64,000 nucleotides of DNA from a virus (IMGVR_UViG_3300012979_000036:1-64000), one strand, 5' to 3'; shown: positions 1 through 64,000, counted from the stretch's first letter. Made by a program: numbers and translations. Notes: generated by a model not told the origin, from the sequence alone.

Positions 1-23
1 AAAACAGAAAAGAAAGGATAACT

Positions 24-179
24 ATGGCAACACTAACAAAGAAAGACTTGCTTGAGGCTATCGAGGATATGCCGATGGATGCGGAGGTCTATATAGACAT
101 TGGAGATGACTATGAATATGAATGGGTTGCACCAGAAATTGTTTGTAATATAGAAGATAATACTATCAGTTTATGCTAA
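24..179 (+). CDS. Small acidic hypothetical protein (51 aa, MATLTKKDLLEAIEDMPMDAEVY...), not in ORF track
   Basis: Translated by hand: ATG 24 to TAA 177-179. AAAGGA lies just upstream and the stop overlaps the next ATG at 173. Confidence 0.6.
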   Translation: MATLTKKDLLEAIEDMPMDAEVYIDIGDDYEYEWVAPEIVCNIEDNTISLC

Positions 180-691
180 CAGAAAAAGACTACTGCGACT
201 ATGAGACTTGTGTCGCTTTGAAAGAGTTAGGATATAATCAATCTTCTATTGCATTTTATCCTTGTCAAGATATAACAGTTGATTGCGTAGACTCAAACGG
301 GGATTTATATGAGGCTGAATATGATAAAGAAAGTCTTGTGCTATATTCTTCATTGAATCTTAAAAACAATAAAATAAATAAGGTTCAAGCCCCAACTTTA
401 TACGAAGCCCAGAAGTGGCTGAGGGAGGTGAAGAAGATAGAAGTAAATGCTACTTATGATAATGTAGTTGAGCTTCATTGGCATTGGTATATGAAATCTC
501 TTATCAATCGTAACCAAACTATATCAATGATAAATCACGATTCTTATGAGTCGGCATTATTGAAAGCTATCAAGGAAGCTGTTAAAATTTTGAAGGAGAA
601 GAACATTAATCAAAGAAAGGCTCTTGAAGCGGAAAACACCGAGTTTGACTACGGACATAATGTAAATTATAATGAAAGAGATACTTACTAA
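173..691 (+). CDS. Hypothetical protein of a type common in Bacteroidota phages/prophages
   Basis: 172-aa ORF with DY..YET...LKE.GY and APTLYEAQKWLRE motifs; higher GC than downstream DNA. Confidence 0.75.
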   Translation: MLTEKDYCDYETCVALKELGYNQSSIAFYPCQDITVDCVDSNGDLYEAEYDKESLVLYSSLNLKNNKINKVQAPTLYEAQKWLREVKKIEVNATYDNVVELHWHWYMKSLINRNQTISMINHDSYESALLKAIKEAVKILKEKNINQRKALEAENTEFDYGHNVNYNERDTY

Positions 692-920
692 ATTATGTAT
701 TAAACATGCTACAGAAACAATAAAAGATTATAAAAAATTAAAACAAAATGTAGCAAATGATTTTATACAAACTATAAAAGAGTTTAAAAAACGACATCCT
801 TATGTAAAAAAGATTATTTTTGATAGTAAATATAATCCGTGGATGTCTCATGGAATAATATATTTAAATGATAAATTTGATATATCAGTATACGAAGATG
901 ATGTATATATTAAAGAATAA
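672..920 (+). CDS. Hypothetical protein
   Basis: 82-aa ORF tiling the + strand operon. Confidence 0.6.
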   Translation: MKEILTKLCIKHATETIKDYKKLKQNVANDFIQTIKEFKKRHPYVKKIIFDSKYNPWMSHGIIYLNDKFDISVYEDDVYIKE

Positions 921-934
921 TTATATTATGAAGA

Positions 935-1129
935 ATGAATTGGACTTTAGTTACAAGTGATAATGAAAACGAAATATATAACTTAATAAATAATAATATA
1001 CCAGTTGTTTTTGCTAGTAATGAATGGGGTAATGGTTGCTATTATATAAATGAAGCTTATATAGGAATAGGAACTATGGCTAAATGGGGCAATTGGTATT
1101 ATATACAATTACCAATATTAAATGAATAA
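935..1129 (+). CDS. Hypothetical protein
   Basis: 64-aa ORF overlapping the next start. Confidence 0.55.
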   Translation: MNWTLVTSDNENEIYNLINNNIPVVFASNEWGNGCYYINEAYIGIGTMAKWGNWYYIQLPILNE

Positions 1130-1499
1130 TCAACCAAAAGTACTCCTGACTATTGAAGGAATAGAGGGAGCCACCTTGCATAGCAAGGGTATTAAGAAAA
1201 TCAAGTTTATTATCAGAAAGAAAGACTTGTATAGCAAACTTTATACAGGAAAAGATGCTGATAAGATTGTAAGAGTGGGTACTCGTAAGATTGAAGATTT
1301 TGAAGCAGTACCTTGTAAGAAATCTATTAAACTTTCTTACGATGCTTACAATTATATGATTTCAAAAGAATCACCAGAATGGTATTTTAAGAAGGATTGG
1401 CCTCGTCTTTCTGCAACTAATAGACTTGAATTGCATTTACAGAGAATTTGTGATGCTAATAATGGCAAAAGTTTTACTTATTCAATTCTTGAAGATTAA
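1122..1499 (+). CDS. Hypothetical protein
   Basis: 125-aa ORF with TAATG coupling to the helicase gene. Confidence 0.75.
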   Translation: MNNQPKVLLTIEGIEGATLHSKGIKKIKFIIRKKDLYSKLYTGKDADKIVRVGTRKIEDFEAVPCKKSIKLSYDAYNYMISKESPEWYFKKDWPRLSATNRLELHLQRICDANNGKSFTYSILED

Positions 1500-2671
1500 T
1501 GACAAGAGAAGAAGTAACTAAACACATTAGAGAATCTCCTAAAAACAATTTTTTATTAATTCTATCTACAGGTTTTGGTAAAACTTATTGTGCTATTGAG
1601 TTAATTGAACAAAGAGTAAAAATAGGATTACCAATACTAATTGTAATACCTAGATTAGTTCTTATTGAAAATTGGAAAAAAGAAATTAAAAAGTTTGGTT
1701 TAGAAGAATATTTACCTTATATTACTTTTACAACATATCAATCTTTACACAAGCATACAGATGTTAAATGGATTTGTGTTATATATGATGAATGTCATCA
1801 TTTATCAGACAGATGTAAAGAAATAATCACTAATATAACAAGTGATTATACATTATGTTTGTCTGCTACTGTTAAACAAGATCTTAAACATTGGATAATA
1901 GATAAATATAATCCTGAAGTTGTAGAAGTAAATTTAAGAAAAGCTATTGATAATGAAGTTCTTCCTGAGCCAAAAGTGTATTTAATGCCATTACAATTAA
2001 ATAATACTTTCTTTACAGAAACATTAATAAGAGAGTCCAAAAGTAAAAAGAAATGGGCTGCTTGTTTTTATTCTGATAGATGGAAGTATTTAAAAGATTA
2101 TAATGTAAAGATTAAATGTACTGAACAACAATACTATAATGAAATATCTAATGATATAGAGTATTGGAAGAGACAATGTATGAGAAATAAATTCTTTAAA
2201 AATAAATGGTTACATTTATGTGGAGAAAGATTAAAATGGTTATCTGATCAAAAAACAGAAATAGTATTATATCTTTTAAAACATTTAAAGAATTATAGAA
2301 CTCTTACATTTTGTAATAGTATTGAACAAACAGAATTACTAGGTAAATATTGTATTAATAGTAAGAATAAATTATCAGGCGAATATCTTGATATGTTTAA
2401 TAATAAAAAGATTAAACATATTACAAGTGTAAATATGCTTAATGAGGGATGTAATCTTGCTGATTGTAGAATAGGTATCTTTGTATCTATTAATAGTTCA
2501 GAAATACTTGTGAAACAGAAAAATGGTAGATTACTTCGTCATAAAGAACCTGTAATTATTATACCTTATTATATTAATACAAGAGAAGAAGAATTAGTAA
2601 AACAAATGTTGGAGAATTATAATCCAGAATTAGTATCAACAATAACAAAATTTGAAGATATTGTATTATGA
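1499..2671 (+). CDS. Superfamily 2 (DEAH-type) helicase
   Basis: Walker A STGFGKT, Walker B YDECHH, motif III SAT, C-terminal NMLNEG and Q..GRLLR motifs. Confidence 0.92.
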   Translation: MTREEVTKHIRESPKNNFLLILSTGFGKTYCAIELIEQRVKIGLPILIVIPRLVLIENWKKEIKKFGLEEYLPYITFTTYQSLHKHTDVKWICVIYDECHHLSDRCKEIITNITSDYTLCLSATVKQDLKHWIIDKYNPEVVEVNLRKAIDNEVLPEPKVYLMPLQLNNTFFTETLIRESKSKKKWAACFYSDRWKYLKDYNVKIKCTEQQYYNEISNDIEYWKRQCMRNKFFKNKWLHLCGERLKWLSDQKTEIVLYLLKHLKNYRTLTFCNSIEQTELLGKYCINSKNKLSGEYLDMFNNKKIKHITSVNMLNEGCNLADCRIGIFVSINSSEILVKQKNGRLLRHKEPVIIIPYYINTREEELVKQMLENYNPELVSTITKFEDIVL

Positions 2672-3066
2672 TAAACGATAGAAACGAAATTAAGATTTCA
2701 TTTAAAGAACCAAAGTTTCACATTGATAGGGTTAACAAGGTAGTAGTTTGTATTCTTGAAGGAACTCCTCTTTATCCGAAAGCTATAGATTATACTTTTA
2801 CTACTATTACAAATTTAATGTATGCAGATATAGATGAAATTAAAGTAAAGGCTATTGCAAAACTATCTCCTGGAGATGAATTTGATGAAAATGTCGGTAT
2901 GAGAGTAGCACTCGCTAAGGCTGAAAATAAAGCATATGAACAAGTATGCGTTAATCTTAAAGAGTATATGAGAAGTATTAATACTGTTATTGAACAGTGT
3001 AAAGATTTCTTTTATAAGAGTGCTAATGTTATTGAACATAATAATAAGTATTTAGAGAAATTTTAA
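2668..3066 (+). CDS. Hypothetical phage protein with resemblance to the N4 gp49/Sf6 gp66 family
   Basis: VVVCIL...AIAKLSPGDEFDENVGMRVALAKA pattern, matched from memory only. Confidence 0.5.
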   Translation: MINDRNEIKISFKEPKFHIDRVNKVVVCILEGTPLYPKAIDYTFTTITNLMYADIDEIKVKAIAKLSPGDEFDENVGMRVALAKAENKAYEQVCVNLKEYMRSINTVIEQCKDFFYKSANVIEHNNKYLEKF

Positions 3067-3067
3067 T

Positions 3068-3673
3068 ATGAAATTTTATATAGATACAGAAGAATGCAAG
3101 AAATTAGAAGTCCCTCTTGATGAAGTATTATACATTATAGGTTTATATTTAGGAGTAGATATTAATACTAATACTTTACACAAGGTGTTTAAAAGAGGAA
3201 TAATAGAACATGATGGATATGATGCTCTAAAAATAATGAAGAATCCTAAATTAACAGAAAATGGTGTAGAATTAGCTGAAACTTTTATACTTAATAGTGA
3301 GTTTAATTCATCAGAATGTAAAAATAGATTTGAAAATTTAGCAGAAAAACTAAGAGAAATTTATCCTAAAGGTAAAAAACCAGGAACCGCTTATATGTGG
3401 AAAGATAGTAATGCTATAATTGCTAAAAAATTAAAAGCTTTAACTAAAAAATATGGTAATTGTTTTACAGATGAAGAAGCTATAGAAGCAACTAAAAAAT
3501 ATGTAGAATCTTTTAATGGTAATTATCAATTTATGCAATTGTTAAAATATTTTATTAGTAAGATTACCATAAAAGATGGACAAGCAGAAGAGACTTCTCA
3601 ATTATTAAGTTATATAGAAAACGCTAAAGATAATAACATAATAGATAACTTTGACGAAATGAGATATGATTAG
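3068..3673 (+). CDS. Conserved hypothetical protein, possible replication initiator/helicase loader
   Basis: 201-aa ORF overlapping the dnaB start. The function is inferred from position only. Confidence 0.55.
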   Translation: MKFYIDTEECKKLEVPLDEVLYIIGLYLGVDINTNTLHKVFKRGIIEHDGYDALKIMKNPKLTENGVELAETFILNSEFNSSECKNRFENLAEKLREIYPKGKKPGTAYMWKDSNAIIAKKLKALTKKYGNCFTDEEAIEATKKYVESFNGNYQFMQLLKYFISKITIKDGQAEETSQLLSYIENAKDNNIIDNFDEMRYD

Positions 3674-4841
3674 ATTGAGTGAAAGAGTTCTTAATAAATT
3701 AGAAGAAAGGCGAGAAAATATTCTTAATGGTAATATTAATTGTATTCCATTTCCATTTGCTAATTTTAGAGAAGATGTTCCTGGTATTGAGCAAGGTAGA
3801 TACATTTCAATAACAGGAGCAACTAAATCAGCCAAATCTCAATTTGCTTCAGAACTTCTTTTTCAAGCTTTAATATATGCTTATAAACACCCCAATCAAT
3901 TAGATATTTTAATTAGATATTTTCCTTTAGAAGAAACTCCTGAAGGAATTATGGAAAGATTTATGAGTTATATATTGTTTCTTAAAAGTGGTAAAAATAT
4001 TAGAATTTCACCATCAGATTTAAGAAGTACTAACAATGATAAGCCTCTTGATAAATCTATTTTAGAAATATTACAATCTGATGAATATCAAGATGTTATA
4101 AGATTTTTTGAAGAAAAAGTTATCTTTAGTAAAGCTAAAACTCCAATGGGAATTTATTTAGAATGTAAAGATTATGCTAAAGCTAATGGAATAATACATA
4201 GAAAAACTGTTAAATATAAAAACGAATTAGGAGAAACTATAGAATCTGATAATGGATTTGACTATTATGAACAAAATAATCCAAAACAATATAGAATTAT
4301 ATTTGTAGATCATATTAGTCTTATTCAAACTCAACAAGGTATGGATTTAAGACAGTCTATGAATAAGCTTTCAGAGTTTTTTGTTGAATTAAGAAATGAT
4401 TATAAATATACTCCTATTATAGTACATCAACAAGCAATGTTTGAATCTTTAGATGCTTTTAAAATGGACAAACTTGAACCATCAATTCAAAATCTTGCTG
4501 ATTCAAAAGCTATAGCTCGTGATTTAGATATGTGTCTTGGTATATTTAGTCCTTATAAATACAATCTCCATGAATATAAAGGATATAATATTAACATATT
4601 TAAAGATAATATAAGATTCGTATCTGTACTTCTAAATAGAAATGGATTATGTAATGGAATGTTACCATTATATTTTGATGGTGCTGTAAATTATTTTGCT
4701 CCACTGTGCAACCCCAAAGATGAAACAGGGCTTCAAAAAATATATAATTATCTTGATAAAATAAGAAATAAACCTAATAAGGTTTTTATGTTTTTTAATA
4801 AATTATTTAATAAATATGGCAAAAATTTTAGTATTGGCTAA
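3666..4841 (+). CDS. dnaB: DnaB-like replicative helicase
   Basis: P-loop TGATKSAKS (deviant), FPLEE, Walker B IIFVDHISL, HQQ, LADSKAIARDLD and LLNRNG, typical of the DnaB C-terminal domain. Confidence 0.85.
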   Translation: MIRLSERVLNKLEERRENILNGNINCIPFPFANFREDVPGIEQGRYISITGATKSAKSQFASELLFQALIYAYKHPNQLDILIRYFPLEETPEGIMERFMSYILFLKSGKNIRISPSDLRSTNNDKPLDKSILEILQSDEYQDVIRFFEEKVIFSKAKTPMGIYLECKDYAKANGIIHRKTVKYKNELGETIESDNGFDYYEQNNPKQYRIIFVDHISLIQTQQGMDLRQSMNKLSEFFVELRNDYKYTPIIVHQQAMFESLDAFKMDKLEPSIQNLADSKAIARDLDMCLGIFSPYKYNLHEYKGYNINIFKDNIRFVSVLLNRNGLCNGMLPLYFDGAVNYFAPLCNPKDETGLQKIYNYLDKIRNKPNKVFMFFNKLFNKYGKNFSIG

Positions 4842-5544
4842 ATCAGGTTTTGGAAAGACAACTTCTTATTGTGGAAGACAAAAGTTTGGTATAAATGGAT
4901 TAAATCCTAAAGAAACTTATGTTATTCAGTGTATTGGAAGAGCGACACCAAATCCAGAATATAAACTTACACCATCTGCAGAAATTGCAGATTTAAATAA
5001 AGGAAATAGAGTTCAAGTAGATGGAATTGCAGGAATTGATAGATTTAAAAGAGTAGCTGCTATTCTAGAAGCTCTTAAAAAATCTCCATATAAAAATGTT
5101 ATAATTGATGATTTCAATTATTTATCTCAAGACTTTTATATGGCAAATGCTATGAAAGGAGGATGGGAAACTCCAAAACAAATTGGATATGGAATGGGAT
5201 TAATTTTCGATGCTTTTAAGAGTTTTCCTGAAGATAAAAATCTTATTTGTTTAGCTCATTATGAAGAATACAAAGATAAAAATGGAGATTCAATTTCTTA
5301 TAAATTCAAAACTACTGGTAAAATGGTAGATGATTATATCACACCTGAAGGAAAATTTGATATTATTTTATTTGGTAAAGTAGGTTTTGATAATGAAAAT
5401 AAAAGAGCTGTTAAAGTATTTGTAAAAGAATTTGATGGTGAATATCCTGCAAAAGATAGTCTTGGAGCATTAGATGATCTTCCTGATGAAATTCCTAATG
5501 ACTTGTCTATTGTGGTAGAAGAACTGAGAAAGATTTATGGATAG
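4816..5544 (+). CDS. P-loop ATPase, Sak4/AAA_24-like recombination protein
   Basis: AKSGFGKTT, VIIDDFNYL, LAHYEE, GKMVDDYITPEGKFD; lies upstream of SSB. Confidence 0.8.
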   Translation: MAKILVLAKSGFGKTTSYCGRQKFGINGLNPKETYVIQCIGRATPNPEYKLTPSAEIADLNKGNRVQVDGIAGIDRFKRVAAILEALKKSPYKNVIIDDFNYLSQDFYMANAMKGGWETPKQIGYGMGLIFDAFKSFPEDKNLICLAHYEEYKDKNGDSISYKFKTTGKMVDDYITPEGKFDIILFGKVGFDNENKRAVKVFVKEFDGEYPAKDSLGALDDLPDEIPNDLSIVVEELRKIYG

Positions 5545-5794
5545 AGAAACTATTCTTAAACATTCTAAAAGTATAAGACTTAACTATCAAATATTACCTG
5601 ATTTTACAGAAGTATTATCAGATTATTGCGAAAGAAAAGCACATCCAGAACATCTACAAGGATTAATACAAATAATCCAACATCCTTTTATAGGTCAAGA
5701 AGCGTTAAATCTTATACTTGAAGAATATGAGAAAGAGTTTCATATTATAAGATGTATTAAATTAGAAACACAACAAATAATAGATATTTGGTAA
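5537..5794 (+). CDS. Hypothetical protein
   Basis: 85-aa ORF tiling the operon. Confidence 0.65.
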   Translation: MDRETILKHSKSIRLNYQILPDFTEVLSDYCERKAHPEHLQGLIQIIQHPFIGQEALNLILEEYEKEFHIIRCIKLETQQIIDIW

Positions 5795-6087
5795 TGATGC
5801 TAAGTAAAACAGAATTTGCAGCAATTAAAAGAATTAATACAACTGTAAAGGTATTAAATTCAAAGAAGAATGGTTTGATAGCTAAATTGCATCTTCTTGA
5901 AAGTCAAATTGCTAACATTGACAAAGAAATTGAAAATTGGGAACTTCCTGTAAAAAATATGACAGGTGGTTTTACTTCTACAGAAGTACTTGATGGTACT
6001 TGGAGAATGTGTCCAGAAGAAAAAGTAGAACCAGTAGTAGATGAAATAGATGTAGATAATTACATTAATGTAGATAATAATCTTTAA
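5788..6087 (+). CDS. Hypothetical coiled-coil protein (start uncertain)
   Basis: About 99 aa with a heptad-like central segment. Confidence 0.65.
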   Translation: MVMMLSKTEFAAIKRINTTVKVLNSKKNGLIAKLHLLESQIANIDKEIENWELPVKNMTGGFTSTEVLDGTWRMCPEEKVEPVVDEIDVDNYINVDNNL

Positions 6088-6113
6088 TATTAACAATTTA
6101 AACAATTAAAAAT

Positions 6114-7019
6114 ATGAATAATCACAATGTATTTTTCGCCTTTGGTAAGGCAGTAGAATCTAAGGAGTCAGTTGAAATTAAGAGATATGTAGGTATTGCA
6201 CCTGTAAAGATTGTAGCAATTAATCCTACAAAGAAAGAACTTGAGTCTATTTATAATACTACTCTTGAAAAGGAACCAGAGTATCTTGGTAGTATGGAAA
6301 GAGATGGTAAGAATATTCCTCATATAAGAATTGACTTCATTGTAAGAACTAATCCTGAGAAGTCTAATGGTATTGATATGACTACTAAGATGTCATTCTT
6401 TGTAAGAAAGGCATTTATGACTAACCGTGATAATACTAAGGTTAAGGTTGTAGATAAGTATGGTCGTACAGCTTGGGTAACACAGGATGAGTTTAAGAAT
6501 AAGCTTGTTCCTCAGTATGCTAATGGTCCAGCAAGAATCGATAGTGCATATAGAGCACTTTATATGGGTGAAGAGGAGCTTCTCAGTTTTGTAAAGAACT
6601 ATCTTGGCATCAACGATGTTGATGAATATGTTGATGGTAATTGGCGTATGAGAGCTAATCCACAGGATTATGAAGCTGGATTTAATGAAATGGAAAAATG
6701 GTTTGGTGGTGATATATCAGAGATTAAGTCTGCTATCGCTATGATGCCAAACAATTATGTTAAGGTTCTCTTTGGTGTAAGACACACTGATGAGGGTAGA
6801 GAGTATCAGGATGTATTCACTAGAGCTACCATGAAGTATAATGCTAGAAAGAATACTGTTATTGAGAAGGCTCTTACAGATGCAAAGAATAATGGAGCAT
6901 ATCCTAATTCAGATTTTGAAATCTGTGATTTGAAGGAATATAATCCTACTCCTACAAATCTTAATACACCTGTTAATAATGATGATGACATTCCATTTGG
7001 AGACGATCCTTGGAAGTAA
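6114..7019 (+). CDS. Single-stranded DNA-binding protein (crAss-type)
   Basis: Acidic/aromatic C-terminal tail DDDIPFGDDPWK, high-expression codon bias (AAG, GAG), and position between the Sak4-like ATPase and primase. Confidence 0.7.
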   Translation: MNNHNVFFAFGKAVESKESVEIKRYVGIAPVKIVAINPTKKELESIYNTTLEKEPEYLGSMERDGKNIPHIRIDFIVRTNPEKSNGIDMTTKMSFFVRKAFMTNRDNTKVKVVDKYGRTAWVTQDEFKNKLVPQYANGPARIDSAYRALYMGEEELLSFVKNYLGINDVDEYVDGNWRMRANPQDYEAGFNEMEKWFGGDISEIKSAIAMMPNNYVKVLFGVRHTDEGREYQDVFTRATMKYNARKNTVIEKALTDAKNNGAYPNSDFEICDLKEYNPTPTNLNTPVNNDDDIPFGDDPWK

Positions 7020-7031
7020 AAATAAAGCAAT

Positions 7032-8018
7032 ATGTCATTTGGAAAATGCAACAAATCTATATGTCTAGATGACATATTAAATAAAGTAACTGAAGTGGAT
7101 ATACTAAATCATTATTTTGGTATATCCACTTTACCTATTTTAGTAAACAATCCATTACGAGCAGATAAGAATGCTTCTTTGAGTATATTTCTTAATGATA
7201 ATGATAATATAATTTTAAAAGATTTTGGATCATACAAATCTTATAATTTATGGTCATTTCTAATGGAATACTGGAATTTAGATTATGATAGTGTTCTTGA
7301 AAAAATTGTTAATGATTTAAAAGATATTAATAGTACACTATATCAATTAAAATCAAAGAAATACAAACAACAAATAAGAAGTAAATCTATTCTTGAATGC
7401 AAAGTAAGAGAATGGAAAGATTACGATTTACAATATTGGGAATCTTATGGTATATCTTTACCTTGGTTAAAGTTTGGAGAAGTATATCCTATTTCACATA
7501 CTTTTATAACTAAAGATAATAAAAGATATGCTTTTAGAGCAGAAAAATATGCTTATGCTTATGTAGAAAGAAAAGATAATATTGTCACATTAAAGATTTA
7601 TCAACCTAAAAGTTCAAATAGAAAATGGACTAATAGTGGTAATGCGTCTATATGGGATTTATGGTCACAATTACCTAAAGTAGGAGATAAATTATTTATT
7701 ACTTCTTCTAGAAAAGATGCTTTATGTTTATGGGAAAATACAATGATACCTGCTATTAGTATGCAAGGAGAAGGGTATATTCCTAAACAGTCTGTAATTG
7801 ATGAATTGAAATCTAGATTTAAAAATATTTATATATTTTTTGATAATGATTTTGATAAAGATGAAAATCACGGTAGACAATATGCACAATTTCTTTCAAA
7901 AACATTTGATATTCCTTATATAGAAATACCAAGTGAATATGAAGTAAAAGATCCATCAGATTTTGTAAATAAATACGGTAGAGAAAAACTAAAACAATTA
8001 GTAAACGAATTAATATGA
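7032..8018 (+). CDS. dnaG: DNA primase (TOPRIM)
   Basis: NPLRADKNAS N-terminus, ITSSRKD, FFDNDFD and KDPSDF TOPRIM motifs. Confidence 0.85.
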   Translation: MSFGKCNKSICLDDILNKVTEVDILNHYFGISTLPILVNNPLRADKNASLSIFLNDNDNIILKDFGSYKSYNLWSFLMEYWNLDYDSVLEKIVNDLKDINSTLYQLKSKKYKQQIRSKSILECKVREWKDYDLQYWESYGISLPWLKFGEVYPISHTFITKDNKRYAFRAEKYAYAYVERKDNIVTLKIYQPKSSNRKWTNSGNASIWDLWSQLPKVGDKLFITSSRKDALCLWENTMIPAISMQGEGYIPKQSVIDELKSRFKNIYIFFDNDFDKDENHGRQYAQFLSKTFDIPYIEIPSEYEVKDPSDFVNKYGREKLKQLVNELI

Positions 8019-8251
8019 AATACGGAAGACTTTTTAGAAATTATATAGAAGATTTCGCTCATACTCCATCTACAAATAGATGTAGTACATTGCCTTATAA
8101 AGAGTTGAAATTAATGGCTAAGAATATGTATCCTATTATCAAAGATGAAATTATCATTGATAATATTAATAACCCTTTGATAAATTATCAAAGAAAAAAT
8201 CAAGAAGAGCTTGCTATTTCAGTATATGAGGCTCTGAATTTAATGTATTAA
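8015..8251 (+). CDS. Hypothetical protein
   Basis: 78-aa ORF with ATGA overlap with primase. Confidence 0.65.
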   Translation: MKYGRLFRNYIEDFAHTPSTNRCSTLPYKELKLMAKNMYPIIKDEIIIDNINNPLINYQRKNQEELAISVYEALNLMY

Positions 8252-8262
8252 TATAATATGGT

Positions 8263-9060
8263 ATGAAGCATTTGATTGTAAGATCCAGGAATAAATCCTG
8301 TGCTCCATTAAGAGAACTTGAAGTGCCTATTACTACTATATATAGAATGGGCAGTACCACACCAACAGAACAAATTACAAAAAGAAAGAAATATATTGAA
8401 ATTAATTCTATAAACTCTTGTAAAATATCTGGAAATAAAATATTAATGAAGCGTAGAATTAGACACGCTCATTGTCCTACAGCTGAATATTTTGTAGGAA
8501 ACAATAATGAACAATCTTTTCTTGATATTTGTGAAAATAGACTTAACAAATGGAAGAATGGTATTATTGCTAAAAGAAAGAATTCTTCAAAAGGAGAAGG
8601 TTTAGCAAGACTTACTACAACAACAGATTGTTGGGAATTTTATTATGAAAATCAAGGAGATTTACATAATTGGATATTTGAAAGATATTATACTTATACA
8701 AAAGAATATAGAATTCATGTAACTAAAGACGGATGTTTTTATGCTACTAGGAAGATGTTGATTGAAGGGAAAGAAAATAGATGGCACAGACATGCTGATA
8801 ATTCAGTATTTATTCTTGAAAACAATGAGTTATTTGATAGACCAAGTAACTGGGAAGACATTGTTGAATCTTGCGTCAATGCTTTAAAAGCTATAGGATT
8901 AGATATAGCTTGCTTTGATGTTAAAGTTCAAAAAAATAATGTAGATTATCCTAAATACATATTACTTGAAAGTAATAGTGCTCCTTGTTTAAAAGATGTT
9001 GGTATTAATGCGTATAAAGAACAATTAAATAAATTGATTAATGCTAAATATAGATTTTAA
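8263..9060 (+). CDS. ATP-grasp ligase (RimK/YheCD-like)
   Basis: NKILMK, IIAKRKNSSKGEG, EYRIHV, DIACFDV and LLESNSAP (ExN) motifs. Confidence 0.85.
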   Translation: MKHLIVRSRNKSCAPLRELEVPITTIYRMGSTTPTEQITKRKKYIEINSINSCKISGNKILMKRRIRHAHCPTAEYFVGNNNEQSFLDICENRLNKWKNGIIAKRKNSSKGEGLARLTTTTDCWEFYYENQGDLHNWIFERYYTYTKEYRIHVTKDGCFYATRKMLIEGKENRWHRHADNSVFILENNELFDRPSNWEDIVESCVNALKAIGLDIACFDVKVQKNNVDYPKYILLESNSAPCLKDVGINAYKEQLNKLINAKYRF

Positions 9061-9793
9061 ATACCTTGAATTTTGGACTTATTATTCAAGTAAAGGCACA
9101 TTAGACAAAAAGTTAAAAAGAGAATGGTGTTTTAGTAATGTTTTTGGTGGATTAGAACATCAGAAAAATGAATATGTTTTATACATATATAACAATGGCC
9201 ATTTAACAAATAAAGATAATAATTGTCTTATAACAAAAGAGCAACTTATAGAACATATTAATGAAATTAATAAATTTTATAAGTTTAAATATAAGTTTAA
9301 GACTATTAAAGATGGCTACAAGTTAGAATTTACTATTGATGCACCAATAATGTATCATAAAATTATTTTATCTTGGTTAAGATATTCTTATGAATTTCCT
9401 TTTAATGTAACTCTATATGAATTATTTAAAGTAAGAGAAGAAAAAGGGTTTAAAAGACTTACAATGTTAAATCTTTTTAATCTTATAGGAGCAACAATGC
9501 ATTGTACAAAACATGGTACTAGCATTCATTCTATTGGAGTATTTTATGACTTTAAAGATTTAATATCTTATAAAGATTTTAAAAAGGAAATAACAAAAGA
9601 TATAAAAATAAATCCTAATATGCAAATTAATGATATATTAAATGTTGTAAATGAGGATGATTTTGATATTTTAGACTTACCTTTAGATAAGAGATTAAAT
9701 CATACTGACTATTGGGAAGACCAAGAAGAGTATAAGAAAAGACTTAAAGTTTATAAAAAGAATTTAAAAACCCTTAAAAACTATTATAAGTAA
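9041..9793 (+). CDS. Unknown protein embedded in the amide-ligase cluster
   Basis: 250-aa ORF overlapping the ATP-grasp stop and 1 nt from the GATase start. Confidence 0.8.
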   Translation: MLNIDFKYLEFWTYYSSKGTLDKKLKREWCFSNVFGGLEHQKNEYVLYIYNNGHLTNKDNNCLITKEQLIEHINEINKFYKFKYKFKTIKDGYKLEFTIDAPIMYHKIILSWLRYSYEFPFNVTLYELFKVREEKGFKRLTMLNLFNLIGATMHCTKHGTSIHSIGVFYDFKDLISYKDFKKEITKDIKINPNMQINDILNVVNEDDFDILDLPLDKRLNHTDYWEDQEEYKKRLKVYKKNLKTLKNYYK

Positions 9794-9794
9794 T

Positions 9795-10451
9795 ATGAAA
9801 AATGTATATGTAGTAGGAGAAGCAAAGCATTATGCTAATTTTATAACAGGTGTAAAACTTGTAGATACTTTGGAAAAAGCAGATATTGTTATTTTTACTG
9901 GTGGAGAAGATGTAGATCCTTCACTATATGGTGAAGAAAAGTATCAAGAGACTTTTTCAAATATAGAAAGAGATTTATATGAAAAATCTATATTTGAACA
10001 GATTAAACCTACTCAACTTGTAGTGGGTGTATGTCGTGGGTCTCAGTTTCTCTGTGTAATGAATGGGGGTAAATTAGTACAGCATTGTACTAATCATGGT
10101 ATTTGGGGTACACATCCTATATATTGTCCACATACAAATACTTTGTATGAAATTACATCTACTCATCATCAAATGCAGTATCCTTATAATCTTGATAAAA
10201 AAGATTATACAATATTAGCAATATCTCAGAATAACAGTTCTTATTGTTATGATGGAACAGGTATTGATGAAATGGAAATAGTTAGACATGGAGAACCTGA
10301 AATAGTATTATATCACAAAGAAGATACTCCTAGATGTATTGCTATTCAAGGTCATCCTGAATATATGAGAAAAGATGCTCCTGTAGTAAAGTATCTAAAT
10401 ACAATTATTAATGAAGAACTTAAAGAAATAAATAACTATGAGATTAAATAA
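9795..10451 (+). CDS. Class I glutamine amidotransferase / gamma-glutamyl hydrolase-like (Peptidase C26)
   Basis: TGGEDVDP oxyanion loop, GVCRGSQ nucleophile Cys, STHHQ, QGHPE (His-Glu of the triad). Confidence 0.92.
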   Translation: MKNVYVVGEAKHYANFITGVKLVDTLEKADIVIFTGGEDVDPSLYGEEKYQETFSNIERDLYEKSIFEQIKPTQLVVGVCRGSQFLCVMNGGKLVQHCTNHGIWGTHPIYCPHTNTLYEITSTHHQMQYPYNLDKKDYTILAISQNNSSYCYDGTGIDEMEIVRHGEPEIVLYHKEDTPRCIAIQGHPEYMRKDAPVVKYLNTIINEELKEINNYEIK

Positions 10452-11229
10452 CATTAAAGTAGGCGCAGATCCTGAACTTTTTATTATTAATAAGAATACT
10501 AATAAAGTAATATCTTCTATAGGCCTTATCCCTGGAGTAAAGGGAGAAGCCTATAGAGCACCAGATATGCCAAAAGGCTACGGATTACAGATAGATAATA
10601 TTTTAGCAGAATTCAATATTCCTGCTGTTAATAAAAAGGTAGATTTTATAAAAGCAATAACTTATATGCAGGATTATATTAGAGATTATGTTCAAAAAGT
10701 TAATCCTGAATTAGATATTCAATGTATTGCTTCTAGAGATGTAGATGAAGATCAACTTCAATCACCAGAAGCAAAACTATTTGGTTGTGATGTAAGTTAT
10801 AATGCTTATACAGAAGATGAGAATCCTAAACCAGACGGTGAAAGAGGCACACTTAGAAGTGCAGGATGTCATCTTCATATTTCATACAAAACACCTAACC
10901 CTGCAACATCTATTAAACTGATTAAATACTTGGATATGTATTTAGGAATTCCTTCAGTTATACTTGATCCAGATACTAAAAGAAGAACTCTTTATGGTAA
11001 AGCTGGAGACTTTAGGCTTAGGCATTATGGTTTAGAATACAGGTCATTAAGTAGTTATATGATGTCTTCTAAAGAACTTCTTACTTTTGTATGGGAAGGT
11101 TTAACAAAGGCTATAAAGGCTTATGAATTTAATTTACCTTTAATTGATTCTGATATAGTACAACATGTTATTAACAACAGTGATGTTGATAAAGCTAAAA
11201 TGTTGGTAAATGATTTTAATCTAATGTAA
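10438..11229 (+). CDS. phiEco32-like COOH-NH2 ligase type 2 (glutamine-synthetase-like fold)
   Basis: VGADPELF, DNILAEFN, FGCD, RSAGCHLH, R..YG.AG.FR and GLEYRSLS motifs. Confidence 0.9.
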   Translation: MRLNNIKVGADPELFIINKNTNKVISSIGLIPGVKGEAYRAPDMPKGYGLQIDNILAEFNIPAVNKKVDFIKAITYMQDYIRDYVQKVNPELDIQCIASRDVDEDQLQSPEAKLFGCDVSYNAYTEDENPKPDGERGTLRSAGCHLHISYKTPNPATSIKLIKYLDMYLGIPSVILDPDTKRRTLYGKAGDFRLRHYGLEYRSLSSYMMSSKELLTFVWEGLTKAIKAYEFNLPLIDSDIVQHVINNSDVDKAKMLVNDFNLM

Positions 11230-11231
11230 TT

Positions 11232-12614
11232 ATGTGTGGATTATTTGGCATTATTAATATAAAGAAATCTAAATTTGATAAAACCTTATTTAATGTTTTA
11301 GGTATTCAAAATGATTCCAGAGGAGGAGACTCCTGTGGAATCTTTATTGATGGTAAAACAGAGTATGGAGTAAATGACAAAAAATTATATTCAAAATTTT
11401 ATAAAACTAGTGAAGTTCTTAAAAATACAACAAAATGTAAAATTGCTTTAGGTCATTGTAGAAAAGCTTCAGTAGGTACAATAAACGAATCTACTGCTCA
11501 ACCTGTTGTTTTAAAAGATTCTGATGGTAATATAGAATTTGTAGTAATGCATAATGGTACTATATTTAATTATAAAGCATTAGCTCAGAAATATATACCA
11601 GATGTTGATATTACAAATTTAACAGACAGTCAAGTAATGGCTAGAATATTTTATCATAAAGGATATGACTGTCTTTCAGAATATTATGGAGGAGCAGTAT
11701 TTGTTATTGTAGACTATAGAAATAGAGATCCTAAAATAATGCTTTTTAAAGGTTGTTCTAAAAGCAATAGTTCATCTACAATACCTACAGAAGAAAGACC
11801 TTTTTATTTTGTACATTCAGATGATACTTTTATATTTTCTTCAATAGGTTCATTTCTAGCTGCTTCTACACCAGAAGAATCAGTTTGGACATTAAAACCA
11901 AATGAACTTATAGAAGTAAAGGGAGATGATATTTATATTGTTTCAGAACATCCAAGAGATAATGTTATGCAAACGCTTCCCAGTAATGTCTCTGCGGTCT
12001 ATTATAGAAACACATATGGATACTGTGATGACGACTTCTATGCTTGGGATAATTTCAATAAAAAACAAACTACTAAAGAAGTTGAAACTCCTTTTTCTTT
12101 AGAAGGTAAAACAATAAGAGTTACAACAGATGGTATTTATCATATTGACAATATACCAGCTCATGGTAAATTTATAATAGACTGTGATGGTAAGATATAT
12201 AATAATACAAAAGCTGGTACTAACTCTTATTGGTTTTGGGATGGTGTTTTGCTATATGGTAATGTAGAGTATATATACTTGCAAAATGCATGTAAACATT
12301 TTAGTTTATCTCATGAAGATATTAAATGGGTATGTCCTGAAATATTAAATTATTTAAGTCCTTATCCTATGTTAGATCCTGATTATATAGGAAATAATGA
12401 AGGAGATGTTTGGCTTAAATGTACTGATTTAAATACTTTCGTACCATATACAGGAAGTCTTCATAGACTTTTAGAAGGTAAATCTGAGTATTATAAAGAA
12501 GGACATTCAAATCATTCTATCTGGAAAGGTAAAACAGAAGCAGTGATTCGGTTTAATGACCTTTATAAGGCAAAAAAGATTAATTTTAGTCATCTTTATA
12601 AATTATTGAACTAA
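11232..12614 (+). CDS. Class II (Ntn) glutamine amidotransferase with an unrecognised C-terminal extension
   Basis: N-terminal MCGLFG, RGGDSCG, GHCRKAS, HNGTI and DSQ motifs. Confidence 0.92.
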   Translation: MCGLFGIINIKKSKFDKTLFNVLGIQNDSRGGDSCGIFIDGKTEYGVNDKKLYSKFYKTSEVLKNTTKCKIALGHCRKASVGTINESTAQPVVLKDSDGNIEFVVMHNGTIFNYKALAQKYIPDVDITNLTDSQVMARIFYHKGYDCLSEYYGGAVFVIVDYRNRDPKIMLFKGCSKSNSSSTIPTEERPFYFVHSDDTFIFSSIGSFLAASTPEESVWTLKPNELIEVKGDDIYIVSEHPRDNVMQTLPSNVSAVYYRNTYGYCDDDFYAWDNFNKKQTTKEVETPFSLEGKTIRVTTDGIYHIDNIPAHGKFIIDCDGKIYNNTKAGTNSYWFWDGVLLYGNVEYIYLQNACKHFSLSHEDIKWVCPEILNYLSPYPMLDPDYIGNNEGDVWLKCTDLNTFVPYTGSLHRLLEGKSEYYKEGHSNHSIWKGKTEAVIRFNDLYKAKKINFSHLYKLLN

Positions 12615-13888
12615 TGATTGTAGTTAACGAACAAACAAGAAAAAGAACTCATCTTTTCAAAACAATTAGAGGAATTGTTTATAAAGATGATAATTATATA
12701 GAATTTGGATATTTTATTCCTACTATTGATACTCTTATAACAGAATATAATGGTAAAATGTATTATGACATTAGAAAAGATTTAAAAGTAATGGAGGTTT
12801 TTTCAAAATTAGAAGGAACTAAAAAGTGTTTTCTAGAAGGCGATACTGCTAATATAGAAACACATTTAAATGTATTTGGAAATGGTAGATTTCCATATTT
12901 TATAGCAAGAGAATATGAAGCAGAACATTACATTGATATGTTTGAAGAAAAAGTAGAAGAGCAGTCTTCTATAAATTATCCTTATTCTAAAGATGTAAAA
13001 TATTCTTTTGGTATAGAGTTTGAAACAGCTGCAGGTTATTTACCTGAAAATAAATGTTTCGATTTAGGTCTTATTCCTCTTAGAGATGGTTCTATTAGTG
13101 GTATAGAATATTCTACAATTCCTCTTTATGGTAATGAAGGTTTAAATCTTTTGAAGAGACAACTTGATTGTTTAAAAGAATATACTTATACTAATAAAGA
13201 GTGTTCTACACATATTCATTTTGGAGGTTATCCTGTAGAAGAAAAAGCTATTTATATTTTATATAAATTGTGGTATTATATGCAATATAATATATTAGAT
13301 TATATTCCAACTTGGAGTTATTCTACTGGTAATTTTAAGAAGAATGAAAAGAACTATTGTGATACTGTTCCTGACTTTGATGATTTCAAAAATTTATATA
13401 GATTTTATGCTTGTCAGAGTTATATGGGAGATTTGTATCAACCTCATCCATGTGATATAGAAAAAAGAGCTAAATGGAATATTAAAACCAGATATTATAA
13501 CTGCAATTTTATAAATATGTTGTGTTATAATGCTGCTAAAACAGTAGAATTTAGATTTCTTACTCCTACATATAGTTTTGAAAAACTATCGACATTCATT
13601 TTGATGTTTAATGCTATCTTGAAAAAAGCAGAAAGTATTTATAAAGAATATAAAGATAAATCTTATACTGCTATTAATGGTTATTTTTATACTAAATATG
13701 ATGAAGGTTTGTTAGATATAAAACACATAGTTAAAGAAGTGTGTGACAACACTACTTCTGATTATGTATTAAATAATATGAAGAAGCTTATTTGGCTAAA
13801 ACAAACACAACAAAATGTAGGAGATTATAATGGTGGCAGATTAGACATAGAAAATAGATATTTTCCAGATGGAAAACAAGAAAATTAA
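12614..13888 (+). CDS. Putative amidoligase (Amidoligase_2-like)
   Basis: FGIEFET, RDGSI..IEY, CSTHIHFG and KTVEFR motifs. Confidence 0.88.
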   Translation: MIVVNEQTRKRTHLFKTIRGIVYKDDNYIEFGYFIPTIDTLITEYNGKMYYDIRKDLKVMEVFSKLEGTKKCFLEGDTANIETHLNVFGNGRFPYFIAREYEAEHYIDMFEEKVEEQSSINYPYSKDVKYSFGIEFETAAGYLPENKCFDLGLIPLRDGSISGIEYSTIPLYGNEGLNLLKRQLDCLKEYTYTNKECSTHIHFGGYPVEEKAIYILYKLWYYMQYNILDYIPTWSYSTGNFKKNEKNYCDTVPDFDDFKNLYRFYACQSYMGDLYQPHPCDIEKRAKWNIKTRYYNCNFINMLCYNAAKTVEFRFLTPTYSFEKLSTFILMFNAILKKAESIYKEYKDKSYTAINGYFYTKYDEGLLDIKHIVKEVCDNTTSDYVLNNMKKLIWLKQTQQNVGDYNGGRLDIENRYFPDGKQEN

Positions 13889-14330
13889 AAATGCTCAACA
13901 AAAAGAATACAATGGAATAAAATTTAAATCTCTCACTGAAGTAATGGTATATAAAACATTACTTCAGGAGGGATTTGAACCATTTTATGAAGGGACTAAA
14001 TATGTAATATGGCAAGGTTTTAAACCAGAAATACCTTTTTACAAACCTGATAAAAAAACTAAAAATTTAGTATTACAAACTTCAAAAATAAAAGATATTA
14101 CATATACTCCTGATTTTGTGTTTATGGCTCCAGATAATAAAACTGTTATTATATTTGAAGTTAAAGGACACGAAAACGATTGTTACCCTATGAAAGAAAA
14201 AATGTTTAGAGCTAAATTAGAAAGATTATTAAAAGAAAATAATCAACCTACAATGTTTTTTAAAATAGGAACTAAAAAACAATGTTTAGAAGCAATTAAT
14301 ATTATAAAAGAATATTGCTATGAAAATTAG
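13869..14330 (+). CDS. PD-(D/E)XK endonuclease, possible Holliday junction resolvase
   Basis: FKSLTE, YTPDFV and FEVKG motifs. Confidence 0.82.
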   Translation: MENKKIKNAQQKEYNGIKFKSLTEVMVYKTLLQEGFEPFYEGTKYVIWQGFKPEIPFYKPDKKTKNLVLQTSKIKDITYTPDFVFMAPDNKTVIIFEVKGHENDCYPMKEKMFRAKLERLLKENNQPTMFFKIGTKKQCLEAINIIKEYCYEN

Positions 14331-14640
14331 TCCTGTAAAAATTATTACAGCTTTGTGTAAATATCTTCCTGAAAAGGATAAATTTTATGCAGATGCTTTT
14401 ATTATTAGAAGAGATTTTACATCTTTAAGAGATTTGGTTGAATCTGATATACGAAAAGTAGAAAAGAATTTAACTAAAGAAAACCCAAAAGAAGAATTAT
14501 TAGATATACAAATAGATAAATTAAGAACTCTTCTTAACAAAATTGATGAGTACTTAATTCTTTTAGGAGAAGATTTAACTCAATTTGTAAGTGAAGAAGA
14601 TTTCAATGAAGAAGCAGAAAATTATGCAGATGATTGGTAA
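14320..14640 (+). CDS. Hypothetical protein
   Basis: 106-aa ORF with an acidic C-terminus. Confidence 0.7.
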   Translation: MKISPVKIITALCKYLPEKDKFYADAFIIRRDFTSLRDLVESDIRKVEKNLTKENPKEELLDIQIDKLRTLLNKIDEYLILLGEDLTQFVSEEDFNEEAENYADDW

Positions 14641-14651
14641 AAAGAGTTTAA

Positions 14652-14750
14652 AAAATATATGGATTTAGTGTGTCTAATATAAATAAATATGTTAATGGTA
14701 AACAAAAACATCATAAAAAATATATATGGAAGTACAAAGAAAAAGTTTAA
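14652..14750 (+). pseudogene. Remnant of a NUMOD1-type DNA-binding tail of a lost homing endonuclease
   Basis: Start-less frame KIYGFSVSNINKYVNGKQKHHKKYIWKYKEKV*, preceded by an in-frame TAA (14649-51). It resembles the C-termini of the HNH and GIY-YIG genes in this window. Confidence 0.6.
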
Positions 14751-15466
14751 AAACATTAGCATTAAATATTACAGAAGAAGAGTATCGTGCAGATCCAGCA
14801 TATAGTTATTCAACACTTGCTAAATTTGATAGAGAAGGCTTTGAAAAGATTGATACTTTATTTGATAGAGTTGAAAGTCCATCTTTGTTATTTGGTAGCT
14901 GTGTAGATACTCTTCTTACTGATGGTCAAGAAGCATTTGATGCTAGATTTTTTGTTGCAGATTTTCCTGAAATGACAGATAATATTAAAAAGATTGTAGA
15001 TTCTGTATTTAAAGCACATGGTGAAGAATATACTTCTTTAGATAAAATACCAGATGCTCTTATTATAACAGTTACTGAAATGCTTGATTATCAAAAGAAC
15101 TGGAGACCAGAAACTAGAGCAAAAGTAATTAGAGAAAAAGGTTCTGAATATTATAATCTTCTTTATCTTGCTGGAGATAAAACTGTTATTACATCAAGTT
15201 TTTATGCAGATGTTTTGGCTTGTATTGAAGAATTAAAAACTTCAGAAGCAACTAAATGGTATTTTCAAGATGATGATCCTTTTGATGACAATATTGAAAG
15301 ACTATATCAGCTTAAATTTAAAGGAGAATATGAAGATATTAATCTTCGTATTATGATGGATTTAGCAGTTGTTGATCATAAAAATAAGATTATATATCCT
15401 TGTGATTTAAAAACATCTTATAAAGAAGAGTATAATTTCTTTAAATCCTTTATTGATTGGAGATAT
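14726..15466 (+). CDS. PD-(D/E)XK exonuclease (RecB/Cas4-like), exon 1 of 2
   Basis: SYSTL, MDLAVVD and CDLKTS motifs. Joining to exon 2 restores W-R-Y|N-I-Q-A-Q-L-Y-W; the spliced protein is 351 aa. Confidence 0.88.
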
Positions 15467-15530
15467 AAACAAATTAATTATATATCGTAATAAACTTATA
15501 AATAACAGTAATATTACCAAATATTATTCT

Positions 15531-15538
15531 TATTTTTG
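15531..15538 (+). promoter_or_regulatory. Bacteroidota -7 promoter element (TAnnTTTG) inside the intron, upstream of the LAGLIDADG ORF
   Basis: TATTTTTG ends 24 nt before ATG 15563; no clear -33 TTTG. Confidence 0.45.
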
Positions 15539-15562
15539 TATAAATAATTAAAATTTATACAA

Positions 15563-16456
15563 ATGGATAAGAGAAAATTAAATCGAAAAGTTTTTAAAAT
15601 TTCTGATGAAGAAATTAAAAGAATGTATTTAGAAGGAAATAGTATGAGTGCTATTGCGAAAGTAGCACAAGACACTAAAGGATTAATGGCACTTCGTAAT
15701 AAACTTCATGATTTAGGAGTTGATACTACTAAAAATATAAAACGTTACTCCTCGAAATTCTCAAAAGCGTTTAAAAAATATGATTTAGATGAGCATATTT
15801 TTGACACTGTTGATACGGAAGAAAAAGCCTATTGGCTAGGATTCTTATACGCTGATGGTTACAATCATGAAAGTAAAACTTGTATTTCTTTAAGACTGCA
15901 ATACAGTGATATTGAAATTTTAGAAAAATTTAAAAGTTTCTTAAAAACTAATGTTCCTATTTATAAATGGACTAGAACTACACAAGTTAATAAAATTGAA
16001 AAAGATTATTGTGAAGTTAATATTTGTTCAGTGTATTTAAGCCAACAATTAGCTAAATTAGGCTGTGTACAAGGTAAAACTTATACTCTTGAATTTCCAG
16101 ATTTTTTAGATAAAAATTTATATAATCATTTTCTAAGAGGTTATTTTGACGGAGATGGTTGTATAAGTGTTAAAGATAGACTTAATCGTAGAAAAAGAAA
16201 TGGTAACTGTATGAACTATCAAGCCAATATTACAGGAAGATATGAGTTTATACAAGAATGTGAGAAAATTATTTCAAAAAATACTAATATACCATTGGGT
16301 AAAATACAAAAATTTAAAAATAATTTTGCAGTGTCCATTCATTATAGCGGAAAATATCAAGTAACTAAACTTCTAAATTATTTATATAACAATGCTACTA
16401 TTTATTTACAAAGAAAATACGATATATACAAAGAATATTGTATCTCGGCAGAGTAA
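15563..16456 (+). CDS. Intron-encoded double-motif LAGLIDADG homing endonuclease
   Basis: WLGFLYADG and FLRGYFDGDG motifs, with an N-terminal HTH-like segment. Confidence 0.92.
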   Translation: MDKRKLNRKVFKISDEEIKRMYLEGNSMSAIAKVAQDTKGLMALRNKLHDLGVDTTKNIKRYSSKFSKAFKKYDLDEHIFDTVDTEEKAYWLGFLYADGYNHESKTCISLRLQYSDIEILEKFKSFLKTNVPIYKWTRTTQVNKIEKDYCEVNICSVYLSQQLAKLGCVQGKTYTLEFPDFLDKNLYNHFLRGYFDGDGCISVKDRLNRRKRNGNCMNYQANITGRYEFIQECEKIISKNTNIPLGKIQKFKNNFAVSIHYSGKYQVTKLLNYLYNNATIYLQRKYDIYKEYCISAE

Positions 16457-16683
16457 TCTGTAATAATAAAAAACTTCGTGAATTCAGAGAAACTCCTTAT
16501 AGGACAACTCTGAGCCAAGCCTCAATGAGGAAGGTGCAACGACTATTCCGAAAGGAAGTACATTCAAGTGAATGGAAGCGCGAAGCCCCTATTTAGGGTG
16601 ATGATATAGTCTAATCTGCGTGGTAACATGCAGCAGTTCATAAGAGAACGCATATAAATTAACGACTTATATGGAATACAACG

Positions 16684-16998
16684 AATATTCAAGCTCAATT
16701 ATATTGGGAGATATTAAGACAAAATCTTAATAAAGATCCTTATTTTAAGGACTTTAAATTAGCAGATTATAGGTTTATTGTTGTTTGTAACAGAACTAGA
16801 AATCCTCTTGTATGGGAATACTATGATACTACAAGAGAAACTGATATGGTTTATGGTAAAGACAGACAAATTAAACTTAGAAATTGGAGAAGAATAGTTA
16901 AAGATTTAAATTATTATTTAACTCAGACTCCTAAAGTACCTATTGGAATTAATGTAGAAGGTACAAACGATATAATTCATTGGTTAAACAATTATTAA
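16684..16998 (+). CDS. PD-(D/E)XK exonuclease, exon 2 of 2 (missed by ORF track)
   Basis: NIQAQLYWEILRQNLNKDPYFKDFKLADYRFIVV...IIHWLNNY*; the stop is 1 nt before the nrdD ATG. Confidence 0.88.
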   Translation, partial: NIQAQLYWEILRQNLNKDPYFKDFKLADYRFIVVCNRTRNPLVWEYYDTTRETDMVYGKDRQIKLRNWRRIVKDLNYYLTQTPKVPIGINVEGTNDIIHWLNNY

Positions 16999-16999
16999 T

Positions 17000-19180
17000 A
17001 TGAATACTAGAAGTGAAGTTGTAAAGAGAGATGGAAGTATAGTACCATATCAACCTGAAAAGGTAAGAAAAGCACTTGAATCAGCATTTAGAAGTACTGG
17101 TATTGAACCTTGTACAGTAAATATTGATTACATCGTAACCATTATTTCTAATATGTTTGAAAGAACTAACCCTATTCCAGTAGAAGATATTCAAGATTTT
17201 ATAGAATATCATTTAATGAAAGATGGTTGGTTTGATACTGCTAAAGCATTTATACTTTATAGAGAAAAACATAAACATATTAGAGAATTTGCACAAAAGA
17301 AAATTGATTTTATTAATAATTATGCAAAAAGTGATAATACTGCAGATGCTACTATAGATGACAATAGCAATGTAAGTAATCATAATGTAGCCGTTCTTAA
17401 TGCTGAAATTCATAAAGAAGACAATGTAGCTATTAATCTTAAAATACTTGAGAATAAACTTAAATCTTTATATCCAGATTTTGATGCTACACAAATGTAT
17501 AAAGATTTTAATACTACAATGTATTTGCACGATTCATCAAGCCAGATTGGTATGCCTTATTGTGTAGCAATTAGTTTATACCCTTTCTTACTTAATGGTA
17601 TTAAAGATTTAGGAGGTTTATCAGCAGCGCCTAAAAATCTTGATAGTTTTTGTGGTATGTTCGTAAACCTTGTATTTGCTGTAGCGGCCCAATATAAAGG
17701 AGCTGTAGCAACACCAGGATTTTTCTTATGTATGGATTGGTTCTGTAGAAAAGAATGGGGAGATGATTACCATCTTAATAAAGATAGGTGTATTTCTCAA
17801 TTTACTAATAGAACAATTACTATACAAAAGCAAGTACATCAATATTTCCAACAAGTAACATATTCAATCAATCAGCCTTCAGCTGCAAGAGGTGCTCAAA
17901 GTGTTTTTTGGAATGTTTCAATATTTGATAAAGCATTTTATGAAACAATGTATGGAGATTTTAAATTCCCAGATGCATCTTCTCCTAATTGGGAATCCTT
18001 CAATTGGCTACAGAAAGAATATCTCCATTGGTTAAATCAAGAGAGACTTAAATGTATATTGACTTTTCCTGTTGTTTCAACGGCTCTTATTTATAAAAAT
18101 AATAAATTTGTAGATGAGGATTTATATAAATACGTTTGTAAAGAATATGAACAAGGTAATTCATTTTTTACCTATATAAGTGATTCTGCTGATAGTTTAT
18201 CATCTTGTTGTAGACTTTCTTCTAAAATAGAGAAACCACAATTTAATTTTACTAATGGTCAACTTGGTGAAATGACTGGAAGTAAAAATGTTATCACTCT
18301 TAATTTAAATAGAATTGTTCAAGACTATTGTAAACTAGCAAAATATAAGAAAGATTGTTTACTCAAAGATGATATAAATATTTGGTCAGAAGGATTTAAA
18401 GAATTTCTTAAAGAAATTCTTGAGAAAGTGTATAAATATCAAACTGCTTATAACGAATGTCTTTATGAACTATTTGAAGCAGGAATGTTACCAGTATATT
18501 CCGCAGGTTTTATTAATTTAAAGAAACAGTATCTTACAATAGGTATTAATGGTCTTAATCAAGCTGCAGAATTTCTTGGATTTAATTGTAATAAAAATAA
18601 AGAATATAAAGATTTTTGTAATTTAGTATTTACTACAATTAAAGAAGAGAATTCTAAACATAAGACCAAAAAAGAGATGTTTAATACTGAATTTACTCCT
18701 TGTGAATCTGCATCAATAAAACTATATAATAGAGATAAAAAAGACGGATACTGGGTTCCAGATGATACTAACTTATATGCTAGTTATATTTTTAAACCTA
18801 ATGATACTGAAATATCTGTATTAGACAAACTTTACTTACATGGTGCTGATTTTTGTGGAGACAATCTTGACGGAGGTTCAGCTGCTCACATTGGATTAGA
18901 AGAACATTTAAACGCGTCTCAATATGAAAAACTTATCAAATATGCAGCAGAAATAGGTTGTAAATACTTTACATTTAACGTACCTAATTGTGAATGTGAA
19001 GATTGTGGGTTTATAGCTAAACAACCTTTTACAACTTGTCCTAAATGTAATAGTATAAATGTTAGTCTTTGGGATAGAGTTATTGGATATTTAACTAAAA
19101 TTAAAAACTGGTCTAAAGGTAGAAGAATTGAACAAAAAACAAGAGTGTATCATGGTAGACATACAGTATATTCAGAATAA
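17000..19180 (+). CDS. nrdD: Class III anaerobic ribonucleoside-triphosphate reductase with N-terminal ATP cone
   Basis: VVKRDG cone, PYCVA, finger loop SSCCRL, CEDC/CPKC Zn site, glycyl-radical loop RVIGYL. Confidence 0.95.
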   Translation: MNTRSEVVKRDGSIVPYQPEKVRKALESAFRSTGIEPCTVNIDYIVTIISNMFERTNPIPVEDIQDFIEYHLMKDGWFDTAKAFILYREKHKHIREFAQKKIDFINNYAKSDNTADATIDDNSNVSNHNVAVLNAEIHKEDNVAINLKILENKLKSLYPDFDATQMYKDFNTTMYLHDSSSQIGMPYCVAISLYPFLLNGIKDLGGLSAAPKNLDSFCGMFVNLVFAVAAQYKGAVATPGFFLCMDWFCRKEWGDDYHLNKDRCISQFTNRTITIQKQVHQYFQQVTYSINQPSAARGAQSVFWNVSIFDKAFYETMYGDFKFPDASSPNWESFNWLQKEYLHWLNQERLKCILTFPVVSTALIYKNNKFVDEDLYKYVCKEYEQGNSFFTYISDSADSLSSCCRLSSKIEKPQFNFTNGQLGEMTGSKNVITLNLNRIVQDYCKLAKYKKDCLLKDDINIWSEGFKEFLKEILEKVYKYQTAYNECLYELFEAGMLPVYSAGFINLKKQYLTIGINGLNQAAEFLGFNCNKNKEYKDFCNLVFTTIKEENSKHKTKKEMFNTEFTPCESASIKLYNRDKKDGYWVPDDTNLYASYIFKPNDTEISVLDKLYLHGADFCGDNLDGGSAAHIGLEEHLNASQYEKLIKYAAEIGCKYFTFNVPNCECEDCGFIAKQPFTTCPKCNSINVSLWDRVIGYLTKIKNWSKGRRIEQKTRVYHGRHTVYSE

Positions 19181-19364
19181 TATTAAAGAAGGATTTCAAC
19201 TTAATCCTAATGAAAAAGTAGTTAATGCTATTATCAAAGGTATTAATAGATGTGATGGAGATTGTCCTTGTAATAATTCATCAGATGAGATTAAATGCCC
19301 TTGTAGTAATTATCGTTTAAAAGATATGTGTTGTTGCGGATTATATGTTAAAATACCACAGTAA
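19152..19364 (+). CDS. Ferredoxin-thioredoxin reductase catalytic-subunit-like Fe-S protein (start probably 19152)
   Basis: GFQLNPN...GDCPC...KCPC...MCCCGLY matches the FTR CPC/CPC/CxC spacing. Confidence 0.8.
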   Translation: MVDIQYIQNNIKEGFQLNPNEKVVNAIIKGINRCDGDCPCNNSSDEIKCPCSNYRLKDMCCCGLYVKIPQ

Positions 19365-19836
19365 TTATATAGGTTTTAGAGAGATACCTGATGAAATAAC
19401 TCTTTGTATTAATATTAGTAATTGTCCTAATAATTGTATTGGTTGTCATAGTCCTCATTTAAGAAAAGATGTTGGAAAAGTATTAGATGCGGCATCTTTA
19501 GAAGAAATGATTAAAAACAATGACGGAATTACTTGTGTTTGTTTTATGGGTGGAGATAATAGTCCTTCTACTATTAACTGGTTAGCTTATTTAGTTAAAC
19601 ACGATTATAATTTAAAATCTGCTTGGTATAGTGGTAAACAAGACATAAGTCGTAGTATAGATGTATCTTTTTTTGATTATATTAAAGTAGGTCCTTATAT
19701 AGAAGAAAAGGGACCTTTAGATAATCCTAATACTAATCAGGTTTTATATAAAATAGAATGGTTAAATGACAGAGATTCTACAATAGGACAATCTAAATTT
19801 AATTTAGAAAATATAACTTATAAATTTTGGAAATGA
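19345..19836 (+). CDS. nrdG: Anaerobic RNR activase (radical SAM)
   Basis: CPNNCIGC CxxxCxxC motif, FMGGD and KVGPY; adjacent to nrdD. Confidence 0.93.
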   Translation: MLKYHSNYIGFREIPDEITLCINISNCPNNCIGCHSPHLRKDVGKVLDAASLEEMIKNNDGITCVCFMGGDNSPSTINWLAYLVKHDYNLKSAWYSGKQDISRSIDVSFFDYIKVGPYIEEKGPLDNPNTNQVLYKIEWLNDRDSTIGQSKFNLENITYKFWK

Positions 19837-20093
19837 TCAAAGTATTTTCAACACAATATTTAGCAGAAAATCCTGAGAATAAAAATGAATTGTTTGTAAT
19901 TACAGTTAAAGATACATTCTTTTTAGGAATGAGAATTAGACATGAAGAACACTGTAATTATGATTTAGCTTTAATTGATAGGTTTAAACCTCAACTTAAT
20001 CCCCCTAAAGCTAAAAAGATAGGATTTAAAACAAATGCTAATACTAAAAAGAAGAAAAAGAATGAAAATAAAAGTAAAATATCACAATCCTAA
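19827..20093 (+). CDS. Hypothetical protein with a basic C-terminus
   Basis: 88-aa ORF tiling the operon. Confidence 0.55.
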   Translation: MEMIKVFSTQYLAENPENKNELFVITVKDTFFLGMRIRHEEHCNYDLALIDRFKPQLNPPKAKKIGFKTNANTKKKKKNENKSKISQS

Positions 20094-20559
20094 CTGTAAG
20101 TTTAATTTTATAGATAAAGGAGAGTGGGTAGATTTAAGAGCATCAAGAACTATTGAATTCAATGCTCCTAAATTTGATGAATATAATGGAGAATGTAAGT
20201 TTGATTATAAACTTATTCCATTAGGATTTGCTATGCAATTACCAAAAGAGTTTGAAGCAGTAGTACTTCCTAGAAGTAGTACTTTTAAAAGTTGGGGAAT
20301 ATTACTTGTTAATTCTCAAGGTGTAATTGATAGTAGTTTTTCTGGTCCAAATGATATATGGCATTTTCCTGCTATTTCAACTAGAAACAGTGTAATTTTA
20401 GAAGGTGAAAGGATATGTCAATTTAGAATTCAGCCTAGTCAAAAGGCATCAATTTGGACTAAAATTAAATGGCTTTTTACAAATAAAATCGAGTTTGTAG
20501 AGGTAGAAGATTTGCATAATGCAAATAGAGGTGGATTTGGAACAACTAAAAATAATTAA
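20062..20559 (+). CDS. dut: Trimeric dUTPase (start likely 20062)
   Basis: DLRA, PRSS, GVIDSSFSG, QFRI and RGGFGTT motifs. Confidence 0.93.
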   Translation: MKIKVKYHNPNCKFNFIDKGEWVDLRASRTIEFNAPKFDEYNGECKFDYKLIPLGFAMQLPKEFEAVVLPRSSTFKSWGILLVNSQGVIDSSFSGPNDIWHFPAISTRNSVILEGERICQFRIQPSQKASIWTKIKWLFTNKIEFVEVEDLHNANRGGFGTTKNN

Positions 20560-21045
20560 ATGATTTATATTTGTTTATTCATTACATGTGCTGCTATTAT
20601 TGCTATAGCAGCACTTATTAGAAAGTATTCAAAGAGATATAAGAGTGCTATCTCTTTTAGAGAATCTCTTGATTTGACAGGACTTCCTGTTATAACATTT
20701 AGTCAAGGTAAAAATAGATTTAATTTCTTGTTAGATACTGGTGCAACTAATTCTGTTATTAATGAAGCACAATTGACTAATATTAAACATAGTGTTATAG
20801 AAGGTGCTACATGCGAAGTATATGGTATTGAAGGTAATACTCAAACAGTTCCTTTTGTAGAAATTAATTTTAGTAGAGATATTAATTATAAAGGATGTTT
20901 TCAAGTAGTTGATATGGCTGTTGCTTTTGATAGTGTTAAAGCAGAAACAGGTGTTACTATTGTAGGAATTCTTGGTAATGATTTCTTTCAGAATTATAAA
21001 TATGTATTAGATTATAATACTATGATAGCATATTCAAAGCTATGA
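20560..21045 (+). CDS. Retropepsin-like aspartyl protease with an N-terminal hydrophobic anchor
   Basis: FLLDTGAT catalytic motif, GILGNDFF, hydrophobic residues 2-19. Confidence 0.88.
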   Translation: MIYICLFITCAAIIAIAALIRKYSKRYKSAISFRESLDLTGLPVITFSQGKNRFNFLLDTGATNSVINEAQLTNIKHSVIEGATCEVYGIEGNTQTVPFVEINFSRDINYKGCFQVVDMAVAFDSVKAETGVTIVGILGNDFFQNYKYVLDYNTMIAYSKL

Positions 21046-23084
21046 TTTATTTAGTAACTGGTAATTTACAATTATTTGAATCGCATGAATATAGTTTAAT
21101 TTCTTTAGAAGAATCTCTAAATAAATTATCAACTTGGAAAATGTTTCAATTTGATAGTGAAACAACTGGTAGAAATCCTCACATAAATGATTTTTTATGT
21201 ATACAATTTGGTAATATTGAAGGTACAGAACAAATAGTAGTAGATACTACGACTGTGAATGTGCTTAATTATAAAGATTATATAGAATCTAATTTTATGA
21301 TTGGTCAAAATCTTAAATTTGATATTCAATTTCTTTATAAATATAGCATTATACCAAGAAAAGTATATGACACTATGATAGTAGAACAACTATTATATAT
21401 GGGTTATCCTGCAGGTATAATATCATACTCTTTAAAAGCAATTGCTGATAGGTACTTAGGAATTGATATTGATAAATCAGTTAGAGGTGAAATTATTTGG
21501 AGAGGATTAGATACTAGTGTTATTAAATATGCTGCTGGAGATGTTCAATTTCTTGGAAATATAATGAAATTACAACTTAAAGAATGTGATAAAAAAAATT
21601 GTAAAATAGGAGCTAAATTAGAATGTGATTTTGTACCTGTAATAGCATATCTTGAATGGTGTGGAATAAAACTTGATAAAAATAAATGGAGAGCTAAAAT
21701 GATGAATGATAATATTAAATTACAAAACGCTCTTAATAATCTTAATAATTATTGTATAAATCATCCTAAATTACAAAAATGGGTTTATGTTGATTTACAA
21801 GGAGATTTATTTTCAGGTTTTAATACAGATCCTCAATGGAAAATAGATTGGCAAAAAGATGAAGCAAAAGAAGTATTTAAAACTTTAGGATTTAAACTAG
21901 ATACAATAAGTAAAACAACTAAAAAAGAAACAGAATCAGTTACAGAAAAATTATTATCTGTTCAAAAAGGAATAGATGATGTATTTTTAAAACTTTATTT
22001 TGATTATCAAGGATATTATAAAGTAACTACTTCATTTGGTCAAGGTCATTTAAATCTTATTAATCCTATTACTGGTAGAATTCATACTAATTATTGGCAA
22101 ATTGGAACCGCTTCTGGTAGAATGTCTAGTGGAAGTGGCGAGGATTCAGATATAGCAAAATTAAAAAAGTTACCTTCTAGTAAAGTTAAAATGGTAAATA
22201 TGCAACAATTACCACATGATGCTGAAACTAGAAGCTGTTTTGTTGCAGAAGAAGGTAATTTATTTTGTTCTTGTGACTATGCAGCAATGGAAGCTAGAAT
22301 AGGAGCAGAAGTATACAATGAAAAAACACTATTAGATGAGTTTCTTTACGGCTCTGGAGATACTCATGCTGCTTATGCTAAAGTAGTATTTGCAGATGAG
22401 CTTAAAGATGTAGCAGTAAAAGATATTAAAAAAGTAAGACCCGATTTAAGAAATAAAGTTAAATCTGTAGAATTTGCTGTTCAATTTGGATCAGATGGTA
22501 CAGCTGTTGCTCCTCAATTAGGTATTCCAGTAGAAGAAGCTAGACAGTTAGTTAATAATCTTCTTAAAGGAATGACAGGATTAGCTAATTTTAAAAGAAT
22601 AGGTAGTCAAAATGTTAGAAAATTAGGTTATGTAGAAGCCCATCCTTTAACAGGGCATAAATGCTATTGGTGGGATCATCAAAAATGGCTAGAAAGACAA
22701 GCATCATTTACATCAGAATTTTGGGATAATTATAAATTATATCATAAAGGAACAGATAGTGCTATAGCTAAAGAAGTTAAAGAACATTTTCAAGCTGCTT
22801 CTAAATGGGATAGAATGGCATTAAATATTCCAACACAAGGCGGAGGCGCTATTGTATTGAAAGAAGCTTCTATAAGACTGTTTAATTGGATAATTGACAA
22901 TAACTATTTTAATAAAATACTATTAGTAAATTTAACTCATGATGAAATTAATTCAGAATTCCCTAAAGAAGTAACAGAATGGCCTTCTATTGTGGCTAAA
23001 ACAATGCAAAATGCTGCTGCTAAATATTACTATAAATTACCTATTCCAGCAGAAGCAGAAGTATCAACTTGTTGGGTACATTAA
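21042..23084 (+). CDS. polA: Family A DNA polymerase with 3'-5' exonuclease
   Basis: Exo motifs FDSETTG, NLKFD, YAAGD; polymerase motifs A (DYAAMEAR), B (RNKVKSVEFAVQFG) and C (THDEI). Confidence 0.95.
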   Translation: MIYLVTGNLQLFESHEYSLISLEESLNKLSTWKMFQFDSETTGRNPHINDFLCIQFGNIEGTEQIVVDTTTVNVLNYKDYIESNFMIGQNLKFDIQFLYKYSIIPRKVYDTMIVEQLLYMGYPAGIISYSLKAIADRYLGIDIDKSVRGEIIWRGLDTSVIKYAAGDVQFLGNIMKLQLKECDKKNCKIGAKLECDFVPVIAYLEWCGIKLDKNKWRAKMMNDNIKLQNALNNLNNYCINHPKLQKWVYVDLQGDLFSGFNTDPQWKIDWQKDEAKEVFKTLGFKLDTISKTTKKETESVTEKLLSVQKGIDDVFLKLYFDYQGYYKVTTSFGQGHLNLINPITGRIHTNYWQIGTASGRMSSGSGEDSDIAKLKKLPSSKVKMVNMQQLPHDAETRSCFVAEEGNLFCSCDYAAMEARIGAEVYNEKTLLDEFLYGSGDTHAAYAKVVFADELKDVAVKDIKKVRPDLRNKVKSVEFAVQFGSDGTAVAPQLGIPVEEARQLVNNLLKGMTGLANFKRIGSQNVRKLGYVEAHPLTGHKCYWWDHQKWLERQASFTSEFWDNYKLYHKGTDSAIAKEVKEHFQAASKWDRMALNIPTQGGGAIVLKEASIRLFNWIIDNNYFNKILLVNLTHDEINSEFPKEVTEWPSIVAKTMQNAAAKYYYKLPIPAEAEVSTCWVH

Positions 23085-23095
23085 AAATTAACAAT

Positions 23096-23326
23096 ATGAA
23101 AGAAAAAGAAATGGTAAATCATCCACAGCATTATGCTGTAAATGGTATGGAATGTATTGATGCAATGCTACAATTGTATGGTAAAGATGCTGTATTAAAC
23201 TTTTGTATGCTTAACTCATTTAAATACCAATGGAGATGTAATAGAAAAGATAATTGCAAAGAAGATTTAGCTAAAGCTAGATGGTATCTTAATAAATATT
23301 TAGAACTACTTGAACAAGATGAATAA
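23096..23326 (+). CDS. DUF3310 / T7 gp1.7-like putative nucleotide kinase (start likely 23096)
   Basis: VNHPQHY, ECIDAM, KYQWR and EDLAKARWYL motifs. Confidence 0.85.
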   Translation: MKEKEMVNHPQHYAVNGMECIDAMLQLYGKDAVLNFCMLNSFKYQWRCNRKDNCKEDLAKARWYLNKYLELLEQDE

Positions 23327-24866
23327 AGTTTTATTTAATAAAGAAGCGTTTGATATATTAAAAGAAGGAGTCGATACATTATGTAATGCTGTTAAAGTTA
23401 CTTTAGGTCCAAATGGTAAAAATGTTTTAATATTTAATAACTATGGTGATGCCCATCTTACTAAAGATGGCATCACTGTAGCCAATAATGTTAAATCTGA
23501 TGATCCTATTATTAATGGTATTATTAATGTTGTAAGAGAGGCTTCTGCTAATAATGCTAAATCTGTAGGAGACGGAACAACTACTACTTTAGTATTAACT
23601 CAAGCTATATTTAATGACGGTCTCAATCTTCTTGAAGAAGGAGTTAATCCTACTCTATTAAAAGAAGGAATGGATGAGGCTTTAAAAGATATTATTATTG
23701 AAATAGAAAAATCTTCTGAAAAAATTAACATTGATGACAGAGAGAGACTTAAACAAATTGCTTATATATCAGCTAACAATAAACATGATGTGGCTGATAC
23801 AGCAGTTGAAGCTGTGTCAATTGCAGGCGAATCGGGTGTTATTAGAATTGAAGATTCGAGAACTTCAGATACAACTGTTAAAGCTACAAATGGATTAACA
23901 TTTGATAGAGGTTATTTATCACCATATTTTGCTAATGGAAATACGACAATTACTTATGAAAATCCTATTATTTTTGTATCGAATATAGAACTTACTAATA
24001 ATACATTAGTAACTCTTATGAAAGATGCAAAAGCTGAAAATAAACCTCTTATTATTATAGCTCCTGATTTTAATGAGAATATATTTACAACAATGTATAA
24101 AAATCATATCGCTGGAGCTGTACAAATTTGTCCTATTAAATGTCCAGGATTTGCAGGTAATAGAGAACAATGGTTAGAGGATATTTGTATTTATTCAGAA
24201 GCAACTCTGTATAAAAATAATAATGTATCTCCTATTAATAATATTGGTAATGTAGATAAAATTATTATTAGTAAAAACGAAACTTCTTTGATTCATAGTG
24301 ATATGAGAAAAGGAGTATTTGAGCATCTTCGTTTGTTAGATAAACAGTTAGATGATGCTACAGAGCAATATGAAATTGATAATATCAGAGAAAGAAGAAG
24401 TAGATTAGCAGGTAATGTTGTAACTATTTATGTAGGAGCAACTACAGAGTTAGAACTTAAAGAAAAGAAAGACAGAATTGAAGATGCAGTATGTGCATTA
24501 CAAACTGCTCTTAAAGGTGGTATTTCTGAAGGTGGTGGTATGACTTTTGCTAAAATAGGATTAAATTTAAATTGTTCAGAAGAAAACGAAGATGATTTTA
24601 TAGATGGGTATAATCTTATTAAAAATATTTTATTAAAACCATTTGAACAATTATGCGTTAACTCTGATAATAATTATTCTGTACTATCAGCAGCTTTATA
24701 TGCAGCAGAAAATAAAGGCTTTAATTTTAAAACTCAACAATGGGAAAACTTTAAAGAAACTGGTGTAATTGATCCTACTTTAGTTTTAAAGAATGCTATT
24801 ACTAATGCTATAGGCATTGCTTCAAACTTATTAACTACTAATTGTATAACTTATAAAGAATCATGA
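23310..24866 (+). CDS. groEL: Phage-encoded group I chaperonin (GroEL-like)
   Basis: TLGPNGKNV, TKDGITVA, GDGTTT, FDRGY, KDRIEDA, EGGG and GVIDP motifs; no GGM tail. Confidence 0.95.
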   Translation: MNKMNKVLFNKEAFDILKEGVDTLCNAVKVTLGPNGKNVLIFNNYGDAHLTKDGITVANNVKSDDPIINGIINVVREASANNAKSVGDGTTTTLVLTQAIFNDGLNLLEEGVNPTLLKEGMDEALKDIIIEIEKSSEKINIDDRERLKQIAYISANNKHDVADTAVEAVSIAGESGVIRIEDSRTSDTTVKATNGLTFDRGYLSPYFANGNTTITYENPIIFVSNIELTNNTLVTLMKDAKAENKPLIIIAPDFNENIFTTMYKNHIAGAVQICPIKCPGFAGNREQWLEDICIYSEATLYKNNNVSPINNIGNVDKIIISKNETSLIHSDMRKGVFEHLRLLDKQLDDATEQYEIDNIRERRSRLAGNVVTIYVGATTELELKEKKDRIEDAVCALQTALKGGISEGGGMTFAKIGLNLNCSEENEDDFIDGYNLIKNILLKPFEQLCVNSDNNYSVLSAALYAAENKGFNFKTQQWENFKETGVIDPTLVLKNAITNAIGIASNLLTTNCITYKES

Positions 24867-25954
24867 ATCAACTATTTAGTTTAGATGATATTGTATTAAT
24901 TCCTGCGGTATTTAGTCATATAAAATCTAGGCAACAGTGCTCTCCTTATATAAGAGAGCACTCGTTGTTGCCAGGAACTAATGCTAAACTACCATTATTT
25001 ACAGCTCCTATGAGTTGTGTAATTGATGAAAATAATTATCAAGAATTTAATAAATGGGGAATTAACACTGTTATTCCTAGAAATATTGATATTACTACAA
25101 GATTGAATATGGCTAAAGATACTTTTGTGGCATTAGGGTTAGAAGAATTTAAACTTTTAATTGAAAGAGAATCTTTACCTTATAAAATGTATATTCTCAT
25201 AGATGTTGCTAATGGTCATATGTATCAACTATATGAATTAGCTAGATATGCTAAAGAAAAATACAAAGATAATCTTGTATTAATGGTTGGTAATATTGCT
25301 AATCCTGTAACTTATTTAGAATATTCTAAAATAGGAGTTGATTTTGTCAGAGTAGGTATAGGTACTTCTCCTGTATGTACTACTTCAGCAAATTCAGGAA
25401 TACATTATCCTATGGGAAGTCTTTTAGAAAGTATTGGAATAATCAAAGATGAAAATAAAAGACTTTTTAATAAACAAGGATGGAAATTTGCTAATATTGT
25501 AGCAGATGGTGGTTTTAGTAATTTTGATCAAATCAATAAAGCTTTAGCATTAGGAGCTGATTTTGTAATGCTTGGTAAAATATTTGCTAAAACACAAGAG
25601 GCTTGTGGTAGAATGATGTCTGAAGTATACCCTCATAATTTAGATGTTCCTTTTACTGAGTTTATAAAAGATAAAGATATTAATACTGTTAAGTACTATA
25701 AAAGTTTTAGACATTATTATGGAATGTCTACTAAAAAAGCACAAAAAGAATTTGGTAAAGAAGGTAATAAAACTGCAGAAGGAATAGCTATTAAAATACC
25801 TGTAGAATATACTATTGCAGGATGGGTAGATAATTTTAAGCATTATCTTCAAAGTGCTATGAGTTATACTGGACATATAACATTAGATAGTTTTAAAAAT
25901 AAAGTAGAATATGCGTTAATTACTCCTAACGCAAGAATAGCTTATTTTAAATAG
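24863..25954 (+). CDS. guaC: GMP reductase (IMPDH/GMPR family)
   Basis: TAPM, IDVANGH, VGNIA, catalytic loop GIGTSPVCTT, ADGG, LGADFVMLG, YYGMST and TAEG. ANGH and YGMS-AEG look more GuaC-like than IMPDH-like. Confidence 0.8.
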   Translation: MNQLFSLDDIVLIPAVFSHIKSRQQCSPYIREHSLLPGTNAKLPLFTAPMSCVIDENNYQEFNKWGINTVIPRNIDITTRLNMAKDTFVALGLEEFKLLIERESLPYKMYILIDVANGHMYQLYELARYAKEKYKDNLVLMVGNIANPVTYLEYSKIGVDFVRVGIGTSPVCTTSANSGIHYPMGSLLESIGIIKDENKRLFNKQGWKFANIVADGGFSNFDQINKALALGADFVMLGKIFAKTQEACGRMMSEVYPHNLDVPFTEFIKDKDINTVKYYKSFRHYYGMSTKKAQKEFGKEGNKTAEGIAIKIPVEYTIAGWVDNFKHYLQSAMSYTGHITLDSFKNKVEYALITPNARIAYFK

Positions 25955-25955
25955 C

Positions 25956-26564
25956 ATGTTAAAGATTAATATTACTTTGAAAGACAATCAAAAATTATAC
26001 TTCACATCAGATTTACATTTAGGTCATAGAAATGTTATTAGATTTTGTGATAGACCATATGAAAATGAAAAACAAATGAATCAATGTCTTATTGATAATT
26101 GGAATAGTACAATTACTAATAATGATATTGTGTTTATTTTAGGAGATTTGGTATGGTTTAATGATAGTCATGCTATTAAACGATTATTTGAAAGACTAAA
26201 TGGTCAAGAGATATATGTGATTCCTGGCAATCATGATCAAATGAAATCTTATCATAGAGTTGATGATCCTAGGATAAAACTGGTTAATGATATATGTACT
26301 CTTTATATTAGTACTGAAAATAATAGATATACTAAAAATATTATTGAAATAGTATGTTGTCATTATCCTCTTATGACTTGGGCACATAGAGAATTAGGTG
26401 CTATAAATCTATTTGGACATATTCATTCTGGGTGGTTAAGACCTGTTGATGGTGTAGATCAAAATCTTCCTTTATGGAAAGGTTTACAATATGATGTAGG
26501 AGTAGATAATAATAACTACCATCCTATTAGTTTGGACGATATTTTAACAGAATTAAACAAATGA
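25956..26564 (+). CDS. Calcineurin-like metallophosphoesterase
   Basis: SDLHLGH, LGD, GNHD, HYP and GHIH motifs. Confidence 0.9.
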   Translation: MLKINITLKDNQKLYFTSDLHLGHRNVIRFCDRPYENEKQMNQCLIDNWNSTITNNDIVFILGDLVWFNDSHAIKRLFERLNGQEIYVIPGNHDQMKSYHRVDDPRIKLVNDICTLYISTENNRYTKNIIEIVCCHYPLMTWAHRELGAINLFGHIHSGWLRPVDGVDQNLPLWKGLQYDVGVDNNNYHPISLDDILTELNK

Positions 26565-27280
26565 AAATATTAGTTTTAGGAGATATACACGGTATGGGTT
26601 GTTGGAAACCTATCATTGAAAAAGAAAATCCTGATTTAACTATATTTTTAGGGGATTATGTTAGTACTCACGGTTTAATAACAGAGAAACAACAAATTGA
26701 TAACCTTGAAAGAATATTACAGTATAAAGAAGAAAATCCTGATACTGTAATTCTTTTAAGAGGTAATCATGACTTAGCCTCTTTATACTATTGGGCAGAA
26801 TGTTATCCTATAAATGGAGAAAGAGTTGATGAGTATATGAGAAATAATGAAGAAAGGTTTCTTAATAACACTCAATGGGTTTATCTTTATAATAATATAT
26901 GTTTTTCTCATGCTGGTGTATCTTCTATATGGATGAAAAACAATAAAATTAAATCTTTAGAAGATATTAATACACTAGAACCGTCAGAGATATTTGCTTT
27001 TACAGGTAAAATGAGTGATTTTACAGGAGTATCTTCTACACAACCTCCTACATGGATTAGACCTCATACTCTTGTAGATTGTGGTTATAAAGGAGTAATT
27101 CATGTTGTGGGTCATACTAATATAGGAAATCTTACTAACTATAAAGATATTTATACTAAAAGTGGTTTATATTCTCAACAAGAGTTAGATCATTTTGTTG
27201 ATGTATGGTGTTGCGATAGACTTCCTATGGAGTATCTTATTATTGAAAATGATAAATTTATAATTAAGAAAAATGGATAA
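26561..27280 (+). CDS. Calcineurin-like metallophosphoesterase
   Basis: GDIHG, GDYV, RGNHD, SHAG and GHT motifs. Confidence 0.9.
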   Translation: MKILVLGDIHGMGCWKPIIEKENPDLTIFLGDYVSTHGLITEKQQIDNLERILQYKEENPDTVILLRGNHDLASLYYWAECYPINGERVDEYMRNNEERFLNNTQWVYLYNNICFSHAGVSSIWMKNNKIKSLEDINTLEPSEIFAFTGKMSDFTGVSSTQPPTWIRPHTLVDCGYKGVIHVVGHTNIGNLTNYKDIYTKSGLYSQQELDHFVDVWCCDRLPMEYLIIENDKFIIKKNG

Positions 27281-27449
27281 ACAAGATATAATGTGTGAAA
27301 CTTATAATAAAATAGCTAATGCTATATGGACTTATAAGTGTGCACGAAATCAAAATTTAGGTCTTAGAGATCCTAAAGTAGAAAAGAAACTTGATGCTGC
27401 TGTAGTAGCATTAGGAAAACAATTAGATAAAGTACTTAAAATTAAGTAA
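27273..27449 (+). CDS. Small hypothetical protein (58 aa), not in ORF track
   Basis: MDKQDIMCETYNKIANAIW...KVLKIK*; fills the gap exactly, with the stop 2 nt before the next ATG. Confidence 0.6.
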   Translation: MDKQDIMCETYNKIANAIWTYKCARNQNLGLRDPKVEKKLDAAVVALGKQLDKVLKIK

Positions 27450-27451
27450 TT

Positions 27452-27835
27452 ATGGGACTTGATAATGGTATAATACTATATTGTTCTGATGAAGATTATC
27501 TTAAATTTCCATATCACGATCATAGAGATTTAGGACGAGAATATAAACATGTAGCATATTGGCGTAAATGTTGGAATATTAGAAGAGATATTATAAACAA
27601 TCTTCATTATAAAGATGGAGATGTTTCTAATGTTGATTTAGAAGATGTTTCTACATTAATAAGATTACTTAAGCCTTATTTGAATGAAAATTATTGGAAT
27701 GAAAACGATGATTCAATTTGGGATTATGATGATATGTTTGATAAAACATATGAAATACTTATTAATTTAGAGTATCTTAAGAAGTATTTAAAAGATAATC
27801 CTAGTGTTAAATGTGAATTTTACGATAGTTACTAA
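27452..27835 (+). CDS. Hypothetical phage protein
   Basis: 127 aa, MGLD...VAYWRK pattern. Confidence 0.75.
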   Translation: MGLDNGIILYCSDEDYLKFPYHDHRDLGREYKHVAYWRKCWNIRRDIINNLHYKDGDVSNVDLEDVSTLIRLLKPYLNENYWNENDDSIWDYDDMFDKTYEILINLEYLKKYLKDNPSVKCEFYDSY

Positions 27836-28782
27836 TGAAATTAATTGAAAGTTCTTATGAAATAATTCCTCAAGATGTAGGTCTTGAGGGAGTACTTAAA
27901 CAAATAGAAATAGCAGCTCGTAATTGTTATAAAAGTGAGGCTTTTATTAAAGAAGGTTCTGCTGAAAAAATGGTTAATGCTCTTATTAAAAGAGGACATG
28001 GTAGCCCACTTGAACATGGTACTGTTTATTTGCATTTTAAATATAACTCTCCCGTTAATGATATTAATTATTTAGAATATACAAAAATAGAGAGATTTTA
28101 TAGAAACAATCCTTATTCTAAAGTTGTTAATAGGACAGAAGATCATTTTAATCACGATATTTATATAACTTCTAATTATAGAGTGTTAATAGAACACAAT
28201 AGATTAAGTGATTTAAAATATATATGTGAGCCAACAGAATACCATAAGAAAAGATATACTGTTAGATTTGTATGTTCTAGAAGTGTATCTCATGAAATAG
28301 TGAGACATAGATCCATGAGTTTTTGCCAAGAATCCCAACGTTATGTTAATTACTCTCTTGACAAATTTGGTAATGAAATAACTTATATACTACCAAAATG
28401 GGCTATTGATAGAACAAATGATACAGCAGAAACATATGATCCATTAACTGGTTTTAGAAGAGATTATCTAATGGATATGCCTATTTTAGAAGCTGTAACT
28501 AAACATATGGTTTGTGAAGATAGAGCTATTTCTAATTGGATAGATTCTTTGAAAAAAGCAGAATCAGATTATTTCTATTTATTATGTGATGAATGCGGTT
28601 TAAAACCAGAAGAAGCTAGAGGAGTACTTCCTAATGATTGTAAAACAGATATTATAGTAACAGGTTTTGCAAGTGATTGGGTACATTTCTTTAAACTTAG
28701 AACTGCTAATGGAGCACATCCTGATATGAGAAATCTTGCTTGTCCATTAGAAGCAGAATTTAAACTTAAAGGGTTTATTTAA
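27835..28782 (+). CDS. thyX: Flavin-dependent thymidylate synthase
   Basis: GHGSPLEH, RSVSHEIVRHR, FCQESQRY, EEARGVLP, FFKLR and AHPDMR motifs. Confidence 0.95.
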   Translation: MKLIESSYEIIPQDVGLEGVLKQIEIAARNCYKSEAFIKEGSAEKMVNALIKRGHGSPLEHGTVYLHFKYNSPVNDINYLEYTKIERFYRNNPYSKVVNRTEDHFNHDIYITSNYRVLIEHNRLSDLKYICEPTEYHKKRYTVRFVCSRSVSHEIVRHRSMSFCQESQRYVNYSLDKFGNEITYILPKWAIDRTNDTAETYDPLTGFRRDYLMDMPILEAVTKHMVCEDRAISNWIDSLKKAESDYFYLLCDECGLKPEEARGVLPNDCKTDIIVTGFASDWVHFFKLRTANGAHPDMRNLACPLEAEFKLKGFI

Positions 28783-28783
28783 T

Positions 28784-29092
28784 ATGGGATATTTAACTTG
28801 TTTTGATATAACACTTTTAGAAGGAAGTGAAGATGAATTTCAAAAATTTCTAAAAGATTTAGCATTAGAATCTGATTATACAGATTTAAGAAATGGTTAC
28901 TTATATGATGCTAAATGGTATGATTGGGAAAAAGATGCTTTTAATGTATCTAAACGACATCCTAATATATATTTTTTAATAGATGGAAGTGGTGAAGAAA
29001 CAGGAGATATTTGGAAATATTATTGTTGTAATGGTAAATGTAAATATGTTGAACAGGTTTGGCCTGAAATAACTAAAGATGATTTAGAATAA
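28784..29092 (+). CDS. Hypothetical phage protein
   Basis: 102 aa; last gene before a terminator. Confidence 0.75.
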   Translation: MGYLTCFDITLLEGSEDEFQKFLKDLALESDYTDLRNGYLYDAKWYDWEKDAFNVSKRHPNIYFLIDGSGEETGDIWKYYCCNGKCKYVEQVWPEITKDDLE

Positions 29093-29114
29093 TAGTTAAA
29101 TGTTAATGTTGGAT

Positions 29115-29152
29115 AAGGGGAATAGTTATAATACTATTCCCCTTTTTTCTTT
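29115..29152 (+). terminator. Rho-independent terminator ending the replication/metabolism block
   Basis: 12-bp stem AAGGGGAATAGT/ACTATTCCCCTT, 6-nt loop, followed by a T-tract. Confidence 0.88.
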
Positions 29153-29200
29153 AACTTACTATAAATTTGATAATTACATATAAAAATATTGTTAATTTTA

Positions 29201-29231
29201 TTTGAGAATTAATAAATTCTAACTATATTTG
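29201..29231 (+). promoter_or_regulatory. Bacteroidota sigma-A-type promoter upstream of the RNAP gene
   Basis: TTTG (29201-04), 19-nt spacer, TATATTTG (29224-31); matches the TTTG-N19-21-TAnnTTTG consensus. Confidence 0.75.
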
Positions 29232-29258
29232 TACATTAAATTTTAAATAATTATAATT

Positions 29259-32200
29259 ATGATTAATTGTAGCGTATTAACACCTCATGTTAAGGAGTTA
29301 GGTAAAAAACTTAATATAGAAAATGAGACTCTATTGAGAGGTTTATTTACTGTATGGAGAAGTAATAACCCTGATAAACTTGATAATGAGATAACAGAAG
29401 CTGATTTAAAAGAATTATTAAAAGAAAATTCTCAAATACTAGAAACTAAACCAATTAAAGTTTCTAGATTAGAAACAGATCCTAATATTATTTCAATTAA
29501 TGTAAGTACTCCTAGAGCTAAACTTAATGCTTCTATAGATGCTAATCTTCAAGCTAAAAGAACAAAACTTATTGCAGATACATTTTATGATGTATGCGAT
29601 GAAGCTCTTGAAGAAAAGAAAGAAGAACTAAGAGAAAAAGGAGATTTTCAAACTATTATGGAGTGGGAGTCTTCTGTATATGGTAGAGCTAAAGGTATTA
29701 AAACACTTCCTGTTAAAGATTTATTAAGAAGACTTCAAAACAGATTTAGAGAAGCAGCTTCTATTAGTGAAGAATGGCAAAAGATTTGGGATAATTTTGT
29801 ACCTCTTCTTGAAGATGCTTGTGTTCAAATTGAAAGAGATTCTGGTTTAAGACTTACTATTAAATCTTCTCTTACATCTGATGGTACTAATACTAAAAGA
29901 GAATTAGGAGGCACATTTACAGAAATTACTGAAGATGAAGATCCTAATATGCAAGATAATACTGAAGGAGAAGCCACTGATAATAATGAGCTTTGTACTT
30001 ACAAAGCTAGACATACAGATCCTCATGCTACAGTATCTCTTACAACTAAACATATATTAAGAAGAATACCTCAATTAAATGAAGATTCCACTGTAAGAGA
30101 AGATGATTTAGGAAATATTGAATATGTTAATGAAGAATATGCTCATGCTGTTTTAGTACAAAAGTTATCAGAAATGAGCGATCCTGATGATTTTGCTATA
30201 TTTGAAAGAGATGAAGAAGGTAATATTATCAATCCTAGATTTCCTTTATTAGAACAAATTGCTGTAGAAGCTCCTTGGGTAACAGGTCTTATTGATATAC
30301 TAGAATCAGAACCTGAAAAAATACCTGCTTTTTATCACGACTTTAGGAATAGTTTTGTATCTTATTATATGTATAAGAATGGTATTCTTATGCCTATGAA
30401 TAGATCTAATATAGTAGGTTCTACTATGGCTCAAATTAAGAGAGATTATGAGCAAGGTAATACTCTTACTTCTCATAGTATCTATGATAATATGGGTAAA
30501 ATTAATCTCAATTCTGTAGAACCTCTTTCTGCTTTAAGTGTTGAAATTGAAGATTTAGTAGACGACTTAGATTCAGAAAATGAAGAAGAAGTAGCGATCG
30601 TTCTTGATAAAGCTGTAGAACTATTTAAATCTATAGGAATGAATGTAAGAGGTAATGCTCTTAAATCTCTTTTATTAAAAGATACAAACCATACAGCTTT
30701 TAAAAATGCTCTTTCTACGGTAGATTTTATTATAGAGCATCTTGATGAAGTAGGAGACGAACACTTGGTAACAAAGTTTAATTCTTCATATGTAGAACTT
30801 AGTAAACTTGTAGGAGATGTTTCAGATCTTGAAAACATGGCTTCTTTTAGACAAGGTAAGAAAACATATTATTCATATTCTGCTCCTAATTTTGCTGACA
30901 ATCAAATAGCACAATTGAAGAAAGATTCTGCTCCTACATATATTGATAGAGAATTTGGATTTGATGAGTTCTTTTTTAAGAATGGAGAATATAGAAATAA
31001 ATGGTTAGCTTGGTTAAGAACTGATGAGAATGTTAGAAAAAATCTTGCTACATTTGATTTAAAGACTATTAATTGGTTTGGAGAAAATGTAGATTACACA
31101 GAATGGACTCCCGAATTGATTGATAAAGCTTTTATATCAGCTTATTTTTCAGCAGGTTATAACGAAGCATCTCAAACACAGTATGCGTATTATCACTATC
31201 CTATCTTCTCAGATTCTCCTGTAGCTAAGTTTATTAAAATGCCTAGATTTACAGGTAAAATTGAAGAAATTAAAGGCAATGTTCTTCCTCTCTTAAGAGA
31301 AGTAGTACTTCAAGAATGTGATAGAATACAACTGGTGCTTGATAGAGAAAAAGCAGGAGCCGCTAAAATATCTAATTTTGATGGTAAGCGAGGTAAGCAA
31401 TTCTGTTTCTTCCCACAATTAAATGGAGTTAATCCTGAAACAGGTAATAACTATTTAACTGACATTATTGAATTTAATAAAAGTGGAGATGTTGAAGGTA
31501 GAAATGCTTACATAGAAAAAGCTCTTGATAAAATAATGAGAGTTAATTTTATTAAGTTCTCACTTACTACAAATGCACTTACCGAAGATGAACTTAAAAC
31601 TTTGGGTCATGGTCATTTAACTGCTAAAGAAGCTTTAGAAGAGTACTATTGGAATAGTGTTTATGCTCAAACGCAACTTATCCAAATGACTGCTTGTGAT
31701 CTAGCTTTTTATAAAAATGCTGTAGATTTTCAGAAAAGATACAAACAAGTATATGCTGCTGGTAAGAGATTGTTTACTAATTCTAAATATGGTAGAAAAT
31801 TTGAAAATGTAATCTATCTTAAAGACTTAGAAGTTACTTATTCTAAATTAGAAGCACTTAAAACTGCTCTCGAAAAAGCAGTATCTGAAGGTAGAATTTC
31901 TAAAATGGACAGAGATGCTATTTTAGATTCTTACAGAAAAGTAAATGCTACAGATGCTCAAGGTTTTAGAAGTATGACTTCATATAGAGCTGTACTTGAT
32001 ATGATGGGTCAATGGAATCCTGTAATGGAAGATGCTCTTAATAAGATTAAAGCAGGTCAATGGGATATGTCTCATTATAATATAGTATGGCAAACTATCA
32101 AACCTTTCATGTTCGGTACTACTGTAAAACCAAATGGTAAAGGTGGTAAAATGAGAGTCATGCATCAAAATAAAGACTCTGAATTATTATTATTAGCAAT

Positions 32201-33340
32201 GTTTGATGTTATATCAGCAGATGCTTATTCTCCTCAAATAAGAGCTCTTAATGAGTTTATGGAGAGAAATAATATTGATTTGGCTCTTTATGAATCAGGA
32301 TGTAAAGTAGGTAATCAAGGTATTATTGATTTAAATTACAGTCAAGCAAGAATTAATGCTTTATACGAAGCAGGAAAATATACTTTTAATACAGGTAAAA
32401 CTATTGAAATAGTTAAAAAAGAAGGAGAATCTCCTATTAAAGCTATTAAGAACACTTTAGATGGACTTGTAGTTAGAGGTAAAATTACTTCAGAAGAGTA
32501 TGATGAAATATTTGAAGAATATCTTCCTTTAACTGGTAGAGAAGTATATGAAACTCTTGAACAAGCTGTTAATGTAAATGAAGTACAAGATGCTGATTTT
32601 AACAGAGGTGAAAGACCTAATGATACTCAATATTTCAATCCTGAAGTAGTGCACACATTCTCATATAATGATTATATGATTGCACAGCCTACTCCTGAAC
32701 ATTTAATGGATACTGAAACAATTTTTGGTTCACAATTTAGAAATCTTATTATAGCAGATTTACCTATTGATTTTGAAATTGAAGTTAATGGTAATAAGTA
32801 TAATAGAAAAGAAATAATTGATTTATATAATAGTTTAATTATTGATAACCTTCTTGATAGTTTTGATAAATTAAAAGAAGAATTTAAATCTATAGAAGCA
32901 GTACAACAAAAATTAAGAAGTATGGTTGAGGGTAATCCTAAGTTTGAAAAAGATATTCTTCAAGCTTTAGAGATTGTAGAAATAACTCATCCTGTTACAG
33001 GCAATAAAGTTAAAACTTTCAATATTCCTCTTAATAATCCTAGTACTACTGAAAAGTTACAAGAACTTATTTTATCAGCATTTAAAAATGGTATAACTAA
33101 ACAAAAGATTAAAGGAGGTAATGCTATTCTTTGTTCTAATGTTGGTTATACTGATGAACTTAAAAGAATTGTAGATGCAAATGGTACTTTGATAGGATAT
33201 GAGTGTTATCTTCCTGCTACAAGTAAAAAATGGTTTGAACAACTACTTACTGAAGTAGAAGACGATACTGGTAATACTTATCAAATGCTTGATATAGAAA
33301 AACTTGATGATGAACTTAAAGATGCTTTAGGTTTTAGAAT
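29259..33340 (+). CDS. crAss-type giant DNA-dependent RNA polymerase, exon 1 of 3
   Basis: Ends ...DALGFR-I. Splicing continues into PTEHKYS...KGFLP...SGCDFDV|DKL; the spliced product is about 2328 aa. Confidence 0.88.
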
Positions 33341-33422
33341 TTAATCGAAAGATTGGGATTCGCTTGGAAAGAAATTTCCTTGAATAATAAATTGGGTGAA
33401 TTGCTGGAACATCCTTAAAAAA

Positions 33423-33453
33423 TTGCATATTTCAAATATATTTAGTATCTTTG
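33423..33453 (+). promoter_or_regulatory. Bacteroidota-type promoter inside intron 2 driving the HNH ORF
   Basis: TTG (33423-25), 20-nt spacer, TATCTTTG (33446-53); ATG at 33477. Confidence 0.6.
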
Positions 33454-33476
33454 AATGTAAAAAGATATTAAAGTAT

Positions 33477-34043
33477 ATGGAAGAAGAATTATTTATTGTA
33501 AAATGTAGAATGGGTGAATTTCGTGATTATAGAATTACGAAAAGTGGTAAAATGTATAGCTACAGACAAGGTGGTATTTTAAAACCATTATCTATAGTAT
33601 TAGATAGTAGTGGTTATCCTATTGTAAGAATGAGAGATGATAATTATAAAACTCGTACAATAGCGGTACATAGAATTGTAGCAGATATGTTCATACCAAA
33701 TCCTAATAATTTGGAATGTATTAACCATAAAGACGAAGTTAAAACCAACAATTGTGTTGATAATCTAGAATGGTGTACAAAAGCTTATAATAATTGCTAT
33801 AATGATAAAGCTGTTAAAATAGGTTTAAAATTACGAGATTCTAATCCTAGAAAAAGAGCAGTAAATCAAATAGATGATAAAGGAAATATTTTAAACACTT
33901 TTAAATCTATTAGAGAAGCTGCGAGATTTTTAGGAGATGAAGATAGAGATTCTGCAATTTGTAATAGTTTAAAAACTGGTCAAAAGAGATATGGTTATTA
34001 TTGGAAATATGCTCATATTGAGGACAATCAGCAGCCAAGCTAA
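33477..34043 (+). CDS. Intron-encoded HNH homing endonuclease (NUMOD4-HNH-NUMOD1); true start probably 33477
   Basis: VHRIVADMFIPNPNNLECINHKDEVKTNNCVDNLEWCT, and FKSIREAARFLG...YYWKY. The last codons (EDNQQPS*) run into the ribozyme core. Confidence 0.92.
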   Translation: MEEELFIVKCRMGEFRDYRITKSGKMYSYRQGGILKPLSIVLDSSGYPIVRMRDDNYKTRTIAVHRIVADMFIPNPNNLECINHKDEVKTNNCVDNLEWCTKAYNNCYNDKAVKIGLKLRDSNPRKRAVNQIDDKGNILNTFKSIREAARFLGDEDRDSAICNSLKTGQKRYGYYWKYAHIEDNQQPS

Positions 34044-34211
34044 ACTTAGGATAAAGGAGTTTAGAAGGTTCAGAGACTAGGAGAGTGAGCCTAACAATAA
34101 TCTCTCCCACGAGTGCCCAACACCTTAACGTAAAGACGAAGGTGAAGATATAGTCCGCGCTTTATGGTAACATAAAGAAGTCAGAATAAAGAGTCTGACG
34201 ATAACAAACCG

Positions 34212-34335
34212 ACCAACCGAACATAAATACAGTATGGTTCCTTTAATTATTAAAGGATTCTTGCCTCAACAAAACGGTTCATCAATAATGGTAGCTAAAG
34301 AAATTACTACTGCTTCTGGATGTGATTTTGACGTT
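34212..34335 (+). CDS. RNA polymerase exon 2 (41 codons, missed by ORF track)
   Basis: PTEHKYSMVPLIIKGFLPQQNGSSIMVAKEITTASGCDFDV, flanked by two intron cores. Confidence 0.9.
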
Positions 34336-34586
34336 AAACAAGTTGATGTCATTAAACCCCTTTAACTGCTGGAAAATCTTAACAAGTAATGTTGAAGACA
34401 ATCAGCAACGAAGCCCTAATGGGAACGCTCAACGACTATCGAAAAGATAATATAGGAGAAATACCTATATGAATAACTGAGTAGAGTACACTTAAATGTG
34501 GAAATGGGGGGCAATTTACAAAGGTTAACACAATGTAAATTGAAGATATAGTCTCATCTTTATGGAAACATAAAGTTAAGAAAATG
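34336..34586 (+). mobile_element. Group I intron (251 nt, no ORF) inserted inside the RNAP catalytic DFDVD motif
   Basis: Exon end UGACGUU pairs with IGS GAUGUCA (34345-51). Core TAACTGCTGGAA, GACAATCAGCAAC, CAACGACTA, AAGATATAGTCT; P9 CTTTATG-GAAA-CATAAAG; ends in G at 34586. Confidence 0.93.
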
Positions 34587-37367
34587 GACAAACTCTTCTT
34601 AATGTTGTATAATTTCTATATAGGAAAAGATGGTAAAGCTCATAAAGTTGCACCTCCTAATCCTAAAGAAAAACCAACTGAAGAATGGACTAAAGAAGAA
34701 AGAGATAACATGATAATGGACATCTCCAGAGCTATTCTTACTCATCCTGCTATGGGATGGATTAATTCAAAACCTGGTAGTTTTGATACTCTCAAAAGAC
34801 AAGCTAGAAAAGCTAGAATATTAGAATCTCCTAACATAATGACTAAGTTTTATCAAACTTATGGGATTCAATCTGGTGCTGATTTTGAAGCTAAAATTGA
34901 GAGTATGGATTTAGACGAATTAACAGATTTTGTAAATGAATATTCTGAAGAAATTAATCCATTAGAACTTACTACTTTTAAAAGATTTCATAAGCAAAAT
35001 ATGACTGGTGGAGCATTGATTGGTATTTATGCTAATAATACTACAATGCAAGCTAAATTTCAAGAAACATCATTAGCAATTAAAGATGCTTATACTATAA
35101 CAGTTAATGGTGTAACATACAAAAGTTTATCAGATATTTACTCTCAAGATGGCAAATTAATATCTTTTAATTGTTCTGAATCATCAGCTGCATCAGTAGA
35201 TAATGTTAAAGACCCTGTACTTGCAGATTTAATGCAAGATACTAATACTGCTAAAATTCTTTGTTTACTTCTTAGAACTGGTATGCCTATTAAAGATGCT
35301 TGCGCTTTCTTTAATATTCCTATGATTAGAAATTATATTAGAAATGGTGGAGATTTAAATAAATTTGATGGGTTAGCAAAGCAAATTTTACAAGTTATTG
35401 AAGATGTATTTGCTTATAGTGATAGCAATAAAGCTAAAACTATTGCTAGCTATAAAAAAGATAATATTAACACTTCTGAAATAATTGATCATATTGCATA
35501 TAGTTATTTTACACCAACAGGAGAACAAGAAACTTTAAAAGATTTAGTTAGATATTTAATGTCAGATGCTTCTGTTGAACTTAAAAAAGAAAAAGTGGCT
35601 AAAGCTGGTTATGCAACAGAAGATGCAAAAGAATTTTTAATAAATTATCTTAGACAAGATGCTAAATATTTAGCAGTATTTGGCAACATTGCTAAAATTT
35701 CTGAAGATTTAAGAAAACTTACTAAAGTTTCTAGAGCAGACTCTCCTAACGGTGCTATTAAACATAATATTGAAGAGGCTGTAATTCAAGTAAGAATGGT
35801 AGATTTAATTCATATTAAAGAAGAAGAATCTACTCTTGAAGGATTAGGACAGACTCTTAAAAATGGTAGAGTTAAATTTAGCGATTCTAGAGCCAAAATG
35901 AAAACTACTTTTATGAGGAGTCCTCTTGCTAGATTACAAGCATTTCATACATTAGGTATTGAATTACCTCTTCAAATGGTTGGTAAATATTTTGTACAAA
36001 CTAATAAATGGATGCAAGAGAAAACTTTAGAACTGTTTAATCAGTCTCCTAGTGGTGTTTTAAGCGCTAATCAATTAAAATCTTTTTATCAAGCATTAAC
36101 TTATTATTATCTTACCAGTATTGCTACATTTGGTAATGATGGTATACATACTTTTGAAGAGAAAAGAGATTGGTATATTTATGAGTTTCCTAAATATTTT
36201 GTAAATCTTAGAAATGAACATCCCGAATTAAATCAGAATTCTGTTATACAAAAACTTGAAATTGAATCAGGTAAAGTATTAATGAAGAGAGGTGGTAAAC
36301 TTACTCCAACACAAAGACAAATGATTTCTAATACCATTACAAATCTTTTGTATGGAGATGAGATGCATATTAAACTTGCTGCAGATTTAATGCTTTATAG
36401 TTTCTATACTACAGGTATGAATTTTGGACCTGATAATTTTGGTATGTTCTTTAATGTAGATTTTTATAATCAATTTCCTGAATATGTAGATGCTCTTAGA
36501 AAGATGCAGTTTTATGTAAATGAGCACGCTAATAATAATTTGATGCAAAATTTTATGGATCAATTTTATGCTATACATGGAACTTACTTTACAGCTCATA
36601 GAGAAGCTCCTAAAAAAGGTGTAATACCAGATCCAGAGTTGCAGTTTGAAGTTAAATCAGTACAGAATACTAATATTAAAGGTAAGCCTTGGAAATATCT
36701 TACTATTAATTATCAACTTGAAGAAGAGGAAGAAGTTGAGAAAGATGGTGAAAAAAAGAAAGTTACTAAAACTGTTAAGTATTCTAAACTTTATAAACTA
36801 TCTAATGTAACTAATGAAACAGCTACTTATCACGAAATAGGAAGTATTTATGATCCGTTTACAGGAAAAAATAGATATAATGCAGCTCTTACTGCTTCTG
36901 AATTAACTCAAATAGTTCAATCAGAAGAAACTAAAAAGAAAGCTGAAGAACAAAAGAAATATTCTTATAAACGTGGTGCTAGAAAAGCTGAAGTTGAAAG
37001 ACTTAAGGATGAAAGATTAGGAGATATTAACATGCTTAATGCTCTTGCTTTTATGGAAGGTCAAAACTTTGAAGAAATACCTGATAATTTACCTCCTGCT
37101 TATACAGGATATGAAGGTATAAATGCTGAAGATGCTGTTAGATATTTAGAAGAAAATAATAATGAAGGAATTAATGATGATGCTGCTACAGGATCGTTTG
37201 ATTTAAGTCAGTTTGAAGGAGATAATTCTGAATTTGATGATTCTATATATGGTCAATTTGATAATATAGATTTAGAATCATTATTAGAAGGATTAGAACT
37301 TCCTGAAAATATTGAAGATTACTTACCAGAAGAAGGAAATAACCAGTTAGAAGACCCAATGTGTTAA
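34587..37367 (+). CDS. RNA polymerase exon 3 of 3
   Basis: Begins DKLFLM, completing DFDV|DK; also IGIYANN and SSAASVDNVKDP; acidic C-terminus. Confidence 0.88.
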   Translation, partial: DKLFLMLYNFYIGKDGKAHKVAPPNPKEKPTEEWTKEERDNMIMDISRAILTHPAMGWINSKPGSFDTLKRQARKARILESPNIMTKFYQTYGIQSGADFEAKIESMDLDELTDFVNEYSEEINPLELTTFKRFHKQNMTGGALIGIYANNTTMQAKFQETSLAIKDAYTITVNGVTYKSLSDIYSQDGKLISFNCSESSAASVDNVKDPVLADLMQDTNTAKILCLLLRTGMPIKDACAFFNIPMIRNYIRNGGDLNKFDGLAKQILQVIEDVFAYSDSNKAKTIASYKKDNINTSEIIDHIAYSYFTPTGEQETLKDLVRYLMSDASVELKKEKVAKAGYATEDAKEFLINYLRQDAKYLAVFGNIAKISEDLRKLTKVSRADSPNGAIKHNIEEAVIQVRMVDLIHIKEEESTLEGLGQTLKNGRVKFSDSRAKMKTTFMRSPLARLQAFHTLGIELPLQMVGKYFVQTNKWMQEKTLELFNQSPSGVLSANQLKSFYQALTYYYLTSIATFGNDGIHTFEEKRDWYIYEFPKYFVNLRNEHPELNQNSVIQKLEIESGKVLMKRGGKLTPTQRQMISNTITNLLYGDEMHIKLAADLMLYSFYTTGMNFGPDNFGMFFNVDFYNQFPEYVDALRKMQFYVNEHANNNLMQNFMDQFYAIHGTYFTAHREAPKKGVIPDPELQFEVKSVQNTNIKGKPWKYLTINYQLEEEEEVEKDGEKKKVTKTVKYSKLYKLSNVTNETATYHEIGSIYDPFTGKNRYNAALTASELTQIVQSEETKKKAEEQKKYSYKRGARKAEVERLKDERLGDINMLNALAFMEGQNFEEIPDNLPPAYTGYEGINAEDAVRYLEENNNEGINDDAATGSFDLSQFEGDNSEFDDSIYGQFDNIDLESLLEGLELPENIEDYLPEEGNNQLEDPMC

Positions 37368-37368
37368 T

Positions 37369-40300
37369 ATGAAATGTACTTATATACCAAGTAAAGGAGC
37401 TAATTTATTTAGGCAACTTAAAAAACAGTTTGGTTATGAATTAGCAAAAGATATATTTTTACGAGCTATAAGTCCAAGATTCATTGAAGATTTTAGGAAA
37501 ACCCTCAGTTTAGATGCTGAGGGTATTCCTTCTTTTGAATCTGTAATGAATAATTCTTGGATGAAAAAATTTATAGGAGATACTCGTATTCTTGAAAGTT
37601 TAAATACCTTTAAACCATTAGAAGATACTTTAGAAAACTTTAATATTTGTTTAGAAGAAGCTTATAGATTTAATAATAATGATGATTATGATAGCTATAT
37701 AGCTACTGTAGAATATACTGATACTGGAAAGATTGTAACTAAAGTATCTCCTAAAACTACAGAAGCTGTAGAAAAGTTTAATAATCAATATGGTACATAC
37801 AAACTTAATAAATCCTTAGCTAATACTTTTGAATCTATAGGAGTTACTGTAGGAATGCTTACAGAAGCAGAAGTAAATGCTGGTAGAATTGGTAATATTG
37901 ATTTTTCTAAAGCTAAAAGAATTGCTCAAGATTTTAAATCTATTATTAGAGTAGCTAATAATATGGAAGGAGCACAAGCTATTAGTGAAGAATTTTCTCA
38001 TTTGGTGGTAGCATTATTTAGACAAGAACCTTTAACTGTAAGAGCTTTAAATACTTTAAAAAATAATGAAGAAGCTCTTAGAAAGGTCTTAGGAGAGGAT
38101 TATCAAGATGTGTATGACTATCATAATGGTAATTTAGAATTAATAGCAGAAGAAGCTTTAGGGCAACTTCTTCAAAAAAATTTGATTGCTCAACAAATAG
38201 AAACTGGTTATACTTCTTTTTTTAACAGAGTTAAAAATTTTATTATTAACAAGTTTAAAAATTTTAATTTATCAGATATAGATAAAGCTATTCAAGATGC
38301 TGATAATGCTATGAATAGCTTAGCTAAAAAGATTACAACTAATACTCTAGAAGCAACTAAAGAAGATATAGAAAATATTAATAGAGACGATTCTTTTAAT
38401 GCTCTTTCTAAAAGAGTTGAAAGAAATATTAATATTCTTAAAAATGCTATTAAAGTTGAAACTAAAAGATTTAAAATCAATACAGATGTAGATGCAGAGT
38501 CTATTAAACTTCTTATATCAGAACTTAGAAAACATAGTGGTGAAACTAGTAATACTGTAGCAGGTTTAGGTATATATGCTGAAAATGCAATAGAAAATCT
38601 TAAAGAATTATATAATGGTTTAAGTAATACTAATGGTATGGATCTTAATGCTAGAGCTATACAATTAAGAAAAGTATTACAATATTTACAATCGTACGGT
38701 AAATTTATAGAAGAACTTACATCAGCTTATAATGAAGAAAGAGATTTAGAAGATAATATTTTTAATATTAAAGTAACTGAAGATACTACTTTAGGAGATT
38801 TATTTGATATATTAAATGGTTTAAATACTAAATTAAGTAATGAATTTAAAAATCAATCTGTTACTTTATTTTCTGAATTTATAGAAGGTTATATTGATAA
38901 GCTTGATATTGAAGCTAGAGAACTTATTCAAACTGCTACTGGAGATATAGGTTTTATTGATAGGTGGCTTCAAAGTATGGAAGAATCATCTGATGTTCTT
39001 TTAAAAGTTTTTGATTTGGTTTCTAAAAAAGCTAAAGCTAAAGCACGACAATCTACTATTAAATCTATTCAAGAAATTCAAGCTTGGATGAAAAAAGCTG
39101 AAGAATTAGGATATACTGATTTTGAATGGATGTTTGAGCATAATAGCGAAGGGAATAAAACTGGTAATTATATTAGTGAAGTAAATTTAGGTGAATTTGA
39201 ATATCAATTAGATCTTTTCCTAAAAAATTTGGATGCCAAATACGGAAAAAACCCTGCTGGAGAACAAGCTAGAAAAAAGATAGCAGAAAAGAAAGCTTGG
39301 TTAGAAGCTAATTCTTTTGAGTATGCTAATAAAAGGTATCCTAAAAATGATGTTTGGAAAAACGATGAATATGTAAGTTTATCTACTGAACAAAAAACTC
39401 TTTTAAGAGAATTTAATGCTATAAAAGCTGAACTTGATAAACTTATTCCAGAAAGTAAATTAACATCAAATTTAGCAATTCAAATTAGAAAATCTAAAGG
39501 TCAGAGATTTATAGAGTCCGCTACATCTCCTTCTCAAATATTTGAGAATATTAAAAATGGTTTTAGAAGTGAGTTTTATGATTCTGAAGATGACGATCAA
39601 ATATTTGGTGCTACTGTAAGAAGAGGTCTTACAAACTTTGATGATACTGAATATATGGTTTTACCTGTACAATATACTAATAGATTAAAAAATCCTAATG
39701 AATTATCTACAGATGTTGTAGGCTCTTTAATGTCTTATGCTTTCATGTGTCATCAGTACCATGAATTAGAAAACATTATTAATCCTATGGAAATAGGTAG
39801 AACTATTGTTAAAGAAATGCGTAAAACTAAAAAAACTAGAGGTAAAAATCCTTTAGTTGAAAGAGTTGAAGCATTAGGAGATACTTACTATAATGATATT
39901 GTACATACTGAAGGTACTAATGCAATAAAGAAACTTGATGATTTCTTTGAAAGTCAAATTTATCAAAGATATATTAAAGACGAAGGTGTTATAGGTAAAT
40001 TTAATGTTGCTAAAACAGTTAATAAAGCTTTAGAATATTCTGCTATGGCTCAGTTAGGTTTTAACTGGTTAGCTAATATTGCCAATGTTGCACAAGGTAT
40101 TTGTATGGCTAATATTGAAGTAGCAGCAGGTCAATACTTTACTTTTACAGAACTTTTAAAAGCAGATAAAGAATATATTTCTTTAATGAAAGGTTTTATT
40201 CCTGAAATAGGAAGTAGAGTTAAAACTAACAAACTTTCTTTAATAGGTGATTATTTTAATCTAAAACAAGATTTTGACAAGCAAATTAAACGTTCTAATA

Positions 40301-41262
40301 AAAGAAATATTCTTGAAAGATTATTTGGAAGTCATATTGCTTTTTTAGGCCAAGAGGCTGGAGACCATTGGTTATACAACAGATCTGCAATTGCTCACAT
40401 GATGCATTATCAAATTAAAATTAATGGTGTTCAAATGAGTGTTTGGGATGCTATACAAATACAAGATGCTAAAGTAGGTCAAGGTATTAAAGAAGTACAT
40501 ATGGATGAAGCTTATAATTTAGATGGTACTAAATTTGATAAAGACATTTTTGGTATGCAAATTGCTACAATAAACCATAATTTATTTGGTATTTATAATA
40601 CCGAGGATGCTAATGCTGCTAACAGAATTGCTTTAGGTAGAATGTTAATTCAATATAGAAAGTGGATGGTACCTCTTTACAAAAGAAGATTCGGCGCTGA
40701 ATCTGTAGATATAACTACTGGAGAAAAATATAGAGGTTATTATAGAACTCTTATTAAAGTTATACAAGAGCTTAGAAGAGGGGAGATTCAATTTAATATG
40801 CTTAAAGATCAATTATCTGCAAGAGATTTGCAAGATATAAAAAGAGCCGTATTTGAAATTGCTCAGTTCTTAGCAGCTTGGGGAGCATCAGAATTTATTG
40901 CTTGGCCAGATGATAAAGATAGACCTTGGGCTTTAAAGTTAGGAGAATACGCATCTCACAGATTGGCTCATGAGTTGGGAGGATTAACTCCTTCTCCAGC
41001 AATGATTAATGAGACTTTAAAGACTGTTAAAACTCCAATTGCAATGTTGTCAGCTATACAAAATACAGCTAATTTAGCTACAAGTTTATTAGATCCTAGA
41101 GATTATATAGATGAAATACAAAGTGGTCCTTATAAAGGAATGAGTACTTTAGAAAGAAATTTTGTTAAAGCCCCATTACCAGGAATCGCACAATATAGAC
41201 AAATTGATAAGTTTGTAGGAGATTTAGATAATAGTATTATGTATTATTTAAGACCGTATTAA
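37369..41262 (+). CDS. Large crAss RNAP-operon protein (1297 aa), likely virion-packaged
   Basis: 1 nt after the RNAP stop; largely helical; degenerate zincin-like SEEFSH...AEEALG. Confidence 0.7.
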   Translation: MKCTYIPSKGANLFRQLKKQFGYELAKDIFLRAISPRFIEDFRKTLSLDAEGIPSFESVMNNSWMKKFIGDTRILESLNTFKPLEDTLENFNICLEEAYRFNNNDDYDSYIATVEYTDTGKIVTKVSPKTTEAVEKFNNQYGTYKLNKSLANTFESIGVTVGMLTEAEVNAGRIGNIDFSKAKRIAQDFKSIIRVANNMEGAQAISEEFSHLVVALFRQEPLTVRALNTLKNNEEALRKVLGEDYQDVYDYHNGNLELIAEEALGQLLQKNLIAQQIETGYTSFFNRVKNFIINKFKNFNLSDIDKAIQDADNAMNSLAKKITTNTLEATKEDIENINRDDSFNALSKRVERNINILKNAIKVETKRFKINTDVDAESIKLLISELRKHSGETSNTVAGLGIYAENAIENLKELYNGLSNTNGMDLNARAIQLRKVLQYLQSYGKFIEELTSAYNEERDLEDNIFNIKVTEDTTLGDLFDILNGLNTKLSNEFKNQSVTLFSEFIEGYIDKLDIEARELIQTATGDIGFIDRWLQSMEESSDVLLKVFDLVSKKAKAKARQSTIKSIQEIQAWMKKAEELGYTDFEWMFEHNSEGNKTGNYISEVNLGEFEYQLDLFLKNLDAKYGKNPAGEQARKKIAEKKAWLEANSFEYANKRYPKNDVWKNDEYVSLSTEQKTLLREFNAIKAELDKLIPESKLTSNLAIQIRKSKGQRFIESATSPSQIFENIKNGFRSEFYDSEDDDQIFGATVRRGLTNFDDTEYMVLPVQYTNRLKNPNELSTDVVGSLMSYAFMCHQYHELENIINPMEIGRTIVKEMRKTKKTRGKNPLVERVEALGDTYYNDIVHTEGTNAIKKLDDFFESQIYQRYIKDEGVIGKFNVAKTVNKALEYSAMAQLGFNWLANIANVAQGICMANIEVAAGQYFTFTELLKADKEYISLMKGFIPEIGSRVKTNKLSLIGDYFNLKQDFDKQIKRSNKRNILERLFGSHIAFLGQEAGDHWLYNRSAIAHMMHYQIKINGVQMSVWDAIQIQDAKVGQGIKEVHMDEAYNLDGTKFDKDIFGMQIATINHNLFGIYNTEDANAANRIALGRMLIQYRKWMVPLYKRRFGAESVDITTGEKYRGYYRTLIKVIQELRRGEIQFNMLKDQLSARDLQDIKRAVFEIAQFLAAWGASEFIAWPDDKDRPWALKLGEYASHRLAHELGGLTPSPAMINETLKTVKTPIAMLSAIQNTANLATSLLDPRDYIDEIQSGPYKGMSTLERNFVKAPLPGIAQYRQIDKFVGDLDNSIMYYLRPY

Positions 41263-41309
41263 AAAATTTAAGGGATAGTGAAATTAATCACTATCCCTTA
41301 TTTTTTTTT
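41261..41309. terminator. Bidirectional terminator where the + and - blocks converge
   Basis: 13-bp stem TAAGGGATAGTGA/TCACTATCCCTTA, A-run upstream and T9 downstream. Confidence 0.92.
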
Positions 41310-44300
41310 ATTTACAATGTAAAATTGCGTCTTTAACTTTATTTTGAAGCTTATCCCATTGTTCCCTAGAAATACCAGTAGAATCTACATATTGTTTATC
41401 TTCTAAAGATAAATAAGCATAATTAGATTTATACTCATGATATTCATTAATCTCATCAAAGTCATCCATATCTCTTTCTTGCCACTCTAAAGCTGCTTCA
41501 GAAATGCGTTGTTCTCTTGTAAGATTAGGTCTATATACATTATATTCTCTTTCAGATGATGTTTCAATTATGTGAGAATCTTCTCCTTTTCGTTTAGATC
41601 TAATAATCTTATTAAGTTCAGAAGTCTTAGGTACTATTCTATGAGTATCTCTTTCATTTCGATGTTTAACATCTTTGAGTACTCCTAATCGCCAAGCCTT
41701 CATTAAAATAGGATCTGAAGAAACATAATCTACTAAAGCAGTACTATTTTTGTGTATTTCTTTAAATTGTTTAGAACTCAAATAATTCTTTATTTCTAGT
41801 AACTCTTCTAAAGAATAGTTTGTTAAATTTACTTCCTTATTCCTATCTACTTCAGTTTCAGCGATTTTTCTATCAGCATAATAACCTTGTGATATATCAT
41901 AATAAAGTTTATTTATAATAGGTTCTTTACCTTTAGCAGATTGTATATAATGTTTAATTCTTCTAAAGAACTTAATAATATTACCACCAAATCCTTGTTC
42001 TACTTGAATGTATTTTCTAAATCCTTCAGCAAGTTTCTCTTCTGCAGCAATATCACTTGTAACACCAAAAAGTTGTTTACCTTCATTTAATAAATCTAAT
42101 AATTCAGATTCACTTAAAAGAGTATTAACTACAGCATGGAATGCTTCGTGATATACTGTGCCTTCAGCAGCTATATCTGAAAGAATTATATGACCATTAA
42201 CAAACTTACCAAAAGCTCTATCAGAGTTAACACCGTTAACAATTTTAATAAGACCTTCAACTAATTGAACTCTATCTTTGAATTGAGGTAAAGCAGATTC
42301 TAACCATTTAAGTTCTTTATCTCTATCAAATACTTTATATTCATCAACAGCTTCTCTATTTCTATCAACTCCTATAATATCATTAGGGTTCTTTTTAAAC
42401 TGTTCTGTTTTACTATCAAAAGATTGTTCAAGCTTTTGCATTGCTTGTCTAGCAACCATAGGATTAATATTTAAAATAATTTGGAGCTGTTCTTCTTCTA
42501 AGAACTCAACCATTTTTTGTTTCTTAGGGGTATTTAACATTCCTTTTGATTTAAGAGATGCTATTAATTCTGATTTAGAAACCTGTTGTTTTTCTTGAAT
42601 ATTAGAAGATGTATTAAGTATAGTACCTAATTTGTTATAGAAAATATCATTTATTTTTGAAGTATCCTGTATTAAAGTTTCAACTTCTCTTTTTTGTTTT
42701 TCTGTTAAATTATACTTAAACCATACTGTAGTGTTATCATCTCCTCTACCTCCCATTATAGATTTTTTAAAATAAATTAATCCATTATATTTTCCCCAAC
42801 CGTCTTCAGAAGTCCTTATATCTCCTATCGCTGTACTCCAAGATTGTGTTTCTAATAAAGTAGAAAAACCTTGATATGTTACAGCAATTTGAATATGATC
42901 TTCTGGTTTTTGAGGATTAAATGAAGGTGTATTTTCATATACTTCTCCAGTTGCAAGATTGTGATTAGGCAATGCTTCTTGTGCAGGTTCACCATATAAT
43001 AAAGTAGGTACTTTTTCTTCTTTGGGTATATAGTTCTTTTTAACAGGATCATACATACCCCATTCAGTATTATAAGGCTTAGTCATATCTTCGCCTTTAA
43101 TAATACCCCAAGCATAACCTAAGAATTTAAGAGTGTTTTCTCCTTTATTATAAGCTTTACCTGTTTCATCTGTAACATTCCATTGTTCATCAACAAAGAA
43201 TGTTTTTCCACCATAGTCTATAGCTGTTTTAGTAACTACAGTAGGTTGAGATGTATTAGTAGTAGGATTAATACCTGTAGTTTTAATTTTATTTGCCTTT
43301 TGTACAGTTCCGTCAGGAGATACAGGAGCTATTGTAAACCAGTTATTAGTTGTAGTAACATAACCAGGTTCCACATTAGTATTAGCAATTTCACCTATTA
43401 CAGAATTATAATCTAAATTACCGATTTTTTTATTAAGGTACTTTCTATTAATTCTAAATGGAATTTGATGTTTAAACATCTCATTCTTTAGTTTATTAAT
43501 AAACTCTGGATCATTAGGATCTAATTCTATGGTAAATAAAGCAGCTTTGCCTTTTTCAGGAACATAACTAATTTTAATAAAAGTACGCTGTTCTTTTGTA
43601 GAAATACCAGATTGTAATTCTGCGTTAGTAGCGGTTTCAATATATTTACTAGTTCTATTAATATGAAAAGAAGTTTTAAGTTTGCCATCATCTCCTCTCC
43701 AAGCATTTCCTAAATGTTCTGCTAATCTTTTAGCTACTGAAGAAGCTGCTTGAGAACTATCTACAATTCTAATATCTTCTAAAATGTTATCAATTATACT
43801 TCCTAAAGTAGATTTAGCTGTTCCTCTATCATATCTAGGCATTGCAAATGGTACAGGCATAAAAGCTCTTTTAGGATTATTAGTAGGTATAAGAAGATAT
43901 GGCTGTCCTTTTTTACCTTTTAAAGGAGTTATAGCACTATCACCTATAGGATCAATACCTTTTTTACCTCCTGATTCTGAAGTAGTAGTAAGTTTATATT
44001 TACCAGCTTTATCTGCTACAACAACCGCAATCTTATAAGGCAATTGTTTAGTTGCTCCTTCAGAAGTAGTTACTGTAAATATTTCATTTAATGAATGTCT
44101 AGTATCGGAGTACTCTACTTTACCTACCATTAATTGAGACACTTCAGATTTATATTTTTGAGAAGTAAACAATCCTGTATTACCAGCATTCACCCAATCT
44201 GTATATTCTTGTTTAATAGCATTAATAGTTTCAATTAAATTAACATGCTTAGCAGCAGATTCATGTGAAGGATCTACTAAATCTCCTACAATATTACCTT

Positions 44301-47300
44301 TAGAATCGACCATTAAAATAACTACATCTCCTGCAGTCTGATTTAATGTAGGATCTATAACAAAATGTATAGTATCTTTAGGAGCTAAAGTTTGACTATT
44401 TCTAATAGCAAATGTACCTTTAGATTCTAAATACTTATACACAGCTTCCATTCTTTTAAGTTGTCCCTCAGTATATCTAGGAGTACCATCTTGATTCTTA
44501 AGATTTTTAGCAACTTGATAGAAAGGAATTCTTGAACCATCTTGTCTATAAATAGGAAACTGAGTTGTAGAAGGTTGCCAGTAATTAGAAGCATCTTCGT
44601 TTGAAACTTGATTTTTAATTTCTTTATTTTGCTTCTCAACATCTTCGTTAGGAGTTACTATAACTTCTTGTTCTGCTATATTATCAAGAGTGATTTCAGA
44701 TACAACTTTAACAGGCTGTGGATTATATAATTCTTCTACAAAATCCTTAATGTACTGTAATATTTTAGGATATTTTTTAAGAATTTCGTATTGAGGAAGT
44801 TTACGAAGAGTTTCAAATATTTCACCAGAAGATAATTCATTATCAAATAATGTTTTAATTGTATTATACATTCTAATAATAGCATCTTTTACTGGTATTT
44901 TATTAGAATCTTCTACCAAATTATCAGACTTTTCTAATAATTCTTTTAATTCTTTATTTCTATTAGATTCAGCTTCTTTTCTAGCTTTAGTTTCTTGAAT
45001 AGTTTCTGCAGTAGGACTACTATCATGTCCTGTTTCTTCAGATATTGGTGATGTAGTAGGTTGCTCTGTTATACCTTTGTCTCTAGATTCTATTTTACCT
45101 CTAATAAAATTAATCTTACCTCTAGCATTATCGAGTCTTTCTTCTTTAGCAATAGCTTTTTCAATATCAGGAAGTACCGATTCACCTTCTGTATCAGAAA
45201 GAATATTAGGATCTAAAGCCGCTTCTAAATCCATATTAAATACTTGATCTATTCCTTCAGCAGCACTACCAGAAGCTTCAATTAAAGTTATAGCATCTTG
45301 AAATTCTTGCTCATCAAGCTCGCCATTCTGAAACATTCTCATAGCCTCTGCCTTACCGTCTTCAATCATAGTAAGCATTTGTTCTACTTCTTCAACTTTT
45401 TTAGCTACTTCTGTACCAAGTTCTCCTTCTACATCAATACCGTCTAATCCTACCGCTTCTTTTAAATCTTCTAAATCAATCTCACCATCTTGAATTTTAT
45501 TAAAAAGTTCATTTTTAGATAACTTTTCAATTTTAGATACTGTTTCATTCTTATCAATAGCTTTTTGAGAAGCTTCTTTTTTAGCTTTAATTTTATCTCT
45601 GTTCTTCTTAAGTCTAGTAGGGTTTTTAACAAACTCTTTATATCTATCATCAAAAGTTTTATAAGCATTTGCTATTTTAGCTATATCTCTTAAATTAGTT
45701 ATAGTTTTTTGATAATCTGCATGACTTAATGTAGTATGACTACCAAACGCTTCATAAAAATCTTTATTATCTATAAAATTTATAAATTCTTTATTAGAAT
45801 CTAAGAAAGAAGATATATACATTAAACCTTTATCACTATTAATATGATTTAAAAAAGATTTAGTAAGAGAAATAGTTTTCTTTAAATCTTGTATATCTTT
45901 AGAATTTAATTCTTCTTCAGTTAATTCCTCTAAAGATTGTTCCCAATCATCCAGATTTGAAGATAAAGCTTGATAAAAAGTAGGGAAATCTTTTCTCATT
46001 TGCTCGTATCTTTCTTTAAATCTAGAACCTTTCCAATGTAACCAAGCAAGCTCAGCTATTTGATCATGTGTGAGATTTTTAGTATCGTTTGCTATACTTC
46101 TAGTTTCTAATATAGCTTTTTCATAATTATCAATTTGAGCAAGAATTTGATCTCTCTTCTTAATAAGTTCTTCTCTCATCTCAGCAGCACCTTCTTCTCC
46201 ATCAGGAGTATAAGTACCATCAACAGCGTACCATCCTGCAGTATCTGTAGATGTTTCTCTGGCCATTGCTTGCAGAGTTTCATCAGAAATGTTTTCAAAA
46301 TCTTGATTTACCAAAGCTTTAAGATAATCGAGTTTACCCATAGCAGCATATCTACTAATAGCAACAAAATCATCATTGTCTTCCATATTTTTATACTCAA
46401 AAGCATTATTAGCTTCAGACCAACCACTCATAGCATTAGTAAAAGATTGACTTCTAACAAAATGTCCTTTGTTTTCTCTAAGCTTTGGTTCGTATTTATT
46501 CATGAAAGCCACTGCTTCATTCATTTCTTTATTAGCAGATTTAGCCATTGATAACTCTCCAAGAATACCTCCTGTAAGTCCAACTGGTTTACCTCTACCA
46601 AGTATTGTAGAAGCGTCAGAATTATTAACTCTACCAAATGTAGGTATACCTAATGCACCTGTAAGAAAACCTACTGCAAACTCTTCATAAGCATCTCCAT
46701 TACCGTAAGAGTCTTTAAAACCTTCAATAGCAGCTTTTAAAAATTCATCTGTTTGAACTATAGCGTCAGAATCTAAACTTGCATTAAAATAAGCATCAGG
46801 AGAATCAGTATCATACATTTCACCAGAAGTACCAGATATAAATCTTTGAGCCATTTCTTCATTACCTTCAAGAAGACCTTTAGTAACACCTTTTCCTACA
46901 GCGCTTGCTTTAGATATATTATCAGCTACCCATTTGTCTCCTTCTTTAGTTACTCTTTTAAAAATGCTTTGATCTGACGCAAATAAATCATCTGCTGTAG
47001 CTGTTATACTTTTACCTGTCTTTCTTGCATTTTGAAATCCTTTAGCATATAATCTACCCATAGTAAAGAAATCATTTAATGATAAAAATACAGAGTTACC
47101 AATAAATGTTCCTAAACCCATTTTAGATTTTCTAATATCTAAATCTTCTTGAATAGCTTGATATTTAGCATTTAATTGATTAAGATTATTATTTTTTTCT
47201 TCTGTAGTAGAGTATAAATCATTTTGAATGTTATCATATTCAATTTTATAAGAATCTTCTATCTTCTTTTGTTCTTCTTTATAGAAATCAGTAGAATTAT

Positions 47301-47985
47301 GATTTGCTTCAATTCTAGCTTCGTTAATAGCACCATATATAGAACCTGCTGTAGCAGCACCTAAACCTGTTTTAATAAGACCTGCACCTTTCATTAGTTT
47401 CGTAAAAGCACTTCCTGATGCAAATGCTCCTACAGTAAATCCCATATTTTTAAGAAAAGTATCAGCCCAAAAATTAGCAGTACCTAAATTTTGATACCAA
47501 GCTCTATCTCTTTCTTCTTTAGTTTTATAATTTGGAAGAGCATATTCAGACCAATTATTAATCTGTTGCATTCCATTACTAAACTCATTATCCCAAAGCC
47601 TAGAAAAAGTTTCCCAACCAGATTCTTCTTTATTACCTAGATTTAAGAGCATATCTCCTAAACCATATACTAAACCTATAGTACCATCAAGAAATGTAGT
47701 TCCTACTAACACTCCTCCTTTAGTAATACCATTAACCCATTTACCTAAAGTAGATTGTTTTTGAGCACGCATGTTCTCAACATCTTCAATCTGCTCCATT
47801 GTAAGAATAGGTTCATCAAATTTACTTCTTCCTAAATCTCCAGTACTAGATTGAAATGAAAGATCAACCCCAATTCCATAAGAACTGGGGGTACTTTCAA
47901 ATCTTAATAAATATTCAGGTTGTTCCTCTGTTTCAACATTTAAACCTTTTAGTCCTATAGGACCAGTTTTTCTAACATCTTCCAT
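41308..47985 (-). CDS. Giant virion cargo/ejection protein (about 2225 aa) with a zincin-like domain; start likely 47985
   Basis: MEDVRKTG follows the upstream gene's stop. Hydrophobic Gly/Ala-rich N-terminal helices; YHEAFH...EEKLAEGF near the C-terminus. Confidence 0.75.
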   Translation of the reverse strand: MEDVRKTGPIGLKGLNVETEEQPEYLLRFESTPSSYGIGVDLSFQSSTGDLGRSKFDEPILTMEQIEDVENMRAQKQSTLGKWVNGITKGGVLVGTTFLDGTIGLVYGLGDMLLNLGNKEESGWETFSRLWDNEFSNGMQQINNWSEYALPNYKTKEERDRAWYQNLGTANFWADTFLKNMGFTVGAFASGSAFTKLMKGAGLIKTGLGAATAGSIYGAINEARIEANHNSTDFYKEEQKKIEDSYKIEYDNIQNDLYSTTEEKNNNLNQLNAKYQAIQEDLDIRKSKMGLGTFIGNSVFLSLNDFFTMGRLYAKGFQNARKTGKSITATADDLFASDQSIFKRVTKEGDKWVADNISKASAVGKGVTKGLLEGNEEMAQRFISGTSGEMYDTDSPDAYFNASLDSDAIVQTDEFLKAAIEGFKDSYGNGDAYEEFAVGFLTGALGIPTFGRVNNSDASTILGRGKPVGLTGGILGELSMAKSANKEMNEAVAFMNKYEPKLRENKGHFVRSQSFTNAMSGWSEANNAFEYKNMEDNDDFVAISRYAAMGKLDYLKALVNQDFENISDETLQAMARETSTDTAGWYAVDGTYTPDGEEGAAEMREELIKKRDQILAQIDNYEKAILETRSIANDTKNLTHDQIAELAWLHWKGSRFKERYEQMRKDFPTFYQALSSNLDDWEQSLEELTEEELNSKDIQDLKKTISLTKSFLNHINSDKGLMYISSFLDSNKEFINFIDNKDFYEAFGSHTTLSHADYQKTITNLRDIAKIANAYKTFDDRYKEFVKNPTRLKKNRDKIKAKKEASQKAIDKNETVSKIEKLSKNELFNKIQDGEIDLEDLKEAVGLDGIDVEGELGTEVAKKVEEVEQMLTMIEDGKAEAMRMFQNGELDEQEFQDAITLIEASGSAAEGIDQVFNMDLEAALDPNILSDTEGESVLPDIEKAIAKEERLDNARGKINFIRGKIESRDKGITEQPTTSPISEETGHDSSPTAETIQETKARKEAESNRNKELKELLEKSDNLVEDSNKIPVKDAIIRMYNTIKTLFDNELSSGEIFETLRKLPQYEILKKYPKILQYIKDFVEELYNPQPVKVVSEITLDNIAEQEVIVTPNEDVEKQNKEIKNQVSNEDASNYWQPSTTQFPIYRQDGSRIPFYQVAKNLKNQDGTPRYTEGQLKRMEAVYKYLESKGTFAIRNSQTLAPKDTIHFVIDPTLNQTAGDVVILMVDSKGNIVGDLVDPSHESAAKHVNLIETINAIKQEYTDWVNAGNTGLFTSQKYKSEVSQLMVGKVEYSDTRHSLNEIFTVTTSEGATKQLPYKIAVVVADKAGKYKLTTTSESGGKKGIDPIGDSAITPLKGKKGQPYLLIPTNNPKRAFMPVPFAMPRYDRGTAKSTLGSIIDNILEDIRIVDSSQAASSVAKRLAEHLGNAWRGDDGKLKTSFHINRTSKYIETATNAELQSGISTKEQRTFIKISYVPEKGKAALFTIELDPNDPEFINKLKNEMFKHQIPFRINRKYLNKKIGNLDYNSVIGEIANTNVEPGYVTTTNNWFTIAPVSPDGTVQKANKIKTTGINPTTNTSQPTVVTKTAIDYGGKTFFVDEQWNVTDETGKAYNKGENTLKFLGYAWGIIKGEDMTKPYNTEWGMYDPVKKNYIPKEEKVPTLLYGEPAQEALPNHNLATGEVYENTPSFNPQKPEDHIQIAVTYQGFSTLLETQSWSTAIGDIRTSEDGWGKYNGLIYFKKSIMGGRGDDNTTVWFKYNLTEKQKREVETLIQDTSKINDIFYNKLGTILNTSSNIQEKQQVSKSELIASLKSKGMLNTPKKQKMVEFLEEEQLQIILNINPMVARQAMQKLEQSFDSKTEQFKKNPNDIIGVDRNREAVDEYKVFDRDKELKWLESALPQFKDRVQLVEGLIKIVNGVNSDRAFGKFVNGHIILSDIAAEGTVYHEAFHAVVNTLLSESELLDLLNEGKQLFGVTSDIAAEEKLAEGFRKYIQVEQGFGGNIIKFFRRIKHYIQSAKGKEPIINKLYYDISQGYYADRKIAETEVDRNKEVNLTNYSLEELLEIKNYLSSKQFKEIHKNSTALVDYVSSDPILMKAWRLGVLKDVKHRNERDTHRIVPKTSELNKIIRSKRKGEDSHIIETSSEREYNVYRPNLTREQRISEAALEWQERDMDDFDEINEYHEYKSNYAYLSLEDKQYVDSTGISREQWDKLQNKVKDAILHCK

Positions 47986-47986
47986 C

Positions 47987-49801
47987 TTAATTATTTGTGT
48001 TGTGTGTTCCAAAGTAATTAAATAAATCTCCAAATATCAAATTCATTTTTTTCTCAGTAGATGATACATAATCACTTCCTAAAATATTAGTACCAGGAAT
48101 GTAACCATTTTTGTCTAATGGAATATAATCTACTACAACTTCTCCTTTTTCATTGGTAGTTTTAATAGGTACTATACCTTGTTGGACAGTATTTAAACCA
48201 AATGCAAACTCTGCTAAATCTGAAGGGTCTTCTGCTCTAAAACCAGAACCTTTTGGTAAAACTACCTCCATGTAACCATCTTTAGTTTTAAGACTCACAC
48301 TTCTTTGTCCAGTAGCATAATCCATATTAACTCCTAAAATATTAAGTTTGCCTTTATCATCTAATAATTTTTCATACTCAACAGGTTTAGTTCTATAAGT
48401 ACCTGCATTTCCAAGAGATGATTCATTTAGTCCTATAATTTGTTCTACTGTTTCAGTATTTCTTAATCCTCTTTCAATATTAGATTGAATATGCTCAAAT
48501 CCTGTAGAATTTGAAGTAATCATAGCTCTTTTTCTACCAGTTGCATCAGAACTATTTAATACTTTCATAAAAGTATCTTTATCAGCTTTACTAGGATCTA
48601 ATCCTAAATTATTAAAAGCATCTCTTAAATCATTGTAATCATTAATATAAAATTGTTTGCCAGTAGCATTACTTGTAGAATAAGGAGTTAAATACCCATA
48701 AGATGTTCCATATGGTAATCCAACACCTTCGTCTTCCATTTTAGAAGCTTCTTTTTCTATTTCTTCAGGAGATAATAATTTACCATTTTTAAAGTATTTA
48801 TCATAATCTTCATTAAACTTACCAGTGTTTACTCCGTAAGTATGAGTAAATTTATTTTTAATTTCCTGCCTTGTTACATCAGGAGTTATAAAATAATCTG
48901 AACCAATTTTTCCAGATCTTTCTGCTTCTAATTTTGCAGCTTCTGCTCTAGCTTTTTCTAATTCATCTCTTTTTTTAAGATTATATGCAAACATTGGATC
49001 AGATTCTGTAGAAGTTTTCTTATCATATTGAAAACCTGCCCTAACACCTTTAATAATAGAATTTAAAGCTTTTTGTTGATTTTCTTCACTTAATCCTTGG
49101 AAACCAGGAGTACTAATAATGTCATTAATAGAATTCTGTATAAGCTTAGCATTAGTACTTAAATTTTCATTGCCTGACATTACTTCAGCTAAAGCATTAT
49201 TAAATTCAATATCATTTAATCCTGTTTCAACAGATCTTTCTAAAAATCTACCACCTGCTGTAGAAGTCCAATCTGATTCTCTGTAAGTTCTACCAGCTTG
49301 AGTTTTAGCAATATTTAAAGCTTCAGTCATCAAATCATCTGTATTAACACTTCTCATTTGAGGAGTTTTACCACCTAAATAATCGCTAACACTTTTACCA
49401 ACTCCTTCTATAAGAATTTCAGGATGCTCTACAGCCATTTTAGCAAGATATTGTTGGTCTGTTTGATATGCTTTATAAGCTTCATTGATAGGATTTAAAT
49501 CTTTAGTATATTTAGCTTTTAGTCCTGTTAGTTTTTTTCTAGTATTAGGAGTTAAGCCTTTATTATATAAATCATCCATTGCGGATGTTAATTCACTTTG
49601 AAACCCTTCATATTGTTTTCTTAAATTTTCATCTAAAGGATTACTTAATTTAGAAGCAACATCTCCAGCCATTATATCAAGATTAGCTAATTCTTCTTCA
49701 GCTTTATTGTAAGCTTCAGTATATATTTGATAAGGTTGTAACATCTCTTGAAAAGAGAAAGGTTTAAACCTTGTATTAGTTGTAATATAAGTATTTGCCA
49801 T
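47987..49801 (-). CDS. crAss conserved structural/cargo protein (604 aa)
   Basis: N-terminus TRFKPFSFQEMLQP, recognised from crAss-like genomes; lies in the cargo block. Confidence 0.65.
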   Translation of the reverse strand: MANTYITTNTRFKPFSFQEMLQPYQIYTEAYNKAEEELANLDIMAGDVASKLSNPLDENLRKQYEGFQSELTSAMDDLYNKGLTPNTRKKLTGLKAKYTKDLNPINEAYKAYQTDQQYLAKMAVEHPEILIEGVGKSVSDYLGGKTPQMRSVNTDDLMTEALNIAKTQAGRTYRESDWTSTAGGRFLERSVETGLNDIEFNNALAEVMSGNENLSTNAKLIQNSINDIISTPGFQGLSEENQQKALNSIIKGVRAGFQYDKKTSTESDPMFAYNLKKRDELEKARAEAAKLEAERSGKIGSDYFITPDVTRQEIKNKFTHTYGVNTGKFNEDYDKYFKNGKLLSPEEIEKEASKMEDEGVGLPYGTSYGYLTPYSTSNATGKQFYINDYNDLRDAFNNLGLDPSKADKDTFMKVLNSSDATGRKRAMITSNSTGFEHIQSNIERGLRNTETVEQIIGLNESSLGNAGTYRTKPVEYEKLLDDKGKLNILGVNMDYATGQRSVSLKTKDGYMEVVLPKGSGFRAEDPSDLAEFAFGLNTVQQGIVPIKTTNEKGEVVVDYIPLDKNGYIPGTNILGSDYVSSTEKKMNLIFGDLFNYFGTHNTNN

Positions 49802-49802
49802 A

Positions 49803-50933
49803 TTATTTCTTTCTCTTTTTAGTTAATAATTTACCACCATTTTTAGCTGTAGTCTTAGGGGCCTTTAAAGCATCACTATCAGTTAGCATTTTTAACCAAT
49901 CTTTTTGTATTGCTTCTTGTCCTAAACCCCTTAAATCTTCAGACATATTTGTTAAAGAACTTGATATAGCAGCACTCCTTTGTGCATCAATAGCTTGCCT
50001 TAATTGTGATGCTGCTTGAGTAGCAGCTAATACATTTTGTGCTTTCTGTTGATCCATAGCTAAAGCTTGTAATCCCATTTGAGCATTAGTTTGATTAGTA
50101 CCCCTATTAAATGTAGCTTCTTGAACCGCTCTATTAATATTCTCTTGATCTACTTGAATTAAAGCATTACCTATATTTCTTTGAGTGTTGTAATTATTAG
50201 CTAATAATCCTGCCATTACTTGACCTGCATTTAATCCTTGATTTTGAATATCTCTAGCAGTTGATCTAGAAGTATTAATCATAGGATTTAATAAATAGTT
50301 TCTATCAATAGATTCAAGATTAATAAAATCTCCTAATGGTGTAAATGAACCACCTGGTATATTTCTAGCGATTTTTTCAATTTTATCAGCTTGTGAATAA
50401 TCAGGTTTTCTCATATTTGATATAAGAGTACCAGCGTTAGTTAATACTGGTGCTAATCTACCCAGTGATTGCCAATTAAATTGACCTCCTTCATCAAATA
50501 TATTACTATTAGTTTTATTCTTTTTCATTCTAATTTCTTCTTGCATTTTAGTAAGAATACTAATCATGTCTTCCAAAGTATTCTGAGATATAAAATCAAT
50601 TGGATTATCTGCAGATTCCTTTTGTAAATCTTCTACAATTTTTGCAAAAGTCCAATCTTCATATTTTTTATTCAAACCATTGTCTTCTAATTGTTTTTTA
50701 GTTGGTTTAAGTCTGTTAGAGAATACATAATCATTATATATTATTTCTCCTTCTTCAACTAAATTAGGAATAAAATTGGAATCTATTCCGACAGGAACTC
50801 CCGCAAAAGGATTATCCTCATGCCTTCCTCCTTCGTTTATGAACACAAGCCCATTTGACCAACTTCCTGAATGATGATACATAGGACCTCCATATGATTT
50901 TTTATTAGGTGCTTTAATTATTTTTATTTTCAT
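49803..50933 (-). CDS. crAss conserved cargo-type protein (376 aa)
   Basis: NEGGRHEDNP..GV, NLVEEGEIIYNDYVFSNRL; Ala/Gln-rich C-terminal half. Confidence 0.7.
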   Translation of the reverse strand: MKIKIIKAPNKKSYGGPMYHHSGSWSNGLVFINEGGRHEDNPFAGVPVGIDSNFIPNLVEEGEIIYNDYVFSNRLKPTKKQLEDNGLNKKYEDWTFAKIVEDLQKESADNPIDFISQNTLEDMISILTKMQEEIRMKKNKTNSNIFDEGGQFNWQSLGRLAPVLTNAGTLISNMRKPDYSQADKIEKIARNIPGGSFTPLGDFINLESIDRNYLLNPMINTSRSTARDIQNQGLNAGQVMAGLLANNYNTQRNIGNALIQVDQENINRAVQEATFNRGTNQTNAQMGLQALAMDQQKAQNVLAATQAASQLRQAIDAQRSAAISSSLTNMSEDLRGLGQEAIQKDWLKMLTDSDALKAPKTTAKNGGKLLTKKRKK

Positions 50934-51696
50934 TGTGATACCTCCAAATATAACCGTGACACGTTAATCCTTTTCCTCTACAAACCCTTTCTATATGAGA
51001 AAATTTAACTCCTAAAAATTTATTAGCTTCTGTAATACTAGAAAAACTTTTAATGAAATTTAAAGACAAATCATACATATCTACAGGAGCAACATTATAA
51101 GGAACTCCAGCACTTTTAGGTGGAATATATTCATTGTATGAATATGTATATTTCCATTTGTGAGGAAACTTTTTAGTTGTTATATAATACTGCATTGTCT
51201 TACCTGTTACTCCAGCATCTAATGCTGCTTTTTCATAATCTTGAAAAACTTCAACTAAAGTACCATTTAAATCGTATTTATTCACTTTTTTTCGACCAAC
51301 TCTTTCAAAATATTCTATAGAAGCTAAACGTTGTCTTTCTGTCCACTTCTTTCCCTTTTTAACCTTAGAAATATTCTGTCTTGCTTGTTCTGATAAACTA
51401 TGTAGATCTCCTCCTAAATCAATATTATACCCACAATTTATATCAGTAGAATTATATTCTTTTATAAGTTTTATCTCTATTTTTTCAGCTTCTTCTTTTG
51501 TTAAATTAGTATGTAATATCTCGTGTTTAATATTGTCCCACCCGTATTTAACAATAGCTCTAAAAAAATATATCTGAGTTTCATACCCAAAACCAGATGC
51601 CCATCTATCATTCGGTGCTTTTTTGGTTATACCAATATATACTTTTCCATTAGGAGCTGTATGCTTATATACTATATAATTGTTTTCATTACACAT
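50914..51696 (-). CDS. Free-standing GIY-YIG homing endonuclease (NUMOD3/NUMOD1 tail)
   Basis: YIVYKHTAPNGKVYIGIT, R+E catalytic pattern, FSSITEANKFLG...HGYIWRY. It overlaps both neighbours, leaving no room for an intron. Confidence 0.9.
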   Translation of the reverse strand: MCNENNYIVYKHTAPNGKVYIGITKKAPNDRWASGFGYETQIYFFRAIVKYGWDNIKHEILHTNLTKEEAEKIEIKLIKEYNSTDINCGYNIDLGGDLHSLSEQARQNISKVKKGKKWTERQRLASIEYFERVGRKKVNKYDLNGTLVEVFQDYEKAALDAGVTGKTMQYYITTKKFPHKWKYTYSYNEYIPPKSAGVPYNVAPVDMYDLSLNFIKSFSSITEANKFLGVKFSHIERVCRGKGLTCHGYIWRYHNENKNN

Positions 51697-52456
51697 ATTC
51701 TATTTCATATCCTAAAGCTAGTAATCTTTGTATCTCTTTTTCATCTAAATCATACTCTTTATTCTCTATATAATTTTTATCAATCCAATCACTAGTATGA
51801 TTATTTATAGGTCCTCCGTATGCAGCAAAATTTAACAATCCTTTATTAAAGTTTTGATTGTAAGTATTATCTGCTGCAAAAGCATAATTATTTAACATTT
51901 GTTTATTAGCTAAAGTAGATTCGGCATTTAATTCGGCTGCTTTTCTTTTAGCTTTTTCATTTCCTGCAAATATACCAGCTAATCCAGAACCTAAACCAGC
52001 AGCTGCTCCACCAATAGCTCCCCAAACACCTCCTACTTGAGCACCTGATATAGCTCCTTTTGCCATTCCTTTAGCAGTATTACCTGCCATTTGCCAACCA
52101 TTTAAACCTCTTACAGCTTTTTGAGTATAATTTGTTCTACCTAACAAACTATTATTCCACATCTCTTGAAGGTTATCATAACTACCAGATTCAAATGTAG
52201 TATTAGCTGTTTCTGCTATAGCAGCCTCTTCAGAAGACATGTCTTTAATTTGAGCATTAGCTATTCCAGATTCAACAATTCCTGCTACACCGTTTCCAAT
52301 AACACCTAAACTGTTTACTAAATTTGAACCACTAAATGCATCACGTGCTACATCTCTAGATGAAGTATTCATCTTTTTTAGTAACTCTCCATTAGCAAAT
52401 TTATTAACTTTTCTTTTGGTCAACATCTTATTTGTAATTTTCTTATTCATATACAA
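51689..52456 (-). CDS. Gly/Ala-rich cargo-type protein with probable membrane-active helix
   Basis: GAISGAQVGGVWGAIGGAAAGLGSGLAGIF segment; first gene after a promoter. Confidence 0.7.
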   Translation of the reverse strand: MYMNKKITNKMLTKRKVNKFANGELLKKMNTSSRDVARDAFSGSNLVNSLGVIGNGVAGIVESGIANAQIKDMSSEEAAIAETANTTFESGSYDNLQEMWNNSLLGRTNYTQKAVRGLNGWQMAGNTAKGMAKGAISGAQVGGVWGAIGGAAAGLGSGLAGIFAGNEKAKRKAAELNAESTLANKQMLNNYAFAADNTYNQNFNKGLLNFAAYGGPINNHTSDWIDKNYIENKEYDLDEKEIQRLLALGYEIEYV

Positions 52457-52469
52457 TTAAATTAATATG

Positions 52470-52477
52470 CAAATATA
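52470..52477 (-). promoter_or_regulatory. Bacteroidota -7 element for the cargo block
   Basis: TATATTTG on the - strand, about 14 nt before ATG 52456; -33 element weak. Confidence 0.55.
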
Positions 52478-52516
52478 TAAAAAATAATTGATATATTTAA
52501 TAGTATTTATAAATAA

Positions 52517-52553
52517 TTATAGGAGAATAAGTTATTCACTTACTCTCCTATAA
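52517..52553 (-). terminator. Hairpin terminator after the muzzle gene
   Basis: 15-bp stem with one G-U pair on the - strand (TTATAGGAGAGTAAG/CTTATTCTCCTATAA), followed by a T-rich tail. Confidence 0.7.
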
Positions 52554-52555
52554 AT

Positions 52556-55500
52556 TTACTTATAATAATACACGTTTAAATTATGAAATTCTAATTTAGA
52601 ATTAGTTAAAGAAGCATCTTTGTTTGAATATAAAGAAAGATTAATCCAAGGATTTCTAATTCTATCTAATTTATGTTTAGAATTTTGATCTCGTGGTATA
52701 TCAGTTCGCCAGATTCTAAACTTCTTTGTAAAATTAGGATACTTAACATTGGATATAGAAGTTTCGCCGTATTGATAATCGTTTTCAACAGTTATAGAAC
52801 CAAAAGGATTGGCTGATATATTCCTATTATCCTTATTATATAGCTCTGCTATATATTCGATATTGGTAAAAACTTTATCTAAATATGGTTCTGGATTTAT
52901 TCTGTATGATATTTTATAATCATTAGTGTAATTTCCAACACTTAATTGAATAGGAGTACAACTAGACGATTCTTTATCTACTTTTTCAGTATCTTTAAAA
53001 CAATAAGATTCACCTTTATAATTAACAATATTTGTATTAAGATGATTTATAAAATTTAAAAAACTTGTAAAGTTATTTAAATTTTCATTAAATAATAATG
53101 ATAAAGTGTCAGTAGTAATATATATGTCTTGTAATGAAGAACTATAATTTAAATATTTTATTTTGTCTATGTTGTTTTTAAACCACACAGACATTCCTTT
53201 ATTGGAAATATTTTTCAATCCTTCACTATTTATACTAAACAAAGATTTATTATATTTATCTATAAAATACAAACCTGAATTACCTTTTACCATTAGCTGT
53301 TTATCTTGACACCCTACAGTATCTGTAATAACTTTATAACCGTCAACTTTACCACTATTAGCTATTTCAATAGGTATACCGTTTTCTGTAGATAATGCTG
53401 TTCTATTATTAAAATTAATAGCACTAATAGCCTTATCTTGAAATGCCAATATAGTATCATTGTTGTTTATAAGTTTAGTTATTTTACCATAAGAACCATT
53501 TAAATTAAGAGTACTTGCTAAGGATATGTTTGTCCAAGTATCAATATTTTCTGTATTAGTTTTAGAAAGAGACCAAGTTATTTGATTATTAAATACTTTA
53601 TTATAATACTTAGAATCTAAAATATTATAACTAAAAATATTATTTTCTTGATTATATACTTTATTAGTTAAATTAAAGTTTTGTGGTCTTATATTTAAGA
53701 TGTTTGTTGTTCCTATATTTTTATCATATCTACTTTCAAGATTAATGTGTGTTTCAACCATAAATGATGTTATATCTACTACACTATTAATATCTTCTTC
53801 AGTATAAGGATAAGTTTTTAAACAATCCCATCTTTGAAAATAAGTATCTCCTTCAGCTTTTCCTGTGGGAGTTTCAATGTTAACAGAATTAGTTATTGGT
53901 AACCAGTTAATTGCCTCTAAAGCTTTTTCATCGTAACCTCCATATAAATTATGATAATCTAAATCTTTATACAATTCGGCTAAATAAAGATAAGAATATC
54001 CATCAGAATTATACTCTGTAATATCTTTTAAGTTATAATCTATATCTTTTTCTATGTATTTAAAAGTATAATTATCAAATCTGGTGTCTTTATAAAATTC
54101 TATAATAGTACCTTGTTTGTAATCCTCGAAAGAAGGCATTAAGTTATAACTTCCATCTATAGAATTACCATTAGTTAACTCGCAAAGATCAAATTGTAAT
54201 CCTATTAACTCTGGAAAATCTGATATAGAATTACTATATTTAACATTTCCAATTGTTAAAATATTATTTGTGGTTTCGAACTTAATGATACCTGTTAAAC
54301 AACCAGGATTAGGATAACCAACTGTAAGATATGCATTACTAAGCATATTACACAAAAACAAATAAAGAGTGGTAGTTTCCCCATATAAAATATGGTTTAT
54401 TTTATTTTCTCCAATGTAATGAGTTTTAATAATATTAAAAATATTCTGCACATCATTATCTGTTAATGTGGTGTTTGGAAAATGATAAAATCCGAGTGTT
54501 TTAATTTTAGATTTCTTAGAAAGTTTATTAATTTGCCAAGGATAAGAAGGATTAGTATTAACACCATATATTTCTGAAAAATTTTCATTTTCTTCTTTTA
54601 ACCAAGGTAGTGTATTTAGTTTAGAGGCTTCTTTATCTGCCCACAAACTAAATACTACATGAGGTGTAGATTTATATTTGATTCTTACTGGATCAAATGA
54701 TTTTAAATTATTTACATAATATTCGTTTGTAAAAGTTAATAATTTATCATAATTTCCAGAATAAAATATTTTATTACCTTTAGACAATTCTACTTGAAGA
54801 TATTCTATATTATTTGAATCAAAATATTGGGTAGGACTAATAAAACTTTCCCAAGGTTCTAAATATACAGTATTGTAACTGAATCTTTGTGTAGCAAAAG
54901 TTTTCTTTTTTAAATCTGCTATAATATTATCAAAGCTATTTCCATTGGTTGTATTATAAGTTTCTTCATTTTGACCTATTAAAGAACCTTGTTTATGCCA
55001 CATGTAAATATTATAATCTATTAAATTTGAAGTTGGTAAATATCCTCCAAATCCAGTATTACCATCAACTGTATATTCCCAATCAAAATCTCTATATAAA
55101 AGATTAGATATTAAAGTTTTTGTAGTTTTAGAAATATTACTGTTATTAATAATATTATCTTTATTTATATTATAAGCAGAAGATAGTCCTTTAGTATTTA
55201 ATTCTATGTTAGCATCCGAATAATTAGAAGTTATAGGTACTATTCCTACTATTCTAAAATTTAAATTATTATTTTTAAATATGTTAGTATTATATTCTAT
55301 ATCTGGAGAATGAAATGTTACCAAAGAATTATCTACATAAAAATTATTCTTTTTAGTTTGTATATTAATATCTAACTTATTATTAACTATGGTTTCATCT
55401 TCTTCTACAATTACAGTATAAGCATAACCTCTATCTCCGTTAGGTTTATCGTTATTAAAAATACTAGAATATTTTAAAAAATCAAAATCTATCCAAGAGT

Positions 55501-57394
55501 CACCTAACAATTTAGCTTCGCTTACATTTGATAATTCTTGTTTTGCAAATTTTTTAAATTTTTCAAATGTTACTCCTAAATCTGTTTCTAAGTCTTTAGC
55601 TGTATGTGTGGCTATAAATAATCTTACTTCTTCATATGTAGTTTTCCAACTACCGTTTTTAAAATTTGCAGATTTTATTAAATATGATATTTTAGATTCA
55701 TCCCATGTTGGAGGATTATTATTAATATATCTTCCTCTTCTTACTGCTACAGCACATCCGTGTCCAGGATATGGATGTAAATATATAATTTTTGATGTAA
55801 ATAAAATAGGTTCATCTCCATCTGTAGATACTCCACTACCATCATTAACCACTGGAGCAAGACTATTAGTTCCTTGTATTTCATCAGATGTAGAACTCAT
55901 ATGTTGCCAAGAAGCGTTCCCTCCTCTTGGACGCATTATCCAAGAAGATAAAGAATATACTTTATTGTCTAATCTTTCTTCATAATTAAAAACTGTAGGG
56001 CATACTACACCTTGTGCTACAATAGTTCTATCTTGTGAAGCATCTGCCATTAACAACCTATATTTTTTATAATTTGAAGCAGCGTTTATTATTTCAGGAG
56101 TTAAAGTACATACAGGATTGGCTACTGTAGCTAATTTAGTAGTTTCATCTATAACAGGGTAAACATCACATATTTTATCTCCTACCCAAATAGGAGAAGT
56201 CCATTCTCCTCTTTTAGTTTGAAATTGAATTGCAAATCTATAAATTTCTGCACTCTTAAAAGTTTTAAATTCTGTAGAACTATTAACAGATTGTCTTTCA
56301 TATGTATAAAAACCTTTTGTATCTCCTAATGTAATAGTTTTATTTCCAAATATCACCAATGAAGATTCTTTAATACCATTATTATCTTTAATAGTATTGT
56401 TTATTAATTTTACTAAAGATTCGTCTACAGGATTATCTGCTAATTTTATATTTCCAAAAAACAAAGTATTATCTTTTTGTGCTATGGTAGAAGCATAAAA
56501 CTCTTTTCCTCCTATAAAAAATAAAAGATTGGGATCTAAAGAAGACTGATTAGTGTTATTATCAATAATATTTATTGAAGATTGATTTTTTATATTTATG
56601 TCTTTAACAATATTAAATTGAATATCTCCATTATATGAAGTTCTTTTTACAGAATACAATCGTAAATAATCATAAGATGTATCTATATCATCTATATTTA
56701 TTTTAAAACTACATTTTAAAATATCTTCAGGAGAACTTCCTCTGTCAGTATTATCTATATAATTAATGTCAGATGAAGCTAATATAGGAGTTTCTATACC
56801 ATGTTTATTATAATAAGATACAAAATACTGTATTACACCTGCTGGAAACACTCCAGTATTTTTATATTCTTTTGTTACATTTATAGTTGGAAATATAGAT
56901 ATTTCAGGATTAAAATCAAATTGAGTAGAATCATCATTATTATAGGTATTTTTTATGTTTATGACTCTGGGATAATTATCATTATCTACCCAATATACTT
57001 TTTGGATATTTTCAGACTCATAATATCCTATGCATTCTATTTTAGAATTAAACTCTAACTTGCCTTCATATAATACAGTTCCTGTTAATACGTTTTGTAT
57101 TTCGTCATACTGTAATCTATATATATAATCATTATCCCCTTTTGTAAACAATACAATATAATCATTTAAAACACAATGTCCTAAATAATTACCTAATATA
57201 ACCGTTTTACCATTATCAAGAATAACATTTAATTCTTTAGGTTCTTTTTCGTTTATTATAGAAAATAAAGTATTATCATTAAGAGGTGTAATTCTTATAT
57301 TTATATTTTCAAAAGCAAATTCATTTGTAGCTTTACTAATAGAAGTATCTTGATACATTCCTCTATTAGTAAATTGTGCTATTTGTTTTTCCAT
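52556..57394 (-). CDS. Tail stabilization / muzzle protein (P22 gp10-like, crAss type)
   Basis: N-terminus GMYQDTSISK..FAFENINIRI and C-terminus KKFRIWRTDIPR...RIRNPW, typical of crAss muzzle proteins; 1612 aa. Confidence 0.8.
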   Translation of the reverse strand: MEKQIAQFTNRGMYQDTSISKATNEFAFENINIRITPLNDNTLFSIINEKEPKELNVILDNGKTVILGNYLGHCVLNDYIVLFTKGDNDYIYRLQYDEIQNVLTGTVLYEGKLEFNSKIECIGYYESENIQKVYWVDNDNYPRVINIKNTYNNDDSTQFDFNPEISIFPTINVTKEYKNTGVFPAGVIQYFVSYYNKHGIETPILASSDINYIDNTDRGSSPEDILKCSFKINIDDIDTSYDYLRLYSVKRTSYNGDIQFNIVKDINIKNQSSINIIDNNTNQSSLDPNLLFFIGGKEFYASTIAQKDNTLFFGNIKLADNPVDESLVKLINNTIKDNNGIKESSLVIFGNKTITLGDTKGFYTYERQSVNSSTEFKTFKSAEIYRFAIQFQTKRGEWTSPIWVGDKICDVYPVIDETTKLATVANPVCTLTPEIINAASNYKKYRLLMADASQDRTIVAQGVVCPTVFNYEERLDNKVYSLSSWIMRPRGGNASWQHMSSTSDEIQGTNSLAPVVNDGSGVSTDGDEPILFTSKIIYLHPYPGHGCAVAVRRGRYINNNPPTWDESKISYLIKSANFKNGSWKTTYEEVRLFIATHTAKDLETDLGVTFEKFKKFAKQELSNVSEAKLLGDSWIDFDFLKYSSIFNNDKPNGDRGYAYTVIVEEDETIVNNKLDINIQTKKNNFYVDNSLVTFHSPDIEYNTNIFKNNNLNFRIVGIVPITSNYSDANIELNTKGLSSAYNINKDNIINNSNISKTTKTLISNLLYRDFDWEYTVDGNTGFGGYLPTSNLIDYNIYMWHKQGSLIGQNEETYNTTNGNSFDNIIADLKKKTFATQRFSYNTVYLEPWESFISPTQYFDSNNIEYLQVELSKGNKIFYSGNYDKLLTFTNEYYVNNLKSFDPVRIKYKSTPHVVFSLWADKEASKLNTLPWLKEENENFSEIYGVNTNPSYPWQINKLSKKSKIKTLGFYHFPNTTLTDNDVQNIFNIIKTHYIGENKINHILYGETTTLYLFLCNMLSNAYLTVGYPNPGCLTGIIKFETTNNILTIGNVKYSNSISDFPELIGLQFDLCELTNGNSIDGSYNLMPSFEDYKQGTIIEFYKDTRFDNYTFKYIEKDIDYNLKDITEYNSDGYSYLYLAELYKDLDYHNLYGGYDEKALEAINWLPITNSVNIETPTGKAEGDTYFQRWDCLKTYPYTEEDINSVVDITSFMVETHINLESRYDKNIGTTNILNIRPQNFNLTNKVYNQENNIFSYNILDSKYYNKVFNNQITWSLSKTNTENIDTWTNISLASTLNLNGSYGKITKLINNNDTILAFQDKAISAINFNNRTALSTENGIPIEIANSGKVDGYKVITDTVGCQDKQLMVKGNSGLYFIDKYNKSLFSINSEGLKNISNKGMSVWFKNNIDKIKYLNYSSSLQDIYITTDTLSLLFNENLNNFTSFLNFINHLNTNIVNYKGESYCFKDTEKVDKESSSCTPIQLSVGNYTNDYKISYRINPEPYLDKVFTNIEYIAELYNKDNRNISANPFGSITVENDYQYGETSISNVKYPNFTKKFRIWRTDIPRDQNSKHKLDRIRNPWINLSLYSNKDASLTNSKLEFHNLNVYYYK

Positions 57395-57396
57395 AA

Positions 57397-58104
57397 TTAA
57401 TTAATTTTTAAATTCTGTCTAGAACCTAATGTTTTAAATCCTTTGGAGTGTTCATTTGTTTTAGGAATAATACTTCTCCAAGAATTAAAGAAAGATTCTG
57501 CTTTATCGAGAGACATTTTTTGAAACTCTGATTCACAAGCGCCTACTGCCCAAGCGTACATTTGTTGTGCATTTTGATATATTGCTTGTTGTAATTTGCC
57601 CATTTCAAAAAGAATAGTAAACCATTGTAATTTTATATAAGCTTCTAAAGCTCTTGTAAATTTACTATTATCTGGTATTAACGGATAACCTTCTTCATCA
57701 AGAAGAATAGCTTTATAAGATATTTCAATTGTACCTTCTTTTATAGAAGTGAATATATATCCTCCTTGAATTTTATAAGTCATATCAAAGTAATTACTAT
57801 AATCTGACAAATGAAAAGTATCACTTGCATATCTGAACGCTTTAGATACTGATAATTCTCCGCTTTCTGTTAAAGCTGTTACTAGTCTTACTTGATTCAT
57901 TTCAAAAAAGTCATCAGGTAATAATCCTTTATGTTCTATAATTTCAATAGGTTCGCACTTTTCAGTGAAAAAACCACTACATTGAACAATACGCATAAAA
58001 TCTACAGCATAATCAATAATTGCTTCAAATGAAATACCCGCCATCATAGGATTTCTAAGTGTTTTATCAGCAATTTGTTTTAAAGATATATAATTATTTG
58101 CCAT
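57397..58104 (-). CDS. Tail ring / tail tubular protein (P22 gp4-like)
   Basis: YISLKQI...GYPLIPDN..F.RALEAYIK; directly upstream of the muzzle gene. Confidence 0.7.
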   Translation of the reverse strand: MANNYISLKQIADKTLRNPMMAGISFEAIIDYAVDFMRIVQCSGFFTEKCEPIEIIEHKGLLPDDFFEMNQVRLVTALTESGELSVSKAFRYASDTFHLSDYSNYFDMTYKIQGGYIFTSIKEGTIEISYKAILLDEEGYPLIPDNSKFTRALEAYIKLQWFTILFEMGKLQQAIYQNAQQMYAWAVGACESEFQKMSLDKAESFFNSWRSIIPKTNEHSKGFKTLGSRQNLKIN

Positions 58105-58630
58105 ATGTAAAAGCGTCTATTTTATTTAATTTAATATTATTTTTCAAATTAACTTTTAAAAGTCTATTAGGATCAAACTCATAAAAAGTTTTATTATTAT
58201 ATTTAGCCTTTGTTTTATTGTAAAAAACTTTAAAAGTTTCAGTATTTTCTTGTCTTACTAATTGCTTGTGTTCTTTACACACAGGATTATCATACCATAA
58301 TTTAAGAGTAGCATTCCAATCAATAGGTAAATTAGTTTTTATTTTACCGTTTACAAATTTAATAGTATTAGCTATTTTTCTTAATTCTAAACGACCCATT
58401 TGTTCTGGTAGTGTTACATCTTTACCTTCAATAAGAAGATCTCTTAAATCATCGTTAATTAATCTTATAATATGAAGAAATTGACAATCTGTTAAAACAT
58501 ATTTAGAGTCATTTGGTTTTATTTTTCTATAAAAGCGAAAAGCATCTTTACTACCATAAGAACCTGATACTTTATGATGTCTTTTATTTTTTACTTTTTT
58601 TACATTATTTATAAAGTCTTTAAATTCCAT
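58094..58630 (-). CDS. IHF/HU-like DNA-binding protein
   Basis: DVTLPEQMGRLELRK beta-arm pattern; basic; usual crAss position. Confidence 0.65.
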   Translation of the reverse strand: MEFKDFINNVKKVKNKRHHKVSGSYGSKDAFRFYRKIKPNDSKYVLTDCQFLHIIRLINDDLRDLLIEGKDVTLPEQMGRLELRKIANTIKFVNGKIKTNLPIDWNATLKLWYDNPVCKEHKQLVRQENTETFKVFYNKTKAKYNNKTFYEFDPNRLLKVNLKNNIKLNKIDAFTYGK

Positions 58631-59322
58631 TAACTTCTAATTTGTTCGTTATAATCTTTTTTCATATTATTAGCTAAATAATTAGCAATAGAAGCCATAT
58701 CGTCATTAGCATTATTAGTATTATCAGCTGGTCTATAAGCTGCCCCTAAAAGTTCTTTAACTACTAATTCTAGTACAGTAGTAAGTAATCCTTCTTCTAT
58801 AGGAAAATTAGAATCTAACCAATCTGATATAGCATATCTAGGTTCTTCAAATACTCCTACAATTTTAAAAGTTGTAGGATTAATATAATTATTATCTTCT
58901 ATCTTTTTATTTTGTACTAATACATAATTATCTTCATTAATAGCACAATATGTTATTTTCTTTAGATATTTATTATTTCCTGTAAATACAAGTCTTTCTC
59001 TAGAAGTAATTTCAAATCTATAATTATAATAATCTTCATCATTAGATATAATTCTAGGAATACCTACTTGTAATAAATTAGGAATTTGATTTGTGCTTTT
59101 TAAAAAAGGTTTGGTGTTATGGTCCTCTAATGTAATTGTTAAAGTTTGATAATTACTATATGGCACACTTTTTTTAGGATCATTTCCATAACGTTGTTTT
59201 AAAATAAGCGCTCTAAATTTATCTAATAAATAAGCCACGTGATCTTCTGTATAAGAAAAATCATCACTTGATGCCTTAATTAAATCAAGGCACATATAAA
59301 TCGCTTCTCTATATGTAGTCAT
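58630..59322 (-). CDS. Tail ring protein
   Basis: MTTYREAIYMCLD...; within the ring-gene cluster. Confidence 0.6.
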   Translation of the reverse strand: MTTYREAIYMCLDLIKASSDDFSYTEDHVAYLLDKFRALILKQRYGNDPKKSVPYSNYQTLTITLEDHNTKPFLKSTNQIPNLLQVGIPRIISNDEDYYNYRFEITSRERLVFTGNNKYLKKITYCAINEDNYVLVQNKKIEDNNYINPTTFKIVGVFEEPRYAISDWLDSNFPIEEGLLTTVLELVVKELLGAAYRPADNTNNANDDMASIANYLANNMKKDYNEQIRS

Positions 59323-59347
59323 ATCTATATAAAATTAAATGTTGTCA

Positions 59348-59378
59348 CAAAGATATAAAAAATATATCAATGTAACAA
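59348..59378 (-). promoter_or_regulatory. Bacteroidota-type promoter for the tail block
   Basis: On the - strand: TTG (59378-76), 20-nt spacer, TATCTTTG (59355-48). Confidence 0.65.
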
Positions 59379-59400
59379 CATTATAATTAAACTGTTGAAT

Positions 59401-59432
59401 AAAATAAAAAAGGACTACTTAATGTAGTCCTT
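59401..59432 (-). terminator. Rho-independent terminator after the auxiliary capsid gene
   Basis: 9-bp stem AAGGACTAC/GTAGTCCTT, followed by a T-tract on the - strand. Confidence 0.85.
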
Positions 59433-59438
59433 ATATAA

Positions 59439-60338
59439 TTAAGCAGTTGCAATAACTGCTTCACCTTCAGTAACCTTAGTAAAAGTAACTCCTGTAGCCT
59501 TTGAGAGGTTAGTAGCAAGGGTATCAAGAGCACCCTTAGCACCAGCTATAATCAAATCCTTCTCAGACTTGTAGTCTCCCTCATTAGCTCCTTTGAATGC
59601 GTAATGCACAACAAGTACATCGTACTCCTTAGTAGGAACTACTCTATAATCAGCAGGATTAAGATGATAAGGATAACCCATGTCACGATACTGGTCGCCA
59701 CGTTCTCCTAATGCAAACCATTCCATTTCAGAAACAGCATAACCACTAGGTACAACTACATCAGCAACTGTGCCTTCTGCTTTTTCTGCCCAAGCAACTT
59801 CCTCGCCTTCAACCTCAATAAGGTTAGTATAAACTTCAAAGTCAGGAAGAATTACAGGCTTAACACCTTTCTTATAATTCTTAGTTACGTCAGCAGCATA
59901 AATAACAAGACCACCATCAACGCTTACTTCGAGTACACCATCTGCTTTAAAAGCCTCCTTAAAAGCCTTTGCAAGGTCATTATAAATATCTGTAGCAATT
60001 GTTCCCTTCTTAGCGTGTGCTACTGCTGTCTTAGTAGTCCAACCTTCAACACCAAGACCAGCTACTTCAGGATAAGAAACTCTAACAACGTAGTCAGCAC
60101 CTTCAACTACTGCTTCAGCAAGTGTAATAGTTACACTCTTATAATGTTTAGCAAGAGCGTCTGCTGTAGTAAGCTTACCCCAAATAACATTTTCAATTTT
60201 ATCTGATACCCTAACTTCGTTAGAAGCAGTGTCAGTAAAAGTTACAACTACTGCATTCTCAAGTGGATACTTCTTTACAGCTGCTGATACACCTTCAAGT
60301 GCATAGAACTGCATTACCTGATTTGTACTAAAATTCAT
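59439..60338 (-). CDS. Auxiliary capsid / highly expressed structural protein
   Basis: FSTNQVMQFY and MEWFALGERGDQYR motifs of crAss head proteins; codon bias like the MCP. Confidence 0.7.
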   Translation of the reverse strand: MNFSTNQVMQFYALEGVSAAVKKYPLENAVVVTFTDTASNEVRVSDKIENVIWGKLTTADALAKHYKSVTITLAEAVVEGADYVVRVSYPEVAGLGVEGWTTKTAVAHAKKGTIATDIYNDLAKAFKEAFKADGVLEVSVDGGLVIYAADVTKNYKKGVKPVILPDFEVYTNLIEVEGEEVAWAEKAEGTVADVVVPSGYAVSEMEWFALGERGDQYRDMGYPYHLNPADYRVVPTKEYDVLVVHYAFKGANEGDYKSEKDLIIAGAKGALDTLATNLSKATGVTFTKVTEGEAVIATA

Positions 60339-60357
60339 ATTAAATTAATTTAATAAA

Positions 60358-61029
60358 TTATTTTTGTATAATTGTTTTAGAGGCTATCGCTAAAGCTACA
60401 GCTCTATCTAAAATTCTATTATGTAATCCTTCATGAAGGACACATTCTGTTTTTACTTCAATTCCATTAATAGAAAGATTTTCTAAATTTATAAGAACTA
60501 TAGGAGAAGGAGTTTTTAAATAATTTAAAAAATAAGAACCATCTTTAATATCTTTTCCTATAATATAAACACTATCTTCATTATCTACTCTTAAACATTT
60601 ATTAATGTTAAACTTAAATGGATTTTGAAGAGTTTTATATAAAAAATCTCTATTAATAGGAACTATTAATCTTTCACCAGTATTTAGTTTTAAACTCTCA
60701 TAAGTTATAAACCAAACATCTTCTGGTAGATTAAATTTTAGTCTGTCATATCCAGAAAAAGAATCTTTTGTAGGATTATCTATAGTTTCTTCTTTATTTA
60801 AACTACTTAAATATCTACGTACTTCTTCTGTTTGCTCATATGTATTATTACCTGTATTACCTGTATAATAAGTTAATAGTATTTCTTCTTGAGCTTTTGT
60901 TAGAAAAACAGACTTTTCATATTCATCAAAAGTCAAATCTACTGAAGAAAAATCATTACCGAATTCAGGACTGTATTTATAAGAGGCTAATAATACATCA
61001 AATGCATTACTAAATTCTTCACAAGTCAT
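60358..61029 (-). CDS. Head-tail ring protein (paralog of the next gene)
   Basis: EEFSNAFDVL...EYEKSVFLTKAQ...LHNRILDRAVALA. Confidence 0.7.
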   Translation of the reverse strand: MTCEEFSNAFDVLLASYKYSPEFGNDFSSVDLTFDEYEKSVFLTKAQEEILLTYYTGNTGNNTYEQTEEVRRYLSSLNKEETIDNPTKDSFSGYDRLKFNLPEDVWFITYESLKLNTGERLIVPINRDFLYKTLQNPFKFNINKCLRVDNEDSVYIIGKDIKDGSYFLNYLKTPSPIVLINLENLSINGIEVKTECVLHEGLHNRILDRAVALAIASKTIIQK

Positions 61030-62006
61030 TATTCACTTCTATTACCTAGTTCTACAGCAGATGTTACATCTCCAGTATAAGCAGCCTTAGCTAATTCAAC
61101 AGCTCTTTGAAGTATTTCTTGATGTAATATTGGATCTAACTCACAAGTAGTTTCGGTACTAACACCGTCAATAGTTAATCCTTCACTTCCAAGATTTTCA
61201 AGTATAATAGGTCTTGGGCGTCTTACATATCTAATGATATAACTACCTATAGTATCATTAGGTCCTGGGACAATCTGAACTACTGAAGTTGTAGCAGAAA
61301 CTGTAGTTGTGATATAGCCTTTCATAGTGTCTGTAGCTGTAATACCATCTGTTGGTAAAGTACTTGATAAAGTACCATCGGCTTTAAGATATTGCCCATC
61401 AACAGTTATTCTTTCTACATTACTATCGGTTTTAGTGCTTATAGTTTTACCGTTTATAAGATTGTATATTTCAGTAAAACTTTTAGATACACTAGCATCT
61501 AAAGCTGCAGCCAAATTACCATAATCAGTATAAGTATAAGAAACACCCTCACCACTAGTAATTAATCTCCAAGCTTGATTTTTAAGAGGCCTTCTAAATG
61601 GTTTAGACATTAGTTTATTATACTCATCATAACTGAGTGGTAATATAACTAGTCTAACTAAACTACCTTTACGAGTTACATCTACAAACTCATTAATGTA
61701 TAATAGAATATCAGAAGGTATTGAATAATAACCTACGTTACTAGCTCCGTGTAAATTAACTGAAGCTGTTACAGCAGTACAACTAGTTGTTTTCATAAGC
61801 ATTGAAAAGTCCATCTGTCTTTTAGGACTATCATCAAAACCTTCTTGATACTTATTACCTTTAGGATTGAAATAATTTTTAATTATTTCGCTTTGAGCTT
61901 TAGTTAAGAAAATACTCTTTTCGTATTCTGTTAATCCTGGAGCTTGACCACTAGAAATATTATCGTATAGAACATCAAATTCTGTTGAAAATTCTTGAGT
62001 AGTCAT
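61029..62006 (-). CDS. Head-tail ring protein with an internal insertion
   Basis: QEFSTEFDVL...EYEKSIFLTKAQ...LHQEILQRAVELA. Confidence 0.7.
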   Translation of the reverse strand: MTTQEFSTEFDVLYDNISSGQAPGLTEYEKSIFLTKAQSEIIKNYFNPKGNKYQEGFDDSPKRQMDFSMLMKTTSCTAVTASVNLHGASNVGYYSIPSDILLYINEFVDVTRKGSLVRLVILPLSYDEYNKLMSKPFRRPLKNQAWRLITSGEGVSYTYTDYGNLAAALDASVSKSFTEIYNLINGKTISTKTDSNVERITVDGQYLKADGTLSSTLPTDGITATDTMKGYITTTVSATTSVVQIVPGPNDTIGSYIIRYVRRPRPIILENLGSEGLTIDGVSTETTCELDPILHQEILQRAVELAKAAYTGDVTSAVELGNRSE

Positions 62007-62016
62007 ATATAATGTA

Positions 62017-62904
62017 TTAATTATTCAGTTTAGCTTCTATTGAAAATTTCAATTCTTGATTCTGAGGTAAACTAAGATATTTAGCAGCTATTGTAAAAGT
62101 AGGATCTTCATTAGCATTACACATTGGAGAACCGTCTTCTCTAAAATAATAGTACTCACCTCTCTTAGAAATAAGACCTGCTTCAACAGCCTTCTTAATA
62201 AGAACCTTAGCATTAAGAAGAGGATCTGTAATTGTTTCTAAGAATAGCTTAGGATTTGAATTGATTAAATCAGCAGCTTTAGCCTGTAAGAATTCAATCT
62301 TAGTGTTATTATTAACTGGTCTACCATCAACTGTTTCAACGATACATCTAAGAACATCAAATTTATCTTTGATAGCACCAAACTCTTCATAACACTTCAT
62401 AGTGTTATTAACTCTATTTCTAGAATCACTAAACTCTTCATTAGGCTCCATTATTACATATTCATATGTAGCTTTTCTGTACTCTCTAAGATATTTCATA
62501 GAAGGAGCTACAGTTTCTTTATTTGCTAAAAGAACTTTATATTTTATGTAATCTTCTGGATTTGACAAATCAAGAATTGTGTCTTGCTTACCGAGTTTAA
62601 TCAAATAATTATCCCAATAATTATCTTTCTTATTATAAACAGAAAGACCATTTACTTCTAAACCTAAAATTTCCTCAAGATAAGACTTTTCATTATCTGT
62701 AAGAACATTTTTATAAACACCATTGCTCATTACAGGTACTGTAAAACCTCTTACAGAATTATCCATCATACCGCCAAAAGCAACATGCTTTCTATCTGTA
62801 ATATTATCATTTTCTTTAGGAACAAATCTTATGATAACCTTTTCGTTTCTCAAAGGATTAATAGGTTCGTTATTTTCAATAGAATTTTTAATTGTTTTTG
62901 CCAT
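62017..62904 (-). CDS. Conserved crAss protein downstream of the MCP
   Basis: 295 aa, LDLSNPEDYIKYKVLLAN; GGGAG SD-like site upstream. Confidence 0.65.
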   Translation of the reverse strand: MAKTIKNSIENNEPINPLRNEKVIIRFVPKENDNITDRKHVAFGGMMDNSVRGFTVPVMSNGVYKNVLTDNEKSYLEEILGLEVNGLSVYNKKDNYWDNYLIKLGKQDTILDLSNPEDYIKYKVLLANKETVAPSMKYLREYRKATYEYVIMEPNEEFSDSRNRVNNTMKCYEEFGAIKDKFDVLRCIVETVDGRPVNNNTKIEFLQAKAADLINSNPKLFLETITDPLLNAKVLIKKAVEAGLISKRGEYYYFREDGSPMCNANEDPTFTIAAKYLSLPQNQELKFSIEAKLNN

Positions 62905-62924
62905 TATTATCTTCTCCCGTTTTA

Positions 62925-62961
62925 ATTAAAAAATAAGGGTAGGTGAGAATCACCCACCCTT
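62925..62961 (-). terminator. Rho-independent terminator after the MCP
   Basis: On the - strand: AAGGGTGGGTGA-TTC-TCACCTACCCTT (one G-U pair), then ATTTTTT. Confidence 0.85.
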
Positions 62962-62967
62962 TATATT

Positions 62968-64000
62968 TTATCGAAGGATTGCAGGAATCATTCGCATAGT
63001 TCTAGTAGGATCAAGGATGCAAACACCAAGAGTTCCCATTCTATGCATTACTGCCTTATCCTCGTCAAATGACATATAAGGATTATTAGTAGAACCATTA
63101 AATGGATTTCTAATACCCCACTGATAGCCCCAATACTCAGGATTACCCTTAATAGCAGTCTTAAAGATATTAGGCTGCTCTGCAGTACCTAAATCAAAGA
63201 TGTCATATACATAAGACTGTGCTACACCACCGTTAGGATGAGTAATCTTATTACGGATTGGATCATCGTAAGCTGGATCGATTTCTACAGAAACCTTAAT
63301 ACCATTAGGTGCAATATACTTAGTAAACTGAATATTTTTAAGAGTATAGTTCTCACCATTCTTAGATACTACTCCAAGGTTGTCACCGCTATACTCAAAC
63401 TCTGACCAACCTGACATTGCAGACTTAGCAGCTCTGTTAAACTGAAGAGCACCAAACTCACCAGTTCTAATCATGAATTCTCTATCCTTGAAATCAAGTT
63501 TACCAGCAGAGAATCCTGTAAGAACTTCCTCAAGGAATGCAAGTGAGAAATGAGTATAAGGAATAATATTACCACGCTCCATCTGTGCATAGAGACCATC
63601 ACCCATACGAATTACCTCACCTGACTTACCGAAGTTAAGATACTCACCATTAGCATTTCTGTTAGAAACACCATAAGCATAAGCATTATTCTTATACTCC
63701 TGCCACTGCTTATTAAACTCGTATTCCTCATAGTGCATCCACATTGGCTGAGTTGACTTAACCATCTTACCATCAACTTCCTTAACCATTGGAACACCGA
63801 ATGCAATCTTCTTATTTAAAAGACCGCCAGAAACAGTATCTTGAATACGAATAGTAGTCCACTCATTACGCATTGAAGTAGGAGCTACATGGCGTACACC
63901 ACCAACTTTACGAGAGAGTTCCTTCTCTACTGGAGCAAAACCAACTGAGAAACGCTCACCAAGTTGAAGCAATGCACCTGGCATACCGCTAAGAGTACCA
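62968..64000 (-). CDS. Major capsid protein (crAss HK97-fold), 5' end outside the window
   Basis: The frame stays open past 63984 to the window edge (GTLSG-MPG). NEWTTIR, IRMGDG, GIRNPF and SFDEDKA motifs; strong high-expression codon bias. Confidence 0.88.
   Translation of the reverse strand, partial: GTLSGMPGALLQLGERFSVGFAPVEKELSRKVGGVRHVAPTSMRNEWTTIRIQDTVSGGLLNKKIAFGVPMVKEVDGKMVKSTQPMWMHYEEYEFNKQWQEYKNNAYAYGVSNRNANGEYLNFGKSGEVIRMGDGLYAQMERGNIIPYTHFSLAFLEEVLTGFSAGKLDFKDREFMIRTGEFGALQFNRAAKSAMSGWSEFEYSGDNLGVVSKNGENYTLKNIQFTKYIAPNGIKVSVEIDPAYDDPIRNKITHPNGGVAQSYVYDIFDLGTAEQPNIFKTAIKGNPEYWGYQWGIRNPFNGSTNNPYMSFDEDKAVMHRMGTLGVCILDPTRTMRMIPAILR

Follow-up and report, generated by a model that had tools for sequence, protein, structure and literature searches.

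In 2009, Iyer, Abhiman, Burroughs and Aravind (Mol BioSyst, as cited by later papers) proposed a phiEco32-type cassette on the basis of genome sequences, and matching gene sets were identified here in phages phiEco32, TL (LUZ24-like), LAh_9, 7-11, Vp_R1, O4, Vibrio 1.262.O and cr108_1. In the form shared by phiEco32, LUZ24/PaP3/TL, LAh_9 and 7-11, a COOH-NH2 ligase type 2, an Amidoligase_2, a class II glutamine amidotransferase (GATase) and an ATP-grasp protein are encoded by co-directional, tightly packed genes together with fast-evolving partner proteins, and no product has been assigned. A more compact form is found in PA11/O4/TC6 (Paundecimvirus), Citrobacter CVT22 and Vibrio 1.262.O-type phages. 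Its ATP-grasp protein is short (about 250 aa) and its GATase II measures 400-480 aa; they are accompanied by a COOH-NH2 ligase, an amidoligase and a class I GATase of the C26 type. Cellular gamma-glutamyl pathways, namely GshA/GshB with GGCT (the glutathione cycle), PuuA/PuuD, EgtA/EgtC and BtrJ/BtrG (butirosin synthesis), follow a comparable scheme: the gamma-glutamyl amide is put on by a ligase of GS/GCL or ATP-grasp fold and taken off again by an enzyme of C26, Ntn or GGCT type. No phage cassette protein is orthologous to these cellular enzymes, and the phage cassette comprises three ligases as well as phage-only proteins.

Within a 64,000-nt stretch of DNA from a crAss-like gut phage (hereafter the window), six genes, g1 to g6, constitute an intact copy of the amidoligase cassette of phages phiEco32, LUZ24/PaP3 and PA11/O4, in its crAss-lineage form. 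ORF calling recovered all six as intact reading frames on the + strand, at the positions given in an earlier note on this DNA, and their successive junctions (-20, +1, -14, +2 and -1 nt) bear out the tight coupling by overlaps or 1-2 nt gaps described there. This coupling continues past both cluster edges, through an 11-nt gap to a 78-aa ORF upstream and a 20-nt overlap with a DUF1064 gene downstream, so that the six genes form a functional block in a longer co-directional array rather than a separate operon. Five of the six proteins carry named folds, in agreement with the proposal of three amide-ligase folds (ATP-grasp, COOH-NH2 ligase type 2 and Amidoligase_2) and two glutamine-amidotransferase-type folds (class I and class II), and in these five the catalytic residues are conserved, as expected of intact motifs. 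A segment scan of the sequences detected no hydrophobic segment or signal peptide in any of the six proteins, all of which look soluble. The suggested kinship to phiEco32-type clusters and occurrence in crAss-like genomes were borne out by cr108_1, ctelJ1 and dozens of IMG/VR contigs. A check of the available literature up to 2026 found no product assigned to the cassette, in line with the earlier note; the cassette itself is not new, having been known since 2009 and occurring in hundreds of phages.

Comparison with these relatives revealed both shared and distinct features. The phiEco32/LUZ24-type order, hypA-hypB-ligase-phrog_4877-amidoligase-GATase-small ORF-ATP-grasp(-GGCT), differs from that of the window, which lacks phrog_4877 and GGCT (the latter likewise missing from the phiEco32 and 7-11 loci examined). 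The GATase II (540-850 aa) and ATP-grasp (300-750 aa) proteins of that type are long whereas the window enzymes are short, and the C26 gene of the window is absent from the loci of that type examined. The compact cassette of the PA11/O4/TC6 type has another gene order and a protein of about 185 aa between ligase and amidoligase, and neither the g2 family nor the C-terminal domain of g5 was detected in it. In the uncultured crAss-like phage cr108_1 (MT774385; Steigviridae, Pipoluvirus), the cassette follows the primase in the same gene order as in the window, with identities of 41-49% for g1, g3, g4 and g6 and of 38% over the N-terminal domain of g5. The cr108_1 cluster is already annotated with ATP-grasp, amidotransferase, COOH-NH2 ligase and glutamine amidotransferase functions, but it encodes two g2 paralogues (329 and 300 aa) compared to one in the window, and is followed by a UDG gene instead of the DUF1064 gene.

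Three of the proteins, g1, g4 and g6, are predicted ATP-dependent carboxylate-amine ligases. The product of g1 (8263-9060, +; 265 aa) is a minimal ATP-grasp protein that scores 21.6 bits against PF14397 in a single-sequence Pfam search, under the family cut-off, and matches phrog_2599 at 1e-17; 8 of 12 members of its family match PF14397. A profile of 12 homologues searched against the PDB retrieved cyanophycin synthetase (9e-8) and RimK (3e-4), as well as alpha-L-glutamate ligase and Ddl. The protein displays an SSKGxG loop, K164, D219 and E236-x-N238, and its invariant residues (K59, G111, E148, R150, K164, D219, E236 and N238) include the Mg/ATP motifs, which identifies g1 as a probable ATP-grasp ligase of the RimK/cyanophycin-synthetase kind. 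The predicted COOH-NH2 ligase type 2 encoded by g4 (10438-11229, +; 263 aa) belongs to a family with a glutamine synthetase/gamma-glutamylcysteine ligase (GS/GCL)-like fold, scoring 50.4 bits against PF14395 (COOH-NH2_lig; cut-off 25) and 1e-62 against phrog_3815. We counted homologues in 317 phage records and, as a lower bound, 564 IMG/VR loci, with residues D53, E58, H145, H147, R182, R193, E200 and R202 invariant. The GS-like predicted ligase g6 (12614-13888, +; 424 aa) comprises an Amidoligase_2 core at about residues 130-350 and a conserved N-terminal extension (1-125). Alone it scores 21.5 bits against PF12224, just under the cut-off of 22, and all 30 aligned homologues match this family (best 1.4e-9). 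Further, it matches phrog_2443 (3e-14), has 539 homologue clusters, and aligns by hhalign to the phiEco32/LUZ24-type amidoligases over 186 columns with 68% probability (E 5e-5); E135, E137, H200, H202, R293, E312 and R314 are invariant. Sequence searches with both PF14395 and PF12224 turned up no member whose structure or function has been determined.

The class I enzyme encoded by g3 (9795-10451, +; 218 aa) has a GATase fold and matches PF07722 (Peptidase_C26, the gamma-glutamyl hydrolase type) at 2.2e-15 with 57.5 bits (cut-off 20.5), while its score against PF00117 (GATase; 5e-4, 20.2 bits) falls under the cut-off of 22.8. It also matches phrog_7218 (9e-31), and the closest solved proteins are Lin1909 (3fij; 5.6e-6), PuuD (6vtv) and 7d4r. 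By sequence, g3 is thus closest to free-standing gamma-glutamyl hydrolases (Peptidase_C26/PuuD-like) rather than to a tunnelling class I GATase. The GVCRG and GHPE motifs of a Cys-His-Glu triad are present. Such a triad is common to ammonia-tunnelling GATases and C26 hydrolases and does not discriminate between them.

The class II protein g5 (11232-12614, +) begins with an Ntn-type glutamine amidotransferase domain at residues 2-243; a disordered linker (251-288) joins this to a C-terminal domain (about 290-460) that is lineage-specific and was seen only within g5's own architecture, in 13 clusters. Its N-terminus matches GATase_6 and GATase_7 (PF13522 and PF13537) and starts with MCGLFG, placing Cys at position 2, and Arg30, Arg77, Asn108-Gly109 and Asp132, which align to the glutamine-site residues of PurF, are conserved. 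In the structural model (pLDDT 79.6), residues 2-243 resemble PurF, GlmS, AsnB, TsnB9 and EgtC (VIA, Z 18-21), the fold comparison placing g5 about as near to the hydrolase EgtC as to true amidotransferases; no recognisable synthase domain was found in g5. PuuD and EgtC, of the cellular pathways above, are thus among the sequence or structural neighbours of g3 and g5. These sequence and model comparisons indicate that the two proteins, of C26 and Ntn type respectively, are probably thiol hydrolases built to bind glutamine or a gamma-glutamyl moiety, and either could cut gamma-glutamyl amides. The proposal that the cluster holds two ammonia donors is not supported, given that g3 lies nearest to gamma-glutamyl hydrolases and that g5, with no synthase domain, is as EgtC-like as amidotransferase-like.

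The remaining protein, g2 (9041-9793, +; 250 aa), belongs to a crAss-lineage family for which profile searches returned no Pfam or PHROG match. It had been called an orphan, but its homologues comprise 48 close clusters and, at E<=1e-3, 453 representatives after clustering at 50% identity; cr108_1 encodes two paralogues. An AF2 model of high confidence (pLDDT 90.4, pTM 0.90) matched both paralogues of cr108_1 and of the crAss-like virus ctelJ1 in BFVD (E 1.7e-9 to 6e-6), and Foldseek found no match in the PDB. VIA aligned 138-172 residues to PafA, Dop, GshF, GshA and glutamine synthetases at Z 2.9-4.0, under the tool's stated noise level, and hhalign returned no match. Few acidic residues are invariant in the alignment; the invariant polar residues H106, K107, R114, Y115, E118, N122, N144, N147 and H163 suggest a putative binding or active site. 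Overall, g2 is a lineage-specific partner protein whose model lacks a clear match among solved structures.

We surveyed the 80 IMG/VR loci best matching the query, a choice that biases the sample towards relatives; 53 of them extend 5 kb or more to either side. In all 53 well-flanked loci the COOH-NH2 ligase occurs together with a class II GATase and Amidoligase_2, accompanied by C26 in 45, GGCT in 17, either of these in 50, and ATP-grasp in 40 (the ATP-grasp model used detected none in the other 13). GGCT immediately precedes the ATP-grasp gene in loci of the window type (e.g. L034, L044, L045, L054 and L058). The earlier observation that GGCT is missing from the cluster is correct for the window, PF06094 having matched nothing in the cluster or in the whole 76-kb record (about 75% complete; controls positive), but GGCT is part of the cassette in related loci. 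Relatives at 40-50% identity keep the gene order and intact genes. Where the genes of relatives look broken, the interruptions are group I introns exactly at catalytic motifs (GVCRG|S in g3; SAG|CHLH and YG|LEYR in g4; KTR|YY in g6) and not decay; with the exons intact, these positions point to strong conservation of the catalytic sites. Pseudogenisation or loss of linkage among relatives, which would have spoken against a working system, was thus not seen, linkage being conserved. The class II GATase of phage TL has been annotated in two pieces, which indicates that the cassette tolerates damage in at least one phage.

The cassette is probably an accessory module within a replication-gene array. 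The primase is common to 146 phage records, of which 31 are named 'Bacteroides' and 55 'uncultured', and both names are absent from the ten commonest for the ligase records. At the equivalent position, DAC15 carries unrelated genes. The cassette lies amid replication and nucleotide-metabolism genes in the window, cr108_1, L016, L017 and LUZ24-type phages, a setting that might suggest that an amino-acid-derived group is attached to bases or nucleotides as protection against host nucleases. We regard this as improbable, as relatives of 165-177 kb have the cassette adjoining glucosaminidase, DUF6717 and Band_7 genes instead of replication genes, none of the six proteins has a recognisable DNA-binding or nucleotide-binding domain, and the 76-kb record encodes a normal ThyX. 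Further, this record, about 75% complete, gave no match to a ThyA-type dUMP hydroxymethylase (PF00303; controls positive), nor a homologue of the M6 glycine:DNA transferase (aGPT-Pplase) or the 5-hmdU DNA kinase (M6 gp54 and gp51 queries) in single-sequence searches of low power run without a positive control.

Alternatively, a protein of host or phage could be the acceptor, receiving glutamate-type residues or a short peptide from the ligases, with C26 and GGCT trimming the tag and g2 serving as target-recognition subunit or substrate. Precedents for protein tagging include RimK on ribosomal protein S6, PafA on Pup targets and LysX on LysW. RimK and cyanophycin synthetase, two of the nearest solved relatives of g1, lengthen polypeptides at a carboxylate, and g2 is fast-evolving, lineage-specific and present in one or two copies per cassette, as expected of a specificity factor. 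The fold matches of g2, though weak, point to the protein ligases PafA (Z 4.0) and Dop (Z 3.9). Peptide modification of proteins was also weighed by Iyer et al. 2009, as quoted in later papers. We nevertheless find tagging rather doubtful: no candidate acceptor protein is conserved across cassette types, these fold matches of g2 lie under the tool's noise level, and characterised GGCT and C26 relatives act on small gamma-glutamyl amides. Attachment of the product to peptidoglycan precursors or other envelope polymers, for instance in superinfection exclusion, is the standing hypothesis, attributed to Iyer et al. 2009 by later papers (PMC10580990, PMC11706807). Peptidoglycan-precursor enzymes of the cytoplasm (Ddl, the Mur ligases and MurT/GatD) work by related chemistry, and one of them, Ddl, was retrieved from the PDB with the g1 profile. 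The six proteins, however, include no membrane, secretion or lipid-carrier component, and the cassette phages span very different envelopes, from Bacteroidota and Proteobacteria to viruses of archaeal Poseidoniales and a mycobacteriophage (the last two per PMC11706807 and PMC10580990). An envelope target, which the earlier note had proposed, is therefore quite unlikely, in keeping with the absence of hydrophobic segments and signal peptides. Finally, growth stimulation by a preparation of a cassette-carrying phage has been interpreted as auxiliary nitrogen metabolism (PMC10945688), the proposal, made for phage ZRK32, being that the enzymes would help the host to assimilate ammonia into amino acids. 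That experiment used a phage preparation and did not have the cassette genes themselves as its subject, no cassette ligase is orthologous to a housekeeping glutamine synthetase or glutathione enzyme, and PF14395 and PF12224 are separate families for which solved relatives were not found. Nor would a metabolic booster be expected to have seven components, to be restricted to phages, to evolve fast and to include lineage-specific partners, which makes this explanation very improbable.

The most likely role of the cassette is the cytoplasmic synthesis and trimming of a small amide or peptide, either gamma-glutamyl in type or derived from glutamine, and we infer each chemical step from family membership. 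One GS-like ligase would form a gamma-glutamyl-amine bond, like GshA, YbdK and PuuA, and the ATP-grasp protein g1 would add an amino acid to a free carboxylate, like GshB and RimK. The second GS-like ligase may add a further unit, or may amidate a carboxylate if the neighbouring Ntn glutaminase g5 supplies it with ammonia, and the acceptor may be a protein, a free metabolite or another kind of molecule. The C26 enzyme, joined by GGCT in relatives, would remove or recycle the gamma-glutamyl group. The GshA/GshB/GGCT, PuuA/PuuD, EgtA/EgtC and BtrJ/BtrG precedents support this gamma-glutamyl chemistry, in which removal of the group by C26 or GGCT would make it a transient handle, or the product one that is turned over. 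On balance, we consider it probable that this crAss-like phage carries an accessory cassette of its lineage that assembles a small glutamate- or glutamine-centred amide or short peptide in the cytoplasm of the infected cell.

The six plus-strand open reading frames (ORFs) of the cassette, g1 to g6, span positions 8263-13888 of the window, and the coordinates proposed in the earlier note agree exactly with our ORF reading. Junctions between consecutive ORFs measure -20, +1, -14, +2 and -1 nt. The record comes from a crAss-like phage of low GC content (about 28%), in which a long co-directional array of replication genes surrounds the cassette: a primase gene (7032-8018) and then a 78-aa ORF lie upstream, separated from the cassette by an 11-nt gap, and a DUF1064 nuclease-like gene directly downstream overlaps its end by 20 nt. 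Since this tight packing extends past both cassette edges, the six genes constitute a functional block inside a longer array. A scan for sigma-70 promoters and terminators yielded scores no better than those of shuffles. All six proteins appear soluble, with neither a hydrophobic segment nor a signal peptide found in any of them. The 78-aa ORF between the primase and ATP-grasp genes (8015-8251) is kept at 38-63% identity in close relatives (L005-L009, L006 included, and L016); it has no family match, and no counterpart was detected in cr108_1, an uncultured crAss-like phage of the Steigviridae.

The cassette is composed of three ligases, two thiol hydrolases and one lineage-specific partner protein. 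As judged from their sequences, g1, g4 and g6 are three predicted ATP-dependent carboxylate-amine ligases with intact active sites. The first, g1 (8263-9060), is a minimal ATP-grasp protein (phrog_2599, 1e-17) for which a 12-sequence profile matches cyanophycin synthetase, RimK, alpha-L-glutamate ligases and Ddl, and in which a glycine-rich SSKGxG loop, K164, D219 and E236-x-N238 are invariant. In one related locus (L021), an upstream protein of 344 aa has only an SSKG-like loop in common with the ATP-grasp profile (6.9% probability). A clear match to PF14395 identifies g4 (10438-11229) as a COOH-NH2 ligase type 2, with D53, E58, H145, H147, R182, R193, E200 and R202 invariant. The Amidoligase_2 protein g6 (12614-13888) scores just under the cut-off for PF12224, a family matched by 30/30 of its aligned homologues, and its E-x-E, H-x-H, R and E-F-R motifs are invariant. 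The possibility that the g6 N-terminus represents a fused phrog_4877 protein was rejected (hhalign probability 0.5%); phrog_4877 was also not found in the record by a search that had no positive control.

The two remaining enzymes, g3 and g5, are predicted to be glutamine- or gamma-glutamyl-binding thiol hydrolases, likewise with intact active sites. g3 (9795-10451) possesses a class I Cys-His-Glu triad (GVCRG, GHPE) and matches Peptidase_C26 at 57.5 bits, falling below the cut-off for PF00117; its nearest solved relatives belong to the free-standing gamma-glutamyl hydrolase group (Lin1909, PuuD, 7d4r), and gamma-glutamyl hydrolase is a better description of this protein than class I amidotransferase. 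g5 (11232-12614) starts with MCGLFG, and its residues align with the glutamine site of PurF. Residues 2-243 of its AlphaFold model match PurF, GlmS, AsnB, TsnB9 and the hydrolase EgtC at Z 18-21, and are followed by a disordered linker, beyond which about 170 residues form a C-terminal domain modelled with confidence. This domain is restricted to the g5-type architecture and gave TM scores all below 0.3 against the ESM Atlas. Because g3 resembles a hydrolase and g5 is without a recognisable synthase domain, the two ammonia donors previously proposed are not established. The genes g5 and g6 are neighbours in most cassette layouts, and their adjacency, with a 1-nt overlap in the window, suggests that the pair may form a glutamine-dependent amide synthetase. 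The proposal that catalytic motifs are intact throughout was borne out by the invariant residues of g1, g4 and g6, the triad of g3 and the glutamine site of g5.

The partner protein g2 (9041-9793), previously described as an orphan, instead belongs to a large family without a name, comprising 48 close clusters and, in a large library taken at 50% identity, 453 representatives. It matched no Pfam or PHROG family, and tblastn against GenBank phage records returned no match. Searches of BFVD with a confident structural model (pLDDT 90.4) identified two paralogues each in cr108_1 and the crAss-like virus ctelJ1 (E 1.7e-9 to 6e-6), and a broad g2 profile recovered the cr108_1 pair at 1e-18 and 3.5e-17. 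Weak BFVD matches (probability 0.3-0.93, TM 0.26-0.37) included unnamed proteins of Aeromonas phages LAh_6, LAh_8 and 4_4572, Cronobacter phage GAP52 and Pseudomonas phage PaP4. One idea is that g2 is the counterpart of hypA/hypB, partner proteins in the cassettes of other phages. Alignment of the g2 family by hhalign to hypA/hypB of phiEco32, TL, LAh_9, O4, 7-11, Vp_R1 and 1.262.O gave nothing, as did alignment to g4 and g6; the same method also failed to join g4 with g6, and is thus underpowered here. Foldseek of the model against the PDB returned nothing at E<=0.001, and the ESM Atlas no usable match. An exhaustive VIA search reached only Z 2.9-4.0, with its long alignments (138-172 residues) all to ligases of the GS/GCL fold, namely PafA, Dop, GshF, GshA and glutamine synthetases. 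A GS/GCL-type fold for g2 is offered as a lead from the model, not a finding.

Among GenBank phages, cr108_1 was the only relative at the DNA level; the annotated cluster of this phage occupies the corresponding position, with its genes in the same order. Metagenomic relatives, with L005 and L007 at 46-49% identity and L015-L017 at about 40%, also keep the gene content and order. Scanning IMG/VR with an alignment identified at least 564 loci, where a single g4 protein as query had returned none; 80 were taken for an HMM census, a sample biased towards relatives of the query, and 53 of these were flanked by 5 kb or more on each side. In all 53, the COOH-NH2 ligase was accompanied by a class II glutamine amidotransferase (GATase) and Amidoligase_2, so the loss of linkage considered in the earlier note is not seen. 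ATP-grasp was present in 40/53, C26 in 45/53, GGCT in 17/53, either C26 or GGCT in 50/53 and the g2 family in 35/53, with the gene order of the window in about 35/53. Mutual replacement of C26 and GGCT was rejected, both occurring together in 12/53 loci and in several GenBank phages. The apparent lack of GGCT in the cluster holds for the entire 76-kb record, but not for sister lineages: in several loci with the window's order the ATP-grasp gene is immediately preceded by a GGCT gene, which is thus part of the cassette there. Across about 50,700 GenBank phage records, the counts were 317 for the COOH-NH2 ligase, 62 for C26 and 154 for GGCT.

Local variants were also observed. With our own HMMs, L032 (5001-7990) presents an alternating C26-orphan-C26-orphan-C26 series upstream of the ligase, which may reflect a duplicated g2-g3 pair or a split C26 gene. 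L006, whose g2 is 34% identical, carries three small ORFs between g2 and the C26 gene (5922-7050), one of Zn_ribbon_IS1595 type. IMG/VR cassette contigs of 165-177 kb possess a tmRNA gene (97 and 66 bits) and tRNA gene arrays a few kb upstream of the cassette (L028:1870-7250; L072:158-5500; L022:1150-4480).

Breaks in the cassette genes of relatives proved to be group I introns with whole exons at every split in g3, g4 and g6, rather than the pseudogenisation that the earlier note had considered. The COOH-NH2 ligase gene has two distinct insertion sites: between G198 and L199, before LEYR (YG/LEYR; L008:7988-8291, L009:7986-9000, L010:2375-3390), and between G143 and C144, before CHLH (SAG/CHLH; L072, and L082 and L096 near 8432-9577). 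The g3 gene is split between G82 and S83, after GVCRG (GVCRG/S; L016:5503-6494, L015:5431-6422, L044:6623-7618 and L022), and g6 between R293 and Y294 (KTR/YY; L028:10999-11846, L022 and L072). Two loci carry two introns each, L072 in g4 and g6 (8429-9599 and 12182-12490) and L022 in g3 and g6 (6618-7631 and 11019-11491). Rfam group I models matched the g6 gaps of L072 (88.3 bits) and L022 (50.8 bits), g3 gaps (39 and 36 bits) and the g4 gap of L008 (39.8 bits), the introns of L008-L010 being missed at the gathering threshold and detected in E-value mode. Some introns carry LAGLIDADG or other ORFs; the window's own copies of g3, g4 and g6 contain no intron. Homing group I introns therefore target at least three cassette genes at catalytic motifs. 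Insertion at the most conserved motifs is a separate line of evidence for conservation of these sites and for continued use of the genes. The sole sign of damage concerned the class II GATase of Pseudomonas phage TL (L003, 7505-8606), annotated as two misc_features (an N-terminal 255 aa and a C-terminal part) and not one CDS; this copy is possibly frameshifted or broken.

Comparison with published layouts places the cassette within a known type whose product is unsolved, and the window adds no new kind of system. phiEco32, TL (LUZ24-like), LAh_9, 7-11 and Vp_R1 have a "long" layout in common, and O4/PA11 and Vibrio 1.262.O a "compact" one, in which the ATP-grasp is short and a C26 gene is present. 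In content the crAss form agrees with the compact type, whereas its order and partner family are its own. Of the 146 phage records with a homologue of the adjacent primase, 31 are named "Bacteroides" and 55 "uncultured", neither of which is among the ten commonest names for ligase records; in Bacteroides phage DAC15 the post-primase position (6033-10959) holds five unrelated hypothetical genes of 246-394 aa. Together, these observations indicate that the cassette is an accessory module, sporadic within Crassvirales, and the post-primase site may be a hotspot for such modules in Steigviridae.

Precedents for gamma-glutamyl chemistry are found in GshA/GshB/GGCT, PuuA/PuuD, EgtA/EgtC and BtrJ/BtrG. 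Because of the chemistry of these systems, we propose by analogy that the cassette ligases would make a gamma-glutamyl amide, that this would be extended and possibly amidated, and that the gamma-glutamyl group would afterwards be removed or recycled. In a further reading, to which we give only a slim chance, the product would be either an amidated gamma-glutamyl peptide or amide, directed at host immunity as a decoy, signal or inhibitor, or an adduct derived from an amino acid and carried by a nucleotide or nucleic acid. Relevant to the latter, amidoligases and amidotransferases were reported near thymidine-hypermodification genes in viromes (Lee et al. 2021). When the record was examined for this lead, it proved to encode a flavin-dependent thymidylate synthase, ThyX (27898-28761, PF02511). 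The PF02511 match falls in two pieces (28.4 and 100.6 bits) inside a single 317-aa open frame. No ThyA-type enzyme was found in the record, nor, in two low-power searches, were homologues of M6 gp51 and gp54, queries for the 5-hmdU DNA kinase and amino acid:DNA transferase; in the 165-177-kb relatives the cassette lies outside the replication genes. The literature searched contained no assignment of the product: papers from 2023-2025 (PMC10580990, PMC11706807) still cite the 2009 prediction (Iyer et al. 2009), and a role in nitrogen metabolism was a speculation in one study in which the genes themselves were not tested (PMC10945688).

Overall, the six-gene cluster of the earlier note is confirmed as an observation, and its interpretation is supported in part. 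The window contributes the accessory status of the cassette in crAss-like phages, its intron-targeted genes, the g2 family and the preferred reading of g3 as a hydrolase type. The cassette is among the most widespread phage enzyme sets without a known product, and solving it would open a new chapter in phage-host biochemistry. For experiments, the cassettes of E. coli and Pseudomonas phages are much easier to work with than that of the uncultured phage of the window. The further reading with its slim chance holds that the product is of a kind not seen before in phages, for which the lineage-specific g2 family, possibly with a degenerate GS/PafA-like fold, picks the acceptor. If true, the crAss form would connect the human gut's most abundant virus group with a phage pathway that is both widespread and unsolved.
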